Assembly: GCA_963662285.2 (NCBI GenBank)
Contig: CAXXMV010000001.1
Coordinates: 384,001 to 448,000 of the forward strand
DNA: 64,000 bases
DNA from: a bacterium
Lineage (GTDB): Bacteria; Hinthialibacterota; Hinthialibacteria; Hinthialibacterales; Hinthialibacteraceae
Direction of reading: 5' to 3'
The notes under the pieces were generated by a model. It saw nothing but the letters and a program-made list of their open reading frames with translations, was not told where the DNA came from and did not search any database. The position numbers and the translations under genes were made by a program. Every line of letters begins with the position of its first letter. The stretch's first letter is position 1. Shown here piece after piece: positions 1 to 64,000 of this stretch.

Positions 1-988
1 TGGCCTGCCCCCGTGGAGAGAGGAAACCAAAGCCGTTGCATTGGCGTTCTATCGCGTCGCGGGAATACCCCATACCAACCACGGATAACGCATTATATGG
101 AATTGATCCCAGGTAATCGGCTGAATCCGGCATCAATGGCTTCAACATATCGGCAGCGCTATAAGCTGGCGTAGCCAAAATAACCGCTTGGGCATTTATG
201 TTATCAGCCGCGCCGTCAACCGTAATTGAATAACCGCCATCTGCTCCAGGTTCGATTGCAGTTACGGGTGATTGAAGATGAAGACGATCACCCAAAACCT
301 TGGCCATCGCTTGCGTGTTGGTCTCCATACCATCGATAAACGAGCACAGATTTTTAGCGCGTGGTTTTTTCTTACCTGCGTCCTTCCCTTTTTTACCCTT
401 AAAGGCTTTAGCTAAACCGCCCCGAACCAGCCCGCCGTGGTTGCGCTCCAGGTCGTATAGTATGCCAAAGGTTCCCCGCAGACTGAGTTTCTCGGGGTCG
501 CCGGCATAGACGCCCGAAACAAATGGAGTCACCAGGTTAGTAAGCACTTCATCCCCTAAACGGCGGCGCACGAACGACGCCAGGCTCTCATCCTCTTTGG
601 ATCGATTGGCGGAACGAAAGATTTCGGTCATCAAACGCCGTTTAGCTTTACCGGAGAGCAGTTTGGTTTTGATCAAGCCTCCCGGCCCGGTGGGTACATT
701 GTGCAGTTCGCCATCCAGAAAAACAAAGCGGTCATTGCCGCGCATGGATTGTTTCAATAACTCATTTTCCAATTTAAGGTCGCGGCATAATTCCACGGTA
801 TCAGGTGCATTATCCAAAAACGAATTGGGGCCTTTTTCAAACAGATAACCATCCTGCCGGATAGTCTGGATCACCCCGCCCGCCCGGTCTTCTTTTTCAA
901 AAACCTCAACCTCGCAGCCCTGTCGCATCAAGTAAAACGCTGCGGTCAATCCTGATATGCCTGCTCCGATAACGACGACTTTATTCAT
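1..988 (-). CDS. hemG: Protoporphyrinogen oxidase (HemY/HemG flavoprotein type), 3' end runs off the window
   Basis: Manual translation from ATG at 988: MNKVVVIGAGISGLTAAFYL (FAD-binding GxGxxG), then EKEDRAGGVIQT, EKGPNSF and FVSGVYAGDPEKLSL. Lies directly after hemN. Not in the ORF track because it is truncated. Confidence 0.9.
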   Translation of the reverse strand, partial: MNKVVVIGAGISGLTAAFYLMRQGCEVEVFEKEDRAGGVIQTIRQDGYLFEKGPNSFLDNAPDTVELCRDLKLENELLKQSMRGNDRFVFLDGELHNVPTGPGGLIKTKLLSGKAKRRLMTEIFRSANRSKEDESLASFVRRRLGDEVLTNLVTPFVSGVYAGDPEKLSLRGTFGILYDLERNHGGLVRGGLAKAFKGKKGKDAGKKKPRAKNLCSFIDGMETNTQAMAKVLGDRLHLQSPVTAIEPGADGGYSITVDGAADNINAQAVILATPAYSAADMLKPLMPDSADYLGSIPYNALSVVGMGYSRDAIERQCNGFGFLSPRGQA

Positions 989-1019
989 GATTTATTTCCT
1001 GGGTATTAGATATATAAAT

Positions 1020-2417
1020 TTATAACGTCCGCGAAAACTGCGCCGTCTTCGCTCCACTTTGCCTAGTTTTCTTCAGATATGCATCAAACACCATAGCGAT
1101 AGGGCGGATGATGATCTGCCCGGTGCGGGTAACTTTTATCTCTTCAGTAATATCAGGATCAATCAATCCATCATCCATAAATGGTTTTAACTGCTCCAGT
1201 TCTTCTGTGAAATAATTGTTAAATTCCAACTGCCAGATGCGACTGAATTCGGCCATGGATATACGCAGGTTGCACATTAATTCCATGATAGTCCATTTGC
1301 GGATACGGTCATCAAGCGAAAGTTCGATGCCTCTTTCCACCGGGAGGCGCCCGTTCAGCACTGCGTCCTGATATGGTTTTAACTTTTTGACATTCTGGAT
1401 ATAAAGCGCATCAAGGCTGCTGATGGATGATACCCCGAAAGAGTGCAGGTCGCTGCCCGCGCAGGTGGTGAAGCCCATAAAGTTACGCTGCAGGGTTCCC
1501 TGACGCTGCGCCAGGGTTAGTTCATCATCCGGTTTAGCGAAATGATCCATGCCTATATAGGCGTATCCGTTGTTGGTGAATCCCTCAATGGCTGATTGAA
1601 AAATAGCGAACCGTTCTTCTACATCAGGCAGCAATGAAGCGTCGATCCGTTTTTGATGCGCCAGTTTTTGGGGAAGATAAGCCCAGTTATACAAGGCGAT
1701 GCGGTCGGGATTAATCTCATATATAGTTTGCAGAGTTTCCGAAAAACTTGATACGCTTTGGGCTGGCAATCCATACACCAAATCGATGTTAATGCTGTCG
1801 AATCCTTTACTGCGGCACAAATCGATAAACGCTCTGGTATCCTCGACGCTTTGCTTCCGTTTGATGGCTTGCTGCGTAACAGGAGAAAAATCCTGTACTC
1901 CAATAGAGATTCGATTAAAACCCAGATTCCTCAGCCCATCCAAATGCTCTTCGCTGGTTATACGCAAATCAACTTCGATGGATCGTTCTGCGTTATGTTC
2001 AAAATCGAAAAGTTTTGTAACATTCTCCAGCATCTGGTTTAGCGTAGCGGGCGGGAGATGAGTCGGCGTCCCCCCGCCAAGGTGGAATTGATTAACCATA
2101 CGGTTATCGGAGAGTTTGCCGGCGATTAGCCCTGCTTCACGGGTGATAAGGTCGACATAACCATCAAGCACATCCTCATGATTGGTGACAATCACATTAC
2201 AGGCGCAGAAATGACATCGGTCAGGACAAAATGGAACATGAATATACAAGGATAGAGGCCGGGGATGGGTAATGTTGTTGGCTTCATGGATGTGGCGCCA
2301 ATAATCATCTTCGCCCACTACATCGCTCCATTCAGGCGCTGTAGGATAACTGGTATACCTTGGGCCGCGTCCGGAATATTTGTTGATCAGATCGTAAATC
2401 CGGGTAAAATCAGTCAT
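1020..2417 (-). CDS. hemN: Oxygen-independent coproporphyrinogen III oxidase (radical SAM)
   Basis: GPRYTSYPTA, LSLYIHVPFC-x3-C-x2-C, GGGTPT, IGMDHFAKP, LQRNFMG, FSRTL end. Start put at the second Met; the ORF track starts at 2450. Confidence 0.95.
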   Translation of the reverse strand: MTDFTRIYDLINKYSGRGPRYTSYPTAPEWSDVVGEDDYWRHIHEANNITHPRPLSLYIHVPFCPDRCHFCACNVIVTNHEDVLDGYVDLITREAGLIAGKLSDNRMVNQFHLGGGTPTHLPPATLNQMLENVTKLFDFEHNAERSIEVDLRITSEEHLDGLRNLGFNRISIGVQDFSPVTQQAIKRKQSVEDTRAFIDLCRSKGFDSINIDLVYGLPAQSVSSFSETLQTIYEINPDRIALYNWAYLPQKLAHQKRIDASLLPDVEERFAIFQSAIEGFTNNGYAYIGMDHFAKPDDELTLAQRQGTLQRNFMGFTTCAGSDLHSFGVSSISSLDALYIQNVKKLKPYQDAVLNGRLPVERGIELSLDDRIRKWTIMELMCNLRISMAEFSRIWQLEFNNYFTEELEQLKPFMDDGLIDPDITEEIKVTRTGQIIIRPIAMVFDAYLKKTRQSGAKTAQFSRTL

Positions 2418-2433
2418 GCAATTTTCCGACTTA

Positions 2434-3504
2434 TTATTTGCAGTATTCATAACTCTTCACGGTCTCAATCAGGGCTTGGACGCTTTCCACCGGAGTACCG
2501 GGAAGTACGCCATGCCCCAGGTTGAATATATGCCCGGTGGTTCGTTTGAGATTATGTAATATTTGCTGCGCCTGCTGGCTTACAATTTCCGGTGGAGCAT
2601 ATAGCGCAGTAGGATCAAGGTTGCCTTGCAGAACAACCTGCTCGCCTAAAATATCAGCCGCCTCCTGCAAATCGATGCGCCAGTCCAGACTTAGGACAGA
2701 CGCCCCGGCGTCCTTCATTTCATTAAGCACGGGCGTTGATCCTTTGACATAAAGAATTATAGGGACGCCATCGCTTTTAATAGCGTCAATAATCCGTTTT
2801 TGATAAGGCAATGCGAAACGCCGGTAATTGCTTCTACTCAATTCGCCAGCCCAGGTATCGAAAATCTGCACCACGTCAGCGCCTGCTTTGATCTGGATGC
2901 GTAGATAATCAATGACCGTTTCGGTAATTTTATCCATAGCTTCTTCAAGCAGTCTGGGCTGGGAGAAGAGAACCTCTTTGATATAACGCAAGTTCTTGCT
3001 GGTGACGCCTTCGATCATATAGGAGGCCATAGTAAATGGAGCGCCCGCGAAACCAAGGATAGGGACGTCATCGCCAACGCTTTTGCGGATAGCCCTGATA
3101 GACTCATAAACCGGGGGCGTCTCATCAAACACGCCGCGATGGATTTTATCGAAATCCACTTGTTTTCTAATCGGTGGAGTCACGGCTGGACCGCTGTCGG
3201 CGAAATCGACCCTCTGCCCCATGTGTTCCAGAGGTATCAATATATCGTTGAAGACGATGATGGCGTCCACCCCGATTATGTTATAAGGTTGAATGGATAT
3301 CTCCGCTGCGATATCCGGCTGACGGCACATTTCCAGAAAAGTATAATTTTTCTTGACCGCCTGATAAGCAGGCAAGTAGCGCCCCGCCTGACGCATCAGC
3401 CAGACAGGGGGGCGGTCAATCGGCAATCTATCGATGGCTCGCAGCAAACGCTGCTTTGGCGTATAGATTTGCTTCTGCATTTCAGAATTAAGTGATGGAG
3501 TCAT
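2434..3504 (-). CDS. hemE: Uroporphyrinogen decarboxylase
   Basis: PPVWLMRQAGRYLP, GFAGAPFT, QIFDTWAG, LQGNLDP, IFNLGHG motifs. Confidence 0.96.
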   Translation of the reverse strand: MTPSLNSEMQKQIYTPKQRLLRAIDRLPIDRPPVWLMRQAGRYLPAYQAVKKNYTFLEMCRQPDIAAEISIQPYNIIGVDAIIVFNDILIPLEHMGQRVDFADSGPAVTPPIRKQVDFDKIHRGVFDETPPVYESIRAIRKSVGDDVPILGFAGAPFTMASYMIEGVTSKNLRYIKEVLFSQPRLLEEAMDKITETVIDYLRIQIKAGADVVQIFDTWAGELSRSNYRRFALPYQKRIIDAIKSDGVPIILYVKGSTPVLNEMKDAGASVLSLDWRIDLQEAADILGEQVVLQGNLDPTALYAPPEIVSQQAQQILHNLKRTTGHIFNLGHGVLPGTPVESVQALIETVKSYEYCK

Positions 3505-3539
3505 GATTGATTATTTCCAATTCACTGGTTAAGCCCAGA

Positions 3540-4871
3540 TTAATTATTCAAAATATCCGAATCGGAAGAATCTCTTGCGCCGCATTCTGCTGCAAACAAA
3601 TCGGCCAGACATTGAGCCGCGTTAGGACAGGTGCGCATGGTTTTATTCTGCCGCATGTTTCTTCTGGGAGTAAGGATAATACGTTCGGTCAAACGATACA
3701 TACGCGTCTTGATAGTATCGCGTTGTTCTTCAGAAAGATTCGGCAACAATTTTAAAATTTCATTTATCTCTTCCTGACATATAACTCCTGCGAATTTACC
3801 TAGTTCCTGCGCCAGATCATCAATATGAAAAGGCAGCGGCCATGGGCCAAGTTCTTCCAGTTCATCTTTTAGTATTTCTTCCGCCAGCGCTATTTGGCTG
3901 GAACGCAGATCCTGATTGCCCTGCGCAATTTCTCTCAGCGAATCAAGATCGATCAGTTTCACTCCATCAAGTTGAGCAATAGCTGGATCAATGTCGGGCG
4001 GCAAAGCTATATCGATAAACAGGCGTTTTTTACCAATATTAAACGCTTCACTATCAAGCATTGATTTAGTAATAAGTTGATTAGGAGCTGTGGTGGCGCT
4101 GATAACCATATCCGACTCGGTCACTACTTTTTCCAGTTCATCGAAATCATAGACGACGCCATTGACTGTTTCGGTCAATTCAACGCTTTTCCGCCTACTA
4201 CGGTTGATGATCCTCAACTCTTTTACATTGGCGTCCTGAATATACTTGGCGGTTAAGGCGCCCATCTTACCCACACCGATCACGGTTGCTGTGATATTTT
4301 CCAGGGAACCAAAATGTTGTTTGGCGTAATCAACCGCCAGCGCGGCAATGGAGACTTTACCTTTTCCCAATCCGGTTTCATTCCGGATGCGTTTGGCTAT
4401 CGTGAATGCCCTTTGGAATAGTATATGGAACACCTTGCTAGCCGTACCCAATGAAAGCGAATGCTCGTATGCTTCTTTAACCTGCCCCATTATCTGCGCA
4501 TCGCCAATCACCATCGATTCCATCGAAGAGACCAGCCGGAAAAAATGCTCCACCGCCTGAGCATCTACCAAAACATCCAATCCCTCGCGGATGCTCTCCA
4601 GAGAAGCGCCTGAATGATGCGCAATTTCATGAACAATCGCGTGAGCGGCGTCTTTCACAGAATGAACCGCCACAAAAAATTCCGTCCGGTTGCAGGTGCA
4701 CAATCCAGCGATCTCCGCAATCGAAGCATTGTCGTGCAGATTAGTTAAAAACTGACTTAATTCGCTGTGTTCGAACGTAAAATCAGGGAGAGTTCGTAAA
4801 GACAAGTTCTTATGGTTCAACGTAATAACGATGAAATGTTCGGGCGCCTCAGTGTTATTGTGTACTACCAT
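3540..4871 (-). CDS. hemA: Glutamyl-tRNA reductase
   Basis: TCNRTE catalytic motif, SMVIGDAQIMGQVK, GVGKMG NADPH-binding motif, DIALPPDID. Confidence 0.93.
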   Translation of the reverse strand: MVVHNNTEAPEHFIVITLNHKNLSLRTLPDFTFEHSELSQFLTNLHDNASIAEIAGLCTCNRTEFFVAVHSVKDAAHAIVHEIAHHSGASLESIREGLDVLVDAQAVEHFFRLVSSMESMVIGDAQIMGQVKEAYEHSLSLGTASKVFHILFQRAFTIAKRIRNETGLGKGKVSIAALAVDYAKQHFGSLENITATVIGVGKMGALTAKYIQDANVKELRIINRSRRKSVELTETVNGVVYDFDELEKVVTESDMVISATTAPNQLITKSMLDSEAFNIGKKRLFIDIALPPDIDPAIAQLDGVKLIDLDSLREIAQGNQDLRSSQIALAEEILKDELEELGPWPLPFHIDDLAQELGKFAGVICQEEINEILKLLPNLSEEQRDTIKTRMYRLTERIILTPRRNMRQNKTMRTCPNAAQCLADLFAAECGARDSSDSDILNN

Positions 4872-5094
4872 TTCACTGCTTATCCTAAATTATCATAAAA
4901 AATAAAAGCGAATTCTTTAAAAACGCTCCGTAAAACCTGCTTTTTTATATCAAAAACAACAAGTTATCTTACTAATTCTTATTCATTTACAGTATATAAA
5001 CTAGAGGGATTAGCCAATTTTAAAATTCAACATCATTGTAATGAAATAAATATGTAGCCGGAGTTGATAATAGAGGAGATTAAAAAAGTAAAAT

Positions 5095-5171
5095 TGGGGT
5101 GGCTGACGGGACTTGAACCCGCGACTGCTGGAACCACAATCCAGAGCTCTACCAACTGAGCTACAGCCACC
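5095..5171 (-). tRNA. tRNA-His (GUG)
   Basis: Reverse complement GGTGGCTGTAGCTCAGTTGGTAGAGCTCTGGATTGTGGTTCCAGCAGTCGCGGGTTCAAGTCCCGTCAGCCACCCCA: cloverleaf, anticodon GTG, G-1:C73 pair, encoded CCA. Confidence 0.97.
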
Positions 5172-5255
5172 ATAAATTACGAAATCCAGATTGGGATTAT
5201 ATCTCGAACCGTTATTCTTCTCAACCCGCAGTATTAATAGTTATGATAAATTATA

Positions 5256-6410
5256 CTAATAAGAAGATATTTTCAACGTATTACCATAAACCTGTTCGGT
5301 AAGCGCAGTCATACCAACCAAATTATGATGTTTTTCAAGAGTCTCCCTGGCGTTTTGCACAATTTCTGGAACCTCGTCCCACGCTTCCCTGCTCCGCTTA
5401 ATCTCATCGGCGATGCCCGTAATGCTATTCCTGGCCAGATATCCATTATAACCATGTTTTATTAAATCGAATGATCCGGGAACATTAGTGGCGATCACCG
5501 GCGTCTGAACCGCCCACGCTTCCAGCACAGTCAACGGAAGTCCTTCCCATAACGAAGGCAGAACGCATAAATCCATCGCCGGGTACAACCGGGTCGCTTC
5601 TGGCAGGTTTCCAGTGAAGATGCATCGATCAGAAATTTGCACCGACTCAACCAACGTCTCTAACATGCGGCGTTTCGGCCCGTCTCCTACAAGCAATAGA
5701 TAGATATCGTCATAACTGTCAAGCAGTATGCGAAAGGCGCGAATCAGACGACTGACCGATTTCTGCCATTGCAGACGGCACACCGCGCCAATGACGAAAG
5801 CGTCATAAGGAATATCATACGTATCACGTATTTCATGGTTTATATGTTTTAGTTCTGTTTTGGACAATTGCTTAAAGGGAATAGCATTTTCGATAACAGT
5901 TGTTTTCCCCGATGCCTCAGGAATCTCATTAAGCAATTCATTCTGCGTACTTTGCGACACGCAGATAAAGGCATCGGTCCATCGGCTTAGAAAACGCTCA
6001 GTAGCGTTGACCCATAATTTTTCGACAGGATCAGAGTAATGCGCTGGATGATAGCCATGCACGGTATATATCATAGGCGCTAGTCGTCGGATCAAGCGGC
6101 AGGTCATTCGAGCAATCAAAGCCGCCCGGTGACCATGACAATGGATATGAGTCCAGGGCTGACTTTCCAGGATGGAGCGTAACGAGATGACCGCTTCAAG
6201 CGGCAATGCGGCATCAAGCGAAACCGGGTAAAATCGAATACCGGCTGACTCAATAATGGCGCGTAGAGAGGGATTATCATCCGGCGCTGCTATGGCCGTG
6301 ACGCATCCCCTTTGATTTAATGTTTTTGAAAGGTGCAATACATGCTGCGCGGCGCCGCCCTTCAGCGAAGCTGTAATATGAAGAATATGAAACGATTGGG
6401 CAGTAGGCAT
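5256..6410 (-). CDS. Glycosyltransferase family 4
   Basis: GGAAQH N-terminal motif, IYTVHG, LVGDGP, PSLWEGLPLTVLEAWA. Confidence 0.92.
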   Translation of the reverse strand: MPTAQSFHILHITASLKGGAAQHVLHLSKTLNQRGCVTAIAAPDDNPSLRAIIESAGIRFYPVSLDAALPLEAVISLRSILESQPWTHIHCHGHRAALIARMTCRLIRRLAPMIYTVHGYHPAHYSDPVEKLWVNATERFLSRWTDAFICVSQSTQNELLNEIPEASGKTTVIENAIPFKQLSKTELKHINHEIRDTYDIPYDAFVIGAVCRLQWQKSVSRLIRAFRILLDSYDDIYLLLVGDGPKRRMLETLVESVQISDRCIFTGNLPEATRLYPAMDLCVLPSLWEGLPLTVLEAWAVQTPVIATNVPGSFDLIKHGYNGYLARNSITGIADEIKRSREAWDEVPEIVQNARETLEKHHNLVGMTALTEQVYGNTLKISSY

Positions 6411-6421
6411 TTGAAAAACCC

Positions 6422-7330
6422 CTATGCGCCCGTCTTCCCCCAGATATCACGGAAAATCTGCCAGGAAGTGGAACGGTCAAAGCCTGAACGGCCTCCGATT
6501 ATCCATCGACCTATAATCTTTAACGTAAGATAAATACGTAATTTAAGAAGACTAAATGAGCCAAAATGCTTTTGTGTGAAATAACACTGGCTGCGCCGGT
6601 ATTCGATCTCCGCCATATCGGGGTCTTGATCGACGCTCACGCCATGGGCATGTCTGATATGCGCTTCGGATGTGTGATAAACAGAAAATCCCTTTTCCCT
6701 GGCTCGAAGGCACCAGTCAATGTCTTCAAAGAATAGAAAGAAATTTTGATCCCACGGCCCGATATCCATTGCGGTGGAACGCGTGAAAAACATGCACGAA
6801 CCTGAAACCCAATCCACTACACGGGTTTTGCAACTCTGAGCCAACAATTCCTGTCTGGCCCAAGGTTCACGCTCAGCGGCGGCTCTATCCAACCGGCGGC
6901 GCTTGGCTTCAGCGGTTGGCGTGGGAAACTCTCCCCAGGTAAGTTGAGGAAAATCGTCCTCTTCAAAATGCAGGGGAGCGATAATACCCGGAAAATCCAA
7001 CCTATCCCAGATGCGTTTGATTTTAGCAATTGTATCAGGCGATATTTCAATATCACTGTTAAGTAAAAGAATTTCGCGTTCTTGGGTAGATGCCAGTCCT
7101 TCGTTGACCGCAGCTGAATAACCGTCATTTTCTTCCCGTTCGATAATCTGAACATCGGGAAACCGGGTTTTCACCATATCCACGCTTCCATCGCTGGAAT
7201 TATTATCCACTACGGTAATTCTAAGCTGGACGCACCGGGCAGGAGAATCTGCTTCCCTCTGAGTCAATCTTTCAAGCAGCGTTTGTAAATATGAGGAACA
7301 GTTGTAGTTAACAATGATTACATCGATCAC
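6422..7330 (-). CDS. Glycosyltransferase family 2 (WbbL/rhamnosyltransferase-like)
   Basis: VIIVNYN, VVDNNSSDGS, LLLNSD, VDWVSGSCM, FFLFFEDIDWC. Confidence 0.9.
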   Translation of the reverse strand: MIDVIIVNYNCSSYLQTLLERLTQREADSPARCVQLRITVVDNNSSDGSVDMVKTRFPDVQIIEREENDGYSAAVNEGLASTQEREILLLNSDIEISPDTIAKIKRIWDRLDFPGIIAPLHFEEDDFPQLTWGEFPTPTAEAKRRRLDRAAAEREPWARQELLAQSCKTRVVDWVSGSCMFFTRSTAMDIGPWDQNFFLFFEDIDWCLRAREKGFSVYHTSEAHIRHAHGVSVDQDPDMAEIEYRRSQCYFTQKHFGSFSLLKLRIYLTLKIIGRWIIGGRSGFDRSTSWQIFRDIWGKTGA

Positions 7331-7389
7331 TGGAGTTTATCTCTTCATGTATACAGGTTAATTAATAAACGAATCACACCCATTGTAGT

Positions 7390-7440
7390 AAAAAAAAAAA
7401 TCCCTGGCAGGGCTTCACAAAATAAACCTGCCAGGGATTT
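7390..7440 (-). terminator. Intrinsic terminator after the DUF6807 gene
   Basis: AAATCCCTGGCAGG...CCTGCCAGGGATTT stem next to a long A run on the plus strand (U tract on the minus strand). Confidence 0.8.
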
Positions 7441-7457
7441 GATTTAATATATATCGG

Positions 7458-8720
7458 TTATTTCAGGATAATAGTAGGAGCATTGCTGAAATTAGCGTAT
7501 GCTTCTGCAACCTTACCCTGTTCTGCGTCGCCTGCATGGATGTAGACGCGGTATTTCATATTCCAGGTTTTACCTTTTTCCAAGATTTGGCTTCCATCTT
7601 TTGATTTGTCGATAAAATGCGACAATCCAAATGGATTAGCAGTAAAAAGCCCATAATCCCGGACATGATAGCGCATCGGGTAAAATGGATTGGTTGGATA
7701 ATCCATGATTGTCATACCAACCGTCTTGCCATCAACCGGACCGCTGTAGTCGCACCAGGGCGCTGGTTTGCCCCAGCACTGACCGGCGCCGACACCACCT
7801 TTAGAATTTAAGATGGTTCCACCTTTTTCTTTATTTATCAATTTTTCACGCATTGTGGCCGCCACGCGCAACGCAACCAATCCACCTTCTTTGGTATCGC
7901 CGAATTTCACATCGCCTTCAGTGGCTTTGAAGGTTAAATCGAAGTCAATCATTCTTGCGCAGTCCGGGGTTCCCCAGATGGTAAGGATGCGTTCTTCTTC
8001 GAATATCTTTTTGCCTTGATGATCTACCCAGTCCAAAACAGCGGAAATTCTACCGGCGGCTGGAGCAACCGAAGTAATATATTCCTGCTGTTTGGTAAAA
8101 CCATGATCTGCGGAGAGACCCCAGAAATCCACGCCATTAACATCACCGTGCGACACCCAAAGCGACTGATGATGAGGATGATCTTCACTCTCGCCTTCGA
8201 CTTTTTTCATGGGGAAATTGCGCGTCATGGGCGCTCCGCCCGGTCCAAGCAGTGGATAAAAATTTGGCCACATTTTTTTATTTTCAACGACGGTGTAATC
8301 GTAGGTAGAAAATGGTTTTCCCGCGATAGTGATATCAATAGCGCCGTTTTTTTCTTTGAACTCCACCGGATTAGCGATGAAAGTTGTACCAACCTCGATC
8401 TGATAAGTGCGCGCTTCCCAGGCTTTCATTCCGTCGATCACAAAGGCCAGTTCGATTCCATCTTTAGAGGGAAGAACCGCAATTGATGCAGTCTGTTGTT
8501 CACATACAGCGCGAAGCGGCTCACCCGATTTGGCTGCTTTATATAATTCCGAATCCGGGGGAACAGAGACGGTGACCGGGCAATTATCACGCGCTTTGTT
8601 ACCAGCGTTGACCAATATCTCGCCTTTACTGTCGAAGGCGTTGGCTGCCGGAGCAGTGAAAATGATAGTGCAAATCAAAGTCGCCAGCAGTAATTCGATG
8701 ATTGAAAACTTGAATTTCAT
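7458..8720 (-). CDS. Secreted DUF6807 ('PmoA family') protein
   Basis: Signal peptide; DHPHH-x-LW, FGDTKEGG, WCDYSG and HVRDYGLFTANPFG motifs. Confidence 0.8.
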   Translation of the reverse strand: MKFKFSIIELLLATLICTIIFTAPAANAFDSKGEILVNAGNKARDNCPVTVSVPPDSELYKAAKSGEPLRAVCEQQTASIAVLPSKDGIELAFVIDGMKAWEARTYQIEVGTTFIANPVEFKEKNGAIDITIAGKPFSTYDYTVVENKKMWPNFYPLLGPGGAPMTRNFPMKKVEGESEDHPHHQSLWVSHGDVNGVDFWGLSADHGFTKQQEYITSVAPAAGRISAVLDWVDHQGKKIFEEERILTIWGTPDCARMIDFDLTFKATEGDVKFGDTKEGGLVALRVAATMREKLINKEKGGTILNSKGGVGAGQCWGKPAPWCDYSGPVDGKTVGMTIMDYPTNPFYPMRYHVRDYGLFTANPFGLSHFIDKSKDGSQILEKGKTWNMKYRVYIHAGDAEQGKVAEAYANFSNAPTIILK

Positions 8721-8761
8721 AATTATTTCTCCCGCTTTTAATTAAGTTGTAATAGAATAAT

Positions 8762-8855
8762 TATCCCTCCCCCAAGCCTGGGGGATGCTAGGAGGGGATT
8801 GATTAGTCGAGACGCAACCCCCCTCTAACTCCCCCCAGGCTTGGGGGGAGAATTC
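8762..8855. repeat. REP-like double-hairpin element (CCCCCAAGCCTGGGGG family), copy 1
   Basis: Two G/C-rich hairpins; closely matches the reverse complement of 55494-55586. Confidence 0.8.
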
Positions 8856-8900
8856 TATCATCTACACATTAATATTACACATTAATATTACGCAAAAACT

Positions 8901-9728
8901 TTATGCAAAAACTTTTTTAAGAAACTCGATGCTTTCTTTGGCGATGGTTTCTCCATCTGGAGTATAATCAAATACTTCAACTGATACATAACCATCGTAG
9001 TTAATCTCTTTAAGGGCGGCGGCGATGGGAACGAAATCAACGTCGCCAGTTCCGGGGCCTTTTAGATTACGGTCGTTAGCGTGGAAATGCTTCAGCATTT
9101 CTTTGTGCTCCCGGATAATATAAGCAGGTGGATAATATTCTCCACCGCACATGGCTTTAGCGTCCAGGTGAAGTTGAAAATTGGGGTGATTAACCGCTCT
9201 TATCAATTCAGCGCCATCACGGCCTGAGTTGATAAAGTTGGTTTCAACGTGTGTTAATGGTTCAAAACAGATGGTGACGCCGCATTCCGCCGCCAAGTCC
9301 ATGCATCCCTGATAGAATTCCACCGCACGCTTAAACACATCCTGATAGAACTCTCCGGGAGTCCAGTCGCGCTGCTTAGGCGAACCATGCACCATTACCT
9401 TACCGCCCAGTTCAGCGCAGAAGCGGATCAGTTCTTTATAGTAGTCCTGCGATTCCCGACGGATCTTATCATCCGGGCAATTGATATGCAGTGGCTTATC
9501 GCAGCCCTGGGGAACCACCAGCAGCCAATGAAGGCCGATGATCTCAACGCCATTATCATCGGCGATCTTTTTAATTTCCCGCCGTTCCTCTGTTGAAATA
9601 TCGGTCACAAGTTTACCAAGCGTAAATGGCGCCAGTTCGACGCCTTGATAGCCGCATTTCCCCGCGCACACGCAGGCGTCTTGCCATGTTTGATTCTGAA
9701 AGGTTTCATTACAAATAGCAAATTTCAT
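8901..9728 (-). CDS. Sugar phosphate isomerase/epimerase (D-tagatose 3-epimerase-like TIM barrel)
   Basis: MKFAICNETF, GVELAPF, CFEPL, HLD, HFHAND, VSVEVFD; GGAG RBS before 9728. Confidence 0.88.
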   Translation of the reverse strand: MKFAICNETFQNQTWQDACVCAGKCGYQGVELAPFTLGKLVTDISTEERREIKKIADDNGVEIIGLHWLLVVPQGCDKPLHINCPDDKIRRESQDYYKELIRFCAELGGKVMVHGSPKQRDWTPGEFYQDVFKRAVEFYQGCMDLAAECGVTICFEPLTHVETNFINSGRDGAELIRAVNHPNFQLHLDAKAMCGGEYYPPAYIIREHKEMLKHFHANDRNLKGPGTGDVDFVPIAAALKEINYDGYVSVEVFDYTPDGETIAKESIEFLKKVFA

Positions 9729-9800
9729 GGATTTCTCCCTGGATAGGATCAAGCGCTTCAAGAAAGGTTTGCCTGATCCATGATTAACGATAACGTAATT

Positions 9801-10271
9801 TTACGAATTTGTGTCGGGGATAGTCAAGGTATAAACCGGCATGATTTCAAAAGGATGCACCTGTTTTTCGGACAGCGTATCATCAGGTTTCAGAAAAATA
9901 ACCGAAATTATGTTGGAAGAAAGACAATAAACCACTCCAGCGCTATCTTCCGGGACGTCGCCTATATCATTATTGGCCGTGACGTAATGCCCCACCTCGA
10001 TCACCATATTGCGGTACACGATCGACGGCTCGCTCTGTTTTACTTTCTCCAGGCACGACGCCATCAGGTCGCAATCCTCCTGCGACTTGATTCGATCCAG
10101 GATAAAGCGAAGTCCATCACCCAGATGGGTATCCTGAAATTCAGGATATTCCTCCAGCACCCGCCTTTGTCGGAGGCACTGGGCAATCGAAGAGACAGTC
10201 GATTCCGTATACGATACGAATATCGACCAGATCAGGGCTTTTAGGTATAAAAGAAAGTTTCTGGTTTGCAT
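9801..10271 (-). CDS. Hypothetical protein
   Basis: 156-aa ORF co-oriented with downstream genes; no motif recognised. Confidence 0.55.
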   Translation of the reverse strand: MQTRNFLLYLKALIWSIFVSYTESTVSSIAQCLRQRRVLEEYPEFQDTHLGDGLRFILDRIKSQEDCDLMASCLEKVKQSEPSIVYRNMVIEVGHYVTANNDIGDVPEDSAGVVYCLSSNIISVIFLKPDDTLSEKQVHPFEIMPVYTLTIPDTNS

Positions 10272-10415
10272 AATAATTTATAATAACCCATGCTAAAGAA
10301 AATCTATAGTCGAGTTGTAGATATTCGAATCACTAGACGATGGCTCTGATTTTTCTTTATAATAATGACTTTATAACATTCTACATGAACCTATCAACAA
10401 CAAAAAGGAAATAAT

Positions 10416-12371
10416 ATGACATCCAGAAGTCCCATTATAATCATTATCAGCCTATTTCTTCTAATATTCCTGCCATTCGTCATGACAGTCGAAGCACAGG
10501 ATGAGACGGTCAATCAGGATTTACTGGATCGCATCCAATACAACAGCCCCGGCTTGGCGGTTGACTTGGGAGTAGGTCTTTGGGCTTGGCCTCTGCCGCT
10601 CGATTTTGACGACGATGGCGATAACGATCTGCTGGTTAATACCCAGGATAAACCCTACAACGGTTTGTATTATTTCGAGAATACTTCTGGCAACGTCACA
10701 TACCCCGTCTTCAAACCGGGCGTCAGGATCAGCGGCGGCAGCAGCAATGTCCAGATATCTTATGTGGGAGACCAATACAGAATAATCACTCCGGGCAAAG
10801 AGTATCCAGATTATAAAACCAAGGGTCTTGCCGACGGCGTCCCCTTCCCTTACAAGCAGGAATTATACGCCGGACGCTCCAATCACTGGCGGCTGGTTGA
10901 TTTTGATGGAGACGGCGTCACCGATTTAATTATAGGCGCCAGCGATTGGCGCGAGTATGGCTGGGATAACGCCTTTAATGAAAAAGGCGAATGGATCCGC
11001 GGCCCGCTGCATGGCTATGTATATTTCATCAAAAACCTGGGCGATAATGATAAACCAAAATATGGAGATGCGGTTAAAATCATGGCGGGTGGAGAACCCA
11101 TCGATGTATACGGTATGCCTTCGCCTAACTTTGCTGATTGGGACGACGACGGCGATCTCGATTTAATCTGCGGCGAGTTTCTGGACCGCTTTACCTATTT
11201 TGAGAATACGGGATCTCGCAAAGCCCCGGTTTACGCCAAAGGCCGTTTTCTTTCATACCAGAACCAGACAATCAAAATGGATTTGGAAATGATCATCCCC
11301 ACCGCCATCGACTGGGATAAGGATGGCGACGTGGATTTAGTCGTCGGTCAAGAAGATGGCCGGGTGGCGCTGGTTGAGAACACTGGCAAGATAAAAGATG
11401 CAATGCCCCAATTCCTACCGCCTAAATTCTTCCAGCAAGAGGCGACCAATGTAAAATTCGGCGCCCTGGTCACCCCTTTCAGCGTTGATTGGGATGCCGA
11501 CGGCGACCAGGACTTAATCTGCGGCAACACGGCGGGCTACATCGGCTTTATCGAAAACCTGGACGGCGGCGATACTCCCCGCTGGGCTGAAGCCGTATAT
11601 CTCGAAGCCGATGGCCAAGCCATCCATATCCAGGCTGGCTACAACGGTTCCATCCAAGGCCCCGCCGAAGCCAAATGGGGCTACACCGTCCTAAATGTCG
11701 CCGACTGGAATAACGATGGCTTGCTTGATATCGTAGCCAATTCCATCATTGGCGAGATAATCTGGTTCGAGAACATAGGAACGCCCAAGTCGCCCAAACT
11801 TAAAGCAGAGCAAACCATTGATGTTGAATGGCAGGGCGCGCCGCCCAAGCCTGAGTGGCATTGGTGGAATCCCAAAGGCAAGCAACTGGTCTCCCAATGG
11901 CGCACCACCCCGTTTATTTATGACTTAAACCACGATGGCCTCAACGACCTCATCATGCTGGATCATGAAGGTTACTTAAGTTTCTTTGAACGCCAGAAAG
12001 ACAATGGGAACCTCATACTTCTGCCCGGCAAGAGAATATTTGAAGACGAATCAGGCAATCCGCTACGCCTCAATGACGGCAAAGCCGGCAAAAGCGGCCG
12101 CCGTAAATTCATACTGACCGATTGGGACATGGATGGCCATCTGGATATCCTGATCAACAGCCGCAGCATAGATTTCATGCGCAACATAGCAACCAAAAAA
12201 GGCGAATATAAATTCAAAAACCTGGGCCAGGTCCACCCCCACCGCCTGGCCGGACACACCACCTGCCCCGCCATCGTCGACTGGGATAAAAACAACATCC
12301 CCGACCTGCTAATCGGAGCGGAGGACGGCCATTTTTATTACTTTGAGAATCCTAAGACGGCGCGAGAATAG
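10416..12371 (+). CDS. Secreted FG-GAP/VCBS repeat protein
   Basis: Signal peptide; repeated DWDxDGDxDLI Ca-binding loops; AAGGA RBS. Confidence 0.9.
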   Translation: MTSRSPIIIIISLFLLIFLPFVMTVEAQDETVNQDLLDRIQYNSPGLAVDLGVGLWAWPLPLDFDDDGDNDLLVNTQDKPYNGLYYFENTSGNVTYPVFKPGVRISGGSSNVQISYVGDQYRIITPGKEYPDYKTKGLADGVPFPYKQELYAGRSNHWRLVDFDGDGVTDLIIGASDWREYGWDNAFNEKGEWIRGPLHGYVYFIKNLGDNDKPKYGDAVKIMAGGEPIDVYGMPSPNFADWDDDGDLDLICGEFLDRFTYFENTGSRKAPVYAKGRFLSYQNQTIKMDLEMIIPTAIDWDKDGDVDLVVGQEDGRVALVENTGKIKDAMPQFLPPKFFQQEATNVKFGALVTPFSVDWDADGDQDLICGNTAGYIGFIENLDGGDTPRWAEAVYLEADGQAIHIQAGYNGSIQGPAEAKWGYTVLNVADWNNDGLLDIVANSIIGEIIWFENIGTPKSPKLKAEQTIDVEWQGAPPKPEWHWWNPKGKQLVSQWRTTPFIYDLNHDGLNDLIMLDHEGYLSFFERQKDNGNLILLPGKRIFEDESGNPLRLNDGKAGKSGRRKFILTDWDMDGHLDILINSRSIDFMRNIATKKGEYKFKNLGQVHPHRLAGHTTCPAIVDWDKNNIPDLLIGAEDGHFYYFENPKTARE

Positions 12372-12701
12372 AGTTATATCAAGGTTAGGTTTATACAGGC
12401 AGTGGATTATTGATTAATTAGGAAATATTCCCCAACTACTACAAATGTATTATTGAATACTTAATAATACATATAATGTCCACTATTGACATTATATACT
12501 TGTATATATAATAGTATATATAAAATGACAACATAATTCTTTTCAACATGCTGCAAACTGATGATTCCAGGGGGGGGATAACAACAGGTAATGTCGTACG
12601 GCAAATACACTCAAATTAATTGTAAAATTCTTTGTTTTGCATGGATAGCGAAGACTAGTAACTTCCTTTTTCTGAAAAATCTTTTCATGGAGAACTTTTT
12701 A

Positions 12702-12877
12702 ATGCAGATCAAAAAACATATACCTTAATAATTTGGATACTATCGGTATTATTATTTTCAAATTGTGCAAGCGCTCCTACTAAAGAACAATTGCAAAATG
12801 CTGATTATGGGACACCAATCTATCAAGAAGAAGCAGTGCAATTAGGTGAAAATTTTTTAAAGAAACAGGTTATCTAA
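12702..12877 (+). pseudogene. Frameshifted/truncated small lipoprotein remnant
   Basis: GGAG RBS then ATG CAG ATC and an A6 run. One extra A would give ...KTYTLIIWILSVLLFSNC-ASAPTKEQLQNADYGTP..., a lipobox-like signal, ending at TAA 12875-12877. Confidence 0.55.
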
Positions 12878-12980
12878 AATATATATCTTGTTGTAATATC
12901 TGTTATTGAGACATGAAAGAAATTTTTGTTGTAATCGATAAAATTAATCTTATTAACAGTAACTACAGAAAGGTATCATC

Positions 12981-14099
12981 ATGAAGAAAAGAATAGAATC
13001 AATACTATTATCAAACTCGTTTCTCTTTATCGTAATCTATTTCATATTTATACAAAACTCTTTTTCACAAAATCCAGAATGGCTCGTGTTCAATACTGAA
13101 AACTCAGAAATTGCTAGTAACATGATAAGCTCGATTTCATTTGCACCTGATGGTGTTGTTTGGATTGGTCATAGTCATCCTAGTGAAATGGGAAAAGGCG
13201 TTTCCTTATTTGATGGAGAGAAATGGACAATCTACAACATTAAAAACTCAGGATTACCTCACAATAATGTTATTGCTGTTGATTTTGATCATAGTGGGAA
13301 CACATGGATCGCAACAGGAAGTAATTATGACGTGGGTGGGGGACTGGCAAAATTTGATGGGAAAGAATGGGTAACTTATAATATGAGAAACTCAGGATTG
13401 TTAAGCAATAGTATATGGTACATCAAGTTTGATTATAACAATAATTTATGGATTACTTCAAGCAAGGGTATTGTGAAATTCGACGGTGAGAATTGGATTA
13501 CGTATACGATGAATACAACCGATCTTCCTTCGAATGCAGTGACAAGTGTTGACTTCGATAGTGAAGGAAACATTTGGTTTTCGACGTGGGGAGGAGGACT
13601 TGTAAAATATGACGGAATTAAATGGACAACATATAACACAAATAATTCAAGCCTACCACATAACAACGTCATTAATGTTGCTGTCGATAGTATCAACAAT
13701 ATTTGGATGTCAACTTTTGCTGGCAATTCTGGGGGGGATCGTGGGATGGCTAAATTTGATGGTGAGAATTGGAAGGTATATAACACTGATAATTCCGATT
13801 TGCCGAATAACGGCGTTTGGGCGCTAACCGTTGATCTTCATAATAACATCTGGGCTGGACCAAGAAGTGATAATCCTCCGATCAAGAATGGTCTTGTAAA
13901 ATTTGATGGCAATCAATGGACTTTGTTTAACACATCAAATTCAAATCTCCCGAGTGACTATGTCCGATGTATCAATACGGATGTACATGAAAATGTTTGG
14001 GTCGGAACAGGTGATGGTGGAATGGCAATCTACCGCGAAGGAGGCATTAAACTGCCCCAAACCAACGCAGGCATCAAACAATGGCATAACTTAAACTAA
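12981..14099 (+). CDS. Secreted beta-propeller protein (two-component regulator propeller repeats)
   Basis: About seven repeats of LPxNxVxxxxxDxxxNxW...GLxKFDGxxWxxYNxxNS; signal peptide; AT-rich. Confidence 0.88.
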   Translation: MKKRIESILLSNSFLFIVIYFIFIQNSFSQNPEWLVFNTENSEIASNMISSISFAPDGVVWIGHSHPSEMGKGVSLFDGEKWTIYNIKNSGLPHNNVIAVDFDHSGNTWIATGSNYDVGGGLAKFDGKEWVTYNMRNSGLLSNSIWYIKFDYNNNLWITSSKGIVKFDGENWITYTMNTTDLPSNAVTSVDFDSEGNIWFSTWGGGLVKYDGIKWTTYNTNNSSLPHNNVINVAVDSINNIWMSTFAGNSGGDRGMAKFDGENWKVYNTDNSDLPNNGVWALTVDLHNNIWAGPRSDNPPIKNGLVKFDGNQWTLFNTSNSNLPSDYVRCINTDVHENVWVGTGDGGMAIYREGGIKLPQTNAGIKQWHNLN

Positions 14100-14158
14100 A
14101 AATAACAATAAAAAATGGGTACGTTCAATAAATTGTGTAAACGGAAATTCTTAGCTAA

Positions 14159-14197
14159 GTAGGGTGGGCTAAAAGCCGCGAAGCGGCGTAGCCCACC
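14159..14197 (+). repeat. GTAG-type REP
   Basis: GTAG + GGTGGGCTA...TAGCCCACC palindrome with an inner GCCGC-GAA-GCGGC hairpin, between convergent genes. Confidence 0.75.
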
Positions 14198-14215
14198 ATG
14201 TACCTCCAAATACTC

Positions 14216-15256
14216 CTAAACCGAAACCATCCGGCCAGACCTGGCCGACTCATAACAAGCCGCCAGAATCATCTGGTTGCGCAGCCCCAACTCAGCGCTG
14301 TTGGACGGTTCACGTCCTTCAAGTATGGCGTTACCCATCTCTTCTATTTCCGCTTGATAGGTATTAAACGGTTTGGGCGATATCTCTATTCCACCATTAC
14401 TTACATCATCTTGCTGCGCATCATAGGAAGCGTCTTTCTCTTCCAGAAACGCAGTCATTGTCCCCGCCTCTCCCTGCCCGATAGTTCCCTGGGCCAGGAT
14501 ACTTCCGGTGGAGCCATAGAGTTCCAGGCAATTCTTGCTGCTGGCGTCGGGTATGCAGAAGAATGCATCAACGCTGGCCATGGCGCCGTTCTCAAAGAAC
14601 AAACTGACCACCGCGCTGTCTTCTGATTCATAATTGTGAATTGTATTATTAATCATACAATTCACCTTTTTGACCGAACCGAAATACATCTCCAACAGAT
14701 CGATGCAATGCCCGCCCATATCAATCAACGAACCGCCGCCGCCTTGCTTGAGGTTCTGCCGCCAGGCGTTTTCAATTGGTGGATACCAACAAGAGAGCTG
14801 CGCTCTGGCGAATGTCGGCTCGCCCAACTTGCCCTCTTGAACAATATGCAAAGCAGCTTGATGCTGGGTATGAAAGCGCATCATCAACGCCGTCCCCAAA
14901 ATCACCCCTGCATCTTTACAGGCCTGCATCATCTTTTGCGCTTCTTCAACCGATAGACCCAGAGGTTTTTCGCATAGCGCATGCTTACCCGCTTTGGCGC
15001 AGTCAAACACTTGCTGGCAATGCGCATCGGCTGGAGTTGCGATATAGACCGCGTCTATGTCACTATTCAACATCGCTTCAATACTTGCGGCGGCGTATGC
15101 TCCAAACTCATCAGCCACAGCCTTATTAATATCAGGATCAATATCAAAAACGCTGATTAAATCTCCATTGCGGGCGGGAACAATCCCTTCGGGAATAGTT
15201 CTTCGTTTGGCGATGCCGCCTGAACCGATGACTCCCCAGCGAACTTTTTTCGACAT
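14216..15256 (-). CDS. Gfo/Idh/MocA family oxidoreductase
   Basis: GVIGSGGIA, ALCEKP, GGGSLIDMGGHCID. Confidence 0.92.
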   Translation of the reverse strand: MSKKVRWGVIGSGGIAKRRTIPEGIVPARNGDLISVFDIDPDINKAVADEFGAYAAASIEAMLNSDIDAVYIATPADAHCQQVFDCAKAGKHALCEKPLGLSVEEAQKMMQACKDAGVILGTALMMRFHTQHQAALHIVQEGKLGEPTFARAQLSCWYPPIENAWRQNLKQGGGGSLIDMGGHCIDLLEMYFGSVKKVNCMINNTIHNYESEDSAVVSLFFENGAMASVDAFFCIPDASSKNCLELYGSTGSILAQGTIGQGEAGTMTAFLEEKDASYDAQQDDVSNGGIEISPKPFNTYQAEIEEMGNAILEGREPSNSAELGLRNQMILAACYESARSGRMVSV

Positions 15257-15269
15257 TTTGCAACCCCTC

Positions 15270-16625
15270 CTATTCCGCTTTCATCTCTTTTAACATATTG
15301 ATAGCCGCGTCGCACCACATTACTGGAGTTTCCGGCGCCTGTCGGGCGCTGCTGTAGGTGGCTTCGTAGCCGCCTTCATCGTAACCGCGTGGGTGAGGTT
15401 GATAACCCATTGATCCACCCGTCAATCCGATTACCCAAGTTGCATCCATTAACGAATGCTCCTGGATGTCTTCACTCAATTCAACAAAGCATTCAGCGGG
15501 CAGACCAACGATGCCAATTGGCCCAATACGCAAGGCGATCAATTCAGAAGGACGCGTCTTTTCTTTGGTTTCGGCTAATCGGATAATCCCCGCGGGCGTA
15601 TGTTCATTGAAGTTCCGCTTGGACGCCTTATCAGCATCCTTCTGCATTTCCGCTTTGGCCCATTCATAAATTTCCGAGGGAACTTTGCGGACCGGACATT
15701 GGATTTTTGTAATCCGTGAATCGATCTTATCGACGCTTACCGGCCTTGAATCCCGGTAAGCCCGCATAGCCGCTTTGGCTAAAGTCCTGCCAATATGGCG
15801 GGAACCTTCCGGGCTGCTTTTTTGGCTTTTATCATTCACATTGATGTGATTAATGTTGCCGCAGCAGGCATTCAGATAGATAACCTTCCAATCAGTTCCA
15901 AGTTCTTCCTGAATGCCTACAGTAAGATGATAGGGATAATCCGCCGAAAATTTTGAACCACCCAGGCAATCGCAGTGCAGCCCATGACTAACCAATGCGA
16001 TTTTTGAAGACTGAAAACTCAGCACATTTACTTCTTTATCGATTTCGCCTATCGGATGAACGATGTTCGGGTTGCCGCGTCCGGGATTGGTGCGCACCGA
16101 TCCATCCTTCATCAGAAAACGCCGTATAAAGGTCACGGAATCTTCATAAGCGGTTCCCGATGCAACCTGGTTTTCAGGTTGAGCATTATCCAACGCCTTC
16201 TGTACAGCGGAAGTAATCTGCTGAGGAAGTTGATCTGCAATTTCCTCTACGATGGCGCCGGTATGGGTATGGGTAGCATGGATAAAAATATTTCGCGGAT
16301 CAATCCCGGTTTTATATTTTATAGCGCTGCGCATTCTGTCAATTACAGGTAATTTAATAGAAATCAGATCAACCGCTGCGATGACAATGGTTTTTTCATC
16401 ACAAGTAAGAGTCATAGCCTTGATCAACAGCGGATCAAGAATCCCCTCTGCTTTACGTTCATGAAAATATCCCGGCATCCCTGTTCCCATCGCCGGAGTG
16501 ATATCGACTTCTCCATAACCGACAATAAGTTCTGAAGCATCGACGCAGCACGGTAATATCGAGATCATTCCTATTAGCAGCAGGAATAAAATCCAAAGAC
16601 TGGTATGAAACCTCGCCTTAAACAT
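15270..16625 (-). CDS. Secreted neutral/alkaline ceramidase-like amidohydrolase
   Basis: DITP..G..MPGY, ATHTHTG, SADYP, GNINH, GLPAECF, GGYE motifs; AAGGAG RBS before 16625. Confidence 0.75.
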   Translation of the reverse strand: MFKARFHTSLWILFLLLIGMISILPCCVDASELIVGYGEVDITPAMGTGMPGYFHERKAEGILDPLLIKAMTLTCDEKTIVIAAVDLISIKLPVIDRMRSAIKYKTGIDPRNIFIHATHTHTGAIVEEIADQLPQQITSAVQKALDNAQPENQVASGTAYEDSVTFIRRFLMKDGSVRTNPGRGNPNIVHPIGEIDKEVNVLSFQSSKIALVSHGLHCDCLGGSKFSADYPYHLTVGIQEELGTDWKVIYLNACCGNINHINVNDKSQKSSPEGSRHIGRTLAKAAMRAYRDSRPVSVDKIDSRITKIQCPVRKVPSEIYEWAKAEMQKDADKASKRNFNEHTPAGIIRLAETKEKTRPSELIALRIGPIGIVGLPAECFVELSEDIQEHSLMDATWVIGLTGGSMGYQPHPRGYDEGGYEATYSSARQAPETPVMWCDAAINMLKEMKAE

Positions 16626-16654
16626 TGCCATTCTCCTTAGTTTTAATAATCTCA

Positions 16655-17926
16655 CTACGAGTATGCCTGGATTACTTTTTTGATGGCATTGCCAATCTGC
16701 GCACAATCTTCCGGCGTGTAGGTCGGATAGGCGAAGCAAGTGAAGGTGTGGCTTTGATGCCAGATTGCGTTTGGAATTTCCACCTTACTATAATCAACGC
16801 TGGCTGGATCAGCGTATTCCTTGGAACGGAAAGGAAAACCACTCTTACCGAACGAGTTGAACTCCTGGAACGCCCTCTCGGTATGACATTGGGGCCAGAA
16901 TACCTTCCAACAGGGAGCGCCTTCCGCGCCGACCGCCTGTACGAATTGACTGATATCGCATTTCATATCTTCGATATTCAACGAAAAAGCCAGGACGAAC
17001 CAACCATTGCGCCGTTGCTCAGTATCAATCGGCATGTATTTGACCTGCGGCAAGTCCTTAAGTATATCCATGATGATATGAGCGTTGCGGCTGCGGGTAG
17101 GCATGTTCCAATTATCCATCCGTTCCAATTCCGCCAGACCGATTGCTGATTGCATCTCCGTCATACGGTAGTTCCAGCCAACCATGTTATGAATATAAGG
17201 CAGTTTCTGCTCCATCTCCAGAAGATTAAGCCGCTCTTTAACGTCGTAGCCATGATCGCGGAAACTGCGTGCGCTCCAGGCCAATTCTTCATCATCAGTA
17301 GTGACCATTCCACCTTCGCCGCCGGTTGTGAAAGTCTTGTTCTGGCATAAACTGCACGCCGCAATGCGCCCCAGGGTTCCAGTCTTCTTGCCTTTGTAAG
17401 ACCCGCCAAAGGCTTCGGCGTTATCTTCGATGACAAACAGATTATGCTTTTCAGCGAACTGCATGATCGGATCCATGTCGCATACATTGCCGTACAGATG
17501 AACCACCATGATTGCCTTGGTGCGTGGAGTTACCAGTTTCTCCATCGATGCAACGCTGACGCAGTGATCGTCGATGTTGACATCGGCGAAACGGGGCACC
17601 GCGCCTGCCTGGACAATAGAGAAACTGCTGGCGATGAAGGTATAACTGGGGACGATAACTTCGTCGCCGGCGCCGATGCCTAAAACCGTAAGCGCGGTAT
17701 GCAGCGCGGCGGTTCCCGATGAGACGCTGATGGCGTATTTGCTGCCCTGCCACGAAGCGAATTGTTCCTCAAACTCCATACCCTTGGGGCCGGTCCAGTA
17801 ATTAACCTTTCCCGTGCGCAACACTTCTTCAACTGCTTTTATTGCTCTTTCATCAAAATGGGGCCAGCCGATAAACTTGTTGGTTACCGCCTTCGGCCCG
17901 CCATCAATAGCAAGTTTTTGATCCAT
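16655..17926 (-). CDS. DegT/DnrJ/EryC1/StrS PLP aminotransferase
   Basis: SGTAALH, VVHLYG, IEDNAEA, SLCQNKTFTTGGEGG (PLP Lys), GWNYRM. Confidence 0.93.
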   Translation of the reverse strand: MDQKLAIDGGPKAVTNKFIGWPHFDERAIKAVEEVLRTGKVNYWTGPKGMEFEEQFASWQGSKYAISVSSGTAALHTALTVLGIGAGDEVIVPSYTFIASSFSIVQAGAVPRFADVNIDDHCVSVASMEKLVTPRTKAIMVVHLYGNVCDMDPIMQFAEKHNLFVIEDNAEAFGGSYKGKKTGTLGRIAACSLCQNKTFTTGGEGGMVTTDDEELAWSARSFRDHGYDVKERLNLLEMEQKLPYIHNMVGWNYRMTEMQSAIGLAELERMDNWNMPTRSRNAHIIMDILKDLPQVKYMPIDTEQRRNGWFVLAFSLNIEDMKCDISQFVQAVGAEGAPCWKVFWPQCHTERAFQEFNSFGKSGFPFRSKEYADPASVDYSKVEIPNAIWHQSHTFTCFAYPTYTPEDCAQIGNAIKKVIQAYS

Positions 17927-17972
17927 TATTCGTCTCCTCTATACAAAACGTTTCATGTTTTTCCAATAATAT

Positions 17973-19214
17973 TTAGGCTTTATGGATGCTTCGTTTCTTG
18001 GGATCAAATTTCATCTTGCGTTCTTTGATATTTGCTGCATCAGCCAGCAGACAGGCTACCGCATGTTGATATCCAGCTTCGATATCAGCATTAGGCTGGC
18101 GCCGGGTGCGAAGACATTGCAGCCAGTTTTCCATGTGATGCGGCATTTCAACATCAGCCACGTCTTTTTTACCTTCAACATGTCCGGGAGCGCTGGTTCC
18201 TTCACCAGTCATATATGGTTTACGCCAGTCAGTGGCGTCCATCATGCCTTTGGTTCCCCAGAAACGGGTATAGTTTCCAGACCCATTACCGAACGACGTG
18301 CTGTAACTAACCATGAAGCCTTCGGGATATTCGAGCAGCGTATGAACCGAATCAGGACAGGTGCGCTGATTCTTCCAGGCGTAGTTTCCGGTTAAACTCA
18401 CGGCGCATGTAGGATATTGAGCGCCGCTGATGTAATGAACCAGGTCAATGAAATGACACATCAGGTTGCTGATAGAGCCGTCAGTGAAATCACGGTATCC
18501 ATACCAGGCGGTATGCTGATCATTATCAAAGGGACGGTCTTTGGCATTCCCCAGGAATGTTTTCCAATCAGTATCTTCTTCAACCAATGGACGGGCGAAA
18601 CGGTTCCAATAAGGTTCATAGGAATTACGCACTTGACCGACCTTTATAATGTTTCCAAGAAGCCCGTCTTGAACTGCTTTCTTGCATCCGGTAAATGATG
18701 GCCAGCTTCTCAGTTGGGTGCCCATTTGGACAACACGGTCTGATTCCCTAACCATATCAACTACGCGGTTTAGCTCTTTCATATTCCGGGCGAGAGGTTT
18801 TTCGCAATAAGCGTCTTTGCCCGCCTTGATGGCGTCTTGCAACATAGTAGCATGCATATGGTCGGGAACCGCGATAGTAACTGCATCTATATTGGGTAAG
18901 TTCAACACGTCTTTATGCTGCACAAACTGCTGAGCTTCAGTTCCATACCAATCCAGCGTCTTCTTGGCAGCTGATTCACGGTGTTGCCTCCACACATCGC
19001 ATACGGCGGTAATCACTACATTCTGCTCGCCGCTGAAACTGTGAATCTCTTCCATCAGTGCGTTCTGTCCACGGTTTCCACAGCCGATGATCCCGATTTC
19101 AATCCGCTCATTGGCCCCTTTGGCTGATTGGGGAATTATAGTAACTAAAGGCAAAGCGACGGCCATTGAGGATTTCTGCAAAAAACTGCGGCGGGATTGC
19201 GTTGGTTGAGTCAT
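17973..19214 (-). CDS. Tat-exported Gfo/Idh/MocA oxidoreductase
   Basis: SRRSFL twin-arginine signal, IGIIGCGNRG, YCEKP; start moved to MTQPTQ. Confidence 0.9.
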   Translation of the reverse strand: MTQPTQSRRSFLQKSSMAVALPLVTIIPQSAKGANERIEIGIIGCGNRGQNALMEEIHSFSGEQNVVITAVCDVWRQHRESAAKKTLDWYGTEAQQFVQHKDVLNLPNIDAVTIAVPDHMHATMLQDAIKAGKDAYCEKPLARNMKELNRVVDMVRESDRVVQMGTQLRSWPSFTGCKKAVQDGLLGNIIKVGQVRNSYEPYWNRFARPLVEEDTDWKTFLGNAKDRPFDNDQHTAWYGYRDFTDGSISNLMCHFIDLVHYISGAQYPTCAVSLTGNYAWKNQRTCPDSVHTLLEYPEGFMVSYSTSFGNGSGNYTRFWGTKGMMDATDWRKPYMTGEGTSAPGHVEGKKDVADVEMPHHMENWLQCLRTRRQPNADIEAGYQHAVACLLADAANIKERKMKFDPKKRSIHKA

Positions 19215-19275
19215 GATATTTTCCTTCCCATATAAATTATGTTTTTTCAGGTCTTGACTATATAAGGCGCTTATC

Positions 19276-19304
19276 TTTATTATTAGAAGATTTCTAATAA
19301 TAAA
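19276..19304. promoter_or_regulatory. Putative ROK repressor operator
   Basis: Perfect 13-bp inverted repeat TTTATTATTAGAA-GAT-TTCTAATAATAAA in the divergent intergenic region next to the ROK gene. Confidence 0.65.
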
Positions 19305-19429
19305 TAATTTATTAACATATATCAAGCTAAATTATTAAAAAAAATAATATTTAACTGAAATAAATTACTAGACAATTTCTAATATTACATGGTATATTAT
19401 TATTTACTTACATTTGCAGGAGAATTTAA

Positions 19430-20641
19430 TTGAAGCAAGCCTCTAAAAAGCACATTGGCAACCACTCTTTGCTCAAACGGCTCAATCGGTCTATTGTGCT
19501 TGAATTTCTACACCGGCAAGGTGGGCTTTCCAGAAAACAACTTACTAATCTCACCCAACTTGATGGTAAAACAATCACCAATATCACCCAGGATTTACTA
19601 CGCTTAAAGATGATTAAAGCGATTGGCAAGGTATCAAGAGGCGTGGGACGACCCAGCGAAATAATCGAATTAAATCCTCAATACGGATTCACCTTAGGCA
19701 TAGATTTAGGCGCCAGTCATATAACCGGCATCGCGGTTGATTTCACTGGAGCCATCCTAGCCCGTGCGCAATCAACCATACGTTACGGCCTCTCTCCATC
19801 GACTGTTATCAAACGCATGATCGCAGTCGGCGAAAAAATAATCAATGAATTAAAGACCGATAGAAAAAGATTCCTGGGGATTGGAGTATGCGCGCCCGGC
19901 ATTGTTGACCGTAAAACCGGAATCGGCGTATGGGCGGCCAATTTATCTAAATGGAAAAACGTTCAAATATCAAAACCATTCGCATCCGCTTTTAACGTTC
20001 CGGTATTTCTCGAAGAATCGACCCGTTGCGCCGCTTTAGGCGAAATGTTCGCCCGGCCCAATGACAACCTCAATGACTTTCTGCTGCTTGATCTTTCGCT
20101 GGGCATCGGTTCCGCTCTGGTGCAAAACGGCAAACTATATTACGGCCATTCCGGCGTGGCTGGTGAAATCGGACACACCACCATCAAACCGGGCGGACTT
20201 CCCTGCCGTTGTGGAAAACAAGGCTGCCTCGAAGCCGAAGCATCCGGTTACGCCATCGCCCGTAAGTATTCAGAAATCCTAAAAACCACCAAGAGCACAA
20301 CCAGTAAACCGGATGCCATTAGCGCGCAGGATGTTGTAGACGCCATGTCGCATGGTAATGAAATTTGCGAGCAAATTTTCTCTGACGCAGCGCGTATGCT
20401 GGGAACCGCCGCCGCCAACGCCGTTATGCTGCTTAATCCCGCGCACCTGGTATTGATGGGCGGTTTAACCCTCTCAGGAGATTGGCTGATGCAACCATTC
20501 CGCGAAGCCTTACGTAAAGAACTTAGACCGGAAATTATCGAAAACCTTACCGTGGAAATCTCTCCCCTGGGAAATGACGGCGGCCCATTAGGAGCAGCCA
20601 GCCTGGTGCTGAACCGGATATTTGATTCTCCGGGTATGTAG
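19430..20641 (+). CDS. ROK family transcriptional repressor
   Basis: N-terminal HTH, GRP, GIDLG, GEIGH, CRCGKQGCLE; TTG start with AGGAG RBS. Confidence 0.92.
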   Translation: MKQASKKHIGNHSLLKRLNRSIVLEFLHRQGGLSRKQLTNLTQLDGKTITNITQDLLRLKMIKAIGKVSRGVGRPSEIIELNPQYGFTLGIDLGASHITGIAVDFTGAILARAQSTIRYGLSPSTVIKRMIAVGEKIINELKTDRKRFLGIGVCAPGIVDRKTGIGVWAANLSKWKNVQISKPFASAFNVPVFLEESTRCAALGEMFARPNDNLNDFLLLDLSLGIGSALVQNGKLYYGHSGVAGEIGHTTIKPGGLPCRCGKQGCLEAEASGYAIARKYSEILKTTKSTTSKPDAISAQDVVDAMSHGNEICEQIFSDAARMLGTAAANAVMLLNPAHLVLMGGLTLSGDWLMQPFREALRKELRPEIIENLTVEISPLGNDGGPLGAASLVLNRIFDSPGM

Positions 20642-20754
20642 AGAAAATTGCAAGATGTCAACGTAAAACCTTATTTTAATTATCCCCTCTCCACCCGGGC
20701 TACTCTCCATACATAAATCTGTAGAGTAGATAAAAACGGTGATCATCATAGAAT

Positions 20755-20786
20755 GGGGAGCATCGGCTTCTAGCCGGTGCATCAAT
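20755..20786 (+). repeat. REP left of RAYT (GGAG type)
   Basis: GGGGAGCATCGGCTTCTAGCCGGTGCATCAAT with internal hairpin; 31/32 match to the reverse complement of 21352-21383. Confidence 0.85.
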
Positions 20787-20846
20787 TAAAAAATAGAATT
20801 AACACAATTACGCATAAATATTTCTACGAAGAAAGGAGGATGAAAA

Positions 20847-21356
20847 ATGAATATCCGATCCAGTACAGACCGAATTAAAGAAACCTATAAACCAGTCAAC
20901 CAATTCCGAATGTCTCGTAGAATCCTTCCTCACATGCAAGATCCTGGCCACACCTATTTCATTACGTTCAGAACCCATGATATTATTATGCCAAATGAAT
21001 TGTTGGCTGTTGTCATGAATTCATGCTTATATTGGAATGAGAAAAAATGTAAAATTCATGTTTGTGTTGTGATGCCGGATCACGTGCACATTCTCCTGAC
21101 GCCATTGGAAATTCCAAACCTTGGATATCATTCGATCATAACATTAATTCATAGCATTAAAAGTTATTCATCTACAGAAGCAAACAGGTTGATGAATAGA
21201 CAAGGAGTACTGTGGCAGCGGGAATATTTCGACCGGATAATACGTTCTGAATCGGATTTAGTTGAAAAATGGAATTATATTCGTACCAATCCGGTTAGGA
21301 AAGGATTGGTTGAAATCGTGGAAGAGTATCCGTTTTTGTATGAAGAAAACGATTGA
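20847..21356 (+). mobile_element. REP-associated tyrosine transposase (RAYT, IS200/IS605 Y1 HUH family)
   Basis: RRILPH, TYFITF, VVMPDHVHIL (HUH), WQREYFDRIIR, YIRTNPVRKGL (catalytic Tyr); inverted REPs on both sides. Confidence 0.92.
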
Positions 21357-21383
21357 CGCACCGGCTAGAAGCCGATGCTCCCC
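21352..21383 (-). repeat. REP right of RAYT (GGAG type)
   Basis: Inverted copy of 20755-20786, overlapping the RAYT stop codon. Confidence 0.85.
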
Positions 21384-21546
21384 TGATGCTCTCTGCTTTT
21401 CCCAGTTTATCAGAAGTAAATGCATTGCCATTGAATCAATTTAATAACAACTTGTACTGAGAATCCCCCCACCAAGAGAGGCTAGGGTGAGGAGAGATTT
21501 CAAAAAACTAAAGTAAAGTGAAAGATATAAAAACAGGAGGCTTCCC

Positions 21547-22641
21547 ATGACCGACAGAAAACTAGGCGTACTCATACATGGAGCTGGTTGGGTATCCGGC
21601 GAACACATCAGGGCATTCCAAAATAATCCTCATACCCATATCGCGGCAATCTCCAGCCGGCGGATGGAAAGCGTTAAGCAACGTGCGTCCGAAGCCGGAC
21701 TCAACGATATCGGAATGTACACCAGCCTGGAAGAGGCCTTGCAGCATGACGGAATAGATATCGTCTCTGTCTGTACGCCGCAACACGTCCACGCCGAAAA
21801 CGTCATCATGGCCGCCAATGCCGGTAAACACATTATTATAGAGAAACCCATCGCAAATAGCATGGAAGAGATGCAAGCCATGCGCGAAGCGGTACATAAA
21901 GCCCAAGTAAAGACAGTTGTTTCATTCGTGCTGCGCTGGAATCCCCTTATCTCAACCTTGAAATCTCTCAGCGCTGACGGCATGTTCGGCAAGATATATC
22001 ACGTCGAAACCGACTACCAGTCCAATATCGCCAGCTGGTGGAGCGGATTCGAAGACGCCCGTAAAAAAGATACCGGCATCAGCGCCTTGATGGTCGCCGG
22101 GTGTCATGCTCTGGACGCCGCACGCTGGTTGGCGAGTACGAAACGCGACCAGGCGGCCAGAGTAAAAGAAGTATTCGCCTATTGCGGGGGATGGCGCAAA
22201 GGCAGCGATAAAGAATACAACTGCTACACAGGGGAATGGGCTACCGGAAAACCTCCCTTGGAATACGAAGGCCTGGAAGTGCTGCTCTTAAAATTCGTTA
22301 ATGGCGCCATCGGCAAAGTATCGACCAATTATGATTGCATTATGCCCTACACCTTCCCCATCGAAATGTTCGGCGACGCAGGAAGCGTGAAAGACAACCG
22401 CATCTGGTCGCGCCGTTTCCCCGGACAAAAAGGATGGATCGAAATCCCCACCATTCTACCCGATTCGGCCGATGTCGCCCATCATCCGTTCCAAGGTCAA
22501 ATCGACCATTTCACCGATTGCATCCTCAACAACATTGAATCGCATTGCAACCTAGACGACGCCATACACACCCATGAAATAATCTTCGCCGCGCAAGAAT
22601 GCTACCAGACAGGACAACCAGTACAACTATCTATAGGGTAA
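21547..22641 (+). CDS. Gfo/Idh/MocA family oxidoreductase
   Basis: HGAGWVS, IIIEKP, AGCHALD; AGGAGG RBS. Confidence 0.9.
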   Translation: MTDRKLGVLIHGAGWVSGEHIRAFQNNPHTHIAAISSRRMESVKQRASEAGLNDIGMYTSLEEALQHDGIDIVSVCTPQHVHAENVIMAANAGKHIIIEKPIANSMEEMQAMREAVHKAQVKTVVSFVLRWNPLISTLKSLSADGMFGKIYHVETDYQSNIASWWSGFEDARKKDTGISALMVAGCHALDAARWLASTKRDQAARVKEVFAYCGGWRKGSDKEYNCYTGEWATGKPPLEYEGLEVLLLKFVNGAIGKVSTNYDCIMPYTFPIEMFGDAGSVKDNRIWSRRFPGQKGWIEIPTILPDSADVAHHPFQGQIDHFTDCILNNIESHCNLDDAIHTHEIIFAAQECYQTGQPVQLSIG

Positions 22642-22713
22642 TACCAAACAGGGTATCGTAACATGAATATATTGTGCTAAATTGTTAGTAATTTCTTTGA
22701 GAGGGTGGTTTAT

Positions 22714-22857
22714 ATCACCCCTCTCCTTACCTCTCCCAGTCTTGGGAGAGGAATGTATGACTACAGTATTTGTATTACTAAGGTAAAACGATATAACTGG
22801 TTATTTCTCCAAAATACCTCTCCACCAAGCCTGGGGGAGAATTCAAGAGGGGGTTGT
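22714..22857. repeat. Two half-copies of the CCCCCAAGCCTGGGGG-family REP
   Basis: CCTCTCCCAGTCTTGGGAGAGG and CTCCACCAAGCCTGGGGGAG...AGAGGGGGTTG, related to 8762-8855. Confidence 0.6.
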
Positions 22858-22946
22858 TTTCTACAACTGGAGATGTCTCACTTGGCGTTATCATTATTAT
22901 CTATCTGCCGTTTTCAGGTTAAACAACCTCCAATTATTCACAAACC

Positions 22947-24899
22947 TCAATCCAATTCAACCACAGCCGCCACCCCCTTGATAACCGGAGTTTTTCCACC
23001 TGAAACCTCATCAAAAATTCTCTGCGCATTATTCTCATCGCCAAACGCATCAGTAACTTCACAGAACGGTTTACCGTCATCTAAAGTCCTCTGTGGTTTC
23101 TCCAACCCCTGGAACGATTCTATCCCGCCCTTGGCCGTACAAACCTGAATGCTCATTTTCCTGTCGCCTACCGCATCCAATACTTCGCGCGGGATAGAAA
23201 GCACAATTGAACCTTGAGATTCATCATGGATTTCGATCACATTAAAATTCGTCATTATAGGATTATAAAAACCAGTAGCGATAAAACGGGAGATATCTTC
23301 ACCTTTTTCATTCACAATGGATATATCGAACTGGCTCTTAAAACCTGATATATACCAATGCCGATAGCGGATCATCCTCTCCGCGCCCCGATCCCATTCG
23401 GTTTTACCACTGATCATCCTATATCCCCGGTCAGGAGATTCATAATCTAAAAGAATGAACGTATCCTGAAAAGCTAGCCCGGAGAGATCGCGATTCGACG
23501 CATAATCGATTTTGAGATACAAACGTTCCTTCGAACTGCGCACTGAAAGACCTAGCAGGTCTCGTGATAAATCGGTATCGAATTCAAATTTCTGACGCGC
23601 TTCATCATTTCCATATTTCATAATCCAATCACCAGAATCATCGGTCGCTATAGAAGCTGTCTTATCCCAAAAAATTTTATGCGCATAAGCGTTATCTTCC
23701 TTCATTTCAGTTAAAATTTTATATGCCTTATCGATATCCAAATGATCGGGTGAGGTATAAATCTTCATCAAGTAAATCCGGGCAACATCGACCAAACGAC
23801 TTTTGGGATATTCCACCAGAAAATTCTGATAAGCAGAAATTGCTAACGCCGTCTCACCGCTGCGGAACAAGGCTTCAGCAACCGCATAAGCCTTCTCTTC
23901 TTCATCACGCCACACAATACGGGTCCTATGCTTTTCTATATCAGAAATATACATAATTGCTTCACTATTATTGTCGAACGTATCACTGATATAGGCGATC
24001 CGGTTCCACTGCGCATCAACCGCCGCCCAACTGGCGCCCAACGGATTGTCAATCATAACAGTCTGCTCACCCGAAGAGAGATCAACACTGATTAATCGAG
24101 TCTCTTCATGTCCCACTACTTTAGTAATCACAATAGATTTTCGCGTCAGATCAATTGACGGCGCATCCCACAGAAAAGCATTTTCGCATAGCATCCGGGG
24201 ATTAGATTTACTCAACGAATCAATATACAAATCCGCTGTCTCATTATCGTTATCACTAACGAAATACAGATAACGGTCATCATCCACCCATTTAGCAAAA
24301 GCTAATTCATGTTCCCCTCCATCATGAAGCATCCTCAGTTCTTTATCACCTTCCCGCCAAAGCGCAAGATAGGTCTCGTCAACCGTCAGCAAAAAGCGTT
24401 TACCCCCAGCATCAACATCCACGCAGAAGATTTCACTATTGTCTTTGCTCAACAACATGGTTTCTTTATTATCAACTAAATCTTTGCGCCATAGTTCAGT
24501 CGCATTCTTCTCTTTATTATCTCTCATGAAATAAAGAGACCGATTATCATCAGATATATCAAAATAGAATCGCGCGTTCTCTACTATCTTCTGCCTGTTT
24601 TTATTATGAATATTGATTTTATAAAATTCACAAGTTTCACTTTGCCCTTCAAGCGGCTTCAAATATATTAATTCATCAGCTGATGAAAGAAATCTGCAAC
24701 CGATTACATCTTCATCCACAAGCAGCGATGCAGTCTGCTGCTGGCCATCCCACAACCACAGTTTTTGATCATCCATTCCCACAAACACCAGATACCTGCC
24801 ATCCGGACTCCAGGACATGGGATCAGTTATACAGCCCGTCATAACAAAACCCAGGCACAGAAAAATAATGGTTATATGAAATACATGTTTTGTTCTCAT
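22947..24899 (-). CDS. Lipoprotein with TolB-like propeller, TPR-like segment and C-terminal beta domain
   Basis: Lipobox VMTG-C, WSPDGRYL, AISAYQNFLVEYPKS (TPR-like); 2-nt gap after the anti-sigma gene. Confidence 0.75.
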   Translation of the reverse strand: MRTKHVFHITIIFLCLGFVMTGCITDPMSWSPDGRYLVFVGMDDQKLWLWDGQQQTASLLVDEDVIGCRFLSSADELIYLKPLEGQSETCEFYKINIHNKNRQKIVENARFYFDISDDNRSLYFMRDNKEKNATELWRKDLVDNKETMLLSKDNSEIFCVDVDAGGKRFLLTVDETYLALWREGDKELRMLHDGGEHELAFAKWVDDDRYLYFVSDNDNETADLYIDSLSKSNPRMLCENAFLWDAPSIDLTRKSIVITKVVGHEETRLISVDLSSGEQTVMIDNPLGASWAAVDAQWNRIAYISDTFDNNSEAIMYISDIEKHRTRIVWRDEEEKAYAVAEALFRSGETALAISAYQNFLVEYPKSRLVDVARIYLMKIYTSPDHLDIDKAYKILTEMKEDNAYAHKIFWDKTASIATDDSGDWIMKYGNDEARQKFEFDTDLSRDLLGLSVRSSKERLYLKIDYASNRDLSGLAFQDTFILLDYESPDRGYRMISGKTEWDRGAERMIRYRHWYISGFKSQFDISIVNEKGEDISRFIATGFYNPIMTNFNVIEIHDESQGSIVLSIPREVLDAVGDRKMSIQVCTAKGGIESFQGLEKPQRTLDDGKPFCEVTDAFGDENNAQRIFDEVSGGKTPVIKGVAAVVELD

Positions 24900-24901
24900 G
24901 A

Positions 24902-25546
24902 TCAGATACTCCTGTTATTGACATATTTTTTAATAAATCCACTAAGAACCGGCGTTTCTTCAATTTCCTGCAACGCCTTGGTTTTGGAATATTTCGCTAA
25001 TAAAGAAGCATAAGTATCCGCCGCATCTTCCCACTGACTATTACGTATTTGGGTTTTCATTTGAGTCTTAAGACCCGCCGCCGTTATTTCATCCAACAAA
25101 GAATCAGCTTGGTTCTGCGAAATATAGATGTTATAAACCGGTTTTTCAGATTTGGCGGAGACGGGATCATAGTCGATTACCGCCTGACGGCTAGGAGTGA
25201 AATATTGCACCAACAGCAAAGCGCACACTCCAGTCACAGCCCCCATTGAGAACTGCCCCCAGTTCAGTTGCGGAATTATGAATCCCCACAAAGAACTAAT
25301 CCGCTTATCAGATTGCCTGACGACTTGGTTAATGAAATCAGGATGGGGATCAGGCGCATCAACCGTCCACGTTTGCAGCATCGACGAGGTTCGTTGATAC
25401 GCCCGCAGCTGTTCCATGCGTTCACCATCCGTCTGAAGATATTCTTCCAGCGCCAGTTTATCATCCGACGCCAACTCATCATCTATATAAGCAGAAAGAC
25501 ATTCCATCCACTCATCTTCGGTTTTTGGTATATTCCAGGACATCAT
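24902..25546 (-). CDS. Transmembrane anti-sigma factor
   Basis: LSAYIDDEL N-terminal domain, single TM helix, ATGA overlap with the sigma gene. Confidence 0.8.
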   Translation of the reverse strand: MMSWNIPKTEDEWMECLSAYIDDELASDDKLALEEYLQTDGERMEQLRAYQRTSSMLQTWTVDAPDPHPDFINQVVRQSDKRISSLWGFIIPQLNWGQFSMGAVTGVCALLLVQYFTPSRQAVIDYDPVSAKSEKPVYNIYISQNQADSLLDEITAAGLKTQMKTQIRNSQWEDAADTYASLLAKYSKTKALQEIEETPVLSGFIKKYVNNRSI

Positions 25547-26103
25547 CTCACCTCGGTAATACAAGACTGCAAACGCCTTCGTAATATATCTCTGGCTTTG
25601 GCTAAACGGCTTTTCACCGTGCCGACCGGATTCCCGGTCATTTCAGCGATATCCAGATAACTAAGTTCTTCAAATTCACGCAGAATGACAATCTCCCGCA
25701 TTAGCGGCGGCAATGATAATACCGCCCCCATGATCATTCGGTTTCGTTCATCATCAAGCAATGACTCTGCTGGATTCCGGTCAGGACTGTTTAGATCAAA
25801 AGAATCATCTATCGCCACCTCAACTACTTTAGTCTTCTTACGCAACCAGCTGATGCATAGGTTCCTCACCACTACAAACAGCCACTTGCGCACCGCTTCT
25901 CCTTCAGGAACATCAGGCGGTTTTCGGCTAAAACGAAGAAAAGCTTCTTGAACCATATCCACCGCAGTTTCGTTGCTGCCTAGCATACGAAACGCAAAAC
26001 GATATAGGTCTTTATAATTCAACTGTATAGCTTGCATGCAATCTATACTCAAAATTCGCTTCTCCCAGAGATAAGTCTCGCAATTATTACCAATAACGTA
26101 CAT
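25543..26103 (-). CDS. ECF sigma-70 factor
   Basis: DMVQEAFL, WLFVVVRNLC, LSYLDIAEMTGNPVGTVKSRLAKAR. Confidence 0.92.
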   Translation of the reverse strand: MYVIGNNCETYLWEKRILSIDCMQAIQLNYKDLYRFAFRMLGSNETAVDMVQEAFLRFSRKPPDVPEGEAVRKWLFVVVRNLCISWLRKKTKVVEVAIDDSFDLNSPDRNPAESLLDDERNRMIMGAVLSLPPLMREIVILREFEELSYLDIAEMTGNPVGTVKSRLAKARDILRRRLQSCITEVR

Positions 26104-26138
26104 TATTTTGAGAATCGCCTTAAGCTCTCATAATCATC

Positions 26139-26164
26139 TACGCAACATTTATGGGAAAGTTCGA
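26139..26164 (-). promoter_or_regulatory. Putative autoregulatory ECF promoter
   Basis: Minus strand TCGAAC-N16-CGTA, the AAC/CGT architecture of SigW-type promoters, ~35 nt upstream of the sigma start. Confidence 0.6.
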
Positions 26165-26244
26165 TTTTTTTAAAGAGGAGGGTATTAAATATTGACTACT
26201 ACACATGAGTATACAACAAACATCGATCCATCAACATGACTGAA

Positions 26245-26583
26245 TCAATCTATCAAATCATCCAACGCTTCAAAATCAGTGGAATAAATCTTGAAACTCT
26301 TGTCCAAATGAACCACGCTGAACAACTCTTTCATGTTTTCATTGGCTGCGCACAGAGCCAGTTCTCCGCCGCCGTTTAAGGTAATTTTATATGCGTCGGT
26401 TAAAGCATGCAGACCAGCGCTGCTCATATATTCAAGCCGGGAAAGATTAAGTAATACTTTTCCATCACCGTCTCCCACAGCACGATTAAGAACTCCAGAC
26501 AATTCCGATACAGACATGGAATCAACTCGTCCATGCAACTCAAGAACTTTGACGCCTGATTCGATTTTTTCAGTGTATTTCAT
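26245..26583 (-). CDS. STAS domain anti-sigma factor antagonist
   Basis: LHGRVD, LNLSRLEYMSSAGL (phosphorylatable Ser). Confidence 0.9.
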   Translation of the reverse strand: MKYTEKIESGVKVLELHGRVDSMSVSELSGVLNRAVGDGDGKVLLNLSRLEYMSSAGLHALTDAYKITLNGGGELALCAANENMKELFSVVHLDKSFKIYSTDFEALDDLID

Positions 26584-26612
26584 AATAACGCCTCCATCAT
26601 GACAATGACAAT

Positions 26613-27746
26613 CTATTTAAAATCAATCACCATCAATGTCAAATCATCATCTGGTTCACCCGCCTGAAAATTTGCCAGATCACTATACATATTATGCATG
26701 AATTCAGCTGAATTTGAACGGCAATTACTGGATATCATTTCCTTCAGACCGTCTTTACCCAGCATTTTATCATCTTGACCTCGCGCTTCCAGAAAACCAT
26801 CAGTATACAAAATTACTCTATCACCAGAATTAACGCCTAGTGAAGTTTCATTATTATCACCAAGTATCTTCTGCGTCACGCCTACCGGAGGCGTGTGTGA
26901 AGCAATGGCTTCGAGTTCTTCTGAAGCACTACGCCACACATATATTTCGGGATGCCCCGCATTGGCGATAGTCATCATTTCATCTTCCAGATCAATAAGG
27001 AGAATCACCATCGTAACAAACATGGAAGTTTTATCAATATTACGAAGTATAAACCGGTTAAGAAGATTGAGCACATTCGAGGGAGGGCGCCGCTCCGCCA
27101 ACCGCTGTTGCAGCTGATTATGGATCAAATTCGCCGTCAGCGCCGCAGAAACGCCATGGCCGCTCACATCATACAAGGCAATGGCATACTCCTGGGGAGA
27201 ATACTGGTGAACTGTAAGATAATCGCCGCCAATTGCAATCAATGGTTCATAGCGGTAATTGATAGAGAGATACTGATTATCAACCGGCTCTGGAAGAAGG
27301 CAGCGTTGAATAGCCGCCGCATGACTCAGGTCTTCTTCTAACTGCTGTTGCTGTTCAGCAACCTTTTTTCTGATCGCGCTGCGCTCCAACACCTTCTCAA
27401 CCACTTTCATCATATAAGGCAAATCAATCGGTTTGGTAATGAAATCAGCCGCGCCATTCTTCATTGCATCAATAGCGTACTCCATTGTCCCGAAGGCCGT
27501 CATGATAACTACCGGGATATCAATTCCTCTAATGCCTTTTTCCTGTAAAAACTGTATCCCACCCATTTTGGGCATCATCAGGTCAGAAATAATCAGATCC
27601 GGTTTATGGGAGTCGAGTATCTCAAGCGCTTTTAATCCATTGTTCGCCTGAAAAACATCGAAACCTTTAAATTCAGCGAAGTCGCTTAAATTCTCTCGAA
27701 TCTCATCTTCATCATCAACAATTAAAAGAACAGTTTTTTCTTCCAT
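26613..27746 (-). CDS. Response regulator fused to SpoIIE/PP2C phosphatase (RsbU/RsbY-like)
   Basis: REC domain (IVDDE, DLMMP, KP), GGDY, DVSGHGV, YTDG, DDLT. Confidence 0.92.
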   Translation of the reverse strand: MEEKTVLLIVDDEDEIRENLSDFAEFKGFDVFQANNGLKALEILDSHKPDLIISDLMMPKMGGIQFLQEKGIRGIDIPVVIMTAFGTMEYAIDAMKNGAADFITKPIDLPYMMKVVEKVLERSAIRKKVAEQQQQLEEDLSHAAAIQRCLLPEPVDNQYLSINYRYEPLIAIGGDYLTVHQYSPQEYAIALYDVSGHGVSAALTANLIHNQLQQRLAERRPPSNVLNLLNRFILRNIDKTSMFVTMVILLIDLEDEMMTIANAGHPEIYVWRSASEELEAIASHTPPVGVTQKILGDNNETSLGVNSGDRVILYTDGFLEARGQDDKMLGKDGLKEMISSNCRSNSAEFMHNMYSDLANFQAGEPDDDLTLMVIDFK

Positions 27747-27759
27747 TATTTTGCCACCT

Positions 27760-28131
27760 TTACACCGACTTAGCTAACATCTCTTCAACGGCTTGCCGCA
27801 TATCTTCTGGAGAATACGGTTTCAGTATGGTACGGTCTGCTCCGTACTGCTCCGCTTGAGCCAGAACTCCTCTGACCGAAGATGCGCTTACCATAGCAAC
27901 TGGTAGATCCGGTTGGATTTTTTTTATCCTTTGAAGCAATTCAAGTCCATCAATGCCTGGAAGTTGGATATCGAACAAAGCTGCATTAAAATCCTGAGAT
28001 GAAAAAAGTTTCAAAGCCTCTTCACCCGACGATGCAGCAACCACTTCATAACCAAAAAATTCTAACAGGTCACGCAGGTTCTCCCTCAACTCTTCTTCGT
28101 CATCAACAATTAAAATTTTCGCCTCAGACAT
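27760..28131 (-). CDS. Single-domain response regulator
   Basis: LIVDDE, DIQLPGIDG, KPY; CAGGAG RBS before MSEAK. Confidence 0.9.
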   Translation of the reverse strand: MSEAKILIVDDEEELRENLRDLLEFFGYEVVAASSGEEALKLFSSQDFNAALFDIQLPGIDGLELLQRIKKIQPDLPVAMVSASSVRGVLAQAEQYGADRTILKPYSPEDMRQAVEEMLAKSV

Positions 28132-28321
28132 CAAATTCTCCTGATGATACGACAATAAACGAGTTTTTCATACAAACACAGTTCAAACATTAGGTTAAAA
28201 TCCTAAAAAGAAAACGAGATTGTTTTTTAATCCACAATTATTAACTGCATTCCCGCAGACAAACGATCCAAAAACAAACTCAACCTACCTGATATAGTTA
28301 TATTTACACCATAAGCAATCA

Positions 28322-30187
28322 TCATAACATACGATCATTCAAAGACGCAACTGCGATATCCAAAGATTCAATATATTGTCTTACCGCACGGCGGAAATCG
28401 GTATATGCGAAAATAAATTTGTCTTTTAATAACTGAATTGCATTAACTTTACTCTTATCGCATCTGGAGATGCAGCCGGGATCACCGAACAATAAAATCG
28501 TAGCACGTGGGGATATAGAAGTACATAATCTGAATACAACATTATAATCATTTTGTAACGTTAAAAATAATTCCAGCGATTGTTTAATAATCAGCAACGA
28601 GTTCTCATCTGAAACATCCAATACTTCCACTTGACCAATAATCCTACCTAATTCGCTGTCCAGTTTACCGCATTCATCCAACAATCCTTGCATCTCGTCA
28701 ATTACATCGCCTATCCTTCTAGTCAATGGCTCATCAAGTGATTCCAGTAAAAACGACTTATCAATCTTTGACTCTGGCAGGGATAAAATCACTTCATCAA
28801 AATCACAGAATTCCACCCCGTCAATTCGGGCGCCTTGGGTTGATGTATTAATCACACGGCCATAAGTTTTTCTAATCATCAACACCAGCGAATCCAGAAA
28901 CATTCTCAATTGCATCGAGGTTTTCACCATGGAACCATCATTGGCGACAACCTCACACATTTGTTGGATATCTCTCTTGGGAATTTTCAAATCATTTTGC
29001 ATGGCGCCATCGGCATATTGCCGTTCTCCGCAGAAAGCGAAATCCAGTCCGGTCAAAACAATCGGCGAGCAACCCAACTGACGCGCAATATGATATGCGG
29101 CATGAGCCGTCGATCCGAAAGAATCCACCGCACCCAGCGCCTTGATTGATTTCAGTTCATTGATAAAACGAATGGCATGATGGGTGAAGAAATAACTTCG
29201 CCCCCGAAATTGTCGGATAATATTTGGATGAACCGAAGGCGACGCAACCAGTACAGCCTTATCTTGTGAGATGCCATCAAAATGCCGTGCGTTCAAATCG
29301 GTAAAATCCACGCTGACAATCACATCTGCCGAGACGCCATTACACTGTAAATTCCCCAACGCCGTATCTACCGCAATAATTAGCGACTGGGCTTGAATTG
29401 ACCTGATCTTTTCAACGCTCTCCTGCAAACCCGGCCCCGGCCCGACCACCAGCGCTGGAATCCCCGGCGCGGCATTCAGCAGACGAAGAAATGGAGCTCC
29501 ATCCAGCATCGCGCCTAGATTGGAAACGCAGTTTCTTAAAACAAAACTGCCCTGCGCCGCCATAGTCCTCAACTTAATCGATTCTCTTTGCGCAACTTTT
29601 TGAAGAGCCTTTTTCAAATCAGCTATATATTCATGATACTGTTTCATGCTTGCCATGACGCTATGCAACTGGATTCCCATAGCCCGCATACGGTTCCCGG
29701 TAATTCCATCAAAGGGAAGCCGTACAGCCTCTTCCGGGCTGCATCCTGATACAAACCGGACACGGTGCGATTGCAGCAGTTCCGTAAAATCGACTAAATG
29801 AAAAGCAGATTTAAGAACAGCCGGATCAGGTTCAACAATCCAGATAAAGGTATCATCATCAGACAATTTATATATCGATAGGGCTTGATAACCTACGCCA
29901 ATCCCGACCAGCATAATATGCCCATGACGTAAATCCAGCCGATGCTGATGTAAAACCCATTCATCAGCTTTCTCTGTTGGATTCGTCAAATCGTCTAAAG
30001 TCATGTATCGTCCATCCGGTTGAATAAAACCCATGACCGGAGAACCATCAGCAGCATTGACATACTTGATAGCAACAGAATCCAGTTCAGTTTCACACAA
30101 GAGGCAAAACAAATCAAAATCCGAACGCCGGAGCGCATCGATATTCTCCATCCATACAGGATTATTAATACGGATTGAATTAATCAT
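28322..30187 (-). CDS. Maf/DUF115 (6-hydroxymethylpterin diphosphokinase MptE-like) protein
   Basis: GIGVGY, IVEPD, VVGPGPGL, AVDTA, LGCSPIVLTGLDFAF, INTSTQGARIDG. Confidence 0.82.
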   Translation of the reverse strand: MINSIRINNPVWMENIDALRRSDFDLFCLLCETELDSVAIKYVNAADGSPVMGFIQPDGRYMTLDDLTNPTEKADEWVLHQHRLDLRHGHIMLVGIGVGYQALSIYKLSDDDTFIWIVEPDPAVLKSAFHLVDFTELLQSHRVRFVSGCSPEEAVRLPFDGITGNRMRAMGIQLHSVMASMKQYHEYIADLKKALQKVAQRESIKLRTMAAQGSFVLRNCVSNLGAMLDGAPFLRLLNAAPGIPALVVGPGPGLQESVEKIRSIQAQSLIIAVDTALGNLQCNGVSADVIVSVDFTDLNARHFDGISQDKAVLVASPSVHPNIIRQFRGRSYFFTHHAIRFINELKSIKALGAVDSFGSTAHAAYHIARQLGCSPIVLTGLDFAFCGERQYADGAMQNDLKIPKRDIQQMCEVVANDGSMVKTSMQLRMFLDSLVLMIRKTYGRVINTSTQGARIDGVEFCDFDEVILSLPESKIDKSFLLESLDEPLTRRIGDVIDEMQGLLDECGKLDSELGRIIGQVEVLDVSDENSLLIIKQSLELFLTLQNDYNVVFRLCTSISPRATILLFGDPGCISRCDKSKVNAIQLLKDKFIFAYTDFRRAVRQYIESLDIAVASLNDRML

Positions 30188-30261
30188 ATATCTCTACATC
30201 AGTCGTTTAGTGGTTATTAAAACAAACGTTCATTAAGGCAAGTATCCACCATAAAACTAAA

Positions 30262-30303
30262 TAAAAAAAGGGACTATCGAAACAGCCTGTTCGATAATCC
30301 CTA
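30262..30303 (-). terminator. Intrinsic terminator
   Basis: Minus strand AGGGATTATCGAA-loop-TTCGATAGTCCCT followed by a U tract. Confidence 0.8.
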
Positions 30304-30696
30304 TAAAAAGGTTTGTTGCTTATTCTTAAAGCGATAACCCTGGTCAGATAAAAAAGGGGGGTTTTTTAACGATCAGCGCTTAATTGTATGAAGATTCTGC
30401 TGGCGGATGGTTATATCTCCACAGAACCTCATTACATTTTTTGTGTATGCTTGATCACGACCAGAGTTATCGGAAAAATATCATGATTCCCATTTACTAT
30501 TATTTATCAATAAAAACGCGGCTAACCAGCGCAAAAAACACGTAGTTTCCCCTGACTCCAAAAGCGGAATTGCCGAACCGCCTACGTCTTCTTTTCAATG
30601 GCTAACCGCTTAATCAACTTTTCAATTGAATAGAGCTGTTCTTACAATATGTTCATTTATAATCACTATAATATGAACGTTATTGAACAAATCTTA
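30262..30696 (-). ncRNA. Candidate structured non-coding RNA (or long leader), ~430 nt
   Basis: No ATG-started ORF over ~20 aa on the minus strand. Two long multibranch hairpins (30518-30609, 30331-30472) whose outer-stem mismatches are G-U only on the minus strand. Flanked by a sigma54-like promoter and a terminator. Confidence 0.55.
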
Positions 30697-30707
30697 ATAT
30701 GCCTTAC

Positions 30708-30722
30708 ACAAAGAACATACCA
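30708..30722 (-). promoter_or_regulatory. Putative sigma54 -24/-12 promoter
   Basis: TGGTAT-GTTCT-TTGT versus consensus TGGCAC-N5-TTGC: spacing correct, -12 C replaced by T. Confidence 0.5.
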
Positions 30723-30810
30723 ATTCCTGACTAGATCATAAAAAGGCACATAAGAGTTTTGAAAATAAAGATTTATATTTTAGTTATACTTGAAGAGATA
30801 CTCTGAAAGG

Positions 30811-30858
30811 GTTGCATTTTGCACCTGTAATCAACAATTAGAGTCGCATAATTGCTAC
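30811..30858. promoter_or_regulatory. Paired putative enhancer (UAS) sites for the adjacent sigma54 activator
   Basis: Imperfect palindromes GTTGCATTTTGCACC and GTCGCATAATTGCTAC, ~115-160 bp upstream of the predicted TSS, with an AT-rich spacer to the promoter. Confidence 0.5.
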
Positions 30859-32246
30859 TCCACTCTACGTTTAGAGCGTCCATCTTCGGGGGGAAGTTGT
30901 ATATCTAACGATGCGATTTTTCTGAAAAGAGTACTCTTATGGATGCCAAGTTCCCGTGCAGCAGCCAGTCTATTCCAATTATTACGCTTCAAGGCGCTGA
31001 CAATCATACGCTGCTCCATCTGTTTTATCGTTGTTGGAATACCCTGCAAACCAGCCTCGAACTCATCAGGTCTTAAATATTCAGGAAGATGCCTCATATC
31101 GATTAAACTGCCTTGGCAGAGCACAAATGCATGCTCAATGATATTCTCTAATTCACGGATATTTCCGGGATAATCATGATTTACCATTACATACAACGCC
31201 GAATGGTCGATCTCCATGATCTCTTTATTCTTCAATTGATTAAAATGGGCGATAAAATTATCTATCAACAAAGGAATATCATCTTTGCGTTCGCGCAAAG
31301 GGGGAAGATATAAGCGAATAACGTTAATACGATAATACAGGTCTTGCCTAAATGATTCCGCTTCAACCAGTTTTATTAAATTTTTATTGGTGGCGGCAAC
31401 GATGCGCACATCCGCCTTCACGGTCTGAGTCGCGCCAAGTGGTTCATATTTCTTCTCTTGCAGCACTCGCAACAATCTGACTTGAAGAGCAGGAGAGATA
31501 TCACCTATTTCATCTAAAAAGAGAGTCCCGCCTTCGGCCAAAGCAAAACGGCCCGGTTTATCTCTCTTCGCATCAGTAAAGGCGCCGGCTTTATACCCGA
31601 AGAGTTCCGATTCCAACAAAGTATCCGGTAAAGCGCCGCAATTAACTGCGATAAATGGTTTATTCTTGCGTGGGCTTAAATTATGAATTGCGCGGGCGAA
31701 CAGTTCTTTTCCCGTTCCACTTTCTCCCTCAATCAATGTAGTACTTTCGCTGTTCGCAATCTCCGGCAATATTTCAAATAACTGCTGCATACGGTGATTC
31801 TTGCTGATGATATCATTGAAACTATATTTCTTCATCAACTCTTTATGCAGTTCTTCAACCTGGCTCAAATCACGAAAAGTCTCAACTCCACCAATAATCA
31901 CGCCATCTTTATCTTTCAATAGAGCAGTGGATATACTAATCGGTATACGATCACCATTGGCGTCAATAATATATACAGTCTTATTGGCTATAGGTTGACC
32001 TGTTTCCAATGTTTTACGCAGGACGCACTGAGATTCACAAATATTGGTTCTGAAAACATCGCAGCATTGCCTCCCCATCGCTTCTTCGCGTGATACGCCG
32101 GTGATATCTTCAGCCGCATTATTGAAGGATGTTATGCGCCACTCTGAATCAACCGTAAACACTCCATCAGAAATGGAATCGAGAATAGTCGCCACAGGAG
32201 TATTAGGCCATTCAGGATTGAAATGAGGATGTATTTTTTCTGACAT
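30855..32246 (-). CDS. PAS-domain sigma54-dependent transcriptional activator (NtrC/Fis family)
   Basis: PAS domain, GESGTGKE, ESELFG, GAFTDA, FLDEIG, FRQDLYYRI, C-terminal Fis HTH. Confidence 0.95.
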   Translation of the reverse strand: MSEKIHPHFNPEWPNTPVATILDSISDGVFTVDSEWRITSFNNAAEDITGVSREEAMGRQCCDVFRTNICESQCVLRKTLETGQPIANKTVYIIDANGDRIPISISTALLKDKDGVIIGGVETFRDLSQVEELHKELMKKYSFNDIISKNHRMQQLFEILPEIANSESTTLIEGESGTGKELFARAIHNLSPRKNKPFIAVNCGALPDTLLESELFGYKAGAFTDAKRDKPGRFALAEGGTLFLDEIGDISPALQVRLLRVLQEKKYEPLGATQTVKADVRIVAATNKNLIKLVEAESFRQDLYYRINVIRLYLPPLRERKDDIPLLIDNFIAHFNQLKNKEIMEIDHSALYVMVNHDYPGNIRELENIIEHAFVLCQGSLIDMRHLPEYLRPDEFEAGLQGIPTTIKQMEQRMIVSALKRNNWNRLAAARELGIHKSTLFRKIASLDIQLPPEDGRSKRRVE

Positions 32247-32399
32247 ATAATTTTATAATCCGTTTTCTAAAGCGATTATCAAAATTCTGTTCGTTTATTA
32301 TCACGTTATTATACAGACATCTCTAATCTTACCCCTGTGAAGACATAATGAAACCAGTAAAATTCAACAAACTCTATAAATAAAGTAAATCATAGAAAT

Positions 32400-33215
32400 A
32401 TGCAAAAAAAAGATATAGCTTATTATATTGATCCTTGCTTCCCGGAATGGGAAGAGCAACTCGATTCACTCGCTCAACTAAATTATTCGGGTATAGAAGG
32501 CATTGATGCTCTGTATAAGAACTATGCCAACCGTATCCAACTTGCTCAACTTATGCTTAATCAGAGGGATCTCCAACTCATCGCCCTCAGTGCTGCCGGA
32601 GATTTCGTCATTCCCGATAAACGCCAGGAAATTCTGCAAAAGTTCCATCCATTGACCGATTTTTTACATCGAATTGGCGCCCAATATATTATTATAAATA
32701 CTGGCTCACCTAATATGGTCGAAGATATACGGCGCGATTTTAAGGTTGCCGCCCAAACTCTAAATGAACTGGGAAAACAATGCCAGGAACATGAAATCTA
32801 TGCCTGCATTCAGCCTGCTCAAGGATCACGCATCGAAACTGATGAAGAGATTGATCGTATTATGAATCAAGTAGATACGCGCGAAATCTATCTATGTCCT
32901 GATACAGCGCAATTACAATATGCTCAATTTGATCCGATTCAGTTTTTGAAAATATACGGCGAATGTGTTCGCCATATCCACCTGACTGATATTCCACATT
33001 CCAACGAAGATGCAATTTATTCTTCGGTTAAAACAGAAAAAAGATTCTGCCCTCCGGGACAGGGAATAATTGATTTCAACGACATCGTGGATATGTTGCA
33101 CTCATTAAACTATAATGGGTGGTTAACCGTTAAATGCGGTGATGCAGATATTTCTGCAACAGAATCGGCTGCATACGCCAAAGATTACTTAGATAATATT
33201 AATAGTGAGGATTAA
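32400..33215 (+). CDS. Sugar phosphate isomerase/epimerase (IolE-like TIM barrel), probably degenerate
   Basis: LCPDTAQ, HIHLTD, PGQGIIDF, YNGWLTV; some usual metal ligands appear substituted. Confidence 0.75.
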   Translation: MQKKDIAYYIDPCFPEWEEQLDSLAQLNYSGIEGIDALYKNYANRIQLAQLMLNQRDLQLIALSAAGDFVIPDKRQEILQKFHPLTDFLHRIGAQYIIINTGSPNMVEDIRRDFKVAAQTLNELGKQCQEHEIYACIQPAQGSRIETDEEIDRIMNQVDTREIYLCPDTAQLQYAQFDPIQFLKIYGECVRHIHLTDIPHSNEDAIYSSVKTEKRFCPPGQGIIDFNDIVDMLHSLNYNGWLTVKCGDADISATESAAYAKDYLDNINSED

Positions 33216-33217
33216 AA

Positions 33218-33859
33218 GTGACTCAGACTATCAAACCAGCCCGCACCCTGGTTCTTCTTTCCGGCAGTGGAACAACCCTGCAAAATATGATAGACCGCCA
33301 GGAACAAAACCAGTTGTCCATTGATATCGTTGGCGTTATCAGCAGTCGTAAAGACGCTTATGGCCTCGAACGGGCGCACAAGCATAATATCCCGACCAAA
33401 GTAATCGCCCGCAAAGATTTCCCGTCATGGGAAGATTTTAACCAGCAACTTTGCATCGCGGTGGATTCATTCGCGCCCGATTTAATCTGCTTCGCCGGTT
33501 TTATGTCTCTCTTCCGCGCCGATTCCAAATATAACGGTCGCATAATGAATGTACATCCAGCTTTGATACCCGCTTTTTGCGGTAAAGGCATGTATGGACA
33601 TCATGTCCACGAAGCAGTTATCGAGTCTGGCGTTAGAATTACCGGATGCACCGTACATTTTGTCGATCAACATTACGATACCGGCCCCATAATCCTACAA
33701 ACCGTAATCGATGTACTTGATTCAGATACTCCAGACTCAATCGCCGAGCGAGTGCAAGCAGCGGAACGCGAAACATACCCCAAAGCTATACAATTATTTG
33801 TCGAAGGAAGATTAACGATTCAAGGTAGGCGAGTTAGAATTTCCACTGCAAGCACTTAA
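33218..33859 (+). CDS. purN: Phosphoribosylglycinamide formyltransferase
   Basis: LSGSGTTLQ, AGFM, NVHPALIPAF, GCTVHFVD..YDTGPII. Confidence 0.95.
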   Translation: MTQTIKPARTLVLLSGSGTTLQNMIDRQEQNQLSIDIVGVISSRKDAYGLERAHKHNIPTKVIARKDFPSWEDFNQQLCIAVDSFAPDLICFAGFMSLFRADSKYNGRIMNVHPALIPAFCGKGMYGHHVHEAVIESGVRITGCTVHFVDQHYDTGPIILQTVIDVLDSDTPDSIAERVQAAERETYPKAIQLFVEGRLTIQGRRVRISTAST

Positions 33860-34065
33860 CAGTAAATTAAATTTACATTATGTAAATTTTTACTAGGTAT
33901 TAACCAGAAAAAGATATATAATTATATATAAGAATAAACAAATCTAGCGCTTTTCGCATGTTATTCTAAGAATCGCGCTATATTTAAGTTTAAGACGTGA
34001 TTCTTCTAGCACCGTTCTAGAATGAATTTTGATCAAAATACATTTAAGTTTTAATAAAAACAATC

Positions 34066-35655
34066 ATGTTTTGGATCATTATTGGTTTCCTTGTTCTATC
34101 TGCTACAGGCGGCGCCGCCTATGTGTACACCCGTGTGGAATCTCCTAAATTAAACGATATTTGCTCGGCGCTTGGATTACAGGATTTCCAGAAAGACGCC
34201 AATTCAACTCCTTTTTATAAATGGACTTGGAATCGGGAATCCGATGATCAGATTTCAGCCAAACACATGATAAAAAAGGCCTTCAACGATGCTCAAGTCT
34301 GGTTGGATGACAGCGATATAAACTTCTTCGAAGATCAGTGCAGTAGATTTCAATCTGGATCAAAAATCGACGAAGCAACCATTCAACAACGCGTTTCCCA
34401 GATTGTAGAACGAACTGACATGCTGCACCAGGAAATTGCCCAAAAGACCGAAGCGGTTATCAAATCAGTTCTTCACTTAAGCGAAAACGAAGCGCGTGAA
34501 CATCTTCGATCATCCGGCATCCATGCCGATTCAGGCAAAGCCCTGAAACAACATTGCAGTTTGGAATTGAAAAAATTACTCTATCGTTTAGGCTTGAAGG
34601 TTCTAGGACCCAAAGGACGCGGCATAACCATACACGATCCTGGCGCCAAACGCATTTTCCAGATGCGCGGATTGGATATCTGGGAACAATGCCTGTTTGC
34701 CATTAAAAATGAACTTAACCGCTGGCTGACTACTCGTAAAACTACAACTAATCCCAATATTCTCCATTCCCTAAAAGCAATTATGAATCGGGGCAGCATC
34801 AAAGATATTGAAGATGATATCTCCGCTTCACGTGTTTTCCGTGAAGATATGCAAGACGCGATTAATAATGACCTGCTCAATCTTAGGCCCGACCAAATTG
34901 ATGAATACGAACAAATTATGTATGGTTGGAAATTCTCTAAAGGCATCAATTTCAAGCAAGCGGATCATAACTCCATCAGAAATCTGCTTTCCAATAATAA
35001 ACTCCCCGCCTGCTTTCGTCAAATCATAATAAATGGTATGACTGATAACCATGAATCTCTCGGCGTATTGCTAGACAGTTTCCCCCGTAAGGTGATCTTT
35101 TATGGCAGCCAGGAAAAAGCCCGCTCCTATGCTATGGATCAATATTCATCCATCCTGCAAGCTTTAATAAATGCATTGAGTAATACATGCGAACGAATGC
35201 ATGTCATGCCATTATTGGTTCACATTCCCGTTGAAGAGGTCGATCAAATACGTTCTTATAACGATGATCCTAAGGATAATGACGCATCTCTTCCTACAGG
35301 AAAAAAACCCCAAAAGACGCCTACGCTGGATAAGCTGATTAGCAAACACCAACGCCTGGTTCTTATCGAACGAAAAATGAAAAAAGAAGATGGCGACCAA
35401 TTAGGCTGGATCATAAACCTGCCGATCCCCGATATGGAACCGGATGAATTCGAGCACTTGCAAAATGATTATTTCAGCGCTTTCATCCGCTTCTTTTGCG
35501 ATACCAGCAGCAAGAGCGATTTTGAAAATCAATCGGAAGAAAGCCTAAAAAAACGCAGTAAGTTCTTTAATCGCCTGCTGATTTCTATAATGAATGGCGG
35601 AACAAAGCAGGAGAATCAAACAGAAGCCGCCCAGGTTAGCGAAATGGCGCTATGA
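34066..35655 (+). CDS. Membrane-anchored hypothetical protein (paralog A)
   Basis: 529-aa ORF with N-terminal TM helix; colinear similarity to 35810-37387. Confidence 0.8.
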   Translation: MFWIIIGFLVLSATGGAAYVYTRVESPKLNDICSALGLQDFQKDANSTPFYKWTWNRESDDQISAKHMIKKAFNDAQVWLDDSDINFFEDQCSRFQSGSKIDEATIQQRVSQIVERTDMLHQEIAQKTEAVIKSVLHLSENEAREHLRSSGIHADSGKALKQHCSLELKKLLYRLGLKVLGPKGRGITIHDPGAKRIFQMRGLDIWEQCLFAIKNELNRWLTTRKTTTNPNILHSLKAIMNRGSIKDIEDDISASRVFREDMQDAINNDLLNLRPDQIDEYEQIMYGWKFSKGINFKQADHNSIRNLLSNNKLPACFRQIIINGMTDNHESLGVLLDSFPRKVIFYGSQEKARSYAMDQYSSILQALINALSNTCERMHVMPLLVHIPVEEVDQIRSYNDDPKDNDASLPTGKKPQKTPTLDKLISKHQRLVLIERKMKKEDGDQLGWIINLPIPDMEPDEFEHLQNDYFSAFIRFFCDTSSKSDFENQSEESLKKRSKFFNRLLISIMNGGTKQENQTEAAQVSEMAL

Positions 35656-35809
35656 ATTTATGCGGCTTTTATGATGTATAATAATTTGGTCTTTATAATT
35701 GGTTTTTAATTATAATCAAGTCTTTTCTGGCAGCCCGAATTTATATAATTGCGCTAACTACAAGTATGCGCGAATTAATATCTACCGATTTGATAAATAA
35801 GGCAAAACG

Positions 35810-37387
35810 ATGACAACCCTAGTCGTCTCATTTCTCATAATTTTGGTTGCAGGCGGAGTATATGCCTCTAGTTCTTTATCAACCGGAGAATCAAACAAAA
35901 TCCGCCGTATCATGATTGATTTAGGGTTACACAATTCTTACTGGTCAAATGAAGAAGGCTCGCAATTCTACAAATGGGGATGGCACGAAGAACAGGAAAA
36001 CCGCGTTTCCGCCGAACGTATGGTAAAACTTGCTTTCCGCAAATCAGGCATCTGGCTCGATAGACAAGACCTTGCTTTCTTTGAACAGCAATGTAAAAAC
36101 AACGAAGCCGCCATCGATATTGAACAATCCGTCATTGAAGACCGCATCCAGGGCATCGTCACCCGATCCGACCGTATACGGCGTTGGATCACCAAAGAAG
36201 TTAAGGAAGTAGTTCAGTTTGTAGGTATTTTAACCCCTCAAGAAGCTGCGGATGCGCTCGCTAAAAAGAATATGGAAGTGGATCAGGAAAAATCCCTTGA
36301 TCGTTTTTGCCAGTTGGAAATGCAGCGCATGTTATATAAACATGGGTCTCATATTATGGCGCTCGGCGGCAAAGGATTGATAGTCGAAGACCCTCTTTCA
36401 GGACAATCAATTCATTTGGAGGGCGTCGAATCCTGGCTTCATCTCTTGCGTACTTTCAAAGATGAAATCCTTGAATTCTCAGCAGGCAGAAACATTCCGG
36501 TTTCGCTTGATATTGCTCGTTCATTAAAAAAAATTGCTGAAACCGGAACAATTCGTGAATTGATATTGGATATTGAACAAGCCAGGAAATTTCTCCAGGA
36601 TATCAACGATCAATTTCATGCCAAAGAGATTTCCATTTCGGTGGAAAGGGCGCGCGTCATCAACGCTATATTGAATCTATGGAAATTCGATGAGAATATT
36701 GACTTCACACAGATTCATCAAATCAAAATTCGCACCTTTCTCGCAAGGCTCGATCTGGCCCCTCGCTTCCGCGAAGTGATCATGAATCATCTCGATGAAC
36801 ATTTTTCTTCTTTGACAAAAGTGATACGGCTCTTTCCCCGCTCGGTTATTTTTTATGGCGGATCTGGCTCAGCCCGTTCTTTCGCATCAGATCAATACTC
36901 CCGTCATTTTCTATCAATGCTGGAAACCTGCGGCCTTTCACCAAACGTTGATCCCAAACCTCCAACCATTATATTAATCAGCGAAGAGCAGATTGATAAA
37001 ATGCGCCTTGCTCCTAAAAAAGGTTCCAACGCGATCACTTTACCCAGCCTTATTGAAGACCAACAACGCATGAGCCGACTTGAGCAGAATATCAATCAGG
37101 AAATTTCCGATAGAAGAGGATGGATACTTAACCTTTCCATCAACAATCCAACCGATAATGAATTTGAAGCCTTGAACAGAAATTCTTTGAAGGACTACAC
37201 TCGCTTTCATTGCCAGGCAGGTAAGGACGTAGACTTTCTGAATAATACTTACAACGCCAAAAAAAGCCGTATTCAATTTTTCAACATGGTAGTAGATACG
37301 GTTTTAGAAATGCCCTCTATCCAGGATACGGCGCCGAACGAGACTGCCAGTGCTTCCACCACACCAGCAACCCAACATGCGAATTAA
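35810..37387 (+). CDS. Membrane-anchored hypothetical protein (paralog B)
   Basis: 525-aa ORF with N-terminal TM helix; shares FYKWxW, WLDxxDxxFFExQC and FPRxVIFYG..ARSxAxDQYS with paralog A. Confidence 0.8.
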   Translation: MTTLVVSFLIILVAGGVYASSSLSTGESNKIRRIMIDLGLHNSYWSNEEGSQFYKWGWHEEQENRVSAERMVKLAFRKSGIWLDRQDLAFFEQQCKNNEAAIDIEQSVIEDRIQGIVTRSDRIRRWITKEVKEVVQFVGILTPQEAADALAKKNMEVDQEKSLDRFCQLEMQRMLYKHGSHIMALGGKGLIVEDPLSGQSIHLEGVESWLHLLRTFKDEILEFSAGRNIPVSLDIARSLKKIAETGTIRELILDIEQARKFLQDINDQFHAKEISISVERARVINAILNLWKFDENIDFTQIHQIKIRTFLARLDLAPRFREVIMNHLDEHFSSLTKVIRLFPRSVIFYGGSGSARSFASDQYSRHFLSMLETCGLSPNVDPKPPTIILISEEQIDKMRLAPKKGSNAITLPSLIEDQQRMSRLEQNINQEISDRRGWILNLSINNPTDNEFEALNRNSLKDYTRFHCQAGKDVDFLNNTYNAKKSRIQFFNMVVDTVLEMPSIQDTAPNETASASTTPATQHAN

Positions 37388-37442
37388 ATCTCAATCGTCC
37401 TAGAGTGATTCTCAAAATAATAGTCGTATACTCTTAAGCAGC

Positions 37443-38507
37443 CTAGATTCTTATTGAATTGGATTTTTGGTTTGAACGATAGAGAGATTCAATTATTTTG
37501 ATACACTTAACCTCTTCTTCACCGGTAGTTCTTGGTGATCGGTTTTTAATAATTGCGTCAATAAAATCCTGTGCTACGCCCAAAATTATATTCCATTTAT
37601 CAAACGAAGAAGACGGAGCAATAGTGACCGGCTTACCGCTACGGTCTTCATATATCTGAAAGAAGATATCCTGAGTCCAGGCCAGAGGATCAAAGGCGAT
37701 GCCGGCCTTGGTTCCATAAATTCTGATCCGGGTTGAACTGTTCATATGCGTCGCCCAGGCCCGTTCCCAAAAGACGCGTAAACCGCCTTTGCAATGCAGC
37801 ATAGCCGCGCCATGTTCTTCCACGTTGAAAACGACGCCTTCCGGCAAGGGCGTCTCCAGCCCCTGGTAGCAGAATCCATCCACCCGCTCCACAACAATAT
37901 CTTCTATCAAAGAATAAAGAATATTGAGATCATAAATCCCCCAATCAAACATGGCGCCGCCACCTGCTTTTGATTTATCCAGACACCAGGTTGCAGAGGT
38001 ATGAAAATCAATCCCGGGACGATTGCGACGGGTGATGCCGGAAATAGTGATGTGATAAATTTCACCCAGCTCACCTTCATCGATCAATTCTTTAGCTTTG
38101 ATTACCGACGGACTGAACCTATAACGCCCCGAACATGATCCCAATAGCAGTTTTGCTTTTTTTGCTTTTTTCACCAGTTTATTGGCGGACGAGCTGCTTA
38201 TGGTCATCGGCTTTTCGCATAAAACATGCTTGCCAGCCGATAATGCCGCCATAGCGATTTTTTCATGAGTATACGATGGCGTGCAAATTATTACCGCATC
38301 GATCTCTTCCATTGCAATCAAGTCATTGGCGTCAGAGTAGGAATAAGGTATCTTAAATTCATCCACCGCCTTGGAGAGTCTACTTTCATCACTATCTGCG
38401 ATGGCGTGTACAATAGTTCGTGGAACGGCTCTAAATCCCCGGATATGTTCTGTTCCGATCATTCCGATTCCGATAATCCCTATCTTTACATCGTGTTTGC
38501 TTGACAT
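37443..38507 (-). CDS. Gfo/Idh/MocA family oxidoreductase
   Basis: GIIGIGMIG, VLCEKP, GGGAMFDWGIY. Confidence 0.9.
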   Translation of the reverse strand: MSSKHDVKIGIIGIGMIGTEHIRGFRAVPRTIVHAIADSDESRLSKAVDEFKIPYSYSDANDLIAMEEIDAVIICTPSYTHEKIAMAALSAGKHVLCEKPMTISSSSANKLVKKAKKAKLLLGSCSGRYRFSPSVIKAKELIDEGELGEIYHITISGITRRNRPGIDFHTSATWCLDKSKAGGGAMFDWGIYDLNILYSLIEDIVVERVDGFCYQGLETPLPEGVVFNVEEHGAAMLHCKGGLRVFWERAWATHMNSSTRIRIYGTKAGIAFDPLAWTQDIFFQIYEDRSGKPVTIAPSSSFDKWNIILGVAQDFIDAIIKNRSPRTTGEEEVKCIKIIESLYRSNQKSNSIRI

Positions 38508-38534
38508 TATAACCCTGAGAACCTCGTTAAATTT

Positions 38535-39155
38535 TTAAGTCCACATTTCTATTGGTAAATGAGTGACTTCATTTATAGATTTTATCACTTTATGTCCGTT
38601 TATGTCGAATTCAATTCGACATAATGAACTGTTATATAAATTAAAGGTAACGCCATTTCGATATGGGATGCCTAAAATTACATGTAATATAGCATCAGTG
38701 AACATTCCATGACCAACCAGACAGATTCGATTTTCCAAATTTTCATGCATATCTAACATGATTTTCATGGTCTGCTCAGCCCTGTGTATAATATCTGCGC
38801 TTGTTTCAGCGATCTGAGGCCACCATTTATGTTCACCAAGTTCTTCGGGCAATGTCACCCAGGGAAACGCCTTAAGCAGTTCATCTTTGGTATGCCCGTT
38901 CCAGGCGGTTCCCCATATCTCGCAAAATACAGGATCAACCACTGGATCAATCGATAGACTTTTCCACAGAATCCCCGCTGTCTGCATGGCGCGGTATAAT
39001 GGGCTGCAATAGATATGGGTGATGCCTTCACCAGCCAAACGCTCAGCCGCAAACTTGATCTGCCTATGCCCCATCTCTGTCATAGGTGGATCAAGTCCTG
39101 CAATATTTGAAACATTACCTTCTGATTGTCCATGCCGTAGTATATAAAGATGCAT
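38535..39155 (-). CDS. Histidine phosphatase family protein
   Basis: LRHGQS, SPLYRAMQTA, VGHG. Confidence 0.9.
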   Translation of the reverse strand: MHLYILRHGQSEGNVSNIAGLDPPMTEMGHRQIKFAAERLAGEGITHIYCSPLYRAMQTAGILWKSLSIDPVVDPVFCEIWGTAWNGHTKDELLKAFPWVTLPEELGEHKWWPQIAETSADIIHRAEQTMKIMLDMHENLENRICLVGHGMFTDAILHVILGIPYRNGVTFNLYNSSLCRIEFDINGHKVIKSINEVTHLPIEMWT

Positions 39156-39321
39156 AAAGATATCTTCGCCGCCCGCTGAATCTTATTGACCTGTTCTAAA
39201 CTGAAGCCATAATAAACCACAATATTTTTTATGGAACCTTACTTTTTTCACTCTATCACCTCACTCTCCTGGCGCAAGGCCGGAGAATAAGGCATTAATA
39301 ACAAATTGGGAGAGGATTAAT

Positions 39322-39675
39322 ATGGACATAACTCGCGATGAACTTAAAGCAATTTTACGGGAACTGATTCAAGAAGATTTACCTGTTGGTCATACCCCGC
39401 TGGGAGACCGTTGGATTGATGGAACCCTCTATTTACAGCCTAAAGACCCGGATGCACTTCCCAAAGCCATCCCCATTGAAACATTCTTCCATAAAATTGT
39501 TATGCTGCGCGACCGGCTGCGGGTTTTAGAGCAAAGCATAAATTCTCATAAAAAACTGACCGATGAAGATAAGGTTAATATGCAGCAATATATCAGCCGA
39601 ATATATGGCACGTTGACAACCTTCAATGTACTATTTAAGGATAAAAAAGACCACTTTGTCAGCAAGATTACATGA
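39322..39675 (+). CDS. Conserved-looking hypothetical protein
   Basis: GAGG RBS; motif-like segments PIETFFHKIVMLRDRLRVLEQ and YGTLTTFNVLF. Confidence 0.75.
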   Translation: MDITRDELKAILRELIQEDLPVGHTPLGDRWIDGTLYLQPKDPDALPKAIPIETFFHKIVMLRDRLRVLEQSINSHKKLTDEDKVNMQQYISRIYGTLTTFNVLFKDKKDHFVSKIT

Positions 39676-39835
39676 TTATGATTAAATATTGATAAACTAG
39701 GCTCGATTTTTATAAAAAAGTATAAACTATCTCTTAAATGATTCGTTATATATGGGATTGCGATTGAGATATTGCATCATATCCAGCATCTTAATAAGAG
39801 AGATAAACCGCATTATTGGATTGGAGTAATACAGT

Positions 39836-41434
39836 ATGAAAACCACAGATTCAACTTGCACCAGACGTGACGCTCTGAAAATATTCGGCGGCGCAGCCGC
39901 AGCAGTCGCAACGCCGGGATTAATGGCTCAAGCTGCTGATGCAGATAAAAAACGCCCCAACATCATCGTTATTATGGCTGACGATATGGGTTTTTCCGAT
40001 ATCGGGTGTTATGGCTCCGAAATCAGGACTCCCAATCTAGACCGCATCGCCAAAGGCGGACTGCGTTTTACCCAGTTTTACAACTGCGCACGCTGCTGCC
40101 CGACCCGCGCATCGCTGCTGACCGGACTTTATCCACATCAAGCCGGAATCGGTCATATGATTGATGATCGTGGAATCCCTTCATACCAGGGTTATCTTAA
40201 CCAGAATTGCGTCACTATCGCCGAAGCCATCAAACCCGGAGGCTACCACGCTCTGATGTCCGGCAAGTGGCATGTCGGCGAAGATAAAGCGCATTGGCCG
40301 CTGCAACGCGGTTTTGAAAAATACCGCGGTTTGATCAGCGGCGCCAGCAACTATTTCAAACTCGACAAAGGCCGCAAGTACGCCCACGATAATAAGTCCA
40401 TCACCAATCTGGGAAGTAAATTCTATATGACCGACGCCATATCCGATAACGCCGTTAATCAGATTGACGAGTACGGTAAAAAAGACGATCCATTCTTTAT
40501 GTACGTGGCCTACACTGCTCCGCACTGGCCATTACACGCCAAACCCGAAGATATCAAGAAATACCAGAAACAATACGTCATCGGCTGGGACGCGCTGCGC
40601 AAATGGCGCCATAAAAACATGATTAAAAAAGGCATCGTTGACGCCAAATGGGAAATCACTCCCCGCGATGAACAAGCGCCTGAATGGAGAGACGACTCAG
40701 TCAACCGCAAATGGGAAGCTGAACGCATGGCGGTGTACGCCGCACAAATCGATAGTATGGATCAAGGCATCGGGCGCATCCTGGCCAAATTGGATGAGTT
40801 GAAAATCTCTGATGACACCATGATTCTCTTCCTGGCCGATAACGGCGGATGCGCTGAAGACCGGCCCGGCAATGATCCTAAAATCTCTCCGGGATCAGAG
40901 AAAACCTTCCAGAGTTACGGTCTGCCCTGGGCTAACGCCAGCAACACCCCGTTCCGGCGCTATAAACATTGGGTGCACGAAGGCGGCATCTCCACGCCAT
41001 TAATCGCCTATTGCCCCTCACGCATAAAGGCCGGACAGATCACCCATCAACCCGGTCACGTAATGGATATTCTACCCACCTGCCTCGATTACGCAGGAGT
41101 CGAGTATCCCGAGACATATAAGGATAACACAATAACTCCAGTCGAAGGAAAAAGTCTGCGCCCCATCTTCGAAGGCGAAAAACGCCCCGGACACAAAGCC
41201 ATCTTCTGGGAACATGAAGGCAACAAAGCAGTCCGACAGGGCAAATGGAAACTGGTATCCAAACATCCCGAAAACTGGGAACTATACGATATAGACGCCG
41301 ACCGCACCGAAATGCACGACCTCGCTCCAGATAATCCCGAACGCGTCAAAACCCTAGCCGCCCTGCATCAGGAATGGGCCGATAAAGTAGGATCAAAACC
41401 CTGGGATGAAGTTAAAGACATGAAGAAGAAATAA
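39836..41434 (+). CDS. Tat-exported arylsulfatase
   Basis: TRRDALK Tat motif, PNIIVIMADDMG, CCPTRASLLTG (formylglycine site), GKWH. Confidence 0.95.
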   Translation: MKTTDSTCTRRDALKIFGGAAAAVATPGLMAQAADADKKRPNIIVIMADDMGFSDIGCYGSEIRTPNLDRIAKGGLRFTQFYNCARCCPTRASLLTGLYPHQAGIGHMIDDRGIPSYQGYLNQNCVTIAEAIKPGGYHALMSGKWHVGEDKAHWPLQRGFEKYRGLISGASNYFKLDKGRKYAHDNKSITNLGSKFYMTDAISDNAVNQIDEYGKKDDPFFMYVAYTAPHWPLHAKPEDIKKYQKQYVIGWDALRKWRHKNMIKKGIVDAKWEITPRDEQAPEWRDDSVNRKWEAERMAVYAAQIDSMDQGIGRILAKLDELKISDDTMILFLADNGGCAEDRPGNDPKISPGSEKTFQSYGLPWANASNTPFRRYKHWVHEGGISTPLIAYCPSRIKAGQITHQPGHVMDILPTCLDYAGVEYPETYKDNTITPVEGKSLRPIFEGEKRPGHKAIFWEHEGNKAVRQGKWKLVSKHPENWELYDIDADRTEMHDLAPDNPERVKTLAALHQEWADKVGSKPWDEVKDMKKK

Positions 41435-41454
41435 AACAGAATACGATTTACCAA

Positions 41455-41481
41455 GGGCATGAGAAAATCTTTCTCATGCCC
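41455..41481. terminator. Hairpin terminator between convergent genes
   Basis: GGGCATGAGAAA-N3-TTTCTCATGCCC perfect stem. Confidence 0.75.
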
Positions 41482-41585
41482 CATTTTCATAATAACAACA
41501 ATCTTTTTCTTATTATGCTTCAGCAATTCATAGGCGTAGCGATTATTATACTGGCCCGGCAATCAACACCGGCGCCATGAAATAC

Positions 41586-42409
41586 AAGATCACTCAGTTT
41601 GATTATTTATTGGTAGAATCAGATAAAACTTCGTTCCTATACCCATTTCACTTTTTACAGTGATGTCGCCCCTATGCTGTTCTACGATGCTATGAGCGAT
41701 GGATAGTCCAAGTCCGGTTCCTTGACCTACAAGCTTTGTTGTAAAGAATGGGTCGTAAATTTTAGTTTTGATATCCTCAGGGATTCCCTTTCCATCATCC
41801 CTGATTTGGATGACGACATTATTCGCTTCCCGTTGCGTCGAAATCCAAATATTTCCTTTCTCTTTAATCGCGTCGACTGCGTTGGAAAGGATATTCATGA
41901 AGACTTGATTGATTTGACCTGGGGAGCAGGTTATTGACGGAATATCTCCGAATGATTTGTGTACAATGATTCGATCATCCATTCTGGATTGGAGAAGATC
42001 GACACACGAATCGATAGCTTCGTGGATATCGTACAAGGACTGATAATTGGCATCGACCTGGATATATTGACGAAGATCGTTGACGATCTTCGATATTCGA
42101 TTGGATCCATCTTCGAATGATTTCAACAATCGTTCGCTGTCTTTTTGCGCAAATTCCAAATCTTCCTCTTTCTGAATGGACGTATAGTCGTTGCGCAATT
42201 CGGTGGACATAGAGTCGACATTCTTCCCCAAGGCGACAAAAAGCCGCTTGTAGCCTTCCAAGTAAGATTTCAGCGGTTCAATATTGGATTTAATAAACGT
42301 GATTGGATTGTTGATCTCATGCGCAACGCCCGCCACGAGCTGGCCTAAAGAAGCCATTTTTTCGGATTGGATGAGTTTGTCTTGAGTAGTTTTTAATTCC
42401 GCCGTGCGT
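41586..42409. repeat. ~820-bp direct repeat copy 1 (kinase core)
   Basis: Near-identical to 43333-44156 (offset 1747). Confidence 0.9.
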
Positions 42410-43269
42410 TGCTCGACGCGGTCTTCCAGTTCAGCATTTAATATTTCTAAATTCTTTGAGGTTATTGCAGATTTTAATGAAACATAAATTGAAAGCGACA
42501 CAAATAAAAATATAAAAGAAAAATCATGAATAAATACTGTATCTTCAACAATAACAAACATGCTATTGATTTCTACAATAAAAATCGGGATTATCCCAAT
42601 AATAAAAATATATATTCCCTCGATTTTTTGACGAATTGCATTGATCAAACACCTGATACCTTCAAAACCAATTAAACACAAAAAGATGGAATGAATATAA
42701 GTATCAAAAATAGCAAAATATTCTAAATATTCGTTTGGCGTAATAAAACACAATAAACAATATACTATAACAAATAATAGCAAATACAAAAATTGCCGAG
42801 GCATTCTATTTGATGTTAAGTAATAGCAAAACAGTAACCCCAACAATAAAGACAGATCAGAAAAAAAAGCAATAATGATTGAAAAATCTGAATAGTCACT
42901 CACATACATTTCCATATAGAATTTCAAATAATATAATATTGCAATGCTCAACATAAAGATGGAAAAGACTAAGTTTTGAGTTTGCTTAGGATAAAAAACA
43001 TACGTAAATAAATGTATTATAAAAAACACGAATGGAATTATTGTTGATGTGGGTATGTTCAATAAACTGTATGCCTCATCTGTATTGAGATTAATTTTAT
43101 TGACCTCAACGCGACCGGGTATTTTATGTACGCCTAATTGTGGAGCAAATTCCGATTCAAAACCAAAATAAGCCGTAGCATCAAAAACCCCCAGATCGGA
43201 ACTCTGCTGAGACCACGAACAAATACAGATTAAATGTAATAGAAGAATTATAAAAAGCGAGATTCTCAT
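41590..43269 (-). CDS. Multi-TM sensor histidine kinase (short extracellular domain)
   Basis: Signal peptide, ~7 TM helices, AHEINNP H-box, N/G1/G2 boxes. Confidence 0.92.
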   Translation of the reverse strand: MRISLFIILLLHLICICSWSQQSSDLGVFDATAYFGFESEFAPQLGVHKIPGRVEVNKINLNTDEAYSLLNIPTSTIIPFVFFIIHLFTYVFYPKQTQNLVFSIFMLSIAILYYLKFYMEMYVSDYSDFSIIIAFFSDLSLLLGLLFCYYLTSNRMPRQFLYLLLFVIVYCLLCFITPNEYLEYFAIFDTYIHSIFLCLIGFEGIRCLINAIRQKIEGIYIFIIGIIPIFIVEINSMFVIVEDTVFIHDFSFIFLFVSLSIYVSLKSAITSKNLEILNAELEDRVEQRTAELKTTQDKLIQSEKMASLGQLVAGVAHEINNPITFIKSNIEPLKSYLEGYKRLFVALGKNVDSMSTELRNDYTSIQKEEDLEFAQKDSERLLKSFEDGSNRISKIVNDLRQYIQVDANYQSLYDIHEAIDSCVDLLQSRMDDRIIVHKSFGDIPSITCSPGQINQVFMNILSNAVDAIKEKGNIWISTQREANNVVIQIRDDGKGIPEDIKTKIYDPFFTTKLVGQGTGLGLSIAHSIVEQHRGDITVKSEMGIGTKFYLILPINNQTE

Positions 43270-43332
43270 GATTACTGACCTTCCTCAATACTATTCACAC
43301 AAATGCGTTTTTTGAGACGACTAGATAAATAT

Positions 43333-44156
43333 AAGATCACTCAGTTTGATTATTTATTGGTAGAATCAGATTAAACTTCGTTCCTATACCCATTTCACTT
43401 TCTACGGTGATATCGCCCCTATGCTGTTCTACGATGCTATGAGCGATGGATAGTCCAAGTCCGGTTCCTTGACCTACAAGCTTTGTTGTAAAGAATGGGT
43501 CGTAAATTTTAGTTTTGATATCCTCAGGGATTCCCTTTCCATCATCCCTGATTTGGATGACAACATTATTCGCTTCCCGTTGCGTCGAAATCCAAATATT
43601 TCCTTTCTCTTTAATCGCGTCGACTGCGTTGGAAAGGATATTCATGAAGACTTGATTGATTTGACCTGGGGAGCAGGTTATTGACGGAATATCTCCGAAT
43701 GATTTGTGTACAATGATTCGATCATCCATTCTGGATTGGAGAAGATCGACACACGAATCGATAGCTTCGTGGATATCGTACAAGGACTGATAATTGGCAT
43801 CGACCTGGATATATTGACGAAGATCGTTGACGATCTTCGATATTCTATTGGAGCCATCTTCGAATGACTTCAACAATCGTTCGCTGTCCTCCTGCGCGAA
43901 AGCCAAATCTTCCTCTTTATGAATCGTGGTATAGTCGTTGCGCAGTTCTGCGGACATGGTGTCGACGTTCTTCCCCAAGGCGACAAAAAGCCGCTTGTAA
44001 CCTTCCAAATAGGATTTCAGCGGTTCGATATTAGATTTTATAAACGTAATAGGATTGTTGATCTCATGCGCAACACCCGCCACGAGCTGGCCTAAAGAAG
44101 CCATTTTTTCGGATTGGATAAGTTTGTCTTGAGTGGCTTTTAATTGCTCCGTGCGC
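43333..44156. repeat. ~820-bp direct repeat copy 2 (kinase core)
   Basis: Near-identical to 41586-42409. Confidence 0.9.
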
Positions 44157-45913
44157 TGTATCACACGTAGTTCGAGATTCTCATTCAGAGATTCCAAGTT
44201 TGTTCTCGTTTTAGCATAGCGATACGCAAGAAACATAGATAAAAACAAAAACCCAAGCATAAAAAATGAATAATGAAAGTACTGATATGTCCAATATGTA
44301 TAACGCTCAAGAAATCCAAAATAGCAATCCAGTGACACAATAAATAATGGAATAGAAAATACAAAAGCCGCCAAAAGTAAAAATACTATACCTTCCACTT
44401 TTTTTACTATCGCCAGCCGAGTCATTCGAAACAATTCAATTGCAACAGCAATTTTGAAAAAATGATCTAGCACAATCATAAATAATGGTGGATTCCAAAA
44501 CAAATAGGAATAACAATAATAAATAAAAATATCAACAATCCGATAAAAACAACCATAAATCACTAATCCCCAAAAAACTTTTGGAGTTGATACATTTAAT
44601 ATACTATAAGAAAATAATAACACAAAAAACATGATTAAATACCATGCCCATACACAAGTAAACGTAAAATATATTTCTTTTTCTAAATCACAATTCACAC
44701 TTTCAAAATTACAAAAAGTTACAATAGAAATTAACAATAATCCCAGAGCCCAATATAAATTTTCACTTTTCTTTTTATTAAACAAATAAAGAAAAAAATG
44801 GACAATAAAGAGCAGAAATGGAAACGCAGAACACACATCACCAAATCTCGTAAACGGAATCAATTCATCTAATGATAACCAACTCTTTAATATGCGATAC
44901 TCTCCACCTATCTCTTCTTCATTCAGGAAACCACGAAAAGTAATCCATCGCTTCGGATTAGATGGAGCCAACATGTTATACGAAAGAAGCGTATCTCCTG
45001 GTTTAAAAGTCTTGCTCCAAGATATTGTAGAATCTCTAACAATACCATTATGAGAAATTTCAAGCGGGCTCCATTCTTGGGGAATCCTTTCCTGTATACA
45101 CATATCATGATCGAATGGATTTGGATTAAAAACTTTAATAAAAACATTCACAAAATTATTTGGAACAAAAGTATGTTCTCTAAATAGTCGAAGCGCGTGA
45201 GGTGGCGGGTAAGCAAACTTAACTTTACTAACTTTTATCTCAAAAGGTTTGGTATTTTTAGAATCATTGTTCATAAAAATGCCAAATCCAACATCTCCAT
45301 TCAGAGACATGCCACTCGTCCAAGCGTATTCCCAGTTGAGACCATCGTTAGATATATAACATTCCATATAGTTTGACGAAGTGTATCTTAAAATGCGTAA
45401 ATATATACCATCCGTATAATCAGATGCATAATTAAGTAGTTTGGATGGAAAAGGATGGTTGATCAAATCTCTTTTTTCATTGTTATTAAATCGACATTGA
45501 ACAATATGTCTTAATTGATTATTTTCTTTTTTTTGAACAAAATGACCAAAATACCTTGAACTATTGGATTCGGGATTTTCTCTAACCATTAACCCAAATT
45601 TATACTCTACACTGTCAGTGTCTACGAATTGAAAACGAGCGCTGAATTCCCGGGATCCTTTCTTTTTAGCGTAAAGATATAAACCATCGTCAGTACGATG
45701 ATCTACAGTATCTTTTCCCCAACCACTAATATTGTAAATAAATCCATCTTCTGATTTAACAATGCTAACATCTCCACCAGCATTTGAAGATATGATTTCT
45801 TCGGAATGGAATATTGCAGTCGCATCAAAAATACCCAGATCGGATATCTGTTGAGACCACGAACAAAGACAGAGTAACTGAATAAAAAGGAAAAGTAGAA
45901 GCGAGATTCTCAT
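43337..45913 (-). CDS. Multi-TM sensor histidine kinase with large extracellular beta domains
   Basis: Same MRISL...SWSQQ..DLG.FDATA start as the paralog, ~330-aa ectodomain, ~7 TM helices, near-identical kinase core. Confidence 0.92.
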   Translation of the reverse strand: MRISLLLFLFIQLLCLCSWSQQISDLGIFDATAIFHSEEIISSNAGGDVSIVKSEDGFIYNISGWGKDTVDHRTDDGLYLYAKKKGSREFSARFQFVDTDSVEYKFGLMVRENPESNSSRYFGHFVQKKENNQLRHIVQCRFNNNEKRDLINHPFPSKLLNYASDYTDGIYLRILRYTSSNYMECYISNDGLNWEYAWTSGMSLNGDVGFGIFMNNDSKNTKPFEIKVSKVKFAYPPPHALRLFREHTFVPNNFVNVFIKVFNPNPFDHDMCIQERIPQEWSPLEISHNGIVRDSTISWSKTFKPGDTLLSYNMLAPSNPKRWITFRGFLNEEEIGGEYRILKSWLSLDELIPFTRFGDVCSAFPFLLFIVHFFLYLFNKKKSENLYWALGLLLISIVTFCNFESVNCDLEKEIYFTFTCVWAWYLIMFFVLLFSYSILNVSTPKVFWGLVIYGCFYRIVDIFIYYCYSYLFWNPPLFMIVLDHFFKIAVAIELFRMTRLAIVKKVEGIVFLLLAAFVFSIPLFIVSLDCYFGFLERYTYWTYQYFHYSFFMLGFLFLSMFLAYRYAKTRTNLESLNENLELRVIQRTEQLKATQDKLIQSEKMASLGQLVAGVAHEINNPITFIKSNIEPLKSYLEGYKRLFVALGKNVDTMSAELRNDYTTIHKEEDLAFAQEDSERLLKSFEDGSNRISKIVNDLRQYIQVDANYQSLYDIHEAIDSCVDLLQSRMDDRIIVHKSFGDIPSITCSPGQINQVFMNILSNAVDAIKEKGNIWISTQREANNVVIQIRDDGKGIPEDIKTKIYDPFFTTKLVGQGTGLGLSIAHSIVEQHRGDITVESEMGIGTKFNLILPINNQTE

Positions 45914-45996
45914 GATCACCATCCTTAAGAATGATTTCATCAAAATAATTCGATAGTAAAAAACTTTCCGATGCCCTTATTGTGCCAGTATATCAA

Positions 45997-47721
45997 CTAT
46001 TGCTTATTATTCTTCAACAATTCCCGCGCATAGCGTTTTGATGCGGCAATATCATCCCCGCCCAACATGCGCGCCAGTTCATCCTCGCGCTCCTGGCCTT
46101 CGAGGACGGTTACGGTGCTGGATAGTCGGCCTTTGGTTTGTTTTTTATCCACCCGCAGGTTGCGGTCGGCCCGTGATGCAATCTGGGGAAGGTGGGTGAT
46201 GCATAGAACCTGCTTGTCGGAACTTAATGCGCCCAGTCGTTCAGCGATGGCGTCAGCCGTGCGGCCTCCGACGCCTACGTCGATCTCATCAAACACCATC
46301 AATGGAACCGAATCGGCCCGACCGAAGACGCACTTTATCGCCAGCATGATGCGTGAAATTTCTCCCCCGGAAGCCACATCTTTCAGCGGCCTGGGAGGTC
46401 GGTCGGGAATGGTGCTGATCAGGAACTCTACCTCATCGGCGCCCTCAGGACCAAAAGCCACTGGACGTTCTTCACCTATATCAATCCCGGATGATAAGCA
46501 GCGGTAGTTGACCTGAATCTCGAATCGCGCCGTATCCATACCGAGAGGCTTCATCTCCGCCTCGATTTTTTTGGCGATCTTGCGGGCTGTGGCGCCGCGT
46601 TTTTGATGCAATTGCCCACTCTGTTCTATCAAGCGCGTGCGGATAGTCTCTTCTTCATGGCGCAGTTCTTCACGCTCCTGATCAAGATGCTCGATGCGAT
46701 CCAGTTCTTCCTTGCTGCGGTTACGGAATTCAATGATATCAGCAATGCTGGCGCCATATTTATTCTTAAGCCCTTTAATCAGAAAACGCCTTTCCTGAAG
46801 CCGGTCAAGTTCATCCGGATCGAATTCCAACGACAGATTAAGCGATTCAAAATCACGCGCCGCTTCGCGTAGAGTGATAGCGGCTGACTGCCAATTCTCC
46901 AGAATCGGCTTAACGCTGCCATCCAACTCTGCAATATGAGCGATCAGCGATTCCATACGATCCAACTCATCCAACAGAGCCGCCCGGTGATCATCGTTCT
47001 CGTTTAATCCCTGGAGAATATCGTTGCACCATTGATGCAGTTTTTCTGAATGTTGAATAATTTTCAGACGGTTGCCAATCTCCTCGTCTTCGTTATCCAG
47101 CAGTTCGGCTTTGTCGATCTCTTCAACCTGGAAGCGCAGGATATCTTCTCGCCGCAAGCGCTCGCGCTCATCTTCATCCAGCGACTTGAGCCGTTCGATA
47201 ACATCTTTCCATGATTTATACGTCTCACGGTATTTAAGAAGTAGATCATCATAAGAACCAAAGCGATCCAACAATGGACGGTAACTATTTTTCTGCAAGA
47301 GCGACTGATGTTCGTGCTGACCGTGAAGATCCATCAGCAACTCGCCTAAACTTTTCAGCACCTTCAACAGACACAGCGAGTTATTAAGAAAAATCCGGTT
47401 GCGCCCATTGGGCGACAGAGTCCGCTTGATAAGCAGGTTGCCGTCTTCCCACTCCACGCCAGCCTCTTCCAACAGTTCTTGCATGGCTTGGGTCTGGGCA
47501 TGACCCGATGGGATATCAAACTCCGCTTCGACCGACGCTTCCCGCCCGGCGTCACGTGCGCTATCCGCCGAACCGCGTTCGCCCACCAGCAGCCCCAGCG
47601 CCCCGGCCAGGATAGACTTACCCGCCCCGGTCTCGCCAGTCAATACGTTCAACCCCGGATGAAACTCAATCCGGCAATCATCGATCAACACGAAATTTTT
47701 AATGTGAAGAGAAACTAACAT
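45997..47721 (-). CDS. recN: DNA repair protein RecN
   Basis: LTGETGAGKS, LHGQHEHQ, ASGGEISR, FDEIDVG, ITHLPQIA. Confidence 0.96.
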   Translation of the reverse strand: MLVSLHIKNFVLIDDCRIEFHPGLNVLTGETGAGKSILAGALGLLVGERGSADSARDAGREASVEAEFDIPSGHAQTQAMQELLEEAGVEWEDGNLLIKRTLSPNGRNRIFLNNSLCLLKVLKSLGELLMDLHGQHEHQSLLQKNSYRPLLDRFGSYDDLLLKYRETYKSWKDVIERLKSLDEDERERLRREDILRFQVEEIDKAELLDNEDEEIGNRLKIIQHSEKLHQWCNDILQGLNENDDHRAALLDELDRMESLIAHIAELDGSVKPILENWQSAAITLREAARDFESLNLSLEFDPDELDRLQERRFLIKGLKNKYGASIADIIEFRNRSKEELDRIEHLDQEREELRHEEETIRTRLIEQSGQLHQKRGATARKIAKKIEAEMKPLGMDTARFEIQVNYRCLSSGIDIGEERPVAFGPEGADEVEFLISTIPDRPPRPLKDVASGGEISRIMLAIKCVFGRADSVPLMVFDEIDVGVGGRTADAIAERLGALSSDKQVLCITHLPQIASRADRNLRVDKKQTKGRLSSTVTVLEGQEREDELARMLGGDDIAASKRYARELLKNNKQ

Positions 47722-47752
47722 AGGTTTTTCAGTATCGCTCTATATGAAATCG

Positions 47753-49066
47753 TTATTTCAAAGAATCAATTTCCACCACATATATCATAGTAGGCTCTTT
47801 GGGATTCTCCGGCTTGCGGTCTCGGTTTGGTTTATCCACTTGCTGCTGCATGTAATGTTTCTGGCCTTTGGGCAGCGGGCCGATATTGGCAGCGCGAATA
47901 TCAGACAGCCCTAAGCCGGATTGCGCAACCTTCTGATAGGCGAATTGTTCCGCTTTCATTTTAAGCAGTTCATCTCTTGATATGGCCAACTCCTCATTTC
48001 CTTCGCGTATATGAATTTTCCCGCCGCTCCATGATACTCTGGGAATTGGTGGATATTCAGGGATGGTTCCCCGGCCTTCGAACCAGAACTTTTTGTTTAG
48101 ATTGCTGACCTGGACGATTTTCCATTGACCATCTTGAGGCGTGGCGACATACATCTGGTTGAATCCATTCTTATCAAAGCGGGTATAGCCGATATGGGGA
48201 TTGCCCGATTCATCAATAGCCTGCGAACCGCCGTTCATCAACCCCGCGCGCTGGGGGATGTCATCCACAACCTCGGCATTTTCAGGGCGGATGGGTAGAT
48301 CATACTTGGTTCCATCCCAGCGCAGCCAGGTATGTCCTCCATCCAGGCTTTTGGCGTAGCATATATCATGGTTAGTTACAACATCGGGAGTCTCGCGCCA
48401 GCACCACGCGATGTGCAACACGCCATTAGCGTCTTCCTGGATGCCGCCAAAAGGATAGGCGTTGCAGGTCGGATTATGCTCCATACCGCTGATGAAGGCG
48501 TCGCCGGTTCCTGTCCAGGTTTGGTCTTCTTCGTTGTAATGCACCAGGATGCGCTTGCCGTTGCCGCTGCCCCCATGCCGGTACATCATGTGCAGCGATC
48601 CATCGCGGCGAACCAACAGGTTGGGATAAGTCACGCGGTTTTCATTCTTGCCGCTCCATTTATGGATAGCGTCGAAGACCTCAATATCACGAGGTTTCCT
48701 GCTGCGGTAGTATTTCAATGATACGCAGTGCATGTTGCCGGTAACATGAATGAATCCCTCGCGATCCAGGAACATCAATATTTTGTTGTGAGTATCCCAG
48801 CCAACTTTTTCGGGCAGTTTAGTAAACCGCCAATTGGTTTCGCTCAATTTGCGCTGAGCCACCGTCATCTGGTGCTCTGCATCATAATAAGCCAGGTATT
48901 GATACTCTCCATCAGAAACCAGACAACGCCCGCCATTAACCGGATGAGAAGCCAAACCTTTGGCGACGGGAATTTTGTTTATTGTTTCAGCATTCGATGA
49001 ATATGTAGATAGGATTATGCACAAGCAAATCGTCAACTGCGTTATCCGATGAAATAGTGGTTTCAT
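47753..49066 (-). CDS. Secreted BNR_4 repeat (Asp-box propeller) protein, possibly a polysaccharide lyase-like enzyme
   Basis: Signal peptide, WDTHN, IHVTGNMH, TYP, YRHGGSGNG, SLDGGHTW Asp-box. Confidence 0.8.
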   Translation of the reverse strand: MKPLFHRITQLTICLCIILSTYSSNAETINKIPVAKGLASHPVNGGRCLVSDGEYQYLAYYDAEHQMTVAQRKLSETNWRFTKLPEKVGWDTHNKILMFLDREGFIHVTGNMHCVSLKYYRSRKPRDIEVFDAIHKWSGKNENRVTYPNLLVRRDGSLHMMYRHGGSGNGKRILVHYNEEDQTWTGTGDAFISGMEHNPTCNAYPFGGIQEDANGVLHIAWCWRETPDVVTNHDICYAKSLDGGHTWLRWDGTKYDLPIRPENAEVVDDIPQRAGLMNGGSQAIDESGNPHIGYTRFDKNGFNQMYVATPQDGQWKIVQVSNLNKKFWFEGRGTIPEYPPIPRVSWSGGKIHIREGNEELAISRDELLKMKAEQFAYQKVAQSGLGLSDIRAANIGPLPKGQKHYMQQQVDKPNRDRKPENPKEPTMIYVVEIDSLK

Positions 49067-49107
49067 GATTCTTCCCCCTAATTTATTATACCGATCTTCA
49101 AATAACC

Positions 49108-49133
49108 GTAGGGGTAATCCCTTGTGGTTACCC
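49108..49133 (+). repeat. GTAG-type REP
   Basis: GTAG-GGGTAATC-CCTTGT-GGTTACCC imperfect palindrome. Confidence 0.6.
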
Positions 49134-49200
49134 GATTATAAATCCTCTTTGGCTTTTGCAATTTCTCAGGCCGCCGTACATATCGGGCGCCCATGAAAGA

Positions 49201-49287
49201 CAATGTCATTAAGTTAAGTAATTTCACCCTATCGTTGGTGGCTTGATCAAGGGCTGAGCGCAATGCGCTCTTGCCCTTGGCACCCAT
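49201..49287 (-). repeat. 87-bp dispersed repeat with GGG(C/T)GCCAAGGG hairpin end
   Basis: 79/87 identical to 59882-59968 by manual alignment. Confidence 0.85.
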
Positions 49288-49343
49288 ATTAACATAGGTG
49301 AATTAAATTCCCCCTAGCCCTTGGCGGGAGAGGGAACAAAACC

Positions 49344-49380
49344 AAAAAACCGGGGTACTTCATAGGAAGCGCCCCGGTTT
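49344..49380 (-). terminator. Intrinsic terminator after ilvC
   Basis: Minus strand AAACCGGGGCGCTTC-CTAT-GAAGTACCCCGG-TTTTTT. Confidence 0.8.
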
Positions 49381-49422
49381 GATAGGTGACAGTATTAATA
49401 TTCGCAATAACGCGAATATATC

Positions 49423-50415
49423 TTATTTCTTGTTGAGCCAAGGCATCAAAGCGCGTAGTTCTTTGCCTACAACTTCGACGGAATGGTTTTTGTCTTTGTT
49501 CTGTAATGCGTTGAAAACAGGTTTGTTGGCCTGATTTTCGAGAATCCATTCACGGGCGAATTCGCCGCTCTGGATTTCGGATAATATCTGGCGCATTTCA
49601 TCTTTGGTATCTTCGGTGATGATGCGCGGGCCGCGGGTCAAATCGCCGTATTCGGCTGTATCAGAGATGCTGTAGCGCATTCCGGCAACGCCGTTCTCAT
49701 AGATCAGGTCGATGATCAGTTTAAGTTCATGGACGCATTCGAAATAAGCCATTTCCGGCTGATATCCTGCTTCAACTAGTACTTCGTATCCAGCTTTGAG
49801 CAACGAAGTCAAACCACCGCAAAGTACAACCTGCTCGCCGAAAAGGTCTGTTTCAGTTTCTTCGGGGAAAGTGGTTTCGATAACGCCGGAACGGGTTCCG
49901 CCAGTTCCTTTAGCATAAGCCAGAGCGTTCTCTTTGGCTTTGCCGGAAGCATCCTGATGAACGGCGATCAGCATCGGAACTCCGCCGCCTTCAGTATATG
50001 TACGACGAACCAGATGTCCCGGTCCTTTAGGAGCAACCATGATGACGTCGACGTCAGCCGGGGCAACGATCTGTCCGAAATGAATATTGAAGCCATGAGC
50101 AAAAAGAAGCGTTTTGCCGGCTTTCATTTGAGCGGCGACTTCGTTTTTGTAAACGATAGCCTGAGTCTGATCGGGAACCGTCATGGTGATAATGTCGCCC
50201 TGTTTGGCTGCTTCAGCAGCGGTGAGGACCTCGAAACCATCAGCTTTGGCTTGATCGTAATTGGGGCCTGGCACATCGGCGACCACAACTTTTACGCCGC
50301 TGTCACGCAGGTTCTGCGCATGAGCGTGTCCCTGGCTTCCATAACCGATGATAGCAATAGTTTTGCCTTTCAGCAGATCGAGATTCGCGTCTTTGTCATA
50401 ATACATCTGAACCAT
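49423..50415 (-). CDS. ilvC: Ketol-acid reductoisomerase
   Basis: [39 protein letters not shown]. Confidence 0.97.
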
Positions 50416-50552
50416 CTTTTTGTTCTCCTTCTATTTGGAAATGTTTTTTATTTAAGAATAAAAAAAATTACGCCCGGAAAAGATAATACCGCGCATCCAG
50501 GCGGCTGCCAAGAAGCAGAGAGCATCCACTTTCAGGCAATAAGTAATTTGAC

Positions 50553-51059
50553 CTATTCAACTTTACCCCGCGCCATAGCGACATGCCCCCCGCGAGCCAC
50601 TTCGAGAACGCCGTAAGGTTCGAGCATTTTGAGCAGGGCGGCTATTTTTCCTTCGCTGCCGGTGGCTTCGATCATAATGGAAGCATTGCAGACATCAGAA
50701 ATCCGGGCGCGGAAGATATTAACGATTTCCATAATCTCAGAACGCTGCGCTGCATTGGCTTTGATCTTGCAGATACAGAGTTCGCGATCAACGATGTCGC
50801 GCGCTTCCATCGAGAAATCATGTACTTCATGGACATCAATCAGTTTACCCAGTTGCTTGCGAACCTGATCGAGAATCTTGTCATCGCCGGGAACCACAAT
50901 AGTCATACGCGAGACTTTAATATCTTCGGTCTGCGCTACTGACAAACTATCAATATTGAATCCCCGCGCTGAGAATAAACTCGCAACACGGGCCAACACG
51001 CCTGAACGATTTTCAACTAACACATAGAAAATATGACGCCGCATAGTATTTTCTTTCAT
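50553..51059 (-). CDS. ilvN: Acetolactate synthase small subunit
   Basis: VENRSGVLARVASLFSARGFNIDSL ACT domain; TAATG coupling to ilvB. Confidence 0.95.
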   Translation of the reverse strand: MKENTMRRHIFYVLVENRSGVLARVASLFSARGFNIDSLSVAQTEDIKVSRMTIVVPGDDKILDQVRKQLGKLIDVHEVHDFSMEARDIVDRELCICKIKANAAQRSEIMEIVNIFRARISDVCNASIMIEATGSEGKIAALLKMLEPYGVLEVARGGHVAMARGKVE

Positions 51060-52888
51060 TATGCCATTCCCTCCAACATCTGACTTAGTGAGGCGCCAGC
51101 GGGAACCATGGGATACACGTTCTCTTCACGGGCCACCCATACTTCGAGGATCGCAAAACCTTCCGATTGAAAGCATTCGATCATGGCGTCCTTCAAATCG
51201 TCTTTTTTGGTTACTCTGCGCCCCCAACAATTATAGGCGCCAGCCAGTTTTTCATAGTTAGGCAGATATTCGGAATTCCGCCAGTCCGCCGCATTGGTTT
51301 CAGCAGCCTTGCAGCCCGGTTGCGGTTTGGATGTCAGGGTGGATGAGTAGTTCTTGTCATAGAACATATCCTGCCACTGCCGAACCATGCCTAACCAACC
51401 ATTGTTCAAAACAACCACCTTAACCGGGAGATTATTGTACGCGGCGGTGGCAATTTCCTGGATATTCATCTGCAACGACGCATCTCCGGCGATAGTGATA
51501 ACCTGTCGTTTAGGAAATGCTTTCTGCGCTCCTATCGCGGCGGGTAGACCAAATCCCATTGTTCCCAGCCCGCCAGAGGTTAACCAGGCGTATGGTTGGG
51601 TAAAGGTATAATATTGAGCAGCCCACATCTGATGCTGACCAACTTCGGTGGAGATAATAGCGTCATCATCCGAGAGTTCATTGATAGTTTCGATCACAAA
51701 TTGAGGCCTGATAAGGTCGCTATCATCATCGCCGTTATAGCGTAGTGGATTCTCTTTTTTCCATAATTGGACGTCTTTCACCCAATCAGCGGTATCGCAT
51801 TTTTTGGCCAGTTTAAGAAGATCATTGAGAATATGTTTGGCATCGCCCACCAGATCGACGTCAACTTCCACGTTTTTGCTGATCGAGGAAGGATCGATAT
51901 CCATATGAATAATCTTGGCGTTTGGGGCGAATTCGCTGATCTTACCCGTGACGCGGTCGTCAAAACGGGAACCAGCAGCGATCAGGCAGTCGCAATTCTG
52001 AACCGCCATATTCGCATATACGGTTCCATGCATACCCAGCATCAACAACGCCAGGGGATGATCTTCTGGAAAACAACCCAACCCCATCAGCGTGGTAGTA
52101 ACAGGGATATTGCACCTGGTGGCGAACTCATAAAGTTCATCCGCCGCCTGTGCGTTAAGGATGCCCCCGCCAGCATAGATCAAAGGCTTTTTGGAGGATT
52201 TAATCAGTTCCCAGGCTTTTTTGATGTTTTCTTTATCGGCGTTAACCTGCACGTGATATCCCGGCAGATCCGGTTCATCAGGATAAACATAATTCTCCAG
52301 AGTGGCTTTCTGGATATCCTTGGGAATATCGACCAGCACTGGTCCGGGACGTCCTGTCCGGGCGATATGAAACGCATTCTTAAGAATTTGAGGTAGTTCT
52401 TCAACTGATTTAACCAGATAATTATGCTTGGTTACAGATCGCGTGATCCCCACTACATCCGCTTCCTGAAAAGCATCGTTACCGATAAGGGAAGAAGGAA
52501 CCTGGCCGCTGACAACTACTAATGGAGTTGAATCCATCATGGCATCCGCCAATCCGGTAACCGTATTGGTGGCGCCCGGTCCGGAAGTCACGACGCAGAC
52601 GCCAACCTTGCCGGTTGTACGGGCGTAACCTTCACCCATGTGCAGAGCGCCTTGCTCGTGTCGCGTAAGGACGAAATCGAATTTATCCGACTGGTTGATC
52701 TTATCGAAAACATCAATAATAGCCCCGCCCGGATACCCGAATGCGACCTCAACTCCCTCTTGCTCAAAGGCGTCCACTACAATTCCGCACCCCTGCATGC
52801 TGCGCGGCTTCGGCTCGCTGGTCTTCGACTTTTTCTTTTGCGTCTTTTTCTGAGTCTTAACTGAGTTTGGCATTGAACTAACCTCCAT
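51059..52888 (-). CDS. ilvB: Acetolactate synthase large subunit
   Basis: FGYPGG, RHEQG, TSGPGATN, GQHQMWAAQ, SGGLGTMGFG, GDAS...NN TPP motif. Confidence 0.97.
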   Translation of the reverse strand: MEVSSMPNSVKTQKKTQKKKSKTSEPKPRSMQGCGIVVDAFEQEGVEVAFGYPGGAIIDVFDKINQSDKFDFVLTRHEQGALHMGEGYARTTGKVGVCVVTSGPGATNTVTGLADAMMDSTPLVVVSGQVPSSLIGNDAFQEADVVGITRSVTKHNYLVKSVEELPQILKNAFHIARTGRPGPVLVDIPKDIQKATLENYVYPDEPDLPGYHVQVNADKENIKKAWELIKSSKKPLIYAGGGILNAQAADELYEFATRCNIPVTTTLMGLGCFPEDHPLALLMLGMHGTVYANMAVQNCDCLIAAGSRFDDRVTGKISEFAPNAKIIHMDIDPSSISKNVEVDVDLVGDAKHILNDLLKLAKKCDTADWVKDVQLWKKENPLRYNGDDDSDLIRPQFVIETINELSDDDAIISTEVGQHQMWAAQYYTFTQPYAWLTSGGLGTMGFGLPAAIGAQKAFPKRQVITIAGDASLQMNIQEIATAAYNNLPVKVVVLNNGWLGMVRQWQDMFYDKNYSSTLTSKPQPGCKAAETNAADWRNSEYLPNYEKLAGAYNCWGRRVTKKDDLKDAMIECFQSEGFAILEVWVAREENVYPMVPAGASLSQMLEGMA

Positions 52889-52949
52889 GACCTCCTACGA
52901 GGATCAACTCTCTTTTAAGAACGTAGAACGGAAGAAAATCCTCAATACG

Positions 52950-52988
52950 AAAAAAGGCCGTGAGCGATTGCCTTCCGCCCACGGCCTT
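52950..52988 (-). terminator. Attenuator terminator of the ilv operon
   Basis: Minus strand AAGGCCGTGGGCG...CGCTCACGGCC-TTTTTT. Confidence 0.85.
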
Positions 52989-53008
52989 GAGGAGTTTATT
53001 TTTCAGAA

Positions 53009-53107
53009 TTAACCGTCGCTCCCCAAAGCAGTGGGCATAAGTACACCGACACCTACGACGACGAGGCCGAGTAACATCTGCTCTGAGTTGAGAATTGAAC
53101 GGTTCAT
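53009..53107 (-). CDS. ilv operon leader peptide (32 aa)
   Basis: MNRSILNSEQMLLGLVVVGVGVLMPTALGSDG*: Leu/Val cluster, AAGGA upstream, directly 5' of the terminator. Confidence 0.85.
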   Translation of the reverse strand: MNRSILNSEQMLLGLVVVGVGVLMPTALGSDG

Positions 53108-53309
53108 CTTTAATACTTTTCCTTAAATACGGTTAAGTTGCAGAGCATTATAGATTATTACTATAATCCGTCAAGGCTGGATATGAAAATTGTATAAAAA
53201 TCTAATCTCACAATTAGCGTCATTATTCGTTTACAGTTATGATAGATATGATATTGTATGTAGAGGGTTGCCCATTTAATATCGCCAGGCAGCCCATAGG
53301 AGAATAATT

Positions 53310-53939
53310 ATGTCGGCAATTCGACCGGGAATTGCGTTATTGATGGCGGCCTGCGTCATTAGCCTTTTTGGCTTCAATGCTGCTGCGGATAAGATCAAGC
53401 CATTAAACCTGGACAAAATGACTGAAGCGGCTGGAGTTATATTCGAGGGAGAATGCATTTCTCTCCGCAGCGGCAAAGATCCCGCAACAGGACTTATGAC
53501 CACCTGGTTTACTTTCCGTATCACTCAAGGCATCAAGGGTAAACTGGATGACGAGTACGTCTTGAAGCAATATGGCGGAACCGATGGGAAAACCAAGGTC
53601 AGCACTCCCAGCGTACGCTACAGCGTGGGCGAAAAGGTCGTCCTGTTTCTCTATGGAACCAGCAGATTGGGCTTTTCCAGCGCAGTTGGTATGCAACAGG
53701 GCAAATTCACCATAAACAGCATCCCGGAAAGCAAAACGCGTTACGCCACCAATGGTATGCCCGCCATGCTTTTATACCAGGATATGGAATCGCGCCCGGT
53801 GACCTTGGATACTAAGGGACTCAAGACCACGGGCAGCGCTCAATTGCGCTCCAAGAGAATGGAACTAACCCAGTTTTTGACCGAAATCAAGCAGATCGTC
53901 AAAACGCAGGAACTGAAAAAAAAGTTGAAAGATCAATAA
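53310..53939 (+). CDS. Secreted hypothetical protein
   Basis: AGGAG RBS, signal peptide, VIFEGEC...TWFTF...KG, GEKVVLFL, GMQQGKF. Confidence 0.75.
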   Translation: MSAIRPGIALLMAACVISLFGFNAAADKIKPLNLDKMTEAAGVIFEGECISLRSGKDPATGLMTTWFTFRITQGIKGKLDDEYVLKQYGGTDGKTKVSTPSVRYSVGEKVVLFLYGTSRLGFSSAVGMQQGKFTINSIPESKTRYATNGMPAMLLYQDMESRPVTLDTKGLKTTGSAQLRSKRMELTQFLTEIKQIVKTQELKKKLKDQ

Positions 53940-53945
53940 ATCACC

Positions 53946-54512
53946 ATGAATACGGATAATACCATAAACAATCCGCCCGAACAGAATGATTCCACCAATG
54001 AATGGAGCGCCAGCCGCATCGCCGCCGTTATATTGCTGGTCGCCCTATGCAGCGCATTGGTATGGAACGCCTACCACCCCGAAGATATCTACATCAGCGA
54101 TCTTAAGTATGAGGTTTTGAAGAGCACCAAATTTGAACCGCAGAAAGATACATCGGTGGAAGGCAATCCATTATCGATCCATAAGACCTATTATCCGGCG
54201 CGGGGCCTGGGAGTTCATGCCGATTCAGAAATTCATATTCGCAGCATCCCCAACGCTTACCGCTTTTTCATGGCGGATATCGGCGTTGATAACGAAACGC
54301 CGGAAAATAGCCCGGCCTCGGTGGTGTTTGAGGTTGAATCGGACGGAACCGTCTTATACCAAAGCCCGGTTATGCGCCGAGGTATGGCGCCGCGTCTGGT
54401 GCGCGTCTGCCTGGATGGTCGCACAAGTATTACATTGAGAGTCACTGACGCTGGAGACGGCAGCGAAGGCGATCATGCAGATTGGGCCATGGCGCGCTTC
54501 ACGTCACGGTAA
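53946..54512 (+). CDS. Membrane-anchored NPCBM/NEW2 domain protein
   Basis: TM helix, GLGVHADSEI, ASVVFEV..DG, VTDAGDG..GDHADWA. Confidence 0.88.
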   Translation: MNTDNTINNPPEQNDSTNEWSASRIAAVILLVALCSALVWNAYHPEDIYISDLKYEVLKSTKFEPQKDTSVEGNPLSIHKTYYPARGLGVHADSEIHIRSIPNAYRFFMADIGVDNETPENSPASVVFEVESDGTVLYQSPVMRRGMAPRLVRVCLDGRTSITLRVTDAGDGSEGDHADWAMARFTSR

Positions 54513-54525
54513 ACTATAATACATC

Positions 54526-55335
54526 ATGCAACCTATCATCCTGGCGCACGGTTTTCTCGGCTACCGGAATTTTCTATTCTGGTCGATGTTCGGCGGAGTG
54601 GTTGAAGCGCTCCAGGAATATGGATGCCAAGCCATCCAGCCGATTACTCATCCCACCGCGACCATCGAACAACGCTCCCGGCGCCTGATGGAACACATCA
54701 ACCGGGAATCGGGCGAAGAGACCCGGTTTCATTGGGTGGGACATAGCATGGGGGGATTGGATGGCCGCTACATCGCATCTCCTGGCGGCATGAACCTGGG
54801 TCACCGCTTTCTTTCTCTCACCACGCTTTCCACGCCTCATCATGGTTCCAGCATAGCCGCAAAGATTCCCCAGTGGGTGGAATGGCTGTTATCCCATGCA
54901 GCGGGAATCGGGCGCCATCTGATGTCCGGCGAACAACGCCAGTTTCTGGATGCGCTGGCCGAATGCAACTGGCAAGGTTTGAAGCAACTCACCCCGCAAT
55001 ATATGGAGCAGGAATTCAACCCGCGCATCACCGATCATGCTGATGTGAAATACTTATCCTACGCAGGGCTGGTCGATTACAGCAATATCAGTTTAAGCAA
55101 CCTTCCCCGCCAACCGGTATGGCGCTTCATGAAAACCAGCGAAGGCGGCAACGACTGCATGGTTTCAGTAGAATCAGCCAAGTGGGGAGAATTCAAAGGA
55201 ACTCTGCCCTGCGATCACGGCGCAATGGTCGGCCTGCACTTCATTCCCTGGGCTAAACCTAATTTCGATTACATCGCCTTCTTTGTTGCTCTGGCGCAAG
55301 AACTTGGGAAATTTGAAGACGATTTAATGTTATGA
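54526..55335 (+). CDS. Lipase/esterase (alpha/beta hydrolase)
   Basis: LAHGFLG, GHSMGGLD, TPHHGS, NDCMV, DH. Confidence 0.9.
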   Translation: MQPIILAHGFLGYRNFLFWSMFGGVVEALQEYGCQAIQPITHPTATIEQRSRRLMEHINRESGEETRFHWVGHSMGGLDGRYIASPGGMNLGHRFLSLTTLSTPHHGSSIAAKIPQWVEWLLSHAAGIGRHLMSGEQRQFLDALAECNWQGLKQLTPQYMEQEFNPRITDHADVKYLSYAGLVDYSNISLSNLPRQPVWRFMKTSEGGNDCMVSVESAKWGEFKGTLPCDHGAMVGLHFIPWAKPNFDYIAFFVALAQELGKFEDDLML

Positions 55336-55493
55336 ATTATTTTTTATTACATAAACGCCAGAATTCCCCCCTGCGATTATTCTTTTTTTGGATTGATGTA
55401 CTTGATGAATTGGTTTTACCGGTGGAGTTAATATTTCCCTTCAGATTTTTCGGTGTATTATGGTTATGGTTTTCCCAAAGTTTACTTGGGATT

Positions 55494-55586
55494 GAATTCA
55501 CCTCACAAACCTGGGGGGAGTTAGAGGGGGGTTGCGTTTCGCCCAATCACCCCCTCCTAACCTCCCTCAGGCTTGGGGGAGGGATA
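55494..55586. repeat. REP-like double-hairpin element, copy 2 (inverted relative to 8762-8855)
   Basis: Reverse complement aligns end to end with 8762-8855. Confidence 0.8.
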
Positions 55587-55629
55587 CATCGCTTTAATAG
55601 ACTGAATTATTACAAGATAAACAATAATC

Positions 55630-58566
55630 ATGCGAAAATTTTTATTTAAAATCATACACAACATCGTCTCCAGATATCCCCGCCTGGTGGTATTTCTCTC
55701 CTTTGCGCTGGCGGCTTTAGCTGGTTTTTATGGAACCGCCAATATGGAGATGATCACCGACCAGGATCAACTGCTATCCGAAGATTTGGCTTATCACCAT
55801 AAATATATGGAATTTATCCGCAAATTCGGCGATCTGGAGTTTCTCTATATCATCATTGAGGGAGAGACCCAAGAAAAGATGATCGGTTTCGCCGATGCGC
55901 TGGCTTCGCGTCTGGAGCGGAGCAGCGACATTGATGACATTATCTACGCTTTCGATACCCGGTGGGCTGCGGATTACGCCCTGTATTTCGACGAAGCCCC
56001 GATTAGCGACCTGCAAAAATTCCAAAGCGAACTGGATGCCAACCGGGATGATATCAAGACCTTGTTCACAACTGCATCGGTCGATGAGGCGCTGCTAAAG
56101 ATATCAACCTCGCTCAATCAGGACAACCAGCAATCAGCCGTATTCACTGAAGACGACGCCAACGGCCTGCAAAATTTAATCGACGCCCTCAGCGGCAAGC
56201 CCAATGAATCATTCAAAGACTTGCAGCGTCTCGAAAAAGGGCTGGCTGAGGAAAAGAACAGCCAAAAGAGATACAACTGGTCGGGCAGCGGCGGCTTCCT
56301 TTTGATGCTGGTTATGCCCTCCAAAGATTTTTCTACCCTCAGCGTTATCGAAGCGCCGTTGAAAAACATCCGCGCCAACATTTGGCTTACTAAACAGGAT
56401 TTTCCTGGAGTGAAAGCGGGGGTAACCGGACGACCCGCGCTGCAAGCCGATGAGATGCGCACCACCAATGAGGATATGCTCAACGCCAGTCTGCTGGCTT
56501 TGGCGGGCGTTACCATAATGTTCATCATCTTCTTCCGCGAGTTATGGCGCCCCCTTTGCGCCATCTTCGCTCTGCTGTGCGCTATGGGTTGGACTTACGG
56601 CTTCGTGGCTCTGACGCTGGGGCACCTAAACCTGCTCTCCCTGGTTTTCGCTTTGATACTTATCGGTTTAGGGGTGGATTTCGGCATCCATTTTCTGCAC
56701 CGTTATCAAGAGGAATTAAAACGTTCAGCCGATCCATCCATCGCGGTGCATAACGCCCTGCATCATGTAGGCAGCGGCATACTGACCGGCGCCACCACTT
56801 CATCAGTGGCCTTCATGCTGGCCATGATGACCGATTTTTTAGGGCTGGCCGAGTTGGGTTATGTCGCGGGAGTCGGCATCCTCTTTTGCCTGTTGGCTAT
56901 GCTGGTAACGCTTCCCGCATTGCTTATTTTTTACGATAGCCACATTCGCTGGAAAGATCATCTGCCCACGCCGGTTCATCTGCTGGGTCTACGGCATGTA
57001 TCGCGTTATCCGGGGATAATGCTGATCGTGATTATCATCATCACGACAGTTCTGGCGCCTAAGGTGTGGCAGGTTTCGTTCAACGACAATCTGCTTGACC
57101 TGCAAGCGGAGGGGCTTGAATCGGTTGAATACGAACACAAGTTGATGGATGAGTCGGAATTTTCGACATGGTACTGCGCTTTCCCAAAACGCGACCTACA
57201 ACAGGCGCGGGCCATATCAGATAAACTTAAATCCGATCCAACCGTGGCCGGAGTAGAGAGCATCGTCGACGCATTACCCCAGGCGCCGCCGGAAAAAAGC
57301 GCCCTGATTCATTCACTGCGCGATTCGCTCGACCAGATTGTCACTGATAAAGAACAAAAGTACACCCCCAATCCATTCATCTACCAAGCGCTGGTTCAGA
57401 AAGTGCAGATGCTCGACTCGCAAATACAACAAGTTGAAGAAATGCGCCGGATGCAGCAAGAGATGATGGAGAAGGCGCAACAGATGAAAGAGCGAGCCGC
57501 TGATCCATCTCAAATGTCTCCAGAGCAACGCAAAGCCATGCAAAACGATCCCCAACAGGCCGCCAGGATGCAGCAGATGGGCGAAGGTATGCAAATTCCA
57601 GAGGGCATGGAAATCCCTGAAGGAATACAGATGCCGGAGGGTATGCAGATTCCTGAAGGTATGGATATATCCCAGATGCAAGAGAACGGCGCCGGGGGGA
57701 TGCCGGAGATTCCAGAGATTCCCCCAGAGCAGATTGAACTGTTGAACCGTTTGAAGAAACTTACCGCGCTGTTGGATGATAAAGAAGAGATCGTCACCGC
57801 CCGGCTGGCCGTAGCTAACCGTGAACTACTCGAACGCCCGCGCAAGGCGCTGCGTACATTACATAAACTGACGTCGGCTGATGAACCGACTACGGATGTT
57901 CTGCCTGACCTTTTCCAAAGGTTATTCGTCGGCAAGGACGGCTCGCTGCTGGTGATGGCCTATCCCAAAGAGGATATCTGGGAAACCGAGTCGATGGAGA
58001 AATTCGTGGGCGCCATGCGCCAGATCGATCCAGAAGTGACCGGAACGCCGATTCAGGTATATGAATCCAGCCTGCTAATGCGCAACGCCTTTTCCTTTAT
58101 CGGCATCTGTTCGTTAATCGTGGTAAGCCTGCTGGTGCTGCTCGATTTCCTGAGTATGCGGGCGCTGTTTTATGTGATCATTCCGCTGCTATTAGGAGTC
58201 CTCTGGCTGGTGGAGATCATGGGATTATTCGCCATCCAATTAAATCTGGCCAATTTCTTCGCCATCCCCATCCTGATCGGCATCGGAGTTGATAACGCCG
58301 TACATTTCTTCCACCGCTATGAAGAGAATCACGACGCGGAAAAAAGCATGTACACCACCGGAACCACCCTGACCCTGACCACCCTGACCACCATAACCGG
58401 CTTCGGCAGCCTGATGTTCGCATCCCACAAGGGACTAGCCAGCCTGGGAGTATTAATGGCGCTAGGTTCAGCCACCTGCTGGTTCTCATGCGTAGTAGTA
58501 ATGCCGACGTTGATTAAACTAACCTGTCGCCATCACAAAGCCCGGATGCAGGAACGGGATGCATGA
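55630..58566 (+). CDS. MMPL/RND (HpnN-like) transporter with Gln/Met-rich insertion
   Basis: GVTG, IGLGVDFGIH, VTGTP, IGIGVDNAVH; two TM bundles. Confidence 0.9.
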   Translation: MRKFLFKIIHNIVSRYPRLVVFLSFALAALAGFYGTANMEMITDQDQLLSEDLAYHHKYMEFIRKFGDLEFLYIIIEGETQEKMIGFADALASRLERSSDIDDIIYAFDTRWAADYALYFDEAPISDLQKFQSELDANRDDIKTLFTTASVDEALLKISTSLNQDNQQSAVFTEDDANGLQNLIDALSGKPNESFKDLQRLEKGLAEEKNSQKRYNWSGSGGFLLMLVMPSKDFSTLSVIEAPLKNIRANIWLTKQDFPGVKAGVTGRPALQADEMRTTNEDMLNASLLALAGVTIMFIIFFRELWRPLCAIFALLCAMGWTYGFVALTLGHLNLLSLVFALILIGLGVDFGIHFLHRYQEELKRSADPSIAVHNALHHVGSGILTGATTSSVAFMLAMMTDFLGLAELGYVAGVGILFCLLAMLVTLPALLIFYDSHIRWKDHLPTPVHLLGLRHVSRYPGIMLIVIIIITTVLAPKVWQVSFNDNLLDLQAEGLESVEYEHKLMDESEFSTWYCAFPKRDLQQARAISDKLKSDPTVAGVESIVDALPQAPPEKSALIHSLRDSLDQIVTDKEQKYTPNPFIYQALVQKVQMLDSQIQQVEEMRRMQQEMMEKAQQMKERAADPSQMSPEQRKAMQNDPQQAARMQQMGEGMQIPEGMEIPEGIQMPEGMQIPEGMDISQMQENGAGGMPEIPEIPPEQIELLNRLKKLTALLDDKEEIVTARLAVANRELLERPRKALRTLHKLTSADEPTTDVLPDLFQRLFVGKDGSLLVMAYPKEDIWETESMEKFVGAMRQIDPEVTGTPIQVYESSLLMRNAFSFIGICSLIVVSLLVLLDFLSMRALFYVIIPLLLGVLWLVEIMGLFAIQLNLANFFAIPILIGIGVDNAVHFFHRYEENHDAEKSMYTTGTTLTLTTLTTITGFGSLMFASHKGLASLGVLMALGSATCWFSCVVVMPTLIKLTCRHHKARMQERDA
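57583..57672 (+). repeat. In-frame 18-bp tandem repeat x5 (EGMQIP)
   Basis: GAAGGTATGCAAATTCCA and four variants, mostly differing at synonymous or conservative positions. Confidence 0.85.
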
Positions 58567-58594
58567 AGTAGCAAACGCCAATGATAAAAGAATA

Positions 58595-58810
58595 TGGGCG
58601 CCAAGGGTAGCGTCCTTTCTACCCTTGACGGACAACCTTTGAGAAACGAAATCAATATCATCAGGATTAATGAATCCAATTACCGTGACGATGATCTAAA
58701 TCATGATTCTATCTTCCGCGTGAATCCTTAGTGGAAATTCTGGGAATCATAGGTGACTCAATCAAGGGCGCAAAATACACTGCCCTTGGCACCCGTGCCC
58801 TTGGCGCCCG
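58595..58810 (+). mobile_element. REPIN/MITE-like element copy 1
   Basis: Inverted terminal hairpins GGGCGCCAAGGGTAG..CTACCCTTGA / TCAAGGGC..TGCCCTTGGC(A/G)CCC; the spacer matches 62740-62920. Confidence 0.75.
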
Positions 58811-59046
58811 TATTCGTATTCATCTGTTCCTCTTTGTTTTTTTCAAATCCTTGGTGTTTGTCATATCGGGCGCCCATGCGGAGGTTTATTTTGATCAGGT
58901 GGTTGATTACCGGGGTGAGGGGATGGTTGGGAAATTGGTTTTGATGGGGGAGAGATGATGGTTAGTGGGTAGTGTGGAGTGGGGGTATTCTATTAAGGTC
59001 GGAATAATGATGGTAGGATCAAATAAAAATATTGGAGAATTGAAAA

Positions 59047-59793
59047 ATGTTAATGTATTTATTTTGGCTGGTTGTTATTGTAATTGCGGTAAGAGGGGTA
59101 TGGTGGGTATGGAAGAAAAGGGCGCCTATTAAATTGCAAGAATATTGGAAGGATAAAATAAAAGGATTTAATGAATGCTTAGAAACTAACCCTATTGTTG
59201 GAATTTTTAAAAACATAGGATATTTAGGAATTGTCTTCGCAATTATCCTTTTTGGTTGGGAGTGGAATGATAGGGATTTTCAAAGAAAAAGTCAAGCGTG
59301 GAATCTTGTTTATCTGGCTTCTGGACATGGTGGAGATGGTGGGAGAATAGAAGCGCTAGAATATCTTAAAAAAAAAGGAAGTGACTTTTCCGGGATTAAT
59401 TTATCAAAAGCAGTTCTTGATGGGATTGATTTGTCTGGCGCAATATTAAAAGGAGTGGATTTTAAATTTGCATCGCTGGTTCATGCAGATTTATCTGGCG
59501 CTAATCTTCAAAATTGTGATTTTCATTTTACTGATTTAAGTAACGCGAATTTAGAAAATGCCGATATAGAAGGAGCAAAAATTTATGTAACAAATTTAAC
59601 GGGAGTAGATCTCAAAGGAATAAATTATGGATATGATAATAAATGGATACTTCCGTTCAACGTTTACGACGTAAAAAATCCTCCAGAGGGATTTCATGAA
59701 TGGTGTAAAAAGAATGAATGTGTTGAGCATAATGCTGAAAAATGGAAAAAAATCTTTGACAAAAAAAGAAAGGCATATCAAGACCATTATTAA
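59047..59793 (+). CDS. Membrane-anchored pentapeptide repeat protein
   Basis: Two N-terminal hydrophobic segments; (A)xLxG/ANLQN pentapeptide tract; GGAG RBS; AT-rich. Confidence 0.85.
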   Translation: MLMYLFWLVVIVIAVRGVWWVWKKRAPIKLQEYWKDKIKGFNECLETNPIVGIFKNIGYLGIVFAIILFGWEWNDRDFQRKSQAWNLVYLASGHGGDGGRIEALEYLKKKGSDFSGINLSKAVLDGIDLSGAILKGVDFKFASLVHADLSGANLQNCDFHFTDLSNANLENADIEGAKIYVTNLTGVDLKGINYGYDNKWILPFNVYDVKNPPEGFHEWCKKNECVEHNAEKWKKIFDKKRKAYQDHY

Positions 59794-59812
59794 AAAAACA
59801 ATCAGTGGTTTT

Positions 59813-59843
59813 GATGGGCTACGCTGTCGCTTTGTCATCCTAC
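59813..59843 (-). repeat. GTAG-type REP (degenerate)
   Basis: Minus strand GTAGGATGACAAAGCGACAGCGTAGCCCATC, resembling 14159-14197. Confidence 0.55.
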
Positions 59844-59881
59844 GGAATTAGGTTGTGTTAGATTACCTCTCACCCTAGCCC

Positions 59882-59968
59882 CAATGTCATTAAGTTAAGG
59901 AATTTCATTTTATCGTTAGTGGTTCGATCAAGGGCTGAGCGCAATGCGCTCTTGCCCTTGGCGCCCAT
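59882..59968 (-). repeat. 87-bp dispersed repeat copy, starting 1 nt after the FGE gene stop
   Basis: Matches 49201-49287; hairpin CAAGGGC-AA-GAGCGC-ATT-GCGCTC-A-GCCCTTG. Confidence 0.85.
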
Positions 59969-59969
59969 G

Positions 59970-62249
59970 CTATTGAGTCTTGGACACACGAACCCCATAG
60001 TAGATGTTCCATATGACAGGGTCGTTGTAGCTACGATTCGCCGACCGCCAGTCTCCGACATCGTTGTACCAGCTACCGCCGCGAAAAACCCTTTTAGAGC
60101 CAGAATCCGCACCTACAGGGTCAATGTTTGGTGAATTGGAATAATAATTGCTATCATACCAATCCTGACACCACTCCCACACGTTGCCGCTCATGTCATA
60201 CAAGCCAAATTCATTTGGTAATTTCGTTCCTACTTCTTGAGTGTAGATATTTGATCCTGAATGGCTTGAATACCAGGCATAATCACCAATATTTCCATTT
60301 TCCCAATAATAATCTGTCGTTGTTCCCGCCCGGCAGGCATATTCCCATTCCGCTTCTGTGGGTAATCGGAATGTTCCATGATACATTTGATTCAGTTTAG
60401 TGATAAATTTCTCACAATCGTTCCATGATACGCTGTCCACAGGCAGATTATTCCCTCCAAAATGCGATGGATTGCTCCCCATCACGGCCTGCCATTGCGC
60501 TTGGGTAACCTCATATTTTCCCAGATAGAAATCTTTTGAAATTGTAACCTCATGAACTGGTTTTTCATCTGAATCTCCAGATTCACTTCCCATCATGAAA
60601 GTTCCCGCAGGTATTCGTACTAATTCCAGTGGTACATTTCCAGGCAACAGAACTGTTAATTCACTGGGGTTGTCAGGCGTCGGTGTGCTTGTTGGTGTTG
60701 GCGTACTTATGCTTGCAGGTGTATTTGTAGGTGTTATAGATGAAGGATTTAGAGCTACAGAAACACCATCTTTATATACTACCAGATCATCAACCACCAC
60801 CGATACATCAGCGCCTGGGCCGCCGAGTTGCACGAATGCGCTTATCGGGATATCGGGATTATTGGTGTTGAAATCACCGCCGATGATTAGCATTTCATCT
60901 TGTACGTCATTTATTGTCTTGATTTGGTCAGCGAATCTAAATATGCCGAGATTTTGGAAGCCGTTGGTTAAAACCAAGGCCATCATACCTCCGCCCGGCA
61001 TTGATTCCCGTTTGACGCTCACTTGACCCAACAGGCTAAATGGGAATTGGTCATAGATGCCTTGGCAGGTAGTTCCGATATTGGCGGCGATGTTGGAAGG
61101 CTCAATAGACATGCGCAAAGCAATATCGGTAATTGTTTCAAAAAATGGAATGACAGTTCCATCATCGTCATTAATATTAACCATAAGCGATTCCAAACCG
61201 CCTTCGAAATTACCATTAACTTCTAGTACGACTGGTTCAAAATCAACGATTGGCGCATAAGATTTGACCTCAATGTTATCCACCCAAACCGTAGACGATA
61301 TAGTTGAGAATGGTGAGTTCACCGCCTGAATGGCATACTGCACGTTGCCTGAAGGTGGAGCGAAAACAAGGTTGAATTTACGGTAATCATTAACCGGAAT
61401 TTCATCTCCTCTGACATTGGTATACCCGATCTGTCCATCAATCGGGCTATTCAAACCAACCAAAGCGATAGCCACATCTTTATTATCAGCACGAAAACTG
61501 CCGGATAAATGAACCAGTGACGGCATTTCAAATTCTTTGAATGAAGCAATGAAAACGCCCTGTCCCGGCGCCAGTTTTATCTCCATACCTATACCATCAG
61601 AACCCTCGCCTTCAGGTATCTCTCCAAGTTTAATCCGCCCTTGAGTATACCCCGCTGGCGCTCCTGCGGTGAGGTAATTATCTTCTAGAGTTTCGCCGTT
61701 AAGAGATGACCAAATTTCTGGTGTGGGGGTTAAGGTAGGAGTAGGCGTTGGAGTGGGAGGTATGTATGGTGTAGAACCATCAAATTCCATAATAAAACCA
61801 TATTTTCTTGTTTCTACTTGATCCGCCCAATATCCTTTATAAAAATAAGAAGGTAAATATGCTGTATTAGGTTCAATGTTAGACCAATTCGTATATTCAA
61901 ATGGTTCACCAGTAATCCATCCTCTTGTGGTTTCTCCTGGAATTTCTCCTAAACCCATCCAGGATATCTCACCATCAAGAATGGGTAAAAATGTAAGATT
62001 AATCCATTGCTGTTCTGTTTCACTTGTTACCGTGAATAAATATCCACCATGATTTTGACAATAACTTACTGCATCTATCCAGATTTTTAATTCGTTTACA
62101 TAGGTATAATAATGCCCATTATCTGGATTGAATTTCCAATCATAACCTTCAGGTAATACCGGTGTAGGCGTCGGTTGAGCTTTAACTGCATGGGTAAAAA
62201 GAAAAAGACTGACGAGAAAAACAGTGGTTAGAGTTATAGAACGTTTCAT
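59970..62249 (-). CDS. Secreted protein: C-type lectin domain + unknown central domain + C-terminal FGE-sulfatase (SUMF1) domain
   Basis: Signal peptide; W..A..YC...GGYL and EPN (C-type lectin); PT linkers; FMMGS, YEVTQAQW, RLPTEAEWEYACRAG, LYDMSGNVWEWC, RGGSW. Confidence 0.9.
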   Translation of the reverse strand: MKRSITLTTVFLVSLFLFTHAVKAQPTPTPVLPEGYDWKFNPDNGHYYTYVNELKIWIDAVSYCQNHGGYLFTVTSETEQQWINLTFLPILDGEISWMGLGEIPGETTRGWITGEPFEYTNWSNIEPNTAYLPSYFYKGYWADQVETRKYGFIMEFDGSTPYIPPTPTPTPTLTPTPEIWSSLNGETLEDNYLTAGAPAGYTQGRIKLGEIPEGEGSDGIGMEIKLAPGQGVFIASFKEFEMPSLVHLSGSFRADNKDVAIALVGLNSPIDGQIGYTNVRGDEIPVNDYRKFNLVFAPPSGNVQYAIQAVNSPFSTISSTVWVDNIEVKSYAPIVDFEPVVLEVNGNFEGGLESLMVNINDDDGTVIPFFETITDIALRMSIEPSNIAANIGTTCQGIYDQFPFSLLGQVSVKRESMPGGGMMALVLTNGFQNLGIFRFADQIKTINDVQDEMLIIGGDFNTNNPDIPISAFVQLGGPGADVSVVVDDLVVYKDGVSVALNPSSITPTNTPASISTPTPTSTPTPDNPSELTVLLPGNVPLELVRIPAGTFMMGSESGDSDEKPVHEVTISKDFYLGKYEVTQAQWQAVMGSNPSHFGGNNLPVDSVSWNDCEKFITKLNQMYHGTFRLPTEAEWEYACRAGTTTDYYWENGNIGDYAWYSSHSGSNIYTQEVGTKLPNEFGLYDMSGNVWEWCQDWYDSNYYSNSPNIDPVGADSGSKRVFRGGSWYNDVGDWRSANRSYNDPVIWNIYYGVRVSKTQ

Positions 62250-62413
62250 TTTATCCCCCTACTGGATGGTATAAATATAATATTCGTTACCTCAACATAA
62301 CTTGTCAATAGCAAATAGATCAAAAACGCAACATTTCTGCACATCTTAGACATACGTATAAATAAGTTATAAAGATTCTTCTAAACCTCATATCAAAAAT
62401 CAGGTTCAAATAA

Positions 62414-62451
62414 AAAACCCCTATCTCCCAAGTTGGGGGATAGGGGGTTTT
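62414..62451. terminator. Strong hairpin with A/T tails (terminator-like or REP-derived)
   Basis: AAAACCCCTATCTCCCAA-G-TTGGGGGATAGGGGGTTTT. Confidence 0.55.
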
Positions 62452-62546
62452 GGTTTTCGGGGGTGGTTTTTTGCATCCCGCCACAAAAGATAACATTGCA
62501 TCCCAATGCTTAGAGGTATAAAATACAGGTAAATGGAGATTTGGTT

Positions 62547-62786
62547 ATGCAAGTTATTATACCTCTTGATAAAATGACGGTGGCGGAGAAGCTTCAGGCT
62601 TTGGATGATATATGGAGCGACTTACAGAAGACGGCGGAAGAAGACATCCCTTCTCCCGCCTGGCACGCCAACGTGCTTAAATCACGGACAGACAGGGCGC
62701 AAGATGGAAAATCTAATTTTATTGACTGGCCTGATGCGCGGGCGCCAAGGGTAGTGTACTTTCTACCCTTGACGGACAACCTTTGA
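62547..62786 (+). pseudogene. Addiction module antitoxin-like protein, C-terminus replaced by an inserted element
   Basis: PLDKMTVAEKLQALDDIWSDL..IPSPAWH..L..R..G...FIDW matches the putative addiction module component pattern; the last ~15 codons come from the repeat; no toxin gene follows. Confidence 0.7.
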
Positions 62787-62920
62787 GAAACGAAATCAAT
62801 CCAATTATCGTGACGATGATCTAAATCATGATTCTATCTTCAGCGTGAATCCTTAGTGAAAATTCTGGGAATCATAGGTGACTCAATCAAGGGCAGAAAA
62901 TACACTGCCCTTGGCGCCCA
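62740..62920 (+). mobile_element. REPIN/MITE-like element copy 2
   Basis: Direct-orientation copy of 58595-58810 lacking 19 internal bp. Confidence 0.75.
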
Positions 62921-62949
62921 AGCGTGACCCACACTACGTGACTATAGGA

Positions 62950-64000
62950 TCAATTGTATAATTCCCAATCGCCAATAGTAGATTTTTTTTCAACCAAATC
63001 AACTTTAACTTTGATTTGGGTTGTTCCTGGTCCTGTGAAATTAAATGGATCACCACTATCCCAAGCGCAATAATAATGATTTCGGGTTGTTGTATCAAAA
63101 GTCCAATTTTGGGGTATCATATTGTTGCTGCTTACGCCTTCTCCGGTAACTCCGATATATACTCCATTAAGCCATGCAATCGCAGCATCATCACCAGCGA
63201 TTTTAATGGTTAATTCTGTTATCGAGTCGTAATCTTTGACGTCAAAAATCGAACGGGTATAAATAGTTTCTACAGTTGGATCAAGTAGAATATCAATTTT
63301 TCCTTCTTCTGTTTCTGTACCATACCCTATTGGGAATCCAAGATTAGCATCATTGTTCCATTGGCTGTCATCAAAATTCCGTAGACGCCAACCATATTCT
63401 TCTTGGCCATTTCCATTCTCAAAAAATACGGCTTTCCACCGAAATTCCGTGTCAGGAATCCATGTTCCTATATTTCCATCAACATATACAGCGCCATTGT
63501 TATCAAGCAATTCAGCCGATCCCACCAGATCACTGCTAGTATTACTTACGTTATATATACCAACCGATAGCACATTCCCTGTTTGATACAAAGGCGCGGT
63601 AATCTTCGCCTTTGTATGTGAAAGCATCCACGCATAAATATCTCCATTTAATTTTCTGTGAATATCACCCCAAATAAAGTGACCACCACTTTCTAAAACC
63701 GTGAATTTGACGTTACCACCCAGTTCACGAAGTGCGTTAACTGTATTTTCATCATAAGACAAAGGTACGGTAGGATCATCCTTGCTATGGAAAGCCCAAA
63801 CGGGAATATCTACGAGTTTCTCGATGGCCGCAGGGGGAGTACCCTTGAGATCAGAACTCATAAGCGACGACTCACCAGCTCCACAGATTGGAACCATAGC
63901 GGCAAAAATATCTGAATGTACGCTGGCGTAACTCCACGTACCAAAACCTCCCATGCTTTGTCCGGTTATGTAAATGCGACTGCGATCAATATACAAATTA
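62950..64000 (-). CDS. Alpha/beta hydrolase (esterase/peptidase) with C-terminal beta-sandwich domain; 5' end outside the window
   Basis: RIYITGQSMGGFGTW nucleophile elbow, PVWAFHSKDD, GGH; DDAAIAWLNG; frame open to the window edge. Confidence 0.85.
   Translation of the reverse strand, partial: NLYIDRSRIYITGQSMGGFGTWSYASVHSDIFAAMVPICGAGESSLMSSDLKGTPPAAIEKLVDIPVWAFHSKDDPTVPLSYDENTVNALRELGGNVKFTVLESGGHFIWGDIHRKLNGDIYAWMLSHTKAKITAPLYQTGNVLSVGIYNVSNTSSDLVGSAELLDNNGAVYVDGNIGTWIPDTEFRWKAVFFENGNGQEEYGWRLRNFDDSQWNNDANLGFPIGYGTETEEGKIDILLDPTVETIYTRSIFDVKDYDSITELTIKIAGDDAAIAWLNGVYIGVTGEGVSSNNMIPQNWTFDTTTRNHYYCAWDSGDPFNFTGPGTTQIKVKVDLVEKKSTIGDWELYN

Follow-up and report, generated by a model that had tools for sequence, protein, structure and literature searches.

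What is encoded in the 667-nt spacer (30188–30854) that separates the gene for a PAS-containing sigma-54 activator from a Maf-like gene on the same strand? A first-pass annotation, made from the letters of the sequence, had proposed that this locus specifies a sigma-54-driven, structured RNA of about 430 nt coupled to the activator, or else a long attenuating leader for the genes that follow. We examined the locus within a 64,000-nt stretch of DNA from an uncultured, Omnitrophota-related lineage (the window). Read on the minus strand, the features that the annotation described were found where it had placed them (Table 1). Its interpretation held for the non-coding nature of the spacer, the minus-strand structure, the terminator and the lack of an Rfam family, but sigma-54 drive and a role for the palindromes were not established. 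The most likely reading, which we hold tentatively, is that the spacer is a real non-coding locus specifying a stand-alone regulatory RNA driven by the activator.

Table 1. Features of the spacer and the genes on either side of it, in window coordinates
Feature	Position	Strand	Description
MptE-like (DUF115/Maf) gene	28322..30187	-	621 aa; Pfam PF01973, E 1.2e-33; first gene 3' of the element
Intrinsic terminator	30258..30302	-	13-bp stem, 8-nt loop, U-run; 75 nt upstream of the Maf ATG
Linker	30303..30331	-	A-rich, mostly single-stranded (MFE, pair probabilities); CUUUAAGAAUAAGCAACAAACCUUUUUAU
Domain 2	30332..30472	-	14-bp outer stem around a branched interior; P 0.97
Domain 1	30518..30609	-	25-bp interrupted rod, 36-nt apical part, then GUUUUUAUU
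5' hairpin or DNA palindrome GTTCAT...ATGAAC	30651..30678	-	11 pairs; pair probability 0.97
-24/-12-like box TGGTATGTTCTTTGTG	30707..30722	-	TGGTAT-N5-TTGT; GG-N10-GT; implied start near 30697
Palindrome 1 GGTTGCATTTTGCACCT (plus)	30810..30826		Candidate activator site; ~97 bp upstream of the -24 GG
Palindrome 2 GTAGCAATTATGCGAC (minus)	30843..30858		Candidate activator site; overlaps the activator stop codon
Activator (EBP) gene	30855..32246	-	463 aa; PAS, Sigma54_activat, HTH_8 (Pfam)

Coding capacity and known RNA families

The spacer is non-coding. As the first-pass annotation had claimed, it contains no credible ORF: the longest start-to-stop ORF lying wholly within it is 53 aa long and on the plus strand. 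None of 12 six-frame pieces of the spacer reached a Pfam gathering cut-off, and the lone match (15.7 bits) was at the level of chance; with no meaningful Pfam match in these pieces, a pseudogene or decayed gene was ruled out. The 53-aa ORF was also tried as a route to a translated homologue of the spacer, and a search of 1.84 billion representatives returned two irrelevant matches, both to long repetitive proteins at 28-29% identity. Homologues of the Maf protein align from residue 1, indicating that the Maf start is not located further upstream. One Maf homologue, carried on another contig, is 76% identical. Immediately 3' of an activator gene, and in the same orientation, the spacer combines several stem-loops and a terminator with the lack of a credible protein gene.

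The Maf product is glycosyltransferase-like, and its gene is followed by RR, RR-PP2C(SpoIIE), STAS and ECF-type sigma genes, in that order. Genes with Pfam matches to sugar-phosphate-isomerase-like and formyltransferase families lie on the other flank of the activator gene. No rpoN gene was found within the 64-kb window.

The annotation had not recognised the element as a known RNA, and a covariance-model check against Rfam 15 (4227 models) bore this out. With family membership defined as a score at or above the gathering cut-off, the spacer was without a match, and the sole match in the whole window was a tRNA at 5098-5170, outside the spacer. At E <= 10, three chance-level matches were obtained between 30100 and 30950; their scores (19.4, 18.1 and 12.3 bits) fell far short of the respective cut-offs (55.8, 60 and 75), and the first two covered the terminator hairpin only.

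Folding of the minus strand

The minus-strand RNA folds with excess stability. Nucleotides 30700..30262 (439 nt) yielded −128.1 kcal/mol on this strand (z −6.31), a value that 0 of 100 shuffles equalled, and −104.2 kcal/mol on the plus strand (z −3.74); the whole spacer yielded −170.0 kcal/mol on the minus vs −138.0 kcal/mol on the plus strand. For domain 1 the two strands gave −39.7 kcal/mol (minus, z −3.93) and −19.8 kcal/mol (plus, z −0.78), with a mean pair probability of 0.96 along the minus-strand rod. The fold proposed for this domain in the first-pass annotation was recovered, but without a clear multibranch loop: in the MFE structure, ACGTAG/CTACGT bounds one apical arm only. Both the outer and the inner stem drawn for domain 2 were present. 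The branched interior includes an A6/U6 hairpin whose loop is CCCCCC. Domain 2 contains an inverted repeat (I2) that is 93% complementary, and the stability of the domain was −43.8 kcal/mol on the minus strand (z −5.10) and −44.3 kcal/mol on the plus strand (z −3.37).

Two further elements lie toward the ends of the predicted RNA. The strong terminator that the annotation had noted was found by a terminator scan as a stem at 30302..30269, with 13 pairs followed by TTTTTTTATTT; its minus-strand fold was −18.3 kcal/mol (z −5.76), and a T-run follows the stem on the minus strand only. Domain 2 and the terminator are each about equally stable on either strand. For the hairpin at 30651..30678 the plus strand gave the better fold (z −3.66 vs −0.79 on the minus), so this feature may act in the DNA, as an operator, and not in the RNA. 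Linker nucleotides 30317-30308 can pair with the 5' end at 30695-30686 in a closing helix (9 pairs, mostly A-U, P 0.74), and the A-rich linker may have a role in the RNA.

The bias toward the minus strand is also visible in the mismatches. The annotation's statement that mismatches in the outer stems become G·U on the minus strand was borne out. At six helix positions common to both strands, G·U on the minus strand stands opposite an A·C mismatch on the plus strand, and the reverse pattern (G·U on plus, A·C on minus) occurred once, in a weak long-range helix. Domain 1 has four G·U pairs and no A·C mismatch on the minus strand. In an inverted DNA repeat elsewhere in the window (62740-62772 / 62887-62919), read by eye, one of the three mismatches fell to one strand and two to the other. 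Fold stability was compared, with 25 shuffles each, among four of the 21 spacers of at least 150 nt. Two other long spacers folded no better than their shuffles (z +0.35 to −1.13). The spacer at 62250-62949, which also has a small antitoxin-like gene, reached z −8.2 owing to its inverted repeats; high z-scores are not specific by themselves.

Could the structures be DNA repeats instead? Domains 1 and 2 might be low-copy palindromic repeats (REPIN- or MITE-like) next to the activator gene's own terminator, in which case they would be selfish or structural DNA palindromes with neither a dedicated RNA function nor a link to the activator, and the locus would be ordinary. We consider this somewhat unlikely, but it is a real rival because the genome has a RAYT (REP-associated tyrosine transposase) and several repeat families. 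Inverted REPs of 32 nt lie on either side of the RAYT gene (20847..21356; NCBIfam 104.1 bits vs a cut-off of 80), at 20755-20786 and 21352-21383, and at least three other palindromic repeat families are present in other spacers of the window. The long imperfect hairpins of the spacer resemble such elements, and domain 1 is REPIN-like in size and shape, having two 28-nt inverted arms that are identical at 21 of 28 positions. The equal stability of domain 2 on either strand and the lineage-specific nature of the spacer are also compatible with repeats.

The copy number, the relationship to the REPs and the strand pattern argue the other way. No further copy of any part of the spacer was found in the 64-kb window, which is part of a 1.25-Mb contig, and 40 related loci and the plasmid and phage collections likewise yielded nothing similar. 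Covariance models built from the single sequences of domain 1 (R1) and domain 2 (R2) were run against the window and the 40 loci (525,217 bases, of which 461 kb were from the related loci) without finding a second copy; besides themselves, R1 had one match and R2 had three, all at E of at least 0.25. The spacer hairpins are unrelated to the REPs that flank the RAYT gene. Lastly, the G·U pattern is strand-biased: all four transition differences between the domain 1 arms are G·U on the minus strand, an outcome that neutral decay of a palindrome would produce 1 time in 16.

The Maf gene and the attenuator alternative

As the terminator precedes the Maf gene by only 75 nt and is on the same strand, the element could also be a long 5' leader of the Maf-RR-PP2C-STAS-sigma operon, with transcription starting upstream of the structures and 30302..30262 serving as a regulated attenuator. 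The 75 nt between terminator and Maf hold no convincing promoter, and the motif AGGG(A)TTATCG, shared by the 3' arm of domain 2 and the 5' arm of the terminator, makes the alternative pairings 1:3 and 2:4 possible. These pairings are weak, however, at −10.5 kcal/mol (1:3) and −11.0 kcal/mol (2:4) vs −21.9 (1:2) and −18.8 kcal/mol (3:4) for the default ones. When the terminator was forbidden in a constrained fold, the cost was 15.7 kcal/mol and no antiterminator helix took its place. Nor was there an Rfam match to a leader family such as a riboswitch or a T-box.

Relatives of the Maf gene likewise speak against a leader. We compared 40 Maf-homologue loci, 19 of them close, and in the 19 the upstream spacers are short and carry no leader of this kind. 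The activator gene adjoined Maf in 0 of the 19 close loci and was not detected in any of the 40 by tblastn at E < 1e-8. With the spacer as query, blastn returned three chance-level matches to the Maf loci and nhmmer none, and a sigma-54 box with two mismatches or fewer was found upstream of the Maf homologue in 1 of 19 loci. Judged by these sequences, the close relatives do not appear to point to Maf as a target of the RNA. We do not favour the long attenuating leader, which seems improbable.

The activator, its candidate promoter and the proposed RNA

The activator has a PAS domain, a sigma-54 AAA+ domain and an HTH domain, and its translation contains a Cys motif comprising C61, C62, D63, C70 and C74. 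This fits the OrpR type, that is, a PAS domain with C-x-[DE]-x6-C-x3-C together with sigma-54 AAA+ and HTH domains, and the protein is a putative Fe-S PAS activator. The best NCBIfam match was PrdR, at 389.8 bits, which is under the cut-off of 795. Retrieved as proteins, the 12-13 orthologs are 68-89% identical to the activator, with one at 89% and eleven at 68-70%; its motifs are invariant and its HTH is conserved in 13 of 13. As the Cys spacing and the HTH are both conserved, the target is expected to be conserved too.

OrpR (DVU2106) of Desulfovibrio vulgaris Hildenborough is described as a sigma-54 activator that senses redox through a PAS [4Fe-4S] cluster, with residues C52, D/E54, C61 and C65, and as binding imperfect palindromes that flank its own gene (PMC8359166). 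The two proteins have PAS, AAA+ and HTH domains in common, and C61/D63/C70/C74 are spaced as the OrpR residues are in that account; the likeness is one of domain make-up and published residue pattern. They differ in that the targets of OrpR are the protein-coding orp operons, whereas the neighbours here are Maf-like, isomerase-like and formyltransferase genes, and in that the sigma-54 contact motif is a variant, GAFTDA, where GAFTGA is expected.

The first-pass annotation had placed a -24/-12-like box and two palindromes between the activator gene and the structures. The box is present with the geometry of such promoters, GG being at 30721-30720 and G at 30709 with 10 nt between GG and GT, but it is weak and non-canonical: 4 of 11 positions depart from TGGCAC-N5-TTGCW, among them the C residues at -12 and -23, with T for C at -12 and at two further positions. 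With four mismatches the box is missing from the list of sites having three or fewer, which are themselves at chance in the window (239 found vs 264 expected). A transition-tolerant form, TGGYAY-N5-TTGY, has two matches in the entire window on both strands. The tabulated functional promoters include -12 GT in the pspA and hydN rows, with TTGT as the pspA -12 element (PMC3844500); as such promoters exist, the missing -12 C lowers the sigma-54 claim without excluding it. Two other sites were rejected. One, at 30250..30238 after the terminator, is sigma-54-like but has N9 spacing; the other is a GG-N10-GC on the plus strand (30809-30822) that is directed into the activator gene and, with 456 such sites in the window, was attributed to chance.

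The palindromes are likewise present but weak, being self-complementary at 10/15 and 10/16 positions. They have GCA...TGC half-sites in common, with a centre that is 1 nt longer in palindrome 2, and palindrome 1 has no second copy in the window. Palindrome 1 matches the reported 17-bp OrpR site GGGCGYRTTTTGCGCCC at 13 of 17 positions, a chance-level similarity given that the window has 4 matches with four mismatches or fewer vs 4.9 in 30 shuffles. Box and palindromes, each taken alone, do not stand out from chance; the palindromes gain some meaning only because the activator is OrpR-like and palindrome 1 resembles the OrpR site. No IHF-like site was found between the palindromes and the box. 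A one-mismatch IHF match is located at 30829, between palindromes 1 and 2.

These promoter elements also bear on a reading without sigma-54, in which domain 1 and the U-run form the 3' UTR and terminator of the activator mRNA, and domain 2, linker and terminator constitute a separate, shorter RNA of ~215 nt made from a sigma-70-type promoter. The run GUUUUUAUU directly after domain 1 would suit this arrangement, domain 2 with an A-rich linker and a terminator is a classic sRNA layout, and a sigma-70-like TTGATA-16-AATCAT at 30510..30483 would place the start at the foot of domain 2. That site agrees at 9 of 12 positions with a consensus that this phylum may not use, and the number of such sites in the region is at chance level (5 found vs 3.9 expected), so we consider this arrangement distinctly unlikely.

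A non-coding RNA gene next to a sigma-54 activator gene has precedents. The CrcZ RNA gene lies immediately downstream of cbrB and specifies ~400 nt with A-rich Hfq/Crc-binding motifs. The candidate RNA is similar in size and has an A-rich linker, AAGAAUAAGCAACAAAC, but this is a single short stretch instead of repeated motifs, and the spacer had no CrcZ match in Rfam. CbrB of Pseudomonas is reported to be a sigma-N activator that directly activates the genes for the protein-sequestering RNAs CrcZ and CrcY via upstream subsites (PMC6296734). In Myxococcus xanthus, the sigma-54-dependent sRNA gene pxr is described as occupying the spacer directly downstream of the activator gene nla19 (PMC5568312). 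The layout here is similar to that account, with the activator stop codon, ~135 nt, the -24/-12-like box, a predicted multi-hairpin RNA and the terminator in succession. Pxr is 108 nt long, whereas the candidate is ~435 nt; nla19 specifies a response regulator, whereas the activator here has a PAS sensor; the promoter is non-canonical, the phylum differs, and no Rfam model matched, nor did that of Pxr, should the library contain one. A spacer without a protein gene, with a stable fold on one strand and a clean terminator, makes a fair, though unproven, candidate to encode a new regulatory RNA, and an sRNA of the class encoded next to its own sigma-54 activator is plausible.

In the preferred reading of a stand-alone, activator-driven RNA, the OrpR-like PAS activator would switch on the weak, non-canonical TGGTAT-N5-TTGT promoter from the two GCA...TGC palindromes, centred ~97 and ~130 bp upstream. 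The minus-strand transcript would extend ~435 nt, from ~30697 to ~30262, and would contain, in order, the 5' hairpin, the 25-bp rod of domain 1, the branched domain 2, the A-rich linker and the terminator, at which it would end 75 nt short of Maf. We infer this transcription and its start site, the dependence on sigma-54 and the activator, the redox input and any target.

Full-text literature pairing 'Omnitrophota' with 'noncoding RNA' was searched for, and none was found. If real, the RNA would give an uncultured Omnitrophota-related lineage its first candidate regulatory RNA associated with a sigma-54 activator, and it would make RNA, in place of a protein operon, the output of an OrpR-type redox sensor with an Fe-S PAS domain. 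A bolder proposal, that in this lineage an undescribed structured RNA of ~435 nt is the adjacent and main output of a conserved OrpR-like redox activator, is in our estimation unlikely; were it true, a new RNA family would pass on the redox state at the post-transcriptional level.

Structure and strand bias of the activator–Maf spacer

The spacer between the PAS-domain sigma-54 activator gene and the MptE-like (DUF115/Maf) gene is non-coding, is structured with a strand bias and contains a clean terminator. All of the features that the first-pass annotation had listed for this region were found where it had placed them. Its claim that the spacer has no credible ORF also held: the longest start-bearing ORF lying wholly within it encodes 53 aa on the plus strand, and a Pfam search of 12 stop-to-stop pieces gave no meaningful match. 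RNAfold predicted domain 1 as a 25-bp interrupted rod (pair probability 0.96) and domain 2 as a 14-bp outer stem (probability 0.97) plus the inner stem described previously, together with an additional hairpin and a weak, mostly A-U helix that would close the molecule. The proposed terminator is a textbook intrinsic terminator on the minus strand only. In the modeled fold, an A-rich linker and a CCCCCC loop on an A6/U6 stem may be functional surfaces.

Coordinates of the spacer, its predicted elements and other features of the window
Feature	Position	Strand	Properties
Activator gene	32246..30855	minus	463 aa; PAS, Sigma54_activat, AAA_lid_14 and HTH_8 domains
Spacer	30854..30188	minus	667 nt; between activator and Maf genes
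Palindrome 2	30843-30858		
Palindrome 1	30810-30826	plus-strand reading	
-24/-12-like box	30722..30707	minus	TGGTATGTTCTTTGTG
Predicted closing helix	30695-30686 / 30317-30308		
Predicted extra hairpin	30678..30651		11 bp
Domain 1	30609..30518		
Domain 2	30472..30332		
Terminator hairpin	30302..30269	minus	13 bp, followed by TTTTTTTATTT
Sigma-54-like sequence	30238-30250	minus	TGGTGGATACTTGC; GG-N9-GC
MptE-like (DUF115/Maf) gene	30187..28322	minus	621 aa
Sigma-54-like box	45972-45987	minus	TGGCACAATAAGGGCA; GG-N10-GC
Sigma-54-like match, 1 mismatch	46741-46756		intragenic
RAYT gene	20847..21356		NCBIfam
REP-like flanks of RAYT gene	20755-20786, 21352-21383		97% complementary
Repeats with GGGCGCCAAGGG...CCCTTGA hairpin motif	58595-58800, 62740-62920, 49201-49287, 59882-59968		direct copies 91-97% identical; some copies inverted
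CCCCC...GGGGG palindrome-rich repeats	8762-8859, 55490-55586, 22718-22748		inverted copies 46 kb apart
Direct repeat	41580-41879, 43327-43626		300 nt, 98% identical
81-aa ORF	62541-62786	plus	Unstab_antitox (PF09720, E 9.4e-14)

The minus strand of the segment 30700..30262 (439 nt) had a folding energy of -128.1 kcal/mol (z -6.31), which none of 100 dinucleotide shuffles equaled, compared to -104.2 kcal/mol (z -3.74) for the plus strand. The corresponding values for the whole spacer, obtained with 25 shuffles, were -170.0 (z -4.44) and -138.0 (z -2.15). Most of this asymmetry came from domain 1 (minus -39.7, z -3.93; plus -19.8, z -0.78); domain 2 (minus -43.8, plus -44.3) and the terminator (-18.3 and -15.0) were nearly symmetric. 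The spacers at 12372-12980 and 58567-59046 folded no better than their shuffles. The spacer at 62250-62949, which holds inverted copies of a repeat family and the antitoxin-like ORF, scored z -8.2 on account of the inverted repeats flanking that ORF; thus, in this genome a low z-score by itself is no proof of an RNA gene, and strand bias tells more. The G·U bias reported in the first-pass annotation was borne out, as six positions in helices common to both strands are G·U pairs when read on the minus strand but A·C mismatches when read on the plus, with the opposite pattern seen once, in the weak closing helix. The two 28-nt arms of domain 1 differ at seven positions, and each of the four transitions among these leaves a G·U pair on the minus strand. 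In a control DNA-level inverted repeat (62740-62772 / 62887-62919), our own reading of the three mismatches divided them 1 versus 2 between the strands, a small sample.

Candidate promoter and putative redox-responsive activator

Plausibly, the element is an sRNA whose expression the neighboring activator controls. In this reading, a weak sigma-54 promoter governed by the OrpR-like protein would start a stand-alone RNA of ~435 nt near 30697, and the RNA would end at the terminator, 75 nt before the Maf gene. We infer its transcription, start site, activator dependence, redox input and targets; the full sigma-54/activator/sRNA reading, drawn from one sequence, is tentative and on balance somewhat more apt to fail than to hold. 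That activators are usually encoded beside their targets, as stated in a passage of PMC8359166 citing Kazakov et al. 2015, favors a stand-alone RNA under activator control.

The proposed -24/-12 box retains the GG and the -13 G with the exact 10-nt spacing, but has four mismatches to TGGCAC-N5-TTGCW, including T for C at -12 and at two positions of the -24 hexamer. Boxes with up to three mismatches already occur at chance in the window (239 versus 264 expected). The transition-tolerant pattern TGGYAY-N5-TTGY, fitted post hoc, occurs twice in the window when both strands are counted, and one occurrence is this box. Individual table rows of PMC3844500 give the pspA promoter as TGGCACGCAAATTGTATT and list hydN with GTGT, so a -12 element of TTGT is compatible with function. 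Another sigma-54-like sequence, with a spacer one base short, separates the terminator from the start of Maf. The best such box located in a spacer of the window immediately precedes the 868-aa histidine-kinase gene, and the sole 1-mismatch match is intragenic.

The two palindromes are present but weak, being self-complementary at only 10/15 and 10/16 positions, and no IHF-like site was found between them and the box. The OrpR site is GGGCGYRTTTTGCGCCC, with sites on both flanks of orpR, according to a section of PMC8359166. Palindrome 1 agrees with it at 13 of 17 positions; OrpR-like sites with up to four mismatches numbered 4 in the window versus 4.9 in 30 shuffles. Palindrome 1 is thus suggestive because of its position only, ~97 bp upstream of the box and directly after the activator gene. 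Palindrome 2, ~32 bp away, has the same GCA...TGC half-sites and a centre 1 nt longer.

The activator PAS domain carries C61-C62-D63...C70...C74. In D. vulgaris, the PAS domain of OrpR carries a [4Fe-4S] cluster with which the protein senses redox state; this requires C52, C61 and C65, and position 54 is a conserved D/E (PMC8359166, in part). The C-x-[DE]-x6-C-x3-C spacing is identical in the two proteins, a likeness at the sequence level. This motif, the GAFTDA variant of the sigma-54 contact loop (GAFTGA) and the HTH were invariant or nearly so in 13/13 sequences, comprising the window protein and 12 orthologs (68-89% identity) picked from 120 listed matches for their similar length (454-466 aa), with ~800-aa multi-PAS homologues left out. 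The activator is possibly an Fe-S redox sensor.

Alternative explanations and Maf relatives

Low-copy REPIN- or MITE-like palindromes might instead make up the structures. The window encodes a REP-associated tyrosine transposase (RAYT; 104.1 bits, cut-off 80) with 32-nt inverted REPs on either side, at least three further repeat families occupy its spacers, and domain 1 has a REPIN-like form. Against this explanation, the element has a G·U bias and was single-copy in all sequence searched: no second copy of the spacer was found in the 64-kb window, and no match in plasmids (7.3 Gb) or phages (2.3 Gb). Separately, the direct repeat in the table forms the 3' ends of two adjoining histidine-kinase genes (559 and 868 aa), which suggests recent duplication or gene conversion.

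Were the spacer a leader that attenuates the Maf operon, a competing fold might be expected at its terminator. Constrained folds gave no antiterminator, and alternative helices reached -10.5 and -11.0 kcal/mol versus -21.9 and -18.8 for the default ones. A stand-alone RNA is favored because the terminator is strong with no competing helix of similar strength, because the structure prefers the minus strand, and because Maf relatives lack both activator and leader. Relatives of Maf come from MAGs labeled Candidatus Omnitrophota or just 'bacterium'. A Maf profile search of genome contigs retrieved 40 loci, 19 of them close. The activator gene was encoded in 0/40, upstream spacers were short in the 19 close loci, and just one of these had a sigma-54 box with at most two mismatches within 400 nt upstream of Maf. 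Nothing related to the spacer came up in the 40 loci by blastn or nhmmer, nor with two single-sequence covariance models run over these loci and the window. Together these results indicate that the arrangement of activator, spacer and Maf gene is lineage-specific, as judged from these loci; with respect to the activator, nothing at the Maf loci of relatives suggests that these genes depend on it. Conservation is far higher for the activator (89% and ~70%) than for Maf (76% and at most 46%).

Downstream of Maf lie, in order, a stand-alone receiver, a receiver-PP2C (SpoIIE) phosphatase, a STAS anti-sigma antagonist and an ECF-type sigma factor; the neighborhood also encodes sulfatases, an FGE-sulfatase, BNR proteins and GFO/IDH/MocA oxidoreductases. 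Several related MAGs carry two or three paralogous Maf genes of ~620 aa (retrieved loci L003/L004, L006/L007/L009 and L001/L012/L034), and the window's own contig, of 1,253,079 nt, has a second copy (protein P0015, 36% identity).

In a reading without sigma-54, domain 1 together with its U-run would terminate the activator transcript, and a shorter RNA comprising domain 2 and the terminator would be driven by a candidate sigma-70-like TTGATA-16-AATCAT site (9/12 positions), but such sites occur at chance (5 found versus 3.9 expected).

Known families and related systems

At Rfam 15 gathering thresholds the only match was a tRNA elsewhere in the window. A permissive search (E up to 10) of 30100-30950 gave three matches of 12-19 bits versus cut-offs of 56-75, two of them to the terminator hairpin alone. 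The RNA candidate is outside every described family.

The ~400-nt crcZ gene directly follows cbrB. Resembling the arrangement proposed here, the sigma-N activator CbrB directly activates the regulatory RNA genes crcZ and crcY (PMC6296734, in part). In nla19-pxr, as proposed here, an sRNA gene follows that of a sigma-54 activator; its promoter is within a 262-nt spacer and pxr RNA has several stem-loops (excerpt of PMC5568312). The D. vulgaris sigma-54 regulome counts four non-coding RNAs among its members, as given in part of PMC4641369. The kind of arrangement is therefore already known, and control of such an activator-adjacent sRNA by an OrpR-like sensor would be new.
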